Shown here piece after piece: positions 1 through 26,929 of a stretch of DNA of 26,929 bases; within the stretch, counting starts at the first letter, position 1, and every line of letters begins with the position of its first letter. The position numbers and the translations under genes were made by a program. A model generated the notes under the pieces. It searched no databases, was not told the DNA's origin, and saw only the letters and a list, made by a program, of their open reading frames with translations. The stretch is from Sporichthyaceae bacterium (GTDB taxonomy: Bacteria > Actinomycetota > Actinomycetes > Sporichthyales > Sporichthyaceae), in contig DASXPS010000171.1 of NCBI GenBank assembly GCA_036493475.1, forward strand, positions 1 through 26,929, read 5' to 3'.

Positions 1-2
1 CC

Positions 3-200
3 CACCACCTGGGCGGGCCCACCATCCGCGGCAACCTGGCCTGCTTGTGCCGCCGGCACCACCAGATCAAACAACTACCCGGCTGGACCATCACCCAGGG
101 CGAGCACGGGCAACTGAGCTTCACCACCCCCACCCGGCGCATCTACCGCACCCGACCACCCAACCCCGACGGCACCGAAGAACCCACCGAGACTCTGTGA
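3..200 (+). CDS. 3' end of a DUF222/REP13E12-family HNH endonuclease gene. The 5' end is cut by the window edge; stop TGA at 198-200.
   Basis: Frame-3 translation gives HHLGGPTIRGNLACLCRRHHQIKQLPGWTITQGEHGQLSFTTPTRRIY...TETL*. This matches the C-terminal HNH signature of DUF222 proteins (H..GG.T...NL..LC..HH..K...GW; 13E12 repeat family in mycobacteria). Confidence 0.55.
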   Translation, partial: HHLGGPTIRGNLACLCRRHHQIKQLPGWTITQGEHGQLSFTTPTRRIYRTRPPNPDGTEEPTETL

Positions 201-258
201 TCCGTCGTGTCCGTTTGTCTGTTCGTGCCGCTGGGAAGAGGCGCGAGTACAGCCTTGG

Positions 259-750
259 GTGAGGGAGGCGAGGACGGTGTCTGCAACCGTATCGAAGACC
301 GGGGCCGCCGCACTGCCCGGCTGGCTGCGCCCGGTCAACCGCGTGATGGTCCCGCTGCTCAATGTCGGACTGCCGATGGGTCCGGTGCGGGTGATCTCCG
401 TGCCCGGCCGCAAGTCCGGCCGGATGCAGACCACACCGGTCACCCCGTTCCAGGTCGACGGCACCACCTACATCGCGGCGCTCGACGACGCCCAGTGGGT
501 GAAGAACGCGCGGGCCGCCGGCTGGGCCGTATTGGCCCGCGGCCGACGACGCGGCGGGGTGCGGCTGGCCGACGTGCCCCTGGACGAACGGGTGGCAGTG
601 CTACGTCAGTTCCCCACGCTGGTGCCCCGCGGTGTCGCGTTCTTCGTCCGCACCGGCACGGTGCAACCGCCCGCCGATGCCGACGCCTTCGCGGCAGCGG
701 CCCCGTCGATCGCCGTGCTCCGCGTGGACCGCGTCGGGGCAGCCCCGTAG
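259..750 (+). CDS. Deazaflavin (F420)-dependent nitroreductase-family protein (DUF385, Ddn-like). The start is uncertain: ATG 259, GTG 277 or ATG 346.
   Basis: Motifs WLRPVNRVMVPLL and SVPGRKSGRMQTTPVTPFQVDGTTYIAAL are typical of the DUF385 / PPOX class F420-dependent family. 163-aa ORF. Confidence 0.75.
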   Translation: MREARTVSATVSKTGAAALPGWLRPVNRVMVPLLNVGLPMGPVRVISVPGRKSGRMQTTPVTPFQVDGTTYIAALDDAQWVKNARAAGWAVLARGRRRGGVRLADVPLDERVAVLRQFPTLVPRGVAFFVRTGTVQPPADADAFAAAAPSIAVLRVDRVGAAP

Positions 751-1338
751 TCAGCAATCCGCGGTGCAGCCGCGATCGCCGATCTTGGCGTGCTTGGCGG
801 CAACCGCGCTCGCCGGAGATCTGTCGTGGCCCTGCCGCCAGGCGTCGAGGTAGGGCCAGGGATAGACCTCGCCGCGGCGCACCCACCACTGGCCATGCTT
901 GGTCGGCCAGGAGATGCCGAAGTGCAGGTGCGATGGGCCGCCACGGGCGTCGCCGGAGCGGCCGACCGTGCCGAGCAACTGACCGGCGTGCACCCGCACG
1001 CCGGGGCGGATGCCACTCGCCACCGCGGACAGATGTGACCCGTAGTAGCGCACCCCGTCCACGCCGACGATCGACACCGAGCGCCCGCCGCGATCCGCCC
1101 CCCGATTCCTCCGCGAGTGCCAACGGTCCTTCGTCGAGACCTCATCGACGACGCCGTCGACCGGCGCGACGAACCCACAGCCAACCGGTGCGAACATGTC
1201 GGTCGCCGGGTAGTCATGGTGCACGTGCCCATAGCTGACGCGGTGTTGGCAGTCCAGCGGGAACACGTGCCCGGGCGGCGCGGGCGGGACCACGGTGAGG
1301 GTGGCGAGCAGCAATACGGGTAGTGCGGTCACTGGCAC
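751..1338 (-). CDS. Secreted M23-family metallopeptidase (peptidoglycan endopeptidase-like).
   Basis: N-terminal signal peptide MPVTALPVLLLATLTVV. M23 motifs HVHHDYPATD (HxxxD) and HLHFG (HxH). GTG start. Confidence 0.8.
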   Translation of the reverse strand: MPVTALPVLLLATLTVVPPAPPGHVFPLDCQHRVSYGHVHHDYPATDMFAPVGCGFVAPVDGVVDEVSTKDRWHSRRNRGADRGGRSVSIVGVDGVRYYGSHLSAVASGIRPGVRVHAGQLLGTVGRSGDARGGPSHLHFGISWPTKHGQWWVRRGEVYPWPYLDAWRQGHDRSPASAVAAKHAKIGDRGCTADC

Positions 1339-1392
1339 ACGTTACGCCGCGGCGACCTATCGCCGGCGGCCCCGCAGCGCAAGGATCCGTGC

Positions 1393-1812
1393 ATGAGCGA
1401 AATCGCTGACGCGAACCGCCGCCTCATCCAGTCCGCGTTCGACGCCTGGAGAGCCGGCACGGCGAACATCTCGGACCTGTTCGCCCCGACCATGGTGTGG
1501 CGGATTGAGGGCCACTCACTTGTGAACGGGGAGTACACCTCCGCGCAGGACTTCATCGACCTCGTCCTGCAGCCCTTCGGCGCCCGCTTCAGCACCGGCC
1601 AACGCTTCCGCCCGGTCAACATCCGCTCCGTGCTCGCCGACGGCGACACCGTTGTCGTCATCTGGGACGGACACGGCGTCGCCAACGACGACGTCCCCTA
1701 CGAGAACAGCTACGCCTGGATCATGCAGCTGCGCGACGGCAAGGTCATCGACGGCACCGCCTTCTTCGACAGCATCTCGTTCGACACCTTCTGGCAGCGC
1801 GTCAAACCGTGA
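1393..1812 (+). CDS. SnoaL-like / NTF2-fold protein (ketosteroid-isomerase-like).
   Basis: 139-aa ORF. SD AAGGA about 9 nt upstream of the ATG. Composition and motifs (DGDTVVVIWDGHGVANDDVPYENSYAWIMQLRDGKV) are typical of the SnoaL_2 / NTF2-like fold. Confidence 0.7.
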   Translation: MSEIADANRRLIQSAFDAWRAGTANISDLFAPTMVWRIEGHSLVNGEYTSAQDFIDLVLQPFGARFSTGQRFRPVNIRSVLADGDTVVVIWDGHGVANDDVPYENSYAWIMQLRDGKVIDGTAFFDSISFDTFWQRVKP

Positions 1813-2599
1813 GCGGCACCACGATCGCGCGGTAGTCAGGGAACGACCGCAGCCAACCGGCCGCGCGTCCGGTGTCCACGAACGCGGCGGTGGCGTAGAC
1901 GTCGGCCCAGAGCAGGCTGGGGCCGGCGACGGTCGCCGAGAGGACGCCACCGGCGGGCGCACCGGTTGCCGGGTCGACGATGTGGGCCCCGCGGGCGGCG
2001 GTCCCCGAGGTGGCGACGGCGCCGTTGCGCAGGGACAGCACGCGGAGCGTGCGCGATCGTCGGCGTGGGTCCTCGATGGCGATCCGCCAGTCCGGGGTGT
2101 CGCTACGCGCACAGCGCACGGCGATGTCGCCGCCCGCATTGATCAGCGTGTCATGCGGCCCGAGTTCGGCGAGCTGCGTGCAGAGCGCCTCGAAGGCCTG
2201 CTCCACCGCCCACCCCTTCACCAGTCCGCTGGGTTCGAAGGCTGGCCTGCCGTCGACGTCGGGCAGCCAGGCGCAGAACGCGCCATGGGTCCGCCTCGTC
2301 GCCTCCGCGCACAGCGCGACAACCTCCTGCACGCGCGGACCGGCCAGGTCCAGCCGTAGATCGCCGCGGCGGATCGCGCTGATAGTGCTGTCCGGACGGT
2401 ACGTGCTGAATGTGGCCTCGTCCGCGGCCAGCGTGGCGAACGCGAGGTGCACCAACGCGGCCACCTCGGCGCCGGTCGCGCGCGGGCCCCGCACGTGCAC
2501 GCTGATCGGCAGGCCCATCAGCTGCGCGACGAAGGCGCGGCGTGGTTGCTCGGTGCGGACCTCGCGGTGCAGCGGCCAGGCCGTCGCGCCGCCGCTCAC
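1802..2599 (-). CDS. apbE: FAD:protein FMN transferase (ApbE family).
   Basis: Motifs LMGLPISVHV, INAGGDIAV and ATSGTAARGAHIVDPATG are ApbE hallmarks. The GTG start overlaps the upstream stop (GTGA), indicating translational coupling. Confidence 0.85.
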   Translation of the reverse strand: MSGGATAWPLHREVRTEQPRRAFVAQLMGLPISVHVRGPRATGAEVAALVHLAFATLAADEATFSTYRPDSTISAIRRGDLRLDLAGPRVQEVVALCAEATRRTHGAFCAWLPDVDGRPAFEPSGLVKGWAVEQAFEALCTQLAELGPHDTLINAGGDIAVRCARSDTPDWRIAIEDPRRRSRTLRVLSLRNGAVATSGTAARGAHIVDPATGAPAGGVLSATVAGPSLLWADVYATAAFVDTGRAAGWLRSFPDYRAIVVPLTV

Positions 2600-3081
2600 A
2601 GGTGGGCCTGGTCGATCGCGGATTGCAGCGAGCTGATGTAGCCGTCGCTGGTCACTGTCGCGCCGGAGATCGAGTCGATGTTGGCGCTCTGCGCGCTAAG
2701 CGCGGCCTGGTTCAGGATCGGCAGCGCGTAGGCGTTGATCTGTTGGTCACGGAAGTTGTTGTGTGGGTATTCGATGGCCTGCGAGTTGGTGATCTTCCCG
2801 TTCTTCACGGTGATCTGGACCGCGACGATGCCCCAGCGGGTGTTCACCCGGGAGCCGGTGTAGGTCCCGGACGCGGTCTTGGTGGCGGGTGTGGTCTTGA
2901 CGGCGGGTGTAGATGAGGCCGCGTCATCGGTTGTCGTGTCCTCGACCGTGGTGGAGCCGGGGTCGGTCGGGGTGGCCGGTGTCGGCTGCGCGGCGGCCAC
3001 CGAGTTGGTGCTGGTGTGATAGCTGAACAGCAGCACCACGGCGCTGAGGGTGCTCATGAACCAGAACAGGATGCGGCGCAC
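2596..3081 (-). CDS. Membrane-anchored FMN-binding domain protein. Likely start GTG 3081 (SD GGGAG upstream); alternative ATG 3057.
   Basis: N-terminal TM segment RRILFWFMSTLSAVVLLFSY. Low-complexity Thr/Pro linker. C-terminal FMN_bind-type motif ISGATVTSDGY (the Thr that ApbE flavinylates). The long ORF 2596..3279 has an Arg-rich upstream extension and is probably not translated. Confidence 0.7.
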   Translation of the reverse strand: MRRILFWFMSTLSAVVLLFSYHTSTNSVAAAQPTPATPTDPGSTTVEDTTTDDAASSTPAVKTTPATKTASGTYTGSRVNTRWGIVAVQITVKNGKITNSQAIEYPHNNFRDQQINAYALPILNQAALSAQSANIDSISGATVTSDGYISSLQSAIDQAHL

Positions 3082-3095
3082 GGCGGGCTCCCTCA

Positions 3096-4532
3096 CTACC
3101 AGCTGAAGCGTTCGAGGTGGATGCATTCGGTGGGCACGCCTGCGTCGAGGGCGGCGCGGCGGGCGGCGTCCATCCAGGCCGTGGCACCGCAGATGTAGAC
3201 GTCGTGCTCGGCGATGTCCGGCACGATCGCCCGCAGCGCGGCGGCGTCCGACCACTGCGCGGCCTCGGCGGGCAGCCACGACATCCGACCGGTAAGCCGG
3301 GGACCGAGTAGGAACACCAGCTGGGCGCCGCGGGCGGCGGCCAACGCCTCCAGCTCGTTGCGCAGGATCACCTCGCGCTCGCTGTGCGCCCGGTAGATCA
3401 CGGTGACCTCGCCGGGGTTCTGCGGGAGCTCCTCCAGCAGCGCGCGCAGCGGTGTGATGCCGATGCCACCGGCGATCAACGTGACCTTGCGCCGGGTCCG
3501 CACCCCGGCGTGCAGCCGGCCGTACGGGCCCTCGATCGCGACCCGGGTGCCCGGGCGGAGGGTGGACAGGCCGCGGCTGTCGTCACCGAGGTCCTTGACG
3601 GTGATGCGGAGGGTGGCGCCGTTGGGTGCGGCCGACAGCGAGTACGGGTGGCCCTTGCTCGCACCGGCGCGGGTGAGGAAGCGCCAGATGAGGAACTGCC
3701 CGGCGGCGGTGGGTAACCGGTGCAGGTGACGACCCGTCATCTCTACCGACACCACCCCCGGCCCTTCCGGCAGCACGGCGGTGACCCGCAGGTCGTGGCG
3801 CAGCGTGCGGTACACCGGCACACCGACCCGCCAGATCAGCACCGCACCCGCGGCGGCCGCCCACAGCGTCCACCAGTACACCGTGGCCAGGTGGCCGGCG
3901 AGGAAGTCCTGACCGGTCCACAGCTGGTGCGGCAGCGCGAGGCCGACGCCGAGATAGGCGTAGAGGTGCAGTAGGTGCCAGGACTCGTAGCGCAGCTTGG
4001 CCCGGGCCCGCTTGATGCTGGTCGCGCTCACCATCACCAGCAGGGCGGAGCCCGCCACCGCGAGCAGCATGCCGGGGTAGTCGACGGTCAGCCGCCACGC
4101 CTCGACCAGCGCATTGCGGGCGTCCTGCCCGGCATAGCCCAGAGTGATCAGCACGATGTGAGTCAGCATCAGAAAGAATGAGGTGCAGCCGACCAGTCGG
4201 TGTCGCCGGGCCAACTCGTCCTGTCCGTAGACCCGCTCGATCACCGGCAGCCGGGCCATCAGCAGCACCTGGATGAGCAGCAGGTCCGCGGACACCAGGC
4301 CGGTGATGCGGCCAAGGCTGAGGTAGGTCTGGGTCGCGGAGTCCAGGTCGGTTGCCCCGCCGCCGCGCAGCCACAGCGCGACGACGATGAGCACGTTCGC
4401 CCAGGTCGCCAGCACGACGGCGTCGCGCCACCAGGTCGGCGTCAGCGGCCGGCGCTGTGGGCCGGTGGCGCGGTTGCGCGCGGGCCCCCCCGGCGCAGCC
4501 GCCGTTTGGTCCGCGGCATAAGTCGACATCAA
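3096..4532 (-). CDS. Ferric-reductase-like transmembrane flavocytochrome (FRE/NOX-type: TM heme domain plus FAD- and NAD-binding domains).
   Basis: 478 aa. About 6 TM helices with His pairs. FAD-binding HPYSL / RITVKDLGD. NAD(P)-binding VTLIAGGIGITP. C-terminal CGATAWMD. Stop TAG at 3096-3098. Confidence 0.85.
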   Translation of the reverse strand: MMSTYAADQTAAAPGGPARNRATGPQRRPLTPTWWRDAVVLATWANVLIVVALWLRGGGATDLDSATQTYLSLGRITGLVSADLLLIQVLLMARLPVIERVYGQDELARRHRLVGCTSFFLMLTHIVLITLGYAGQDARNALVEAWRLTVDYPGMLLAVAGSALLVMVSATSIKRARAKLRYESWHLLHLYAYLGVGLALPHQLWTGQDFLAGHLATVYWWTLWAAAAGAVLIWRVGVPVYRTLRHDLRVTAVLPEGPGVVSVEMTGRHLHRLPTAAGQFLIWRFLTRAGASKGHPYSLSAAPNGATLRITVKDLGDDSRGLSTLRPGTRVAIEGPYGRLHAGVRTRRKVTLIAGGIGITPLRALLEELPQNPGEVTVIYRAHSEREVILRNELEALAAARGAQLVFLLGPRLTGRMSWLPAEAAQWSDAAALRAIVPDIAEHDVYICGATAWMDAARRAALDAGVPTECIHLERFSW

Positions 4533-4737
4533 GTCCCCACCCGAACGATGCGCTCGGGCTGAGTCGCACGTGTTCCTACGATCGGCCGGCTGCCTTGGTG
4601 TTTCTTATGCGATGGCTGTACGACGGATCTGGTTCAGTGCTGAGCGTTCACCCAACAGGACGAATCCACGCATAGCGCCCGTGCGCTCAGGCGGAGATGA
4701 CTCTGGCCGGCGTGGTCGGGCCGGATGACAAGCTGAA

Positions 4738-5700
4738 TCAGGACAGCAGCGTGGCTTCCGGCTCGCTGGCGAAGGCCTCCCAATAGGCGGACGAGAATCC
4801 CGCCAGGTGCGGGAACCCCCAGCGCTGGGCGATGACCGCGACGGTCTCGGCGGCGGTGGGGTCGGCGGACTGGAGGTCGCGGTGGGCGGCCTCGAGGCGG
4901 ACCCGGGCCAGGTACGCCAGCGGCGTGGTGTCGAGCTGACGACGGAAGGCCGCGCGAACGGCCCGCGGAGTGCTGCCTGCAGTGTTGGCGATGTCAGCCT
5001 CGGTGATCGGCAGCGATGCGTGGGCGTCGATGTAGGCGACCGCGCGGCGCAGGGCCGGCGGACCGACGTCGCCCGGGCCGGGCACGTAGCCGCGACTGAC
5101 AGCGGTGTTGGGGAAAACAGAGATAGCGGTGGCGACGACCAGGTCGAACAGCGTGCGGTGGATGAGGGGGTTGGTGATCCGGGCGTCGCCGGCGTGAAGT
5201 TCGCGGTACAGCATGCGTGCGGTGGATGCCCACAGATCTGCTCGCTGCGGCATCGGCGCGGCCGCGGCGAAACGCAGATCGCCGGGTTCCAGGCCGGTGA
5301 GCGTCGCTGCGGCCTGATGCACCTCGTGCCAAGCCAGTCGCACCAACAGCACGTCGAAGTCCTGCCAGGTCGCACAGCAGGGTTCGTCCCGGAAGTGCAC
5401 CATCGAACCGCTTGCGCAGACGACCTCACCGGCACGCGGGAATTCGTAGCGCATCCGGCCGCCCAATGAGGTCAGCACCGTCATCTCCGGGAAGACGTCC
5501 ACCTCGGTGTCCGCGTGCAGGCCATGGTTGGTCACCCGGTCCACGGCCAGCGTGCCGGTTGCCATCGTGTCCACCCGCAGGTCGGCGTTGGACCCGCTGC
5601 CCGCGCGCCGCGCGCGCACCCCGACGTAGTTCTGGTCGAAGAAAGCGTGCGCCTCTTCGGCAGAGGTCGTCGCAAACTCGATGCGCTGCACCAGCCCCAC
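4738..5700 (-). CDS. AraC-family transcriptional regulator.
   Basis: C-terminal HTH region ...ITEADIANTAGSTPRAVRAAFRRQLDTTPLAYLARVRLEAAHRDLQ... is typical AraC/XylS. 320 aa. Confidence 0.8.
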   Translation of the reverse strand: MGLVQRIEFATTSAEEAHAFFDQNYVGVRARRAGSGSNADLRVDTMATGTLAVDRVTNHGLHADTEVDVFPEMTVLTSLGGRMRYEFPRAGEVVCASGSMVHFRDEPCCATWQDFDVLLVRLAWHEVHQAAATLTGLEPGDLRFAAAAPMPQRADLWASTARMLYRELHAGDARITNPLIHRTLFDLVVATAISVFPNTAVSRGYVPGPGDVGPPALRRAVAYIDAHASLPITEADIANTAGSTPRAVRAAFRRQLDTTPLAYLARVRLEAAHRDLQSADPTAAETVAVIAQRWGFPHLAGFSSAYWEAFASEPEATLLS

Positions 5701-5750
5701 CTTTGGCGCCTATCCCCGGCCGGACGTCGTATGCATCCGCACGCGACAAC

Positions 5751-5776
5751 GCCCCGCCCGATCTCTCGGGCGGGGC
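5751..5776 (-). terminator. Hairpin immediately 3' of tRNA-Phe: 10-bp perfect stem CCCCGCCCGA / TCGGGCGGGG with a 4-nt loop.
   Basis: Inverted repeat read directly at 5752-5775. No U-tract, which is common for mycobacterial terminators. Confidence 0.45.
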
Positions 5777-5787
5777 GATTTGGCCTG

Positions 5788-5861
5788 TGGCCAGGGGCGG
5801 GGTCGAACCGCCGACCTACCGCTTTTCAGGCGGTCGCTCGTACCAACTGAGCTACCTGGCC
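5788..5861 (-). tRNA. tRNA-Phe (anticodon GAA). CCA not encoded.
   Basis: Reverse complement reads GGCCAGGTAGCTCAGTTGGTACGAGCGACCGCCTGAAAAGCGGTAGGTCGGCGGTTCGACCCCGCCCCTGGCCA. Cloverleaf with anticodon loop CTGAAAA. Confidence 0.85.
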
Positions 5862-5916
5862 CCGTGCGGGACCCGGCGAGTCTAGTCGTCCCCAGTTGGT
5901 GCGCGTGCCGCGGTCG

Positions 5917-6189
5917 TTACCAGCGATGCTCGTCGCGCACGGTGCGCTGTTGCCCGACGCCTTGGTAGCGCGGGTCGCCGCTGGTGGTCTCGGTGATTTC
6001 CGTGCGCCGACCGCCGCCGACGCCGCCCCAGCTGCTCCAGAACACCATCGACAGCAGGATTCCCGCGGCACCGACGATCATCAGGATCACGCCGACCGAC
6101 TGCAGGTCGACGCCAGTCGTCGTCACGTTTACGGCCCAGGTCAGAATCGCGCCGACCGCGACCAGGAAGATGCCAACGCCCAGACCCAT
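5917..6189 (-). CDS. Small two-TM membrane protein (90 aa), hypothetical.
   Basis: SD GGAGG 7 nt upstream of the ATG at 6189. Two hydrophobic helices (GIFLVAVGAILTWAV; VGVILMIVGAAGILLSMVFW). Lies between tRNA-Asp and tRNA-Phe. Confidence 0.55.
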   Translation of the reverse strand: MGLGVGIFLVAVGAILTWAVNVTTTGVDLQSVGVILMIVGAAGILLSMVFWSSWGGVGGGRRTEITETTSGDPRYQGVGQQRTVRDEHRW

Positions 6190-6364
6190 GGTGGCCTCCG
6201 TCCGTCGTCCTCAGGGGCGTGTTGTTGTCCCCATGGCCTGCCCCGCAGTAGAGGTGGTAATCCACCGGTGGCGCAACGTCCGGGTTTGCCCGGCATCATC
6301 CGCGCTGGTCAGCGGGCAAACCAGAACGCCCCCGAACCGGGGTTCGAGGGCGGACGAGGTGGGG

Positions 6365-6439
6365 CGGTCCCGACGGGATTTGAACCCGCGACCTTCACCT
6401 TGACAGGGTGACGAGCACTCCAAACTGCTCTACGGGACC
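6365..6439 (-). tRNA. tRNA-Asp (anticodon GTC). CCA not encoded.
   Basis: Reverse complement reads GGTCCCGTAGAGCAGTTTGGAGTGCTCGTCACCCTGTCAAGGTGAAGGTCGCGGGTTCAAATCCCGTCGGGACCG. Confidence 0.85.
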
Positions 6440-6530
6440 TCGGCGCGGACAGTGTGACATACCTGCCGCACCGCCCGCGCACCCGTTCCATCTTGTGGTC
6501 CCGGAGCAGAGGCTGCCCGATCAGCGACCT

Positions 6531-6788
6531 TTATCGCTGAGTGCTGCCGCCACCGAGAATCTGGCTGAGCAGCTGGCCAACCGGGTCGCCGGGCGTCGGC
6601 GGAGCCGGTGCCGGTGCCGCGGGGGCGTTCGGCGGCTGCGAGTTCGGGTCGCCCGGGGCGGGCTGCGAGGGGCCGCCGGACTGGCCGGGCGGCGGCGGGG
6701 TGTCAGCGGCGCCGGCCGGACCGGCCGCCACTATCGGGCTGGCGAGGGCACCGGTAAGCACCAAGGCGCCGAGAGTAATCCTGCGCAT
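6531..6788 (-). CDS. Small secreted proline-rich protein (85 aa), hypothetical.
   Basis: Strong SD AAGGAGG 6 nt upstream of the ATG at 6788. Signal peptide MRRITLGALVLTGALASPIVAAGPAGA followed by a Pro/Gly/Ala-rich mature region. Lies between tRNA-Glu and tRNA-Asp. Confidence 0.55.
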   Translation of the reverse strand: MRRITLGALVLTGALASPIVAAGPAGAADTPPPPGQSGGPSQPAPGDPNSQPPNAPAAPAPAPPTPGDPVGQLLSQILGGGSTQR

Positions 6789-6930
6789 GAAGAACCTCCT
6801 TGATCGCAGGCGAAACCGTGCGTGATCAACGCACGCGGTCTACTCAAGGGCGTTCCCGGGGCGTGGTCGTGTCATGCGGGAATTCATCCCGGTTGCATCC
6901 ATTGGGTGCTATGTCACACCGCTCCGCGGG

Positions 6931-7003
6931 TGCCCCCAACGGGATTCGAACCCGTGCTACCGCCTTGAAAGGGCGGCGTCCTGGGCCACTAGACGATGGG
7001 GGC
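6931..7003 (-). tRNA. tRNA-Glu (anticodon TTC). CCA not encoded.
   Basis: Reverse complement reads GCCCCCATCGTCTAGTGGCCCAGGACGCCGCCCTTTCAAGGCGGTAGCACGGGTTCGAATCCCGTTGGGGGCA. Confidence 0.85.
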
Positions 7004-7072
7004 CCTAACCCCGGCGGCACCGGAGCCCGCGCCAGCATAGGCGGTCGGTGACCGGGCGGTGAGAATGGCTGG

Positions 7073-7423
7073 GTGCTGAACATTGACCGGGGCGAGTTCG
7101 AAGTCCTTGTATCCGAGGCACTGGATCTGCTGCCCGAGGAACTCACCGCGTTGATGAACAACGTCGCGGTGTTCGTGGAGGACGAGCCGCCGGCGGATGA
7201 CCCGGATCTGCTCGGCGTTTACGACGGCGTGCCACTGCCGGAACGCGACGGGTGGTACACCGGCGTGCTCCCGGATCGGATCACGATCTTCCGTTTCCCG
7301 ATCCTGCGCATCTGCAGCACCTCCGCCGAGGTCGTCGAGCAGGTGGAGATCACCGTGGTGCACGAGATCGCGCACCACTTCGGCATCGACGACGACCGGC
7401 TCGACGAACTGGGGTACGGCTAA
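7073..7423 (+). CDS. Small zinc metallopeptidase-family protein (HExxH; DUF1025-like).
   Basis: 116 aa. HEIAHHFG zinc-binding motif. Acidic N-terminal half. Confidence 0.7.
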   Translation: MLNIDRGEFEVLVSEALDLLPEELTALMNNVAVFVEDEPPADDPDLLGVYDGVPLPERDGWYTGVLPDRITIFRFPILRICSTSAEVVEQVEITVVHEIAHHFGIDDDRLDELGYG

Positions 7424-7857
7424 GGGGCCGGCCAATGAGTCGGCGGCAGGTTACGCGTCACGCCGAACGCCACGATGAGGGCGAGCAGACCCCACAATGC
7501 GGCGGGCGGGGCGACGCGGGTGGTGCGCGGCCGGCCGAGGTGGCGGCCGAGCCAGGCGACCCACGCCGCGGCCAGGTACGGCAGGGCCAGCACGGCCAGC
7601 ACGTTGCGGTGCACGGCGGTGGACAGGTCCCCGTGGGTGAGCGCGTGCATTGCGCGCAGTGACCCGCAGCCCGGGCACCACAGCCCGGTTATCGCGTGAA
7701 ACGGACAGCTCGGGTAGTGGCCGGGCTGTTCGGGATTGCGCACCGCGAGCACGCCGGCCGCGGTTATCGAGGCGGCCAATGTGGCCAACGGCGCGCACAC
7801 CGCGGGCACTCGGCGCGGTGCCGAGGCCGCGGTGCGTGGCGCGACGGCGAGGCTCAT
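7420..7857 (-). CDS. DUF2752-like membrane protein with a CxxC pair.
   Basis: MSLAVAP...CPFHAITGLWCPGCGSLRAM... plus hydrophobic helices. The ATG at 7857 overlaps the TGA stop of the upstream CD225 gene (ATGA), indicating coupling. The long ORF 7420..8430 extends upstream as an out-of-frame overlap with the CD225 gene and is treated as artefact. Confidence 0.65.
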   Translation of the reverse strand: MSLAVAPRTAASAPRRVPAVCAPLATLAASITAAGVLAVRNPEQPGHYPSCPFHAITGLWCPGCGSLRAMHALTHGDLSTAVHRNVLAVLALPYLAAAWVAWLGRHLGRPRTTRVAPPAALWGLLALIVAFGVTRNLPPTHWPAP

Positions 7858-8399
7858 GAGTTCGAGCTGGCCGCGATGAAGTAGATGGTTCCTACGATCA
7901 CCCCGATGACCGCCGCGGCGATCGCGAAGTTGCGGGCCTTCTGGGACGCCTCGACGGCACCGGCGTAGTCGCCGGCCGCGTATTTCACGTTCACCTGGTT
8001 GGCGAACACGATCGCCGCGATGCCCAATGGCAAGCAGCACAGGATCGTGCTGGCGATGGCCCACGGCAGGTAGGTGCTCGGCTTGGGTGTCGCGGACGTG
8101 CCGTAGGGGGTGCCGGTGTAGGGCGGGGGTGGGCCGGAGCCGGGCGGGGCGCCGTAGGGCGGCGGCGCCTGTGGCGGCGGGGCGTAGCCGGGGGGCGGCG
8201 CCTGCGGCGGCGGGGCGTAGCCGGGGGGCGGCGCCTGCGGCGGCGGGGCGGCAGGCGGTTGGTACGGCTGCTCCCACGGCTGCGGGCCGGGCGGCGGAGC
8301 GGCGGGTGGTGGCGGTGGCGGTGCCGGCGGCGGCGGCGGTTCGGACGACTCGGGTGGCGGTGCGAACGGGTCGTTGGTTTCGTCCCCGGATTGACTCAT
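7854..8399 (-). CDS. CD225/dispanin-family membrane protein with a proline-rich N-terminus.
   Basis: C-terminal YLPWAIASTILCCLPLGIAAIVFANQV... matches the CD225 / interferon-induced TM fold. SD GGAGAGG upstream of the ATG at 8399. Confidence 0.75.
   Translation of the reverse strand: MSQSGDETNDPFAPPPESSEPPPPPAPPPPPPAAPPPGPQPWEQPYQPPAAPPPQAPPPGYAPPPQAPPPGYAPPPQAPPPYGAPPGSGPPPPYTGTPYGTSATPKPSTYLPWAIASTILCCLPLGIAAIVFANQVNVKYAAGDYAGAVEASQKARNFAIAAAVIGVIVGTIYFIAASSNS
8161..8255. repeat. 33-nt tandem direct repeat, about 2.9 copies, inside the CD225 gene. Encodes PPPGYAPPPQA repeats.
   Basis: ggcggcgcctg[t/c]ggcggcggggcgtagccgggg read three times consecutively. Confidence 0.8.
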
Positions 8400-8423
8400 C
8401 GCGGCCTCTCCGCTCGTTGGGCG

Positions 8424-10976
8424 CTACCACGAGCCTACGTGGACCACCCGCAGCACGGCAGCAGCCTGCTCGTCGGAGGCGGCCAGGTCGACCTCGGCGC
8501 GGATGCCCCAGTCATGATCACCTGACGGGTCGTCGAATATTTGCCGCACTGTCCAGATGCCGGGTTGGCCGTCGGGGGAACGGTCGACGACCAACAGGTG
8601 CGGGCCGCGCGCGGCGGGCCCGGTGGGTAGTGGGCCGTGCATGGCGGTGTAGTCACCGATGGCGGCGGCCCACTCCGGTGCGCCCCAACTCTGGTCGCCA
8701 TCGAGCTCTTGAAGTTCCGCCCAGCGATGGCGGGAGGCAAGCAACACCCGACGGAACAACGCATTGCGCACCAACACGGTGAACGCCCGGGTGTTCTTGG
8801 TGATCGGCGGGGGCGGGGGTGGTTCGACGGGACGTTCCCGGGTCGGCAGCGCGCCGGCCACCAGCGCCTCCCACTCGTCGAGCAGGCTGGAGTCGGTCTG
8901 CCGGATCAGCTCACCGAGCCAGCTGATCAGATCGTCCAGGTCCTCGGTCTTCTCCGCCTCCGGCACGGTCTGCCGCAGCGCCTTGTATGCGTCGGACAGG
9001 TAGCGCAACACCAGGCCCTCGGCGCGGGCGAGTCCGTAGCCGGAGACGAACTCCCCGAACGTCTGCGCCCGTTCGGTCATCTCGCGCAGCACCGACTTGG
9101 GCGACAGTGGGTACTCGGCGATCCACGGGTGGCCCTGCCGGTACATCTCGTAGGCGGCCTCGAGTAGCTCGGCGAGCGGCTGCGGCCAGCTGACCTCCTC
9201 GAGGCGCTGCATGCGTTCGTCGTACTCGACTCCGTCGGCCTTCATCGCCGCGACGGCCTCCCCGCGGGCGGCCTTCTCCTGCGCGAACAGCACCGGGCGC
9301 GGGTCCTCCAACGTGGCCTCGAGCACCGATACGACGTCCAGGGTGTGCGTATCGGAGGTTGGGTCGAGTAGGTCGAGTGCGGCCAGCGCGAAGGATGACA
9401 ACGGTTGGTTCAGCGCGAAATCCGCCTGCAGATTGACCCTGAGCACCACCCGGCGGCCGGTCGCGTCCGGCGCCGGCAACTTCTCGATGACCTCGGCGGC
9501 CAGCAGTTCACGGTAGATGGCGATGGCCCGGCGGATCATCGCGTTCTGCCGGTGCCGATCCGAGTCGTTCTCCCGCAGCAGGCGGCGCAGGTGCGCGAAG
9601 CCGTCGCCGGGGCGGGCGATGACGTTGAGCAGCATGGAGTGGGTGACCCGCATGCGGGAGACCAGTGGCTCGGGTTCGGCGGCCACCAGTCGGTCGAAGG
9701 TCTCCTCGGTCCAGGACACCTTGCCCTCTTCCGGCTTCACCCGCTGCACCCGCTTGAGCTTCACCGGGTCGTCGCCGGCCTTGGCCACCCGTCGGGCGTT
9801 CTCCACCATGTGCTCGGGGGCCTGCACCACCACGTAGCCCACGGTGTCGAAGCCGGCCCGCCCGGCCCGACCCGCGATCTGGTGGAACTCCCGGGCGCGC
9901 AGCAGGCGGGTGCGCTGCCCGTCGAACTTGGTCAGGCCGGTGAACAACACGGTGCGGATCGGCACGTTGATGCCGACGCCGAGGGTGTCGGTGCCGCAGA
10001 TGACCTTGAGCAGGCCGGCCTGGGTCAGTTGCTCGACCAGCCGGCGGTACTTGGGCAGCATGCCCGCGTGATGCACGCCGACGCCGTGCCGCAGCAGCTT
10101 GGACAGCGTCGCGCCGAATCCCCGGGCGAAGTGGAAGTCGCCGATGCCCGCCGCGACGGCATCTTTCTCCGCCCGCGTGCACAACGTCACCGAGAGCAGC
10201 GCTGAGGCCCGTTCCATGGCCTCGGCCTGGGTGAAATGCACGACGTACAAAGGGGCCTGACGCGATGTCAGCAGGTCGGCGATCGTCTCGTGCACCGGGG
10301 TCAGCGCCCAACTGCTGTGCAGCGGGACGGGGCGCACCGCGGAGGACACCACCGCGGTGGACCGGCCGGTGCGCCGGATCAGGTCGTCGCGAAACCGACT
10401 GACGTCGCCGAGCGTGGCGGACATCAGCAGGAACTGCGCGTCGGTGAGCTCGATCAGCGGCACCTGCCACGCCCAGCCCCGGTCCGGCTCGGCATAGAAG
10501 TGGAACTCGTCCATCACCACCTGTCCGACGTTGGCCGCCCTCCCCTCCCGCAGCGCGATGTTGGCCAGTACCTCCGCGGTGGCGCAGACGATCGGTGCGC
10601 CGGGGTTCACCGCGGCGTCGCCGGTGAGCATGCCGACCCGTTCCGCGCCGAACAGATCACACAACGCGAAGAACTTCTCCGAGACCAGCGCCTTGATCGG
10701 GGCGGTGTAATACGTGCGTCGGCCCTCGGCCAGCGCCGCGAAGTGGGCCCCGGTGGCCACCAGGGATTTGCCCGACCCGGTCGGGGTGGTCAGCACCACG
10801 TTGGAGCCGGACGCCAACTCGATCAGCGCCTCGGTTTGCGCCGGGTAGGGCTCCAGCCCGGTGCCGGTGACCCAGTCGTGAAACGCCTCGAAGATCGCGT
10901 CCGGGTCCGGCTCGGCGGGGAGGGAGTCGACCAGGGCCCTCATCCAATGTTGCTGTGTCGTCATGTCCTGGCCCAT
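8424..10976 (-). CDS. DEAD/DEAH-box (superfamily 2) helicase with a C-terminal DUF3516 domain (Rv3649-like).
   Basis: Walker A TPTGSGKS. DEFH box MDEFHFY. SAT. Motif VI QIAGRAGRAG. About 400-aa C-terminal extension. 850 aa. Confidence 0.85.
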   Translation of the reverse strand: MGQDMTTQQHWMRALVDSLPAEPDPDAIFEAFHDWVTGTGLEPYPAQTEALIELASGSNVVLTTPTGSGKSLVATGAHFAALAEGRRTYYTAPIKALVSEKFFALCDLFGAERVGMLTGDAAVNPGAPIVCATAEVLANIALREGRAANVGQVVMDEFHFYAEPDRGWAWQVPLIELTDAQFLLMSATLGDVSRFRDDLIRRTGRSTAVVSSAVRPVPLHSSWALTPVHETIADLLTSRQAPLYVVHFTQAEAMERASALLSVTLCTRAEKDAVAAGIGDFHFARGFGATLSKLLRHGVGVHHAGMLPKYRRLVEQLTQAGLLKVICGTDTLGVGINVPIRTVLFTGLTKFDGQRTRLLRAREFHQIAGRAGRAGFDTVGYVVVQAPEHMVENARRVAKAGDDPVKLKRVQRVKPEEGKVSWTEETFDRLVAAEPEPLVSRMRVTHSMLLNVIARPGDGFAHLRRLLRENDSDRHRQNAMIRRAIAIYRELLAAEVIEKLPAPDATGRRVVLRVNLQADFALNQPLSSFALAALDLLDPTSDTHTLDVVSVLEATLEDPRPVLFAQEKAARGEAVAAMKADGVEYDERMQRLEEVSWPQPLAELLEAAYEMYRQGHPWIAEYPLSPKSVLREMTERAQTFGEFVSGYGLARAEGLVLRYLSDAYKALRQTVPEAEKTEDLDDLISWLGELIRQTDSSLLDEWEALVAGALPTRERPVEPPPPPPITKNTRAFTVLVRNALFRRVLLASRHRWAELQELDGDQSWGAPEWAAAIGDYTAMHGPLPTGPAARGPHLLVVDRSPDGQPGIWTVRQIFDDPSGDHDWGIRAEVDLAASDEQAAAVLRVVHVGSW

Positions 10977-10994
10977 CCTGCCGGGCGCCGCAGG

Positions 10995-12212
10995 TCAGGT
11001 GGTGAGTGAGGTGCGCGGCACCGGCTTGTCCTGGCGCAGCGCGTTGAACAGGGCCTTGGCACGGGTGGCGTCCCAGCTCAACACGTCGCCGACGCCGGAG
11101 ACTCGGAACACCCGGCCGATCGGCACCGTGGTCGTGGTGCCGTCGTCGTTGAGGGACCGGACCGCCCAGGCCAACTGGGCCATGTCGGTCAGGTGATCAC
11201 CGTCGGCTACCTCGACGGCGCCCGGTCCGTCCGAGACCAACCGGAACGTGTGCACCGGATTGAGCAGGGTCATCGGGCTGGTCGCCTTGTGCAGCAGCGC
11301 GGTGATCAGGGTGCGCTGGTGGTCGACGCGGTCCAGGTCACCGCGGGCCGATGCCCGCGAGCGGCTGTAGCCCAGCGCTTCCTGCCCGTTGAGCGTCTGG
11401 CAGCCGGCTTTCACGTTCAGCGCGGCCTTGGGGTCCTTGGCGGCCTGACTCAGGCACATCGGCACCCCGCCGACGTCGTTGACCAGCTCGTAGAGGCCGC
11501 CGAAACCGATCTCCGCGTAGTGGTCGATGCGGATACCGGTGAGGCCCTCCACGGTTTGCACCAGCAGCTTGGCGCCGCCGAAGGCGTAGGCGGCGTTCAG
11601 CTTGTTCTGGCCGTGGCCGGGGATGTTCACGTAGGAATCGCGGGGCAGGCTGACCAGCGTCGGGCCGCCTGAGTTGGGGATGTGCAGCAGCATCATGGTG
11701 TCGGTGCGCTGCCCCGGCGCGGAGCCGGTGGCCAGCTGCTTGCGCTGCGTCTTGGACAGGCCGTCGCGGCTGTCCGAGCCCACGATCAGCCAGTCCGAGC
11801 CGGGCGTGGACGCGGGTCGGGTGCTCGCCGCGGGCCAGACGTTCTGGCGGTTGAGCCGGTAGTCGCAGATCGCGAACACGACCAACGGCAGCAGCAAGAG
11901 CAGGACCAGCGCGATCGCGAGGCGCTTGCGGCTCAGCTCGGGACGCCGACGGCGGCGCTTGGGCGGCGGCGAAAGGATCATCGTCGGTGATGGGGTGCTC
12001 GATGGCGGCCCCGGCTGGTAGGTCGATGCTGGTGGCGTCATGGTGGCCTCCACCCGCGGCAATGGCGGGAAGAAGTGTCCTGGCGGCAGCACGTTGGTGG
12101 ATGGGCCAGGGGCCGCCGCCTCCCCCTTCGGCGGCGGCCCGGCCGGCTTCGACGAAGTCGGGCCCGATGCGGGCGCGTCGTCCCACATGCGGGGACGATC
12201 CTCCGACTCCAT
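10995..12212 (-). CDS. LytR-CpsA-Psr (LCP) family cell-wall glycopolymer transferase.
   Basis: Pro-rich cytoplasmic N-terminus. TM LAIALVLLLLLPLVVFAI. LCP core GSDSRDG ... RTDTMMLLHIP ... SLPRDSYVNIPGHGQNKLNAAYAFGG. Strong SD AGGAGGA 7 nt upstream of the ATG at 12212. Confidence 0.85.
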   Translation of the reverse strand: MESEDRPRMWDDAPASGPTSSKPAGPPPKGEAAAPGPSTNVLPPGHFFPPLPRVEATMTPPASTYQPGPPSSTPSPTMILSPPPKRRRRRPELSRKRLAIALVLLLLLPLVVFAICDYRLNRQNVWPAASTRPASTPGSDWLIVGSDSRDGLSKTQRKQLATGSAPGQRTDTMMLLHIPNSGGPTLVSLPRDSYVNIPGHGQNKLNAAYAFGGAKLLVQTVEGLTGIRIDHYAEIGFGGLYELVNDVGGVPMCLSQAAKDPKAALNVKAGCQTLNGQEALGYSRSRASARGDLDRVDHQRTLITALLHKATSPMTLLNPVHTFRLVSDGPGAVEVADGDHLTDMAQLAWAVRSLNDDGTTTTVPIGRVFRVSGVGDVLSWDATRAKALFNALRQDKPVPRTSLTT

Positions 12213-12338
12213 GTTCGATCCTCCTGGTCGCGCACCGGTCAGGGCCTACCTGCCCCTCGGGTGCCGACACAACGGATCGTCAGCGGGGCTGGTGAGCGAT
12301 TAACGCCGCAGAGCCCCGAATGATGCGCGAGGAATGAG

Positions 12339-12599
12339 TTAGCGGGCGACGCGCTGGTGGTGGTGATGCTCCACCGGAGCTGCCTGCGCGGGCACCATGC
12401 CACGAACCAGGGAGCCGCGCAGCAGCGCGAGCACCTCGAGCTCGCGGAACCGGCGGTGGCCGCCGAGCGTGCGGATCGAGGTGATCCGGCCCGCGTTGGC
12501 CCAGCGGGTCACGGTCTTCACGTCCACCCGGAACAGCGAGGCCACCTCTGACGGGGTCAGCAGGCGGGAGTCGCTGAGTTCGTTGGCTGCATTCGTCAT
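12339..12599 (-). CDS. BldC-like small MerR/excisionase-family DNA-binding protein (86 aa) with a His-rich tail.
   Basis: LLTPSEVASLFRVDVKTVTRWANAGRITSIRTLGGHRRFRELEVLALL is near-identical in pattern to Streptomyces BldC (LLTPAEVATMFRVDPKTVTRWAKAGKLTSIRTLGGHRRY). ATG at 12599. Confidence 0.7.
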   Translation of the reverse strand: MTNAANELSDSRLLTPSEVASLFRVDVKTVTRWANAGRITSIRTLGGHRRFRELEVLALLRGSLVRGMVPAQAAPVEHHHHQRVAR

Positions 12600-12612
12600 G
12601 ATGCTTCGACGT

Positions 12613-12648
12613 TTGACACCCGTGCCCGGGTTCCACCCGGTTCCCACT
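12613..12648 (+). promoter_or_regulatory. Divergent intergenic region. Contains a perfect TTGACA hexamer (12613-12618) and a tandem direct repeat CCGGTTCCAC / CCGGTTCCCAC (12627-12647).
   Basis: Read directly from the sequence. No convincing -10 element was identified, so the promoter assignment is tentative. The repeat is a candidate operator for the BldC-like regulator. Confidence 0.3.
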
Positions 12649-12722
12649 ATTTGCAGCCTGGATGTCTTCCCGGGTCTCAGGCCGGGCGATGAGGCTCGCG
12701 GCGGGACACTAGCCTGGCGAGC

Positions 12723-14924
12723 GTGCCGGATCGGATTGAGGCGCCGTCGGGCGTTCACCTGCTGGGTGTGACCGTGTGCGGGCCGGCCCCGGTCGGGCGG
12801 GTGCACCTCCCGCTGCACGAGCCGCTGTTGGCGCTTTACGGGCGCAACGGCGTCGGCAAGACCCGGTTGCTGACCGCGGTGATCGCGGCGCTGCGCGGGC
12901 ACCGGACCGACGGCGGGTGGGGCCTGGTGCACATCCACGTGTCCGGCGCGGAAGCCGGGTTGGACCGGCACGGCGAGCTGTGGCGGGACGGACTGGCCCG
13001 CGCCATGCGCGAGCACCTCAACCGGCTGCGCGGGGACGTGGTCGCCCATTTCGCCCGCCGCCGCGACGAGGAGTACGAGGAGGGGCCCGGCGGCGACGAC
13101 TACGTCGAGGTGCTCGAGGACTTCCGCTCGTTCACCGCCGCGGTGGTCGACGAGGCGCACAGCCCCACCAGCCTGCGCGAGCTGGTCGGCGCGCACCTGG
13201 CCGCGCAGCGGATGCTGCTGGACGAGCTGGAGCATGTCGGGGACTTCATGCGCTTCTTCGCGGCGGCTATCAACGAGATCACCGTCGGCGGACACTACGT
13301 GCTGCGCGCGACCGGGGACGCCGACGAGCCGCGCTGGACGGTGTACGCGGCGGCGTCCCCGCAGGACCCGGCCTGCCGGGCGTTGATCGAGCAGGACCGG
13401 GCCAAGGGAGAGGACGACGAGGCACAGGCGGGTGTCGGCGCACCGACGCTGTCCAACTCCGGGTTCCCCTGGCGCGAGCTGTGTGACCTCTCCGACGCGT
13501 TCATCTCCGCCCGTGAACAGGACCCGGACGTGGCCGCGGTCGGCTGGCCGGACTGGGCCGCGGTGCCGGTGTTGGAGGTGGCCACGGTCAGCGCGCCGCT
13601 GGTCGCCATGGTCACCGACGAGACCATTCCCGACGACGTGGACCGGCTCACCCGCGAACACATCCTGCGGGCCGCGGCCGGCCGGGTGCTCGCGTCGTTC
13701 GCCTCCGGCGGCGCGGTGCTGCACCCGGACGTGGAGCCCCTGCTGGAGTCGCTGACCGCGGTCGCCAGCCGGTTCCTGCGCTACGTGTTCCCCGATGCCC
13801 CGGAGCTGGTGTTCGCACCCGGCGATCCGAACGCGTGGCTGGCGGGCCGGCTGCCCGTCTGGGTGGCCCGCTTCCCTGACGGCACGTCACTGCCGCTGCG
13901 CGCGCTGTCCACCGCGCAGAAGCGCTGGGCGTCGCTGTCCTGTGCGCTGGCGGTGTCCATGGCCGCACCGGAGTCGTTGCCGGTGACCTTCCTGTGCGAC
14001 GAACCCGAATCGGGTCTGCACCGGCGCGCGGAGGCCGAACTGCCCGACGCGTTGGCGCGCATCGCCGCGGAGTCCGGCGTGCGCATCGCGGTGGCCACCC
14101 ATTCCCCGGCGTTGCTGGACCCGTCGCGTGCGGTGCTCGTGCACGTCACCCGGGTCGGGTCGGGGGCGGCGGTGGCCCGGCCGATGGACCTGGCGTTGCG
14201 CGCGGAACTGGAACGCGAGTCGATGAGTGAGGACCTCGGGCTGACCCCGGCGGACCTGCTGCAGATGGTGCGCTGCATCGTCATCGTCGAGGGCAAGCAC
14301 GACGAGGTGGTGCTCGGCGGCCTGCTCGCCGAAGACCTGGACATGTGGAGCGTGGTCTACCCGGTGGGTGGGGCCAAGCAGATGGCGTCGCTGGCCAGTG
14401 CGGGTCTGCTGTGGGACTTCACCGATGCGGCCATCGTCATCGTGGTGGACAACATCGCGCGGGCGACGATTGCGCCGGTGTGGGAGAAGGCGCAACGGGC
14501 GATCGCGTCGGGGCGCTTCGCCGCGGCGGAGCGGGCGTTGGTGCCGTTGGGGAAGCTGCCCGGCGCGGAGGCGCGGTGGATGCAGAACCTGCTGCAGCGG
14601 GCCATCCGGGCCAACCGGGCGCACCGCATCCGGTTGGAGACGCTGTCCGCGCCGGACATCATCTGTTACCTGCCCGCGGAGGAGTTCGTGCCCGGCAAGA
14701 CCTGGGACGAGCTGATCGCGGAATGGCGCGAGTCGTTCGGCGACCGTGAGGCGACCAACATCAAGGCGTTCCTGTCCCAGCGATACGACGCAGTGCTCAA
14801 CACCGAGGCGGTCGGCCGGGCGACGGCGCGGGCCAAGCCCAACGGGGAGTTGCGCGCGTTGGGGGCACGGATTCGGGAACTGGCAGCGTTCGGCCCATGG
14901 GCCGGCGAACGATCGGAGGACTGA
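12723..14924 (+). CDS. 733-aa fusion protein: N-terminal SMC/RecF/OLD-type ABC ATPase (AAA_15/AAA_21-like, with a long insertion between Walker A and the signature motif) plus a C-terminal TOPRIM-like (DUF4435/OLD-like) domain. Candidate OLD-family / fused PARIS (AriA-AriB)-like defence protein.
   Basis: ATPase motifs: Walker A LYGRNGVGKTRLL; ABC signature LSTAQKRWASL; Walker B plus D-loop VTFLCDEPESGLH; H-loop VATHSP. TOPRIM-like region: CIVIVEGKHDEVVL (E at 14290-92), then VVYPVGGAKQ, then AIVIVVDNIA (D at 14449-51). The canonical DxD is D-N here. GTG start with a weak SD. Confidence 0.75.
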   Translation: MPDRIEAPSGVHLLGVTVCGPAPVGRVHLPLHEPLLALYGRNGVGKTRLLTAVIAALRGHRTDGGWGLVHIHVSGAEAGLDRHGELWRDGLARAMREHLNRLRGDVVAHFARRRDEEYEEGPGGDDYVEVLEDFRSFTAAVVDEAHSPTSLRELVGAHLAAQRMLLDELEHVGDFMRFFAAAINEITVGGHYVLRATGDADEPRWTVYAAASPQDPACRALIEQDRAKGEDDEAQAGVGAPTLSNSGFPWRELCDLSDAFISAREQDPDVAAVGWPDWAAVPVLEVATVSAPLVAMVTDETIPDDVDRLTREHILRAAAGRVLASFASGGAVLHPDVEPLLESLTAVASRFLRYVFPDAPELVFAPGDPNAWLAGRLPVWVARFPDGTSLPLRALSTAQKRWASLSCALAVSMAAPESLPVTFLCDEPESGLHRRAEAELPDALARIAAESGVRIAVATHSPALLDPSRAVLVHVTRVGSGAAVARPMDLALRAELERESMSEDLGLTPADLLQMVRCIVIVEGKHDEVVLGGLLAEDLDMWSVVYPVGGAKQMASLASAGLLWDFTDAAIVIVVDNIARATIAPVWEKAQRAIASGRFAAAERALVPLGKLPGAEARWMQNLLQRAIRANRAHRIRLETLSAPDIICYLPAEEFVPGKTWDELIAEWRESFGDREATNIKAFLSQRYDAVLNTEAVGRATARAKPNGELRALGARIRELAAFGPWAGERSED

Positions 14925-14926
14925 AC

Positions 14927-16114
14927 GTGGACCTCTCTCTGTCCTCGCGGTGCACGGAATGGCGCGACCGGATCGCGGATTTCATTGCCGAGGTGGTGAT
15001 CCCGCGCGAGCAGGAGGCGTTCATCCGCGGTGTCGACGACGACATGCGGGTTGAGCTACAGGCCGCGGCGCGCGACGCCATGGTGTGGGCGCCACAGGCG
15101 TCGGCCGAACTCGGCGGCGGTGGGTTCGACTTCGTCGAGGCCGCGGTGCTGCTGGAGGAGGCGGGCACGTCGCTGCTCGGCCCGCTGGCGCTGAACTGTC
15201 ACGCGCCGGATGAGGGCAATATCCACATGCTTGACGTCATCGCGACGCCGACACAGAAGGAGAAGTACCTGCGGCCGCTGGTGGCCGGTGAGGTGCGGTC
15301 CTGCTTCGCGATGACCGAGCCCCCGCCGGGGGCCGGCTCGGACCCGTCCGCGCTGCGCACCGTGTGCCGTCGGGTGAACGACGGCTGGATCATCACCGGG
15401 GAGAAGCACTTGATCACCGGCGCCGAGGGCGCGGCCTGGTCGGTGGTGATGGCCAAGGGCGGGTTCGGCTCGGACGGCTCCGAGGGAGCGACGATGTTTT
15501 TGGTCGACACCGATAACCCCGGCTGGGAGGTCAAGGAGCACGCGCGCACGCTGGACTCGACGATGCCCGGTGGGCACTGCCGAGTCGAGCTGCGCGACAT
15601 CCACGTCACCGAGGAGGCAGTGCTCGGCGAGCCCGGCCGCGGGTTCGCCTACGCCCAGGTGCGGTTGGCGCCGGCCCGGTTGACGCACTGCATGCGGTGG
15701 CTGGGTGCGGCCCGGCGGGCGCACGGCATTGCGTTGGATCGGGCGGTGCGCCGGGAAATGTTCGGGTCGCCGTTGGCGCACCACGGCATGGCGCAGGCGA
15801 TGATCGCGGACAACGAGATCGAGTTGGCCGCCGCACGTGCCTTGCTCTGGCAGACCTGTTGGGAGATCGAGAACGGCAAGCCGGGCACCGAGGAGTCCTC
15901 GCGCACGAAGGTGTTCGTCTCCGAGGCGGTGAACCGCATCGTGGACCGCTCGGTGCAGTTGTGCGGCGGCATGGGCACCAGCGAGGAGATGGTGGTCGGC
16001 CGCATCTGGGCCGACATCCGGGCGTTCCGTATTTATGACGGGGCGTCGGAGGTCCACCGCATGTCGATCGCTCGGCACACGGTGAAGCGGGCGAAGGCCC
16101 GCCTGGACGGTTAG
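14927..16114 (+). CDS. Acyl-CoA dehydrogenase family protein.
   Basis: GTG at 14927 with SD GGAGGA (14915-14920), 2 nt after the upstream stop. ACAD motifs: MTEPPPGAGSDPSAL, TGEKHLITG, C-terminal YDGASEVHR. The longer ORF from ATG 14897 overlaps the upstream gene and is less likely. Confidence 0.85.
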   Translation: MDLSLSSRCTEWRDRIADFIAEVVIPREQEAFIRGVDDDMRVELQAAARDAMVWAPQASAELGGGGFDFVEAAVLLEEAGTSLLGPLALNCHAPDEGNIHMLDVIATPTQKEKYLRPLVAGEVRSCFAMTEPPPGAGSDPSALRTVCRRVNDGWIITGEKHLITGAEGAAWSVVMAKGGFGSDGSEGATMFLVDTDNPGWEVKEHARTLDSTMPGGHCRVELRDIHVTEEAVLGEPGRGFAYAQVRLAPARLTHCMRWLGAARRAHGIALDRAVRREMFGSPLAHHGMAQAMIADNEIELAAARALLWQTCWEIENGKPGTEESSRTKVFVSEAVNRIVDRSVQLCGGMGTSEEMVVGRIWADIRAFRIYDGASEVHRMSIARHTVKRAKARLDG

Positions 16115-16992
16115 GGCGCGGTCCCGGCGACCACGATCATTTCGCAGGGCCCGACCCAACCGTCGGGCCCTTCGAATGCCTTCAGGCGATCGGCGATCTC
16201 GGCCCAGGTGGCGTCGCGGCCGGCTTGGTCGAGCCCGGCCATCATCTGATGCAACGCGCCGAACGATTCCTGCGCGAACCGTACGAAGTCCGCGGTGCTG
16301 GGCAGGCACACCGGGGCGTCCAGCCGCACGGCGGAGACGTCCACGAACCCGGCGTCGGCCAGGGCTTGCTCGGCCACGCCCGGATCGCCCAGACAGAACG
16401 GGCCGGGGGCGCCGGGCGGCGGGGGAGCCAGGTTCGCGCGTTCCCGGATCACGCTGATCGGGATGGAGAAGAACGTGTTCGCCGCAGGGGTGGAGTAGAC
16501 CAGCGCCGCGTGGCGGCCACCCGACCGCAGCGCGCGGCGGATGCCTTGCAGGGCCGCAATGCGATCGGGGAAATAGATCAGCCCGACGCGGCTGATCGCC
16601 GCGTCGTAGCAGCCGGGCTCGACCTCGAGTTGCTCGCCGTCCATCACCCGTACCGCGACGTTGGTCAGACCCGCGGCCCGGGCGTTGTGCTCGGCCAGCG
16701 CGAGGATCGCCGGGGCGATGTCGGTGGCCAGCACCCGCCCGTCAGGGCCGACCCGGCGGGCCGCGACCAGCGTCTGCCCGCCGGAACCGGCCGCGACGTC
16801 GAGCACCCGGCAGCCGGTGCTGACCCCGGCCAGGTCGAGCATGGTGTCGGTGGCCGGGCCCAGCCATTTCTCGATGGTCGGTCCCCAATTGTCCCAGGCC
16901 GTGGCGGCCGACTGCCACTGGTCGCGGGTAGTGGCCTTGTAGGCCTGCGCGTCGAAGGTGGGGGTGGTCATCGGGATCTCCTCACGGAGCAT
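16111..16992 (-). CDS. Class I SAM-dependent methyltransferase. Alternative start ATG 16971 with SD GAGGAG.
   Basis: SAM-binding motif VLDVAAGSGGQT ... GRVLATDIAP ... DAAISRVGLIYFPD. The ATG at 16992 overlaps the upstream HEAT gene stop by 1 nt (TGATG). Confidence 0.8.
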   Translation of the reverse strand: MLREEIPMTTPTFDAQAYKATTRDQWQSAATAWDNWGPTIEKWLGPATDTMLDLAGVSTGCRVLDVAAGSGGQTLVAARRVGPDGRVLATDIAPAILALAEHNARAAGLTNVAVRVMDGEQLEVEPGCYDAAISRVGLIYFPDRIAALQGIRRALRSGGRHAALVYSTPAANTFFSIPISVIRERANLAPPPPGAPGPFCLGDPGVAEQALADAGFVDVSAVRLDAPVCLPSTADFVRFAQESFGALHQMMAGLDQAGRDATWAEIADRLKAFEGPDGWVGPCEMIVVAGTAP

Positions 16993-17894
16993 CAGACGTG
17001 TTCGATCCAGCCGTAGATGTCGGCCGGGTCCATGCCGGCCAGTACATCCGGGTGGTCGGTGGTCATGTTGGGGAGATCATGCCGGCGCGGGTGCAGGTCG
17101 GCGGATGGGTGCGCGTCGAGGTCAACGGCGTGCGGGGGATTCGCTGCTGCCCGGCCCGCAGGGGCGACGCGGGTCAGGGCGCGGGCGGCGCGGGACCGGA
17201 CCTCCGGGTCCGGGTCCTCGTGCAGCAGCCGGGTCAGCGGCTCGGTGGCGTTGCGCGCCCCGATCAGGCCGAGGGCGTCGGCGCAAACCGAGCGCACCGC
17301 GGGGCGTTGCTCGTCCAGGCCCCAGAGCAGGCCGGGCACGGCGGGGCTGCCCAGGCGGACCAGGCTGTGCAGGACCAGGGCCGGCTCCAGCCCCCGGCGG
17401 CGAACGAGTCCGGCGACCAGGGCGTTGGCGGCGGCGGGCGCGCCGCTGTAACCGAGTCCGCGGACCGCGGCCCGGCGCACCGCGGGGTCGTGGTCGGCGA
17501 GCAGGCGGAGGAGTTCGCGGGCGCAGGTCTGTGGGGCCAAAGTGCCCGGGGTCTCGGCGGCGCGGGCCCGGTGTCGGTTGGGCAGCCGGGTGCGGCGCAG
17601 CGAGCGGGCCACCGCGCCGCGCGCACGCATCAGCTCGATCAACCGGCTGCGGGCGTCGTAGGGCAGCTGGGCGAGCATGGTGAGCAGGGTTGGTTCGATG
17701 AGCAGCCAGCAGCGGCGGTCGGACCGCGCCAGGTGTTCCAGCGCGCCGGGTTGCTCGGCCTGCACCGCGTGCAGGAACGGCTGCACGTAACTGCGCAGCG
17801 CCTCGTCGCGTTGTGCCGCGGTTACCGCGTGCCCGCGGCGGCCCGCGAGGCACGAGGCCACCAGCAACGCGACGCTGAACAGGGTGTACAGCAT
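16992..17894 (-). CDS. HEAT/PBS-lyase repeat protein with an N-terminal TM anchor (about 300 aa). Start coordinate uncertain by 1 nt.
   Basis: MLYTLFSVALLVASCLAG TM segment. Repeated DPAVRRAAVRGLG / DPDPEVRSRAARAL HEAT-like units. SD GGGAGGA upstream of this ATG. The upstream part of the 425-aa ORF is Arg/Pro-rich and probably not coding. Confidence 0.6.
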   Translation of the reverse strand: MLYTLFSVALLVASCLAGRRGHAVTAAQRDEALRSYVQPFLHAVQAEQPGALEHLARSDRRCWLLIEPTLLTMLAQLPYDARSRLIELMRARGAVARSLRRTRLPNRHRARAAETPGTLAPQTCARELLRLLADHDPAVRRAAVRGLGYSGAPAAANALVAGLVRRRGLEPALVLHSLVRLGSPAVPGLLWGLDEQRPAVRSVCADALGLIGARNATEPLTRLLHEDPDPEVRSRAARALTRVAPAGRAAANPPHAVDLDAHPSADLHPRRHDLPNMTTDHPDVLAGMDPADIYGWIEHV

Positions 17895-18035
17895 GTCGAG
17901 GGTCCTCCCAGCCGTGGTGCGGGTGCCGCCTCCAGCACCCGCACGACGCGTAATGCTTCGGTCAAGCGGCGGCAATGCTTGAGGGGACGGACTCCCGGGT
18001 TGGAGCGGGTCCCCGGCCCGGAGAAGATGGGGCGC

Positions 18036-18893
18036 ATGGGATACGCGCGGCGGATGTGGGCGCGGTACGAGCCGATTCATGCGGTGACGTACTTCGCGCC
18101 GGAGTGCAAGGCGGTCACGGACGCGCTGGGGATGCGCGGGTTCTGGATGGGGTACTGCGCGACGCGCTGTGCGCCGCTGGGCGAGGTCGGGCCGGAGGTG
18201 GCCACCGCGGTGTTCTACGGCTTCCACCCGCAGCGGGCACGGCGGGCACTGCCGGACGCGTGGCGGCACACCTCCGCGGCGCAGGCACTGGCCGCGCGAC
18301 TGGCCGGGATGGACGAGGCGATGCGCCGGTTATGGGGGGACGCGGTCGAGTCACCGGCGGTGGCCGAGGCGGCAGAGTTGGCCGTGGCGGCGGCCCGGGC
18401 GGCGGACTGTGCGGGCCGGGCGCTGGCCGCGGCCAACCAGGCGCTGCCCTGCCCCGACGCCCCGCACCTGGCGCTGTGGCAGGCCACCACCGTGTTGCGT
18501 GAGCATCGGGGGGACGGACACAACGCGGTGCTGATTTCCCGTCAGATCTCACCGGTGCAGGCACACCTGCTCAAGGCCGGGTCCGGGGAGAGCGAGGGTG
18601 AGGCGCTGCGTGTGGGTCGGGTCTGGCCGGAGGAGGTATGGGCGGCCGAGGTGGACAGCATGCGGCGCGCAGGGTTGCTGGATGGCGACGGGGTGTTGAC
18701 TGCGGCCGGCGCGGCGTTGCACTCCGAAATCGAGGCGGCCACCGATGCCGCGGCCGAGCAGCCGTGGCAGGCGCTCGGTGTGGTCGGCACCGAGCGGTTG
18801 GCGCAGTTGCTGACGCCGTTGGCGCGCATGGTGATCGACAGCGGCACGTTGCCGGTGCCCAATCCCGTCGGCGTAGGCCTCGAGGACCTCTAG
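18036..18893 (+). CDS. Conserved actinobacterial hypothetical protein (possibly SCO6745-like family). Start ATG 18027 or 18036.
   Basis: Coherent 285-aa C-terminal portion of ORF 16998..18893: YEPIHAVTYFAPECKAVTDALGMRGFWMGYCATRCAPLG .... The 5' two-thirds of that ORF is antisense to the HEAT gene and rejected. Confidence 0.55.
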   Translation: MGYARRMWARYEPIHAVTYFAPECKAVTDALGMRGFWMGYCATRCAPLGEVGPEVATAVFYGFHPQRARRALPDAWRHTSAAQALAARLAGMDEAMRRLWGDAVESPAVAEAAELAVAAARAADCAGRALAAANQALPCPDAPHLALWQATTVLREHRGDGHNAVLISRQISPVQAHLLKAGSGESEGEALRVGRVWPEEVWAAEVDSMRRAGLLDGDGVLTAAGAALHSEIEAATDAAAEQPWQALGVVGTERLAQLLTPLARMVIDSGTLPVPNPVGVGLEDL

Positions 18894-18909
18894 CGTCACG
18901 CCCGTTCCC

Positions 18910-18969
18910 CCGAAAGCGCAGAAGCGCTCGTACAACCGCGCGTTTTTACGCGCGGTTCTGCGCTTTCGG
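18910..18969. terminator. Bidirectional intrinsic terminator between convergent genes. Long hairpin CCGAAAGCGCAGAA...CCGCGCG-TTTTTA-CGCGCGG-TTCTGCGCTTTCGG with an 11-nt bulge in the left arm.
   Basis: Inverted repeat read directly. T5 run in the loop region. Located between the stop at 18893 (+) and the stop at 18984 (-). Confidence 0.55.
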
Positions 18970-18983
18970 CGTGGTGTCGGGGG

Positions 18984-20198
18984 TCAGCCGAAGACCGAGA
19001 CCTCGCGCAGGCTGGTGAAGAAGCCGCCGGTTGCGGTCTGCACCCGCACGAAGCGGACCGGGGCCCCGGACAGCGGTTGGACGTAGAAGCCCTGCGTGCT
19101 GGTGCTGGACGACGGGGCGGGCAGGTCGCGGAAGTGCGTGCCGTCCGCGCTGACCGTGACCGTGCAGGTGAACGCGCAACCGCGGACCACCAGCAGCGTG
19201 GCGCGCACCGAGCGGGACAGCGTGATCAGCACGTCGCGGTGGTCGTGCTGTGCGGTGCCCGGGCACGGGCCGCTCGCGCAGCGCGGATCGTCGTCGGGCT
19301 GCCAGGCCATGCCCAGGGCACCGTCGGTGAGCCCGCACGGGCGTTGCTTGCGGGGCCTGCCCTGACTGTCCGTCACTGTGCAGGAGGCGGCGCGGCTGGC
19401 GGGCACGGTGTCGCCGGCGAACACCCGGGTCGCGGAGAGCGTCGCGTCGTTGTGGCCGATCTTCGCGGGCTGCGTAGCATCGATCAGCAGCCGGCTGTCC
19501 TCGCCGATGCGCAGGTCGAACGGCAATCCCACCGGACTCTCGGTGAGGTCGGTTTTTGCCGTGGAAACATCACCGTCGGCAGGTAGTTGGGTGACGGTGA
19601 CCGTGGTCGGGCCGGTCGCGATGGCCCCGTCCACCGCCGGCATGACCACCTGCAGCTGATTGCCGGTGGGCCGCAACCGCGCCGGTGCGCCGGCCAACGG
19701 GACGTCGACCTTTGCCCCGGCGGTGTCCCTGGCGGGCAGCACCAGGCTGGTGCCCACCCGGGAGCCGGGATCCTCGGGTGAGGACGGACCGACCACTCCG
19801 AGGGCCACCGCGATCGGGGCGTCCCCGTTGTTGGTGGGCATGGGCACCGCATAGGAACCGTCCAACGCGACGGTGCCGTGACTGGTCGGCGCGCGACAAC
19901 CGCGCTTCTCCGTGAAACAACTCAGACCCAGGCTGAACGCGGCCTCCACGCCGACCGCGGCGCGTTCGGCCTTGCTGCGCAGCAGGGTCACGGTGACCGC
20001 GGCGCCGGGCACCGGAGCGCCCGCGGTATTCATGACCGTCCCGGTCATCGCCGGGCCGGTCACCGCGGCGGCATGTGGGGGCAGGTTGTTGGGGCCGACA
20101 GGGGCGGTACCACCCGCCTCGGTGGAGGAGTCCACGCAGCCGACCAACAGGCTCAGGGCGGCCACCAGCCCGGCCGCTATGCGCGCCGGGCCCGTCAT
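18984..20198 (-). CDS. Putative lipoprotein with a C-terminal discoidin/F5-8-type-C-like carbohydrate-binding region.
   Basis: Signal peptide with lipobox LLVGC. 404 aa, Gly/Ala/Thr/Val-rich beta-type composition. C-terminus FRDLPAPSSSTSTQGFYVQPLSGAPVRFVRVQ. Confidence 0.65.
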   Translation of the reverse strand: MTGPARIAAGLVAALSLLVGCVDSSTEAGGTAPVGPNNLPPHAAAVTGPAMTGTVMNTAGAPVPGAAVTVTLLRSKAERAAVGVEAAFSLGLSCFTEKRGCRAPTSHGTVALDGSYAVPMPTNNGDAPIAVALGVVGPSSPEDPGSRVGTSLVLPARDTAGAKVDVPLAGAPARLRPTGNQLQVVMPAVDGAIATGPTTVTVTQLPADGDVSTAKTDLTESPVGLPFDLRIGEDSRLLIDATQPAKIGHNDATLSATRVFAGDTVPASRAASCTVTDSQGRPRKQRPCGLTDGALGMAWQPDDDPRCASGPCPGTAQHDHRDVLITLSRSVRATLLVVRGCAFTCTVTVSADGTHFRDLPAPSSSTSTQGFYVQPLSGAPVRFVRVQTATGGFFTSLREVSVFG

Positions 20199-20306
20199 AT
20201 GTCCAGCGTAGCCGGCACCGAGTCGTCATCCGGCCGATGAGTTTGCGTCCCACGGGGCATCTAGGTTGCGACAGACCGGTCCACACCCACGTTCGAGGAG
20301 ATCGAC

Positions 20307-20765
20307 ATGGCGGCCAATTTCGTACCCGACGGTTTCCCCCGGGTCACCCCGTACCTGTCCGTGGACGGGGCATCGGCGGCGATCGCCTTCTACACCGAGG
20401 TGCTGGAGGCCACCGAACGGTTCCGGATGCCCGGCCCGGACGGGAAGATCGGGCACGCGGAGATCGCCTTCGGGGACTCCGTGGTGATGCTGGCCGACCT
20501 GTGCACGGATGCTCAGCGCAGTCCGCTGCAGCTGGGCGGCAGCCCCGTCACGATCATGGTTTACGTCCCGGACGTGGACGCCACCTACGTCCGGGCGGTG
20601 GCCGCGGGGGCGCAGGGCACCGCGGAGCCGGAGGACAAGTTCTACGGCGATCGTGGTGCGACCATCACCGACCCGTGGGGCCACCAGTGGCACCTGGCCA
20701 CGCACGTGGAGGACATCTCGGAGGAGGAGATGGACAAGCGCCTGAAAGCAATGACGGGCGGCTGA
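20307..20765 (+). CDS. VOC-family (glyoxalase / bleomycin-resistance fold) protein.
   Basis: 152 aa. PhnB-like pattern RVTPYLSVDGASAAIAFYTEVL ... GHAEIAFGDSVVMLAD ... ITDPWGHQWHL. Confidence 0.8.
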   Translation: MAANFVPDGFPRVTPYLSVDGASAAIAFYTEVLEATERFRMPGPDGKIGHAEIAFGDSVVMLADLCTDAQRSPLQLGGSPVTIMVYVPDVDATYVRAVAAGAQGTAEPEDKFYGDRGATITDPWGHQWHLATHVEDISEEEMDKRLKAMTGG

Positions 20766-20772
20766 GCGGGCC

Positions 20773-21624
20773 TCAGCGGGCGGCTTCGTGCAGCTGCGCG
20801 ACGAACTCGGTCACCGTGGTCACGAACGCGTCGTTGTTGTCGGCGGCCGCGGTGTGCGCCGCCCCGGCGATGTCGGCCACCTGCAGATGGGGGGCGAGTT
20901 CGCGCATGGCGGCGATGCCCTCGTCGTCCACCACGTCGGAGAGCACGCCCCGGATCAGCAGGATCGGCACGGCGATCTGCGCGACCGCGGCCTCCACCTC
21001 CAGTTGACGGGCGTGCACGTCCCAGCCGCGGCCGTGCACCATCCGGGGGTCCCAGTGCCAGACCAGCCGACCGTCCTCCCGCTCCCGCAGGTTGCGCCGC
21101 AATCCCTGGGTCAGCGTGGGGCGGGGTCGGTGCGGCAGATACGCGGCGACCGCGTCGGCGGCGGCCTCGATGTCGGGGAATCCGTCCGGGGCGGAACGCA
21201 TGAACTCCACGATGCGTTCGGTGCCCTCCAGGCGCAGTCGGGGCACCACGTCGACCAGCACCAGACCGGATACCAGCTCGCCCAGCGCCGGGGCGGCCAG
21301 CATGGACGCCCACCCGCCCATGCTCGCCCCGACCAGCACCACCGGAGCGCGACCCAGCGCGGACACCACGTGGCACAGGTCGGCACCGAAATCGCGGGGC
21401 TCGTAGGCAGCGTCCTGCGACCACTCGCTGTCCCCGTGCCCGCGCTGGTCCAGGGCGACGGCCCGGAAGCCGCGCTCGGCCAGCGCATTCAACGCGCTGC
21501 CCCAGGACCCACGGGTCTGGCCGCCACCGTGCACCAGCAGCACCAGCGGGCCGTCCGCGGGCCCGGCGGCCTCGGCGGCCAAGGTGAGCCCGTCGCCCGG
21601 CAGCGAGAGAATCCGGTGGTCCAT
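20773..21624 (-). CDS. Alpha/beta-fold hydrolase.
   Basis: LVLLVHGGGQTRGSW ... ALDQRGHGDS ... nucleophile elbow GASMGG. Start ATG at 21624 (MDHRILSLPG). Confidence 0.75.
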   Translation of the reverse strand: MDHRILSLPGDGLTLAAEAAGPADGPLVLLVHGGGQTRGSWGSALNALAERGFRAVALDQRGHGDSEWSQDAAYEPRDFGADLCHVVSALGRAPVVLVGASMGGWASMLAAPALGELVSGLVLVDVVPRLRLEGTERIVEFMRSAPDGFPDIEAAADAVAAYLPHRPRPTLTQGLRRNLREREDGRLVWHWDPRMVHGRGWDVHARQLEVEAAVAQIAVPILLIRGVLSDVVDDEGIAAMRELAPHLQVADIAGAAHTAAADNNDAFVTTVTEFVAQLHEAAR

Positions 21625-21688
21625 TACTCGACAGTACGCCGGCGTACCCGGCAGTAGACGCGCCGGTAGGTGTCGGCAGGATCGGGTC

Positions 21689-22543
21689 ATGGATTTCGAG
21701 CAGATTCGCCTGGACGTGGCCGGGCCGGTGGCCACGATCACCCTGAACCGCCCGGACAAACTGAACGCGTTCACCCCGCAGATGGGTGCGGAGCTCGTCG
21801 CCGCCTTCGACCGCACCGATGCCGACGACGCCGTCCGCGCGGTGGTGATGACCGGCGCCGGGCGCGGGTTCTGCGCGGGCGCGGACCTGCACCGCGGCGG
21901 CGAGTCGAGGGCGACGTTCGACTATGACTCCCTGGACCATCGGGACAGCGGCGGGTTGGTCTCGCTGCGCATCTTCGCCTCGCTCAAGCCGGTGATCGCG
22001 GCCGTCAACGGCCCGGCGGTCGGGGTGGGCATCACCATGCTGCTGCCCGCCGATGTGCGGCTGGCCGTGGAGGGGGCCAAGTTCGGGTTCGTGTTCGCCC
22101 GGCGCGGCATCGTGCCGGAGGCTGCCTCGAGTTGGTTCCTGCCGCGGCTGGTGGGCATCAGTCGGGCGTTGGAGTGGGCCACCACCGGGCGGGTATTCGA
22201 TGCCGCCGAGGCGTTGGCCGGTGGGTTGGTGCGCTCGGTGCACCCCGCCGACCAACTGCTGCCGACGGCTTATGCGTTGGCCGCGGAGATCGCGGAGAAC
22301 ACCGCCCCGGTATCCGTGGCGCTGACCCGGCAGATGATGTGGCGCATGCTCGGCGCGGACCACCCGATGGTTGCCCACCAGGTGGACTCGCGCATGGTCG
22401 CCGAACGCGGCAAGTCCGCCGACGCCGCGGAGGGCATCACGTCGTTCCTGGAAAAGCGGCCGCCGGCCTACCCGGACACCGTGTCCCGGAACATGCCGCA
22501 CAGCTTCCCGTGGTGGACCGAGCGGGCGTTCCAGCCGCTTTAA
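21689..22543 (+). CDS. Enoyl-CoA hydratase/isomerase family protein.
   Basis: ATITLNRPDKLNAF ... VVMTGAGRGFCAGADL ... AAVNGPAVGVG crotonase signature. ATG at 21689. Confidence 0.85.
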   Translation: MDFEQIRLDVAGPVATITLNRPDKLNAFTPQMGAELVAAFDRTDADDAVRAVVMTGAGRGFCAGADLHRGGESRATFDYDSLDHRDSGGLVSLRIFASLKPVIAAVNGPAVGVGITMLLPADVRLAVEGAKFGFVFARRGIVPEAASSWFLPRLVGISRALEWATTGRVFDAAEALAGGLVRSVHPADQLLPTAYALAAEIAENTAPVSVALTRQMMWRMLGADHPMVAHQVDSRMVAERGKSADAAEGITSFLEKRPPAYPDTVSRNMPHSFPWWTERAFQPL

Positions 22544-22574
22544 CCGGGCCGTTTCGCTCGACTGAGATGTGACG

Positions 22575-23594
22575 TCACGTCAGTTCCAGGGTCGCGGCGA
22601 GTAGCCGCGGGATCGCGACGCGCAGGCGGGCGAAGAACTCGTCCTCGGTGGTGCTCGCCAGGAAGCGGGTGTAGGAAGCCTCCAGCAGCAGGGCCATCTT
22701 CCACATGGCCAACACCTGATACCAGGTGACGTCGGCGAGGCTCAGCGGTTGCCCGGTGGCCTTGGCGTAGGCGTCAACGAGACCGGCGCGGTCGTAGTAG
22801 CCGTCCCGCAGGGTGACGTCACCGAGCAATTCGAAAGCGTCGGCGGCCTTCCGGGAGTCGGGCCAGAACGCGAACAGGAAGCCCAGGTCGGCCAGCGGGT
22901 CACCGAGGGTGGCCATCTCCCAGTCCAGCACGCCGGTGACCGTGGCGGTGTGCTCGTCGACGAGCACGTTGTCCAGCTTGTAGTCGCCGTGCACCAGGGT
23001 GGACGGGCGTTCGTCGGGGACGTGGGCGAACAACCACTCGCGCACCGCGGGTTCGTCGTGCAGCGAGCGCACCCCGGACGCGACGAACTCGTCACGTTGT
23101 CCGGACCAGCGCGTGAGCTGGCGTGCCAGGTAGCCGCCGGTGCGGCCGAGCTTGGCCGCTTCAAACGGGGCGGTGGGCAGCCGATGCAGTTCGGCGAGAG
23201 TCTCCACCACGCTGATCGAGATCGTGCTGCGCTGGGCCGGCGTGGTCAGCCAGGCCGGCTCGTTCTGCCGGATCGCGTGGCCGGGCAGCCGGGTCATGGC
23301 ATAGACCGGGCCGGGCGGGTCCGCTGTCATGGCGACCACTCGCGGGGTGCGGGTGGCGCCGACCTGCTCGAGGACGGTGAGCAGGCGGGCCTCGCGCAGC
23401 ACGTCGTGTGCGCTGGCCGCGAAGTGACCGAACGGGGGGCGGCGCACGATGTAGCTGTCCGGGCCGCGGTAGGCGGCCAGCACGAGGTTGGAGTGCCCGG
23501 CGACGATCGGTTCCAGGCGCACCTCGTCGGTGCCGGGCAGCGTCTGGGTCAGCCACACCACCGCGGCGGCCGACCACTCCGCGAGCGCGTCCAC
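22575..23594 (-). CDS. Phosphotransferase (APH-like kinase) family protein, of the type commonly associated with acyl-CoA dehydrogenases.
   Basis: HGDYKLDNVLVD catalytic loop and DWEMATLGDP. 339 aa. Confidence 0.8.
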   Translation of the reverse strand: MDALAEWSAAAVVWLTQTLPGTDEVRLEPIVAGHSNLVLAAYRGPDSYIVRRPPFGHFAASAHDVLREARLLTVLEQVGATRTPRVVAMTADPPGPVYAMTRLPGHAIRQNEPAWLTTPAQRSTISISVVETLAELHRLPTAPFEAAKLGRTGGYLARQLTRWSGQRDEFVASGVRSLHDEPAVREWLFAHVPDERPSTLVHGDYKLDNVLVDEHTATVTGVLDWEMATLGDPLADLGFLFAFWPDSRKAADAFELLGDVTLRDGYYDRAGLVDAYAKATGQPLSLADVTWYQVLAMWKMALLLEASYTRFLASTTEDEFFARLRVAIPRLLAATLELT

Positions 23595-23598
23595 CCGG

Positions 23599-24411
23599 TC
23601 AATCTATGCCGACGGCCCAGGCGGTCAGCGCCTCGATGTACTCGGCCCGCAGCTCGGGGGTGGCGAGGTGATGCGGCGCGTTGCGCAGGGTGTGCCGGTG
23701 CAGGTGGGTGGGGTCACTGACGGCGGCGACGTAGTTGGCGATGGTCTGCTCGGGGATGATCGCGTCGAGGTCGGCGTCGACGATCTGGATCGGGCCCGAG
23801 AAGGCGTGCACCGCGCCCAGCGCCAGGCTCTCGGTGGGGGCCATCGGCCCGTGGCGCCGATTACGGAACGCGGGGGAGCCGGGCAGGTCGACCACCGCCA
23901 TGTCCAATACCGCATTCGGGAGGTTGGTCGGGACCCGCAGGGACAGTGCCCGGACCGGACGGTGGGTGCTGGCCAGCACGCTGAGGTAGGCGCCGAAGCT
24001 GGCCCCGACCAGCGCGATGTCCGGCGTGATCGTGGCCAAGTGGTCGATGACCGCGACCAAGTCCTCCACCCACATGCGCCCGGTGATGGTGTCCAGGTCC
24101 CCGGTGCTCTCCCCGTGCCCGCGCAGGTCATAGGCCAGCGCGGTGAAGCCCACGATGGCAAGCGCCGCCGGGATGTCCTGTGGGCGTTGGCTGCCCCAGC
24201 CATGGCTGACCACGAACGCGGTGCCGCGGGGGTTCGGCGCCTCGTGCAGCTCGGCGATGAGGGTGGCGCCGGGGACCGGGAGCTCGAGGCGGGGCACCCC
24301 GGCATCCTCGCGTGCCGCCGGGACACGCCAACTTCGGGCCGTGTAGGCACGTATAGCGGGGCGTGGATACGTTGCAACACGGCCCGAGGATGCGGTGGGG
24401 GCGGTGCCCAC
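23599..24411 (-). CDS. Alpha/beta hydrolase (dienelactone-hydrolase-like). Start may be internal.
   Basis: AFVVSHGWGS ... DLRGHGES ... nucleophile elbow GASFGAY. The stop is 4 nt from the downstream APH start, so likely one operon. Confidence 0.65.
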   Translation of the reverse strand: MGTAPTASSGRVATYPRPAIRAYTARSWRVPAAREDAGVPRLELPVPGATLIAELHEAPNPRGTAFVVSHGWGSQRPQDIPAALAIVGFTALAYDLRGHGESTGDLDTITGRMWVEDLVAVIDHLATITPDIALVGASFGAYLSVLASTHRPVRALSLRVPTNLPNAVLDMAVVDLPGSPAFRNRRHGPMAPTESLALGAVHAFSGPIQIVDADLDAIIPEQTIANYVAAVSDPTHLHRHTLRNAPHHLATPELRAEYIEALTAWAVGID

Positions 24412-24452
24412 CGGGGCCGGTTACGCTCTGCGTGCGCGCCTGTCGGCACGTT

Positions 24453-24525
24453 GGGCCGCTAGCTCAATTGGCAGAGCAGCGGACTTTTAATCCGCGGGTT
24501 CGGGGTTCGATCCCCCGGCGGCCCA
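24453..24525 (+). tRNA. tRNA-Lys (anticodon TTT). CCA not encoded.
   Basis: GGGCCGCTAGCTCAATTGGCAGAGCAGCGGACTTTTAATCCGCGGGTTCGGGGTTCGATCCCCCGGCGGCCCA. Confidence 0.85.
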
Positions 24526-24814
24526 CCCTACTGATGTATGGGCTCGGCTGATGCTTGACAGTTGAGCTTCGGCTGATGTGTGAAGCGCCGACTTGTATGG
24601 GATCCACGGGGTGCGGGTCAGGTTGATCTAGCGTCCCGCCGTGGTGTCGACCGGAACGGCTCGTGAAGCGCTTGCCGCCTTCGGGCTGGCTCTCCCAGGG
24701 TTTGTCGCCGGTCGGCACCGCGGGCTCGTGGTCTGACTCAACAGAGGACTGATCGTCCAACCGGAGCTTGAAGTCGGCGTGTCGTCCGCGGGTTACCACT
24801 GTCGTCATCGCGGA

Positions 24815-24979
24815 AGGGACGTGGTCGGGTTGGTCATCATCGGAGTCGATCCGCACAAGCGCACGCACACGGTTAGCGTCCTGGGACCGGGGTCGAGCGA
24901 GGTCCTGGCCTCGCTGCAGATCGATGCATCGCTGGCCGGCTACCGCCGGCGCTCTGGCCTCGGTCGGCTCCACCGGTGA
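24815..24979 (+). mobile_element. Remnant of an IS110-family transposase N-terminus (pseudogene fragment).
   Basis: [41 protein letters not shown] matches the IS110 DEDD N-terminal signature (GIDxHK.TH..AVLD). Truncated after about 60 aa. Confidence 0.5.
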
Positions 24980-25103
24980 CTCCTGCGACAACGCCCTGGC
25001 CGAATCCACCATCGGTCAGATCAAGACCGAACTGAGCTATCCACGACGGCCCTGGCGCAGCCACGAAGCCCTCGAGTTCGCCCTGTTCGAGTTGGCCGCG
25101 CCC
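24963..25103 (+). mobile_element. Remnant of an IS3-family OrfB (rve integrase) C-terminus (pseudogene fragment), in a different frame from the IS110 fragment.
   Basis: [40 protein letters not shown] matches the conserved end of the IS3 rve core (GDCYDNAxxESFFGTLKxExxxxRxWxTxxEA...FEYIE). Confidence 0.5.
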
Positions 25104-25172
25104 GGGGAATACCCTGGCCGATGCCGGGTCCCGCTACTGGTTGCGGCGCAGGCCCTGGGACGGCCACGCCGA

Positions 25173-26015
25173 ATGGGCCAACCTTGGGTCATGACCACGC
25201 TCATCGTGCTCGCCCTGGGACTGGCCGCGTTGCTCGTGCTGTACGCGATGTTGGCTCTGCGCATCGTCAAGCAGTACCAGCGAGGGGTGCTGTTCCGGCT
25301 GGGCCGCGTGATCGGGGTGCGGGAACCTGGTCTGCGGGTGATCGTCCCGCTCATCGATGTCCTGCACCGGGCGTCCCTGCGCATCGTCACGATGCCGATC
25401 CAGTCCCAGGGGATCATCACGCGCGACAACGTCAGCGTGGACGTCTCTGCGGTGGCCTACTACCGCGTCGTGGATGCGGTGAAGTCGTTGGTGGCGATCG
25501 AGAACGTCCGCGCCGCGATCGACCAGATCGCCCAGACCACCCTGCGCAAGGTCGTGGGTCAGCACACCCTGGACGAGACCCTCGCCGCGACCGATCGGAT
25601 CAACCTCGACATCCGCGAGATTCTCGACGTGACCACGGTCGAGTGGGGTGTCGAGGTGACACTGGTCGAGCTCAAGGACATCCAACTGCCCGAGAGCATG
25701 AAGCGCGCGATGGCCAAGCAGGCCGAGGCCGAACGGGAGAAACGCGCGAAGATCATCAACGCGGAGGGCGAGTCGCTGGCTGCCGCCACGCTGGGCGAGG
25801 CATCGGATCTGATGATGGCTCACCCGCTCGCGCTCCAGTTGCGGACACTGCAGAGCCTCGTCGAGATCGGCGCGGACAAGAATACGACCGTGGTCTTCCC
25901 GGCACCGTTGATGACCACGATCGGCGAACTCGGGGCCTTCCTCGCCCGGGAGGTTTCCTCTGCAGCGGGCCCGGCGCCCGCGGTGGTTGACGCCAGCCAT
26001 CCAACGGACGGATAA
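25173..26015 (+). CDS. SPFH / band-7 (stomatin-like) membrane protein. Alternative start ATG 25191.
   Basis: [22 protein letters not shown], then [16 protein letters not shown] ... [17 protein letters not shown] ... QTTLRKVVG ... [17 protein letters not shown]. Confidence 0.8.
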
Positions 26016-26260
26016 CCCGGCTCGAGCCGGTCGCGTACCGGACCTCGCCCGCCACGTCGAGGCCTACCGCGGGTCCACGATGCGACAAAACTCGCGAAGC
26101 CTGTTTGCCGGAGGGAACACCAGCTTCGAAATCCTGGACCTGCCACGAGTAGGCGAACGGGACTCGGGAAGCGAGTTTAAGTTCCCCAGATTGAGCGTGT
26201 TGACGAGCGCAGCGAGGAACACCCTCTGACCATCGGTCCCGGACCTGAAAGCATGACGGG

Positions 26261-26929
26261 GTGAACGCCGACCCCGACGCCGGCCGCGCGCCGGGCGACT
26301 TCATCCGCGACCTGATCCGCCGCGACCTCGCGAGCGGGAAGTACGGCAACCGGGTGCAGACGCGCTTCCCGCCGGAGCCCAATGGCTACCTGCACATCGG
26401 GCACGCCAAAAGCATCTGCCTGAACTTCGGCATTGCTGCGGACTTCGGCGGGGTCTGCAACCTGCGCTTCGACGACACCAACCCCGAGGCGGAGGACCAC
26501 GAGTACGTCGAGGCGATCCTCGCCGACGTCGCCTGGCTCGGCTTCACGCCGGCCAACGTCTGCTACGCCTCGGACTACTTCGGCCAGATCTACGACTGGG
26601 CAGAAGTGCTGGTGGGCAAGGGTCTGGCCTATGTCGACGACCAGGACGGCGACACCATCCGGGCGCAGCGCGGCGGCTTCGGCAAGCCCGGAATCGAGTC
26701 GCCGTACCGCAACCGCGACGCCCGAGAGAACCTCGCCCTGCTCCGCGGCATGCGCGAGGGGGAGTTCGCCGACGGCTCGCGCGTGCTCCGCGCGAAGATC
26801 GACATGCAGGCGAGCGTCATGTCCCTGCGCGACCCGGTGCTCTACCGGATCCGCCGCGTCGCGCACGTGCGCACCGGGACCGACTGGATCATCTATCCCA
26901 CCTACGACTGGGCGCACGGGCAGTCCGAC
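26261..26929 (+). CDS. glnS: Glutaminyl-tRNA synthetase (GlnRS), N-terminal 223 codons. The 3' end runs past the window edge.
   Basis: GTG at 26261 follows an in-frame [67 protein letters not shown] ... GLAYVDDQ ... LRAKIDM ... RDPVLYRI aligns closely with E. coli GlnRS, including the HIGH motif. The ORF is absent from the six-frame track because it has no stop codon within the window. Confidence 0.8.

Follow-up and report, generated by a model that had tools for sequence, protein, structure and literature searches.

A three-gene actinobacterial module of a NOX-type flavocytochrome, a predicted tethered flavoprotein and an ApbE-family protein without export signal

How reducing power from the cytoplasm may reach the cell envelope, and where a flavoprotein on this route would receive its flavin, are the questions raised by three adjacent genes of a Sporichthyaceae bacterium. 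The genes were analyzed within a stretch of 26,929 nucleotides (contig DASXPS010000171.1), here referred to as the window. They encode a flavocytochrome of the NOX/ferric reductase type (FRE), a membrane-anchored protein with an FMN_bind domain and an FAD:protein FMN transferase of the ApbE family. Our data support that FRE, a Thr-flavinylatable FMN_bind protein and ApbE form one operon-like electron-export module. We consider it probable that this module is self-contained and delivers reducing power of cytoplasmic origin to the cell envelope, with ApbE maturing the tethered flavoprotein.

All three genes are located on the minus strand in the order FRE (4529-3096), FMN_bind (3081-2596) and ApbE (2599-1802). 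The third-position GC of the three minus-strand frames was 0.89-0.92, which identifies these frames as the coding ones. Sequence reading and Pfam matches left the gene arrangement of the initial annotation intact, with minor corrections of coordinates only. The FMN_bind start had been placed 12-36 nt behind the FRE stop codon, which is roughly right: the distance is 14 nt for GTG 3081 and 38 nt for ATG 3057. The ApbE start codon GTG 2599-2597 indeed overlaps the FMN_bind stop codon TGA 2598-2596, as read from the sequence (GTGA, 2596..2599, minus strand). The proposed translational coupling holds for FMN_bind and ApbE with this overlap, but not for FRE and FMN_bind, which are separated by a 14-nt spacer (3082..3095, minus strand) with a Shine-Dalgarno-like GGGAG (3092-3088). 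A scan for intrinsic terminators found none, and an Rfam search returned nothing besides tRNAs.

The FRE gene (3096..4529, minus strand) encodes 477 aa from ATG 4529. The listed start was TTG 4532; its next codon, ATG 4529, is the start used by relatives and gene callers, and the stop codon is TAG 3098-3096. Pfam assigned Ferric_reduct (PF01794, 4.4e-15) and NAD_binding_1 (PF00175, 9.2e-9, residues 352-458), together with a weak match to FAD_binding_8. The protein combines six TM helices with a beta-barrel for FAD and a Rossmann domain for NAD(P)H, and the AF2 model (pLDDT 78.8, pTM 0.71) contains all six helices. The top Foldseek match was SpNOX, the NADPH oxidase of Streptococcus pneumoniae (8qt6, 8qq7; TM 0.60/0.70), followed by NOX2, NOX5 and DUOX1. 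The dehydrogenase domain compared with that of SpNOX gave a Foldseek TM of 0.73-0.77, and phmmer related the two proteins with 6e-12.

Four histidines in the region from TM3 to TM5 (3927..4202, minus strand) were invariant in 44 homologs. Numbered from TTG 4532 these are His111 (codon 4202-4200) and His125 (4160-4158) on TM3, and His189 (3968-3966) and His202 (3929-3927) on TM5. The spacings of 14 and 13 residues are identical to those of SpNOX H69/H83 and H129/H142. Based on a topology derived from hydropathy and the positive-inside rule, His111 and His189 are predicted to ligate the inner heme, and His125 and His202 the outer heme. In the dehydrogenase part (3186..3650, minus strand) the motifs HPYS (residues 295-298), GGIGITP (355-361) and CG (448-449) form invariant alignment columns; from knowledge of the FNR/NOX family we take HPYS to serve FAD and GGIGITP to serve NAD(P)H. 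A C-terminal aromatic FSW (3107-3099, minus strand) lies just beyond this span. The full TM-heme/FAD/NAD architecture attributed to FRE at the outset is borne out by Pfam, the helices of the AF2 model and the invariant histidines and cofactor motifs. Judged from the sequence, FRE is predicted to bind two b-type hemes and to oxidize NAD(P)H. Besides the spacing of the histidine pairs, FRE and SpNOX share the six-TM domain, the FAD/NAD(P)H domain and short outer loops. However, they are only about 17% identical, and the window protein has a disordered N-terminus of roughly 30 residues. The SpNOX gene stands alone and no partner of it is known, whereas the window co-encodes a flavoprotein partner and a maturase.

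This partner is encoded by the second gene (2596..3081, minus strand). Its length of 161 aa from GTG 3081, rather than from the alternative ATG 3057, fits database homologs of 161 aa with 99% identity. The match to Pfam FMN_bind (PF04205) reached 1.5e-8 with 35.6 bits at a cut-off of 22. The TM anchor, the Thr/Pro linker and the [S/T]GAT motif that had been ascribed to this protein were all found in the sequence. The N-terminus consists of MRR and, by hydropathy, a hydrophobic helix, with a conserved TM helix at residues 2-24 that ends in FSYHTS. It is followed by a hypervariable linker of Thr, Pro, Ala and Ser (about residues 25-70; 15 Thr, 9 Ala and 6 Pro in 48 residues) and by the FMN_bind domain (residues 72-161). 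The motif D136-S-I-S-G-A-T142 (2656..2676, minus strand) matches Dxx[ST]GA[ST], and SGAT was present in 68/68 locus-encoded orthologs. The motif Thr, whose conservation had been named as a test, is accordingly an invariant column of the alignment, and Thr142 (codon 2658-2656) is the predicted site of the FMN phosphoester.

A close relative of the domain is SaFMN3 of Streptomyces azureus, which likewise carries SGAT, an N-terminal anchor and a flavin transferase gene alongside (PMC10339131). The window domain matched its second domain (SaFMN3-D2, PDB 8P2A) over 88 residues with an E-value of 9.5e-20, and the SGAT sites align. In 8P2A the covalent FMN-Thr was seen crystallographically and has an Em of -184 mV (PMC10339131). 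By analogy with this homologous domain, the only one of the two in which FMN-Thr is demonstrated, Thr142 is predicted to carry covalent FMN. The domain occurs in three tandem copies in SaFMN3 and once in the window protein. Furthermore, the residue after the motif Thr is Val in the window, compared with Tyr73 in SaFMN3-D2, which packs on the isoalloxazine (PMC10339131).

The third gene (1802..2599, minus strand) encodes a compact ApbE-family protein of 265 aa (PF02424, 1.1e-32, 114 bits at a gathering cut-off of 25.6). In its AF2 model (pLDDT 89.8) only residues 1-6 fall under pLDDT 50, and Foldseek matched it to Treponema pallidum Ftp (4xdt, TM 0.78) as well as to 1vrm, 6nxi and 7esa. K128-G129, G156-G157-D158, T197-S198-G199, H206 and D233...T237 were invariant in 45 homologs. 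The corresponding motifs KG, GGD, TSG, H-x-x-DP and D...T, whose catalytic roles we take from established knowledge, align with 1vrm, 3pnd and 5mgy. Tested for the extracytosolic lipoprotein type of ApbE found in E. coli, Vibrio and Listeria, the protein scored 39 bits with the NCBIfam model PRK10461 (cut-off 498). Neither FRE nor ApbE contained a flavinylation motif, and the only motif-bearing neighbour of ApbE is the signal-anchored FMN_bind protein.

The order FRE-FMN_bind-ApbE is kept across families of the Actinomycetota. FRE and FMN_bind were adjacent in about 70 related actinobacterial loci, with short spacing (medians of tens of nt), and ApbE was next in 57, of which 48 had a 4-nt [AG]TGA overlap with FMN_bind. 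Conservation of the neighbourhood had been suggested as a check, and since related genomes show the same gene order, the arrangement is not due to chance. Distant ApbE genes without signal directly abut an FMN_bind gene as well. The same gene content has been catalogued as 'MsrQ-like' flavinylation-associated clusters, defined by a PF01794 protein not more than five genes away from an ApbE or FMN_bind gene (Meheust et al. 2021, eLife, PMC8238504). In the window the PF01794 gene directly adjoins the PF04205 and PF02424 genes. The catalogue comprises 1797 such clusters, mostly in Actinobacteria, and in 1437 of them, as in the window, PF00175 is fused at the C-terminus (PMC8238504). Nothing essential differs, although the window is without a VIT1 gene. 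The window module is therefore a further instance of this system, in agreement with the initial annotation, which had recognized an ApbE-associated module known from comparative genomics. As an annotation it adds one more case to a system catalogued in about 1,500 genomes.

E. coli MsrPQ is similar in that a heme membrane protein with a ferric reductase domain passes electrons to an extracytoplasmic partner. E. coli MsrQ, however, is not fused to a dehydrogenase domain and takes its electrons from quinol or Fre, and its partner is a molybdoenzyme instead of a flavinylated domain. The NCBIfam model for MsrQ scored only 18.9 bits against the window FRE (cut-off 130).

For cofactor loading, direction of electron flow, docking of the partner, site and timing of flavinylation and the acceptor we infer the following path. 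Cytoplasmic NAD(P)H would reduce the FAD bound to the dehydrogenase domain at the C-terminus of FRE. Electrons would then cross the membrane via two b-type hemes, from the inner one at His111/His189 to the outer one at His125/His202, and pass from the exposed outer heme to FMN bound covalently at Thr142 of the partner protein. The partner would be held by its conserved N-terminal helix, while the flavodomain could swing on the Thr/Pro-rich tether of about 50 residues. ApbE would act as a dedicated maturase that moves FMN from FAD to Thr142, and the GTGA overlap would keep its synthesis in step with that of the substrate. The same model with NAD(P)H as donor and an extracytosolic flavin as acceptor has been proposed for the catalogued clusters (Meheust et al. 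2021, PMC8238504). In the structural papers on SpNOX, a protein yet to be identified is suspected to be the acceptor, and the authors proposed that it receives electrons at the exposed outer heme. With a candidate acceptor genetically attached, the window offers a clean minimal example for the question of what NOX-type proteins of bacteria reduce in vivo.

The terminal acceptor would lie outside the module. Iron, oxygen or another oxidant are candidates for this module, which is widespread in actinobacteria; ferric iron chelates or other small soluble oxidants appear likeliest, with O2 as a side reaction. Hints towards iron are VIT1 genes adjoining the cluster in 5/80 loci and in 153 catalogued clusters (Meheust et al. 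2021, PMC8238504), and the sensitivity of Bifidobacterium breve apbE and FMN_bind (sifE) mutants to iron limitation. The lack of an iron transporter near the operon in the window and of an IdeR box upstream of it count against iron. If the module were a bacterial NADPH oxidase proper that produces extracellular superoxide or H2O2, either the outer heme or the tethered FMN would pass electrons to O2 as the physiological acceptor. The closest solved structures to FRE (SpNOX, NOX2, NOX5 and DUOX) point in this direction, SpNOX does consume O2, and reduced SaFMN3 is reoxidised by it (PMC10339131). This explanation is nevertheless unlikely. SaFMN3 reacts slowly with O2 (PMC10339131), the authors of the SpNOX work question a physiological role of O2 as acceptor and found no canonical O2 site in SpNOX, and an always co-encoded flavoprotein partner and maturase would be superfluous for simple O2 reduction.

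Export of electrons through the FMN_bind protein presupposes that its flavodomain is outside, and the topology check that had been suggested gave this result: the protein is predicted to be N-in/C-out. A dibasic pair directly follows the Met in 65/68 orthologs and few positive charges are found past the helix, which favours this orientation. With the opposite orientation of the helix (N-out/C-in), or with a peripheral anchor, the flavodomain would be cytoplasmic, ApbE would modify it in place and the flavoprotein would feed or regulate the dehydrogenase side of FRE. This would remove the topology mismatch posed by an ApbE without signal, and cytoplasmic ApbEs with cytoplasmic substrates are known, e.g. 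for the fumarate reductase of Klebsiella pneumoniae. We consider a cytoplasmic flavodomain quite unlikely, given the charge distribution around the helix. In addition, a hypervariable linker of Thr, Pro and Ser, as found here, is a typical feature of envelope tethers, and SaFMN3 is among the relatives with a predicted anchor on the outside (PMC10339131). In FRE, the dehydrogenase domain is already complete with respect to its FAD and NAD(P)H sites, so that it is not obvious where in the chain a cytoplasmic FMN would fit.

With the flavodomain placed outside, the conserved mismatch between a signal-less ApbE and an N-in/C-out substrate is the sole unexpected element of the module. The initial annotation had assumed extracytoplasmic flavinylation, which our results do not support for the window ApbE: the protein carries neither a signal peptide nor a lipobox nor a TM segment, and the same was true for every relative examined. 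A hydrophobic N-terminus was absent in sets of 120, 57 and 118 relatives (roughly 300). A cryptic Tat signal in the conserved ApbE sequence PRRAFV was rejected, as this sequence is modelled with high confidence as strand 1 and can be aligned to structures of mature ApbE. The first beta-hairpin of the fold comprises residues 20-37 (strands 20-27 and 30-37), and the MG motif is located at residue 28, compared with about residue 20 in mature Salmonella ApbE. The possibilities that the ApbE ORF is longer or fused to FMN_bind were rejected as well, with the ORF bounded upstream and PF04205 in 0/120 of the closest homologs.

The missing export signal suggests that flavinylation takes place in the cytoplasm, most likely ahead of translocation of the flavodomain. 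Tat export of the folded holo-domain was rejected as the general route, so that the flavinylated chain would have to pass through Sec. The dibasic pair was RR in 34, KK in 18, RK in 7 and KR in 6 of the 68 orthologs, so that the twin arginine is not conserved, and the n-region is a single Met instead of a typical Tat n-region. We found no precedent for a cytoplasmic ApbE that modifies an exported substrate. NqrC/RnfG of Na+-NQR and RNF and the Listeria PplA/FmnB pair also combine anchored FMN_bind domains, Thr flavinylation by the ApbE family and transmembrane electron transfer. Their ApbEs, however, have lipoprotein signals and act outside, and the membrane partner in the window is a NOX-type cytochrome instead of NqrB/D/E or Ndh2. 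Listeria moreover needs the FAD exporter EetB/FmnA, whereas no FAD exporter gene was found near the window operon with its ApbE. The ApbE of K. pneumoniae is cytoplasmic and without signal peptide too, but its substrate is a soluble cytoplasmic enzyme and not a signal-anchored protein. The catalogue text is silent on cluster ApbEs missing an export signal (Meheust 2021, PMC8238504).

The window provides a clean minimal example for the question of how an exported flavodomain might be flavinylated with a signal-less dedicated ApbE and no FAD exporter nearby. We tentatively extend this to at least 140 clusters (50% identity) of compact signal-less ApbEs, which might flavinylate signal-anchored FMN_bind proteins before export, the tethered flavoprotein being the missing protein acceptor, in physiological terms, of SpNOX-type proteins in bacteria; the odds are somewhat against this wider reading. 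The clade would be translationally coupled to FMN_bind and span NOX-type and NqrB-like systems in monoderm lineages. If true, such a route of flavinylation followed by export would make FAD export unnecessary, and Sec (in some lineages Tat) would have to pass a chain carrying phosphoester-linked FMN.

An AraC-type ORF (5700-4738, minus strand; HTH_18 1.9e-13) is located 205 nt upstream of FRE on the same strand, and the operon had been suggested to be under its control. The three genes could then be an accessory of a catabolic regulon with the AraC protein as dedicated regulator, and the arrangement is also present in a 99%-identical metagenomic contig. The comparison of loci speaks against such control and makes it very unlikely. 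Adjacency of the AraC gene is not conserved, as a homolog flanked the operon in 0/80 related loci. In the fully syntenic relative L081 its slot is occupied by an opposite-strand Polyketide_cyc2 gene, yet the FRE leader is retained. In other lineages the position directly upstream is taken by a two-component pair of the OmpR type; the systems adjoining some relatives were typed as generic OmpR/EnvZ-like, all under the family cut-offs.

The leader, a probable promoter region (4530..4640, minus strand), is common to the window, L001 and L081, where ATG 4529 and the upstream Shine-Dalgarno-like GGGTGGGGAC are conserved. It gave no match in a scan for the sigma-70 consensus, and its RNA fold was unremarkable (z -0.58). 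Iron regulation by an IdeR box was rejected, since the best match upstream of the operon (10/19) was the same as in shuffles. A single locus, L022, reached a match of 15/19.

The operon consisted of three consecutive minus-strand genes with a third-position GC of 0.89-0.92, as expected of real genes in a window of 70% GC. The first gene encoded the FRE membrane protein (start ATG 4529, TAG stop 3098-3096) with the Pfam domains Ferric_reduct and NAD_binding_1 and a weak match to FAD_binding_8. It was followed by the gene of the flavoprotein (GTG 3081 to the TGA stop 2598-2596; Pfam FMN_bind) and by apbE (GTG 2599-2597, end at 1802; Pfam ApbE). In the ORF list FRE started at TTG 4532, and ATG 4529 is the very next codon. 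The ATG and the preceding GGGTGGGGAC were conserved in relatives, the TTG was not, and database homologs of 99% identity were 477 aa long. The FRE stop was separated from GTG 3081 by 14 nt including GGGAG, and this GTG was confirmed as the FMN_bind start by a 161-aa homolog of 99% identity. The start of ApbE and the stop of FMN_bind overlapped in GTGA. The initial annotation had thus described the operon correctly, with a 5' end that was off by one codon (TTG 4532 instead of ATG 4529).

The initial interpretation agrees with a published catalogue of flavinylation-associated clusters. There, clusters having a PF01794 protein were termed MsrQ-like systems, and 1797 of them were counted across 1468 genomes, the system being described as 'broadly conserved in Actinobacteria' (Meheust et al. 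2021, PMC8238504). They typically contain apbE alongside an FMN-binding gene; the membrane protein of 1437 clusters carries a fused PF00175 domain, VIT1 is present in 153 clusters, and NAD(P)H was proposed as the cytosolic donor (PMC8238504). A follow-up paper modelled the cytochromes. Our literature search found the MsrQ-like system treated only in these two papers and one review, with no biochemically characterised member. We regard the operon as a genuine, correctly recognised case of a known but biochemically uncharacterised system.

An alignment of 44 FRE homologs showed two invariant histidine pairs, each on a helix of its own: His111/His125 and His189/His202 (numbered from TTG 4532). 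The motifs HPYS for FAD and GGIGITP for the nucleotide were likewise invariant, as was a CG pair, and the C-terminal Trp478 was nearly invariant (at least 90% of the sequences). The AlphaFold model (pLDDT 78.8, pTM 0.71) showed six long helices, after which came a beta-barrel and a Rossmann domain. Its closest solved structures were the three entries of the Streptococcus pneumoniae NADPH oxidase SpNOX (TM 0.60/0.70), with human NOX2, NOX5 and DUOX1 next; SpNOX was also recovered by sequence search alone (6e-12). The hemes of SpNOX are ligated by H69 and H129 (inner) and by H83 and H142 (outer), and the pair spacings of 14 and 13 are the same in FRE. Based on hydropathy and positive-inside counting, the N-terminus and the dehydrogenase domain of FRE were predicted to be cytoplasmic, with His111/His189 placed close to the inner face and His125/His202 close to the outer one.

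To assess the conservation of the neighbourhood we compared 80 loci carrying relatives of the FRE membrane protein. The best was from a Sporichthyaceae MAG (84%); others came from Kineosporiaceae, Lapillicoccus, Propionibacteriaceae, Pseudonocardia and Microbacterium. FRE was followed by FMN_bind in every locus with downstream DNA present. ApbE came next in 57 loci, 48 of them with a 4-nt overlap, and about 17 loci had no ApbE directly downstream. The window arrangement was repeated on a contig of 99% identity.

None of the flanking genes of the window (AraC, SnoaL_2, M23 peptidase, deazaflavin-dependent reductase) recurred in the 80 loci. Upstream of the operon lies an ORF with an AraC-type HTH_18 domain (5700-4738), which had been proposed to control it. 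L081 is a fully syntenic relative whose FRE is 81% identical; between tRNA-Phe and the operon it carried an opposite-strand Polyketide_cyc2 gene (SRPBCC, 7286-7891) in place of AraC. With AraC absent from all 80 related loci, the proposed link is unsupported. About 110 nt ahead of the FRE start codon were still conserved in L081, and in other lineages an OmpR-type response regulator and a kinase were located directly upstream of the operon. The AraC gene (4738-5861 with tRNA-Phe) occupies a variable slot between the tRNA-Glu/Asp/Phe cluster (7003-5787, minus) and the operon. At the other end, the SnoaL_2 gene (1393-1812, plus) is convergent with apbE (1802-2599, minus), their 3' ends overlapping by 11 nt; this pair was also present in L081 and L082, another related locus, and absent from more distant loci. 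A Kineosporiaceae locus (L002, 4477-7437) carried two tandem FRE-type paralogs followed by FMN_bind and ApbE, with a response regulator and a histidine kinase upstream.

The FMN_bind product of 161 residues starts with Met-Arg-Arg, followed by a helix with the invariant end FSYHTS, a hypervariable linker (48 residues in the window protein, 15 of them Thr) and a conserved domain bearing D136-S-I-S-G-A-T142. SGAT was found in 68/68 orthologs from related loci. In these 68 the dibasic pair after Met was kept as charge (RR 34, KK 18, RK 7, KR 6), which argues for N-in/C-out insertion and against Tat as a general route. The domain matched domain 2 of the Streptomyces azureus flavoprotein SaFMN3 (PDB 8P2A) with an E-value of 9.5e-20. 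SaFMN3 was shown to carry covalent FMN at the threonine of the motif; its measured midpoint potential was -184 mV, and its reoxidation by O2 was slow (PMC10339131). The orthologs of two related loci (L062 and L063) had an extra Gly/Pro/Gln/Asp-rich C-terminal tail reaching about 40 residues past the usual end, and here ApbE started 48 nt downstream of FMN_bind, with no overlap.

The ApbE of 265 residues scored 114 bits to PF02424, and its model (pLDDT 89.8) superposed on T. pallidum Ftp, T. maritima TM1553, V. cholerae ApbE and Listeria FmnB. The motifs KG, GGD, TSG, H-x-x-DP and D...T were all invariant. ORF bounds, model and alignment revealed no signal peptide in the window protein, for which the initial annotation had assumed extracytoplasmic flavinylation. 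The ORF is bounded upstream, so that extension is impossible. Only residues 1-6 were modelled with pLDDT < 50 (mean of the first ten residues 46), and residues 20-27 (RRAFVAQL) and 30-37 (LPISVHVR) are already part of the fold, as its first hairpin. The MG motif is at residue 28, its counterpart at about residue 20 in the mature, signal-less Salmonella protein. A signal peptide was likewise absent in the 120 closest database homologs and in 57 orthologs encoded at the related loci, which ranged from Kineosporiaceae to Microbacteriaceae. Among 118 representatives of 50%-identity clusters neither a hydrophobic N-terminus nor a lipobox occurred, and the median number of residues ahead of the MG motif was 14. 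Extracytoplasmic flavinylation thus does not fit this ApbE. Signal-less cluster ApbE is mentioned neither in the MsrQ-like section of the catalogue (PMC8238504) nor in the review.

Representatives down to 35-38% identity still adjoined the 3' side of an FMN_bind gene with SGAT or SGAS at its end, and one distant pair adjoined a gene for an NqrB-like/NAD-binding protein. In a groundwater metagenome locus (L088, 1514-4438) a TM-anchored FMN_bind gene was followed by a signal-less ApbE starting directly at MGT, convergent with the gene of a 513-aa NqrB-like/NAD_binding_1 protein. This arrangement fits the 'NQR/RNF-like' system of the catalogue, and the signal-less clade accordingly extends beyond NOX-type clusters.

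ApbE would be the maturase of the FMN_bind flavoprotein. Since it lacks an export signal and the surroundings of the operon held no gene for an FAD exporter of the EetB/FmnA type, the simplest reading is that the flavoprotein would be flavinylated in the cytoplasm and then translocated. ApbE was active in the E. coli cytoplasm toward truncated substrates (PMC10339131). In our view the sole point worth an experiment is the conserved mismatch of enzyme and substrate, the ApbE being of cytoplasmic type and its substrate signal-anchored.

In the best-supported electron chain, electrons from NAD(P)H would run through FAD, the inner heme and the outer heme, reach the covalent FMN on its tether and pass on to an external acceptor. 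SpNOX has a solvent-exposed outer heme, and its authors suggested an unidentified protein acceptor; in the window operon a candidate acceptor, FMN_bind, is co-encoded. The conservation of the FSYHTS helix as opposed to the hypervariable linker suggests that this helix may dock on the FRE membrane protein. Regarding the external acceptor, a VIT1 iron transporter gene was nearby in 5/80 related loci, and iron-limitation phenotypes are known in B. breve for apbE and for an FMN_bind gene. Both point to iron as a possible acceptor. The window itself contained no iron gene and no IdeR box. One Dermatophilaceae locus (L022) showed an IdeR box match of 15/19 (GTAGGTAAGGCAAACCAAA) some 180 nt ahead of the start of FRE; the best match in all other loci was at most 12/19, which is shuffle level.

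Elsewhere in the window, a 631-aa ORF (16998-18893, plus) carried a very strong HTH_67 match in its C-terminal half (2e-98); no domain was assigned to its N-terminal 350 residues, and its first-position GC was unusually high (0.81). A 733-aa ORF with an AAA_21 ATPase domain (12723-14924, plus) gave weak PADLOC matches of partial coverage to defence ATPases of the AriA, GajA, OLD and HEC-01A type (best 2e-12). A block of CD225, DEAD/DUF3516 helicase and LytR_cpsA_psr genes (7854-12212, minus) was syntenic in L081. The helicase of 850 aa matched DUF3516 at 1e-204, and its HamB-like PADLOC matches were confined to the helicase C-terminal domain.

Follow-up and report, generated by a model that had tools for sequence, protein, structure and literature searches.

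The window, meaning the whole 26,929-nucleotide stretch of Sporichthyaceae DNA that was analysed, carries at 12723-14924 on its plus strand a gene for an OLD-family ATPase-Toprim protein. That this open reading frame is a real gene, as the sequence-only reading of this DNA had it, is supported by its length of 733 aa between a GTG start and a TGA stop, by a third-position GC of 0.92, and by the 100% identity of its product to a deposited protein, P0001, from a Sporichthyaceae MAG. In addition, all of the ATPase and Toprim-like motifs quoted in that reading were found in the translation; the taxon that it implied (Corynebacteriales, with M. smegmatis as the test host) was wrong, the source of the window being Sporichthyaceae. 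Just 2 nt past the stop codon, as had also been noted, lies the GTG start (14927) of an acyl-CoA dehydrogenase gene, fadE (14927-16114, plus strand), which encodes four Acyl-CoA_dh domains and is preceded by a GGAGGA ribosome-binding site at 14915-14920. No convincing terminator was seen between the two genes, and a promoter and terminator scan around the gene was nowhere above background; the two are probably co-transcribed. On the other side, at 12339-12599 on the minus strand, is the divergent BldC-like regulator of the earlier description, a small HTH gene of 86 aa with matches to HTH_17 (7.6e-12) and MerR (8e-8). It was considered as a functional partner and rejected, given that a counterpart is absent from loci L001, L003, and L004.

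Neither a defence island nor an integrase or IS was found in the window, and the GC content is even along it; a recent horizontal insertion was rejected on the basis of this uniform GC, the lack of mobile genes, and synteny in four genomes. The expected absence of a GajB/UvrD partner held for the window and for the related Sporichthyaceae loci, and a UvrD/PcrA-like helicase (GajB) adjoins the gene in none of the 14 loci examined. Furthermore, no reverse-transcriptase domain was found among the neighbours in the window and the related loci.

The protein was compared with 66 sampled relatives (26-43% identity) and, separately, with 19 Sporichthyaceae homologues. Its first 490 residues (12723-14192; this and all further features lie on the plus strand) form an ABC ATPase domain that includes a long insertion. 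AAA_21 is matched in this half at 2.3e-10 (41 bits, the cut-off being 27). In fold, the full-length model comes closest to the retron Eco8 effector, followed by Thermus OLD, with the SMC/Rad50 heads ranking behind them. The Walker A motif, or P-loop, YGRNGVGKT (residues 39-47; 12837-12863), has G40, G43, G45, K46, and T47 invariant in the 19 Sporichthyaceae sequences and at least 90% conserved in the 66 relatives. The ABC signature, LSTAQKRW (residues 395-402; 13905-13928), aligns to the AriA/PtuA signature; S396, A398, Q399, and R401 are invariant in the Sporichthyaceae sequences, and S396, A398, R401, and W402 are at least 90% conserved in the wider family. Between these two motifs, counted from Lys46 of Walker A to Ser396 of the signature, are 349 aa, in agreement with the "roughly 350" first proposed. 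The helical part of this insertion (residues 86-187; 12978-13283) consists in the AF2 model of four long helices (residues 86-117, 125-142, 151-166, and 172-187) and shows the lowest conservation of any segment across the wider family, with a mean identity of 22%. It is a candidate dimerisation module, as judged from the insertion of Thermus OLD (PMC7049728). The stretch containing Walker B, the catalytic Glu, and the D-loop region, VTFLCDEPESGLH (residues 421-433; 13983-14021), aligns to "IIEEPEMYLH" of Thermus OLD, and its D426, E427, P428, and E429 are invariant in the 66 relatives, as is H460 of the H-loop, ATHSP (residues 458-462; 14094-14108). The linker that joins the ATPase to the Toprim domain, LGLTPADLLQ (residues 505-514; 14235-14264), has an invariant G506 and an L505 that is at least 90% conserved. 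Judged from sequence, the ATPase and Toprim motifs are not chance, because AAA_21 is matched above its cut-off and the motif residues are invariant in the 19 Sporichthyaceae homologues and near-invariant in the 66 relatives.

The Toprim core (residues 516-650; 14268-14672) contains IVIVEGKHDE at residues 519-528, PVGGAK at 547-552, and IVIVVDNI at 571-578. The order of these motifs is as originally described; the distance from E523 to G550 is 27 aa, and that from E523 to D576 is 53 aa rather than the claimed "about 60", to be compared with 54 aa between E377 and D431 of Thermus OLD. In the Thermus and B. pseudomallei enzymes, metal A is assigned to E377 and D431/D433 and metal B to D381 (Thermus numbering), while the remaining metal-B ligands and the basic residue are S478, E480, and R487 in Thermus and T506, E508, and K562 in B. 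pseudomallei (PMC7049728). Within Toprim motif 1, VEGKHD (residues 522-527; 14286-14303), E523 falls on Thermus E377 and D527 on D381 in the profile alignment. Motif 1 is conserved among the 66 relatives at E (65/66), G (65/66), the family-specific H526 (64/66), and D (64/66). Gly550, after strand 2 (14370-14372), is present in 66/66. The triplet after strand 3 that is equivalent to DxD is D576-N577-I578 (14448-14456), with D576 in 65/66, N577 in 42/66, and the third position L, V, or I in 66/66 and therefore never Asp. The motif is thus non-canonical, as had been recognised, but the Asn does not replace the second Asp; since the triplet reads D-N-I, N577 occupies the "x" position and Ile578 stands where the second Asp would be. 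Consequently, the metal-A pair of the OLD family (D431/D433 in Thermus OLD) is absent as a pair, and the first Asp only is retained.

Residue equivalences other than those of E523 and D527 come from spacing and topology. Glu616, in the helix between strands 3 and 4 (14568-14570), is found in 61/66 relatives and might conceivably substitute for the absent metal ligand. Arg635, just before strand 4 (14625-14627), is found in 66/66 and, from the published OLD structures (PMC7049728), is a candidate counterpart of Thermus R487 or B. pseudomallei K562. The motif after strand 4, SAPDIICYLP (residues 642-651; 14646-14675), is conserved at D645 (65/66), Y649 (61/66), and L650 (64/66), and at S642 in half of the relatives (33/66). 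Candidates for binding metal B are S642 and D645, whose position after strand 4 resembles that of S478/E480 in Thermus OLD; together with R635 and K681, they lie where OLD metal-B ligands and the basic residue would be expected topologically. The C-terminal helical region (residues 652-722; 14676-14888), with helices at 661-671, 680-688, 694-702, and 708-723, contains W661 and K681, each in 65/66 relatives. The clade thus has an active-site signature consisting of V-E-G-x-H-D, G, D-N-hydrophobic, R, S-x-P-D-I-I-C-Y-L-P, and K, and conservation along the protein is highest in the linker plus Toprim (86% identity in Sporichthyaceae, 39% family-wide). As far as the aligned relatives indicate, the missing second DxD Asp characterises the family as a whole and does not reflect decay, because that position is hydrophobic in 66/66 whereas the other active-site positions, along with His526, are near-invariant. 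Since the OLD enzymes of Thermus and B. pseudomallei use the missing residue to bind metal A, catalysis may differ or be weak. The suggestion of a "divergent or inactivated nuclease" is nevertheless unlikely, since the loss is family-wide and falls within the best-conserved segment.

Residues 491-733 of the protein itself have no match in Pfam, NCBIfam, or PADLOC. With the protein alone, these collections gave generic ATPase matches only, and relatives and structure were therefore needed. With the family profile, the best solved relative is the Thermus Class 1 OLD (6p74; E 8.4e-15), in an alignment that runs continuously from Walker B through the linker and sets "VEGeHD" against "VEGYGD"; GajA aligns across the same span, from Walker B through the linker into Toprim motif 1. 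In Foldseek searches with the C-terminal region, the only matches at E<=1e-3 were the C-terminal regions of Xanthomonas Class 2 OLD (Toprim plus helical domain), to which all 234 aa align, so that the C-terminal Toprim fold by which OLD proteins are recognised is present. OLD-like_TOPRIM (PF20469) gave no match in the protein itself; it matches 14/66 relatives at consistent positions, with 15.9-20.9 bits against a gathering score of 23.2. A C-terminal HMMER profile found no meaningful match among PDB sequences, and hhalign gave a probability of 97% to a haloarchaeal OLD clade sequence (Yang et al. 2025, partial sequences), with the linker motif aligned. Full-length folds, C-terminal folds, and the family profile alignment all bear out the original proposal of an ABC ATPase plus Toprim of the OLD kind, and the protein is a divergent, single-chain OLD-family ABC ATPase fused to a Toprim domain.

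The family to which it belongs is sparse and mostly actinobacterial, comprising 574 clusters (50% identity) at E<=1e-30. There is no specific NCBIfam model for it, Pfam recognises the ATPase only, and PADLOC sees a generic ATPase only. Protein searches that started from the alignment of 66 sequences or from P0038, the medoid of the family, added almost no further members; a contig search with the peptide PDIICYLP only found one MAG locus and missed Sporichthya, which has PDVICYLP. No family members were found in viral contigs or in the phage collection. One branch (P0023 and P0030) has lost most of the Toprim residues and has kept the ATPase motifs. The protein thus represents an uncurated clade with an active-site signature of its own. 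Outside Sporichthyaceae, the relatives are lone, scattered accessory genes, and a fadE neighbour was never seen in the loci examined. The nearest of these, at 35-43% identity, have this accessory character and lie in defence or mobile surroundings. Ten neighbourhoods were read, and the contexts of relatives include DarT, Macro, and NYN; a CAP12/PCTIR TIR, IS21, and SNIPE; an integrase, a resolvase, and a CoiA nuclease; a TrwC relaxase and REase-ARP; RmuC and a DUF4011 helicase; GmrSD; NERD, PDDEXK, and a YjiV-type helicase; PIN_8; IS fragments; and a 1-Mb Arthrobacter plasmid. This defence association is a qualitative reading of the ten neighbourhoods and not a statistical enrichment. Defence is the likely role in the wider family.

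The situation within Sporichthyaceae is different. In all four loci or genomes examined, the gene lies directly upstream of fadE, and the Sporichthyaceae copies are 67-91% identical. Relative to S. polymorpha and the other loci, the ATPase-Toprim protein shows 67-72% identity, compared with 66-71% for LCP, 73-77% for fadE, and 76-79% for the helicase, and all catalytic residues are kept in 19/19 Sporichthyaceae sequences. The sequence-only reading had held that a universally conserved, syntenic core gene next to fadE would imply a housekeeping ATPase. Within Sporichthyaceae, the gene is indeed syntenic and vertically inherited next to fadE, but outside, the relatives are the scattered accessory genes described above. 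Fixation across a whole bacterial family is atypical for defence genes.

As a whole, these observations are best explained, with reasonable probability, by an OLD-family ATPase-Toprim nuclease of defence ancestry, one copy of which became fixed in Sporichthyaceae. In this model, for which GajA and the OLD enzymes of Thermus and B. pseudomallei serve as analogues, the ATPase would oligomerise via its insertion, and nucleotide binding or hydrolysis would gate the Toprim domain, which would then nick or cleave nucleic acid by metal-ion catalysis. The likely catalytic residues would be E523 and D576 at a metal-A site that is one ligand short, and D527, S642, and D645 at the metal-B site, with R635 or K681 as the likely stabiliser of the transition state. 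DNA would be a likelier substrate than RNA. The ancestral role would most likely have been defence against phages or other mobile elements, because the wider family consists of lone accessory genes in mobile or defence-type neighbourhoods. In the common ancestor of Sporichthyaceae, one copy would then have become fixed at the site upstream of fadE, and it would have been inherited vertically under purifying selection since that time.

It could also be argued that the Sporichthyaceae protein, derived from a formerly mobile OLD, has been domesticated for work in the cell, for instance in DNA repair, in maintaining the chromosome, or in cell-cycle control, and no longer serves in defence. The same fadE-upstream locus in every Sporichthyaceae genome examined, a divergence rate equal to that of the housekeeping neighbours, the retention of catalytic residues in all 19 sequences, and a window without mobile or defence genes would all fit such a history, and there is a precedent in the archaeal Class 5 OLD Cran1, which is essential, has a non-defence function, and relies on its ATPase activity more than on its nuclease activity (PMC12796447). 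However, the nearest relatives occur as accessory genes in defence or mobile surroundings, the gene shows no tie to an operon for repair or replication, its only constant neighbour encoding a fatty-acid enzyme, and stable vertical inheritance is by itself compatible with defence. Furthermore, presence in all Sporichthyaceae is judged from only two cultured species and a limited number of MAGs. Domestication is consequently judged unlikely, although if true, the protein would be a bacterial counterpart to Cran1, and a one-aspartate Toprim variant would have been fixed in the ancestor of the family.

A second alternative holds that loss of the second Asp has left the Toprim catalytically dead, so that the C-terminal domain is a nucleic-acid-binding or regulatory module and the biological activity is that of the ATPase. 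Given that this metal-A Asp is missing in 66/66 relatives and that the P0023/P0030 branch has intact ATPase motifs with most Toprim residues gone, the idea has some appeal, and E. coli YbjD, a Class 1 OLD, offers a parallel, as its Toprim is reported to be dispensable and its ATPase essential (PMC13261556). Nonetheless, E523, H526, D527, D576, E616, R635, D645, and K681 are conserved in 61-66/66 relatives despite identities of 26-43%, and the Toprim is the most conserved segment, a pattern that fits an active site and not a relic. Single-site mutants of Thermus OLD retain DNA nicking (PMC7049728), and therefore one lost ligand need not end activity. Thus, a dead Toprim is quite improbable.

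The sequence-only reading had also invoked PARIS, and a fused form of that system, with AriA and AriB in one chain, would sense a phage trigger and then release or activate a tRNA-cleaving Toprim. There is a resemblance, in that both combine an ATPase of the same AAA_21/AAA_15 group with a Toprim (the C-lobe AriA match is 2e-12); fused AriAB genes have been reported (PMC10568477), and AriA is the best PADLOC match as well as the best PDB match by E-value when a single-clade profile is used. With the broader profile, however, Thermus OLD (8e-15) overtakes AriA (8e-12), and the AriA matches are confined to residues 382-475, the generic C-lobe of the ATPase. PARIS has a separate AriB with a DUF4435 Toprim, whereas the protein described here is one polypeptide; DUF4435 is matched in 0/66 relatives, against 14/66 for OLD-like_TOPRIM, and the C-terminal fold is closer to the OLD C-terminal regions than to AriB, no chain of which is among the top 60 folds. 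Nor is there any sign that tRNA is targeted. The PARIS reading is therefore very unlikely to be correct. Finally, the automatic JGI names EcfA2 and CcmA-type ATPase, together with sub-threshold NCBIfam matches to cbiO, AztA, and ccmA, would point to the ATP-binding subunit of an ordinary ABC transporter. The domain architecture, with its 349-aa insertion and fused Toprim, refutes this; moreover, the matches reach about 24 bits against cut-offs above 190 and cover the Walker B region only, and there is no permease gene nearby.

P2 Old, Gabija, retron Eco8, and PARIS are anti-phage systems built on OLD-family enzymes. The family that includes the Sporichthyaceae protein is missed by current annotation resources, and names such as "EcfA2" and "CcmA ATPase" would be put right by an HMM built for it. 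A 2023 review (PMC10568477) raised as open questions the way in which the Toprim nuclease is controlled by the ATPase and the number of distinct classes. The clade is a natural experiment in Toprim chemistry, as one metal ligand has been lost and a His has been gained within E-G-x-x-D while the rest has been kept. In addition, the protein stands alone, with no helicase partner, and yet has a C-terminal region of the Class 2 type, which indicates that this C-terminal architecture is separable from dependence on GajB. The retention of the gene at a single site over family-level evolution can be used to test for non-defence roles of bacterial OLD proteins, by comparison with archaeal Cran1.

Among the known systems, the Class 3 OLD, the retron Eco8 effector (9lpa), is the top full-length Foldseek match (1.4e-9, 833 aligned columns), but the protein has no reverse transcriptase nearby and scores 12 bits against the retron_eff_Eco8 (NCBIfam) cut-off of 250. 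Class 2 OLD, that is, GajA of Gabija and the B. pseudomallei and X. campestris C-terminal regions (6nk8, 6njv), shares its C-terminal layout with the protein, which differs in lacking an adjacent UvrD/GajB-like helicase and a conserved DxD and has an identity of 14-18%. Class 5 OLD, represented by Cran1 of Sulfolobales, is kept vertically within a lineage rather than being patchy, as is the Sporichthyaceae gene, and because of this conservation, a non-defence role is possible; the likeness is one of inheritance pattern and not of sequence, and Cran1 is archaeal. A further 11 uncharacterised OLD clades, U1-U11, have been described (PMC12796447). Class 1 OLD (P2 Old, Thermus scotoductus OLD 6p74, V. 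cholerae OLD, and E. coli YbjD) is likewise encoded by a single gene with no dedicated partner, and Thermus OLD is both the best PDB sequence-profile match and the second-best full-length fold match, with the E-G-x-x-D motif falling on its catalytic E377/D381. Standalone Class 1 OLD proteins are reported to be capable of defence (PMC12392090, PMC13261556); action without a dedicated partner is also what is proposed for the ancestral defence role of the clade.

The target gene, at 12723-14924 on the plus strand (733 codons, from a GTG start to a TGA stop), has a third-position GC of 0.92, typical of a genuine gene in a sequence of 70% GC, and its product is a 100% match to a protein deposited from a Sporichthyaceae metagenome-assembled genome. 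The best-supported interpretation is that it is a standalone OLD-family ATPase-nuclease from an uncurated actinobacterial clade. All of the motifs quoted in the sequence-only reading, which had proposed an OLD/PARIS-like defence protein, are found in the translation: Walker A (YGRNGVGKT, residues 39-47); the ABC signature (LSTAQKRW, residues 395-402), 349 aa from Walker A; Walker B (VTFLCDEPESGLH, residues 421-433); the H-loop (ATHSP, residues 458-462); the Toprim motif 1 region (IVIVEGKHDE, residues 519-528); a Gly-containing motif (PVGGAK, residues 547-552); and the DxD-equivalent region (IVIVVDNI, residues 571-578). The last is indeed non-canonical, but the Asn said to replace the second Asp of DxD is misplaced: N577 is the "x," and Ile578 replaces the Asp.

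An exhaustive profile search over 1.84 billion cluster representatives (E ≤ 1e-30) places 574 clusters in the family, almost all of 650-790 aa and covering the ATPase as well as the C-terminal region; the family is therefore real, sizeable, and very diverse. The clusters are tiny and mainly metagenomic, the source DNA is 63-69% GC, the named hosts are Actinomycetota without exception, and a search of phage collections found no members. One member carries the NCBI name "ATP-dependent nuclease." All homologues at 67-91% identity belong to Sporichthyaceae, the two cultured Sporichthya species among them, and identity falls to 43% for the nearest relative beyond.

Within Sporichthyaceae, the gene has a fixed address. 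S. polymorpha and two further genomes share the order helicase, LCP-family gene, peptidase S9 (with or without an ACT-domain gene), target, and acyl-CoA dehydrogenase gene (fadE), with the last two separated by anything from a 4-nt overlap (locus L003) to 235 nt. Between the window and these genomes, the target is 67-72% identical, compared with 66-71% for LCP, 73-77% for fadE, and 76-79% for the helicase. Thus, given a shared locus and a target that diverges like its neighbours, the gene has been inherited vertically since the Sporichthyaceae ancestor. In the window, fadE starts at GTG 14927, 2 nt past the target stop as previously noted, with a GGAGGA site 6 nt upstream; this start is likelier than ATG 14897, found in a mechanical ORF list, which would overlap the target by 28 nt. 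The Sporichthyaceae copy is probably co-transcribed with fadE. The divergent BldC-like regulator was also correctly described (12339-12599, minus strand; 86 aa, HTH_17/MerR; 123-bp spacer), but it lies outside the conserved arrangement, being absent from the syntenic loci of the three other genomes, where the peptidase S9 gene, with or without the ACT-domain gene, takes its place.

The window is otherwise ordinary chromosome, carrying a tRNA cluster, the helicase, the LCP gene, the BldC-like gene, the target, fadE, a methyltransferase, and hydrolases. GC content is uniform along it, and no integrase, insertion sequence, or recognised defence gene was found within it; nor is an integrase or repeat associated with the upstream tRNA-Phe, tRNA-Asp, and tRNA-Glu cluster (5787-7003, minus strand) or the downstream tRNA-Lys(UUU) (24452-24528, plus strand). 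The DEAD-box helicase (8424-10976, minus strand; 850 aa, DUF3516 C-terminal domain at 1e-204) is conserved in the syntenic block, where the LCP-family gene comes after it. The helicase gene does not adjoin the target, is encoded on the other strand, and is not of the UvrD type. Two long overlapping ORFs, 16992-18269 on the minus strand (HEAT repeats, residues 264-370) and 16998-18893 on the plus strand (HTH_67 match confined to residues 350-619), are probably two divergent genes, the plus-strand one beginning near 18000.

The target is a syntenic gene beside fadE within Sporichthyaceae, but outside this group the neighbourhoods are scattered: each relative examined has its own, and none has fadE beside the homologue. 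Neighbours include DarT-Macro and NYN; a CAP12/PCTIR TIR protein, IS21, and SNIPE; an integrase, a resolvase, and a CoiA nuclease; a TrwC relaxase and REase-ARP (member P0044, locus L009); RmuC and a DUF4011 helicase (the P0023/P0030 branch); GmrSD; NERD, PDDEXK, and a YjiV-type helicase; PIN_8 and an SCO5918-family gene (member P0029, locus L012); small hypothetical genes and an HTH_17 gene in Isoptericola; and IS fragments in Aldersonia. Another relative lies on a 1-Mb plasmid of Arthrobacter sp. StoSoilB13, whose record is without gene annotation (L016; NZ_AP024649.1, 397705-399072; 34% identity over residues 275-724). No partner gene recurs across the neighbourhoods examined, and neither a UvrD-like helicase nor a reverse transcriptase ever adjoins, in keeping with the lack of a GajB/UvrD partner reported from the sequence. 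The SCO5918-family gene (PF28009) directly adjoins both P0044 (L009, 7192-7770, minus strand) and P0029 (L012, 8068-8811, plus strand), otherwise unrelated members, and could be an occasional partner or a coincidence. On a qualitative reading of ten neighbourhoods, the wider family is likely to defend against phages or other mobile elements. What sets the Sporichthyaceae copy apart is its fixation at one locus; this, together with its probable co-transcription with fadE, leaves room for a domesticated cellular role like that shown for the archaeal OLD Cran1 (PMC12796447), although we consider such a role unlikely here.

The pattern of conservation speaks against a dead Toprim. In the 66-member alignment (26-43% identity to the target), G550 and R635 are present in all 66 sequences; V522, E523, G524, D576, D645, W661, and K681 in 65; H526, D527, and L650 in 64; E616 and Y649 in 61; and W587 in 60. 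The residue at D576+2 is L, V, or I in every member, and thus the second Asp of DxD is missing family-wide. The best solved relative of the 66-sequence profile is the Class 1 OLD of Thermus scotoductus (6p74; E 8.4e-15), with a continuous alignment that begins at Walker B, crosses the linker, and reaches "lVEGeHDeaV" / "LLVEGYGDRVA"; it pairs E523 and D527 with E377 and D381, whose roles as metal-A and metal-B ligands have been tested by experiment (PMC7049728). Judged by spacing, D576 (E523 + 53) would correspond to Thermus D431 (E377 + 54); S642-x-x-D645, just past the fourth strand, may occupy the place of Thermus S478/E480, and the role of Thermus R487 / B. pseudomallei K562 might fall to R635 or K681. 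The catalytic-candidate residues are kept in 19 of 19 Sporichthyaceae sequences, and the linker plus Toprim is the best-conserved segment (86% identity in Sporichthyaceae versus 71-81% for other segments; 39% family-wide versus 22% for the insertion), which argues against a decaying nuclease and the inactivation raised earlier. In the metagenomic P0023/P0030 branch, all ATPase motifs survive, but the Toprim residues are gone (E523D, G524D, H526V, D576S, D645S) and the C-terminal helical region is partly missing; the branch looks like a natural nuclease-dead derivative. Toprim loss thus does happen in the family, and it looks different from the state of the target.

A fused PARIS system is disfavoured on fold and HMM evidence. 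Searched alone, the target exceeds the cut-off for AAA_21 and otherwise matches only generic ATPase models, with no Pfam match for residues 491-733. Its PADLOC matches (AriA, mad3, HEC-01A, GajA, and Old, 1e-12 to 1e-6) reflect ATPase models spanning residues ~380-475, the GajA and Old alignments extending into IVIVEG. GajA also aligns to the profile across the Walker B-to-VEG span. The full-length model (pLDDT 74) has its closest folds in two OLD proteins, the retron Eco8 effector and that of Thermus; SMC and Rad50 heads rank behind them. Among the 66 relatives, 14 match Pfam OLD-like_TOPRIM in the correct place, all below its 23.2 gathering score (15.9-20.9 bits), and none matches DUF4435; when a haloarchaeal sequence from an OLD clade of Yang et al. 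2025 is compared by hhalign, the probability is 97% over the signature, the linker LGxxxSxLxQ, and VEGxxD. Taken together, these independent lines agree in supporting an OLD-type Toprim, as the ATPase-plus-TOPRIM proposal held, and not its PARIS likeness. The architecture rules out an ABC transporter ATPase.

If the favoured OLD-family ATPase-nuclease works as characterised OLD proteins do, its ATPase should gate metal-dependent nicking or cleavage. A recent OLD survey has already counted 11 uncharacterised clades, and the basic identification is therefore unsurprising. What is new is the family-wide D-N-hydrophobic variant with its conserved His, a Class 2-type C-terminal region paired with no helicase partner, and fixation at family level in Sporichthyaceae. 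The target resembles Class 2 OLD proteins in its C-terminal region and Class 1 in its lone-gene lifestyle; its ABC signature is intact and its Toprim site is one Asp short.
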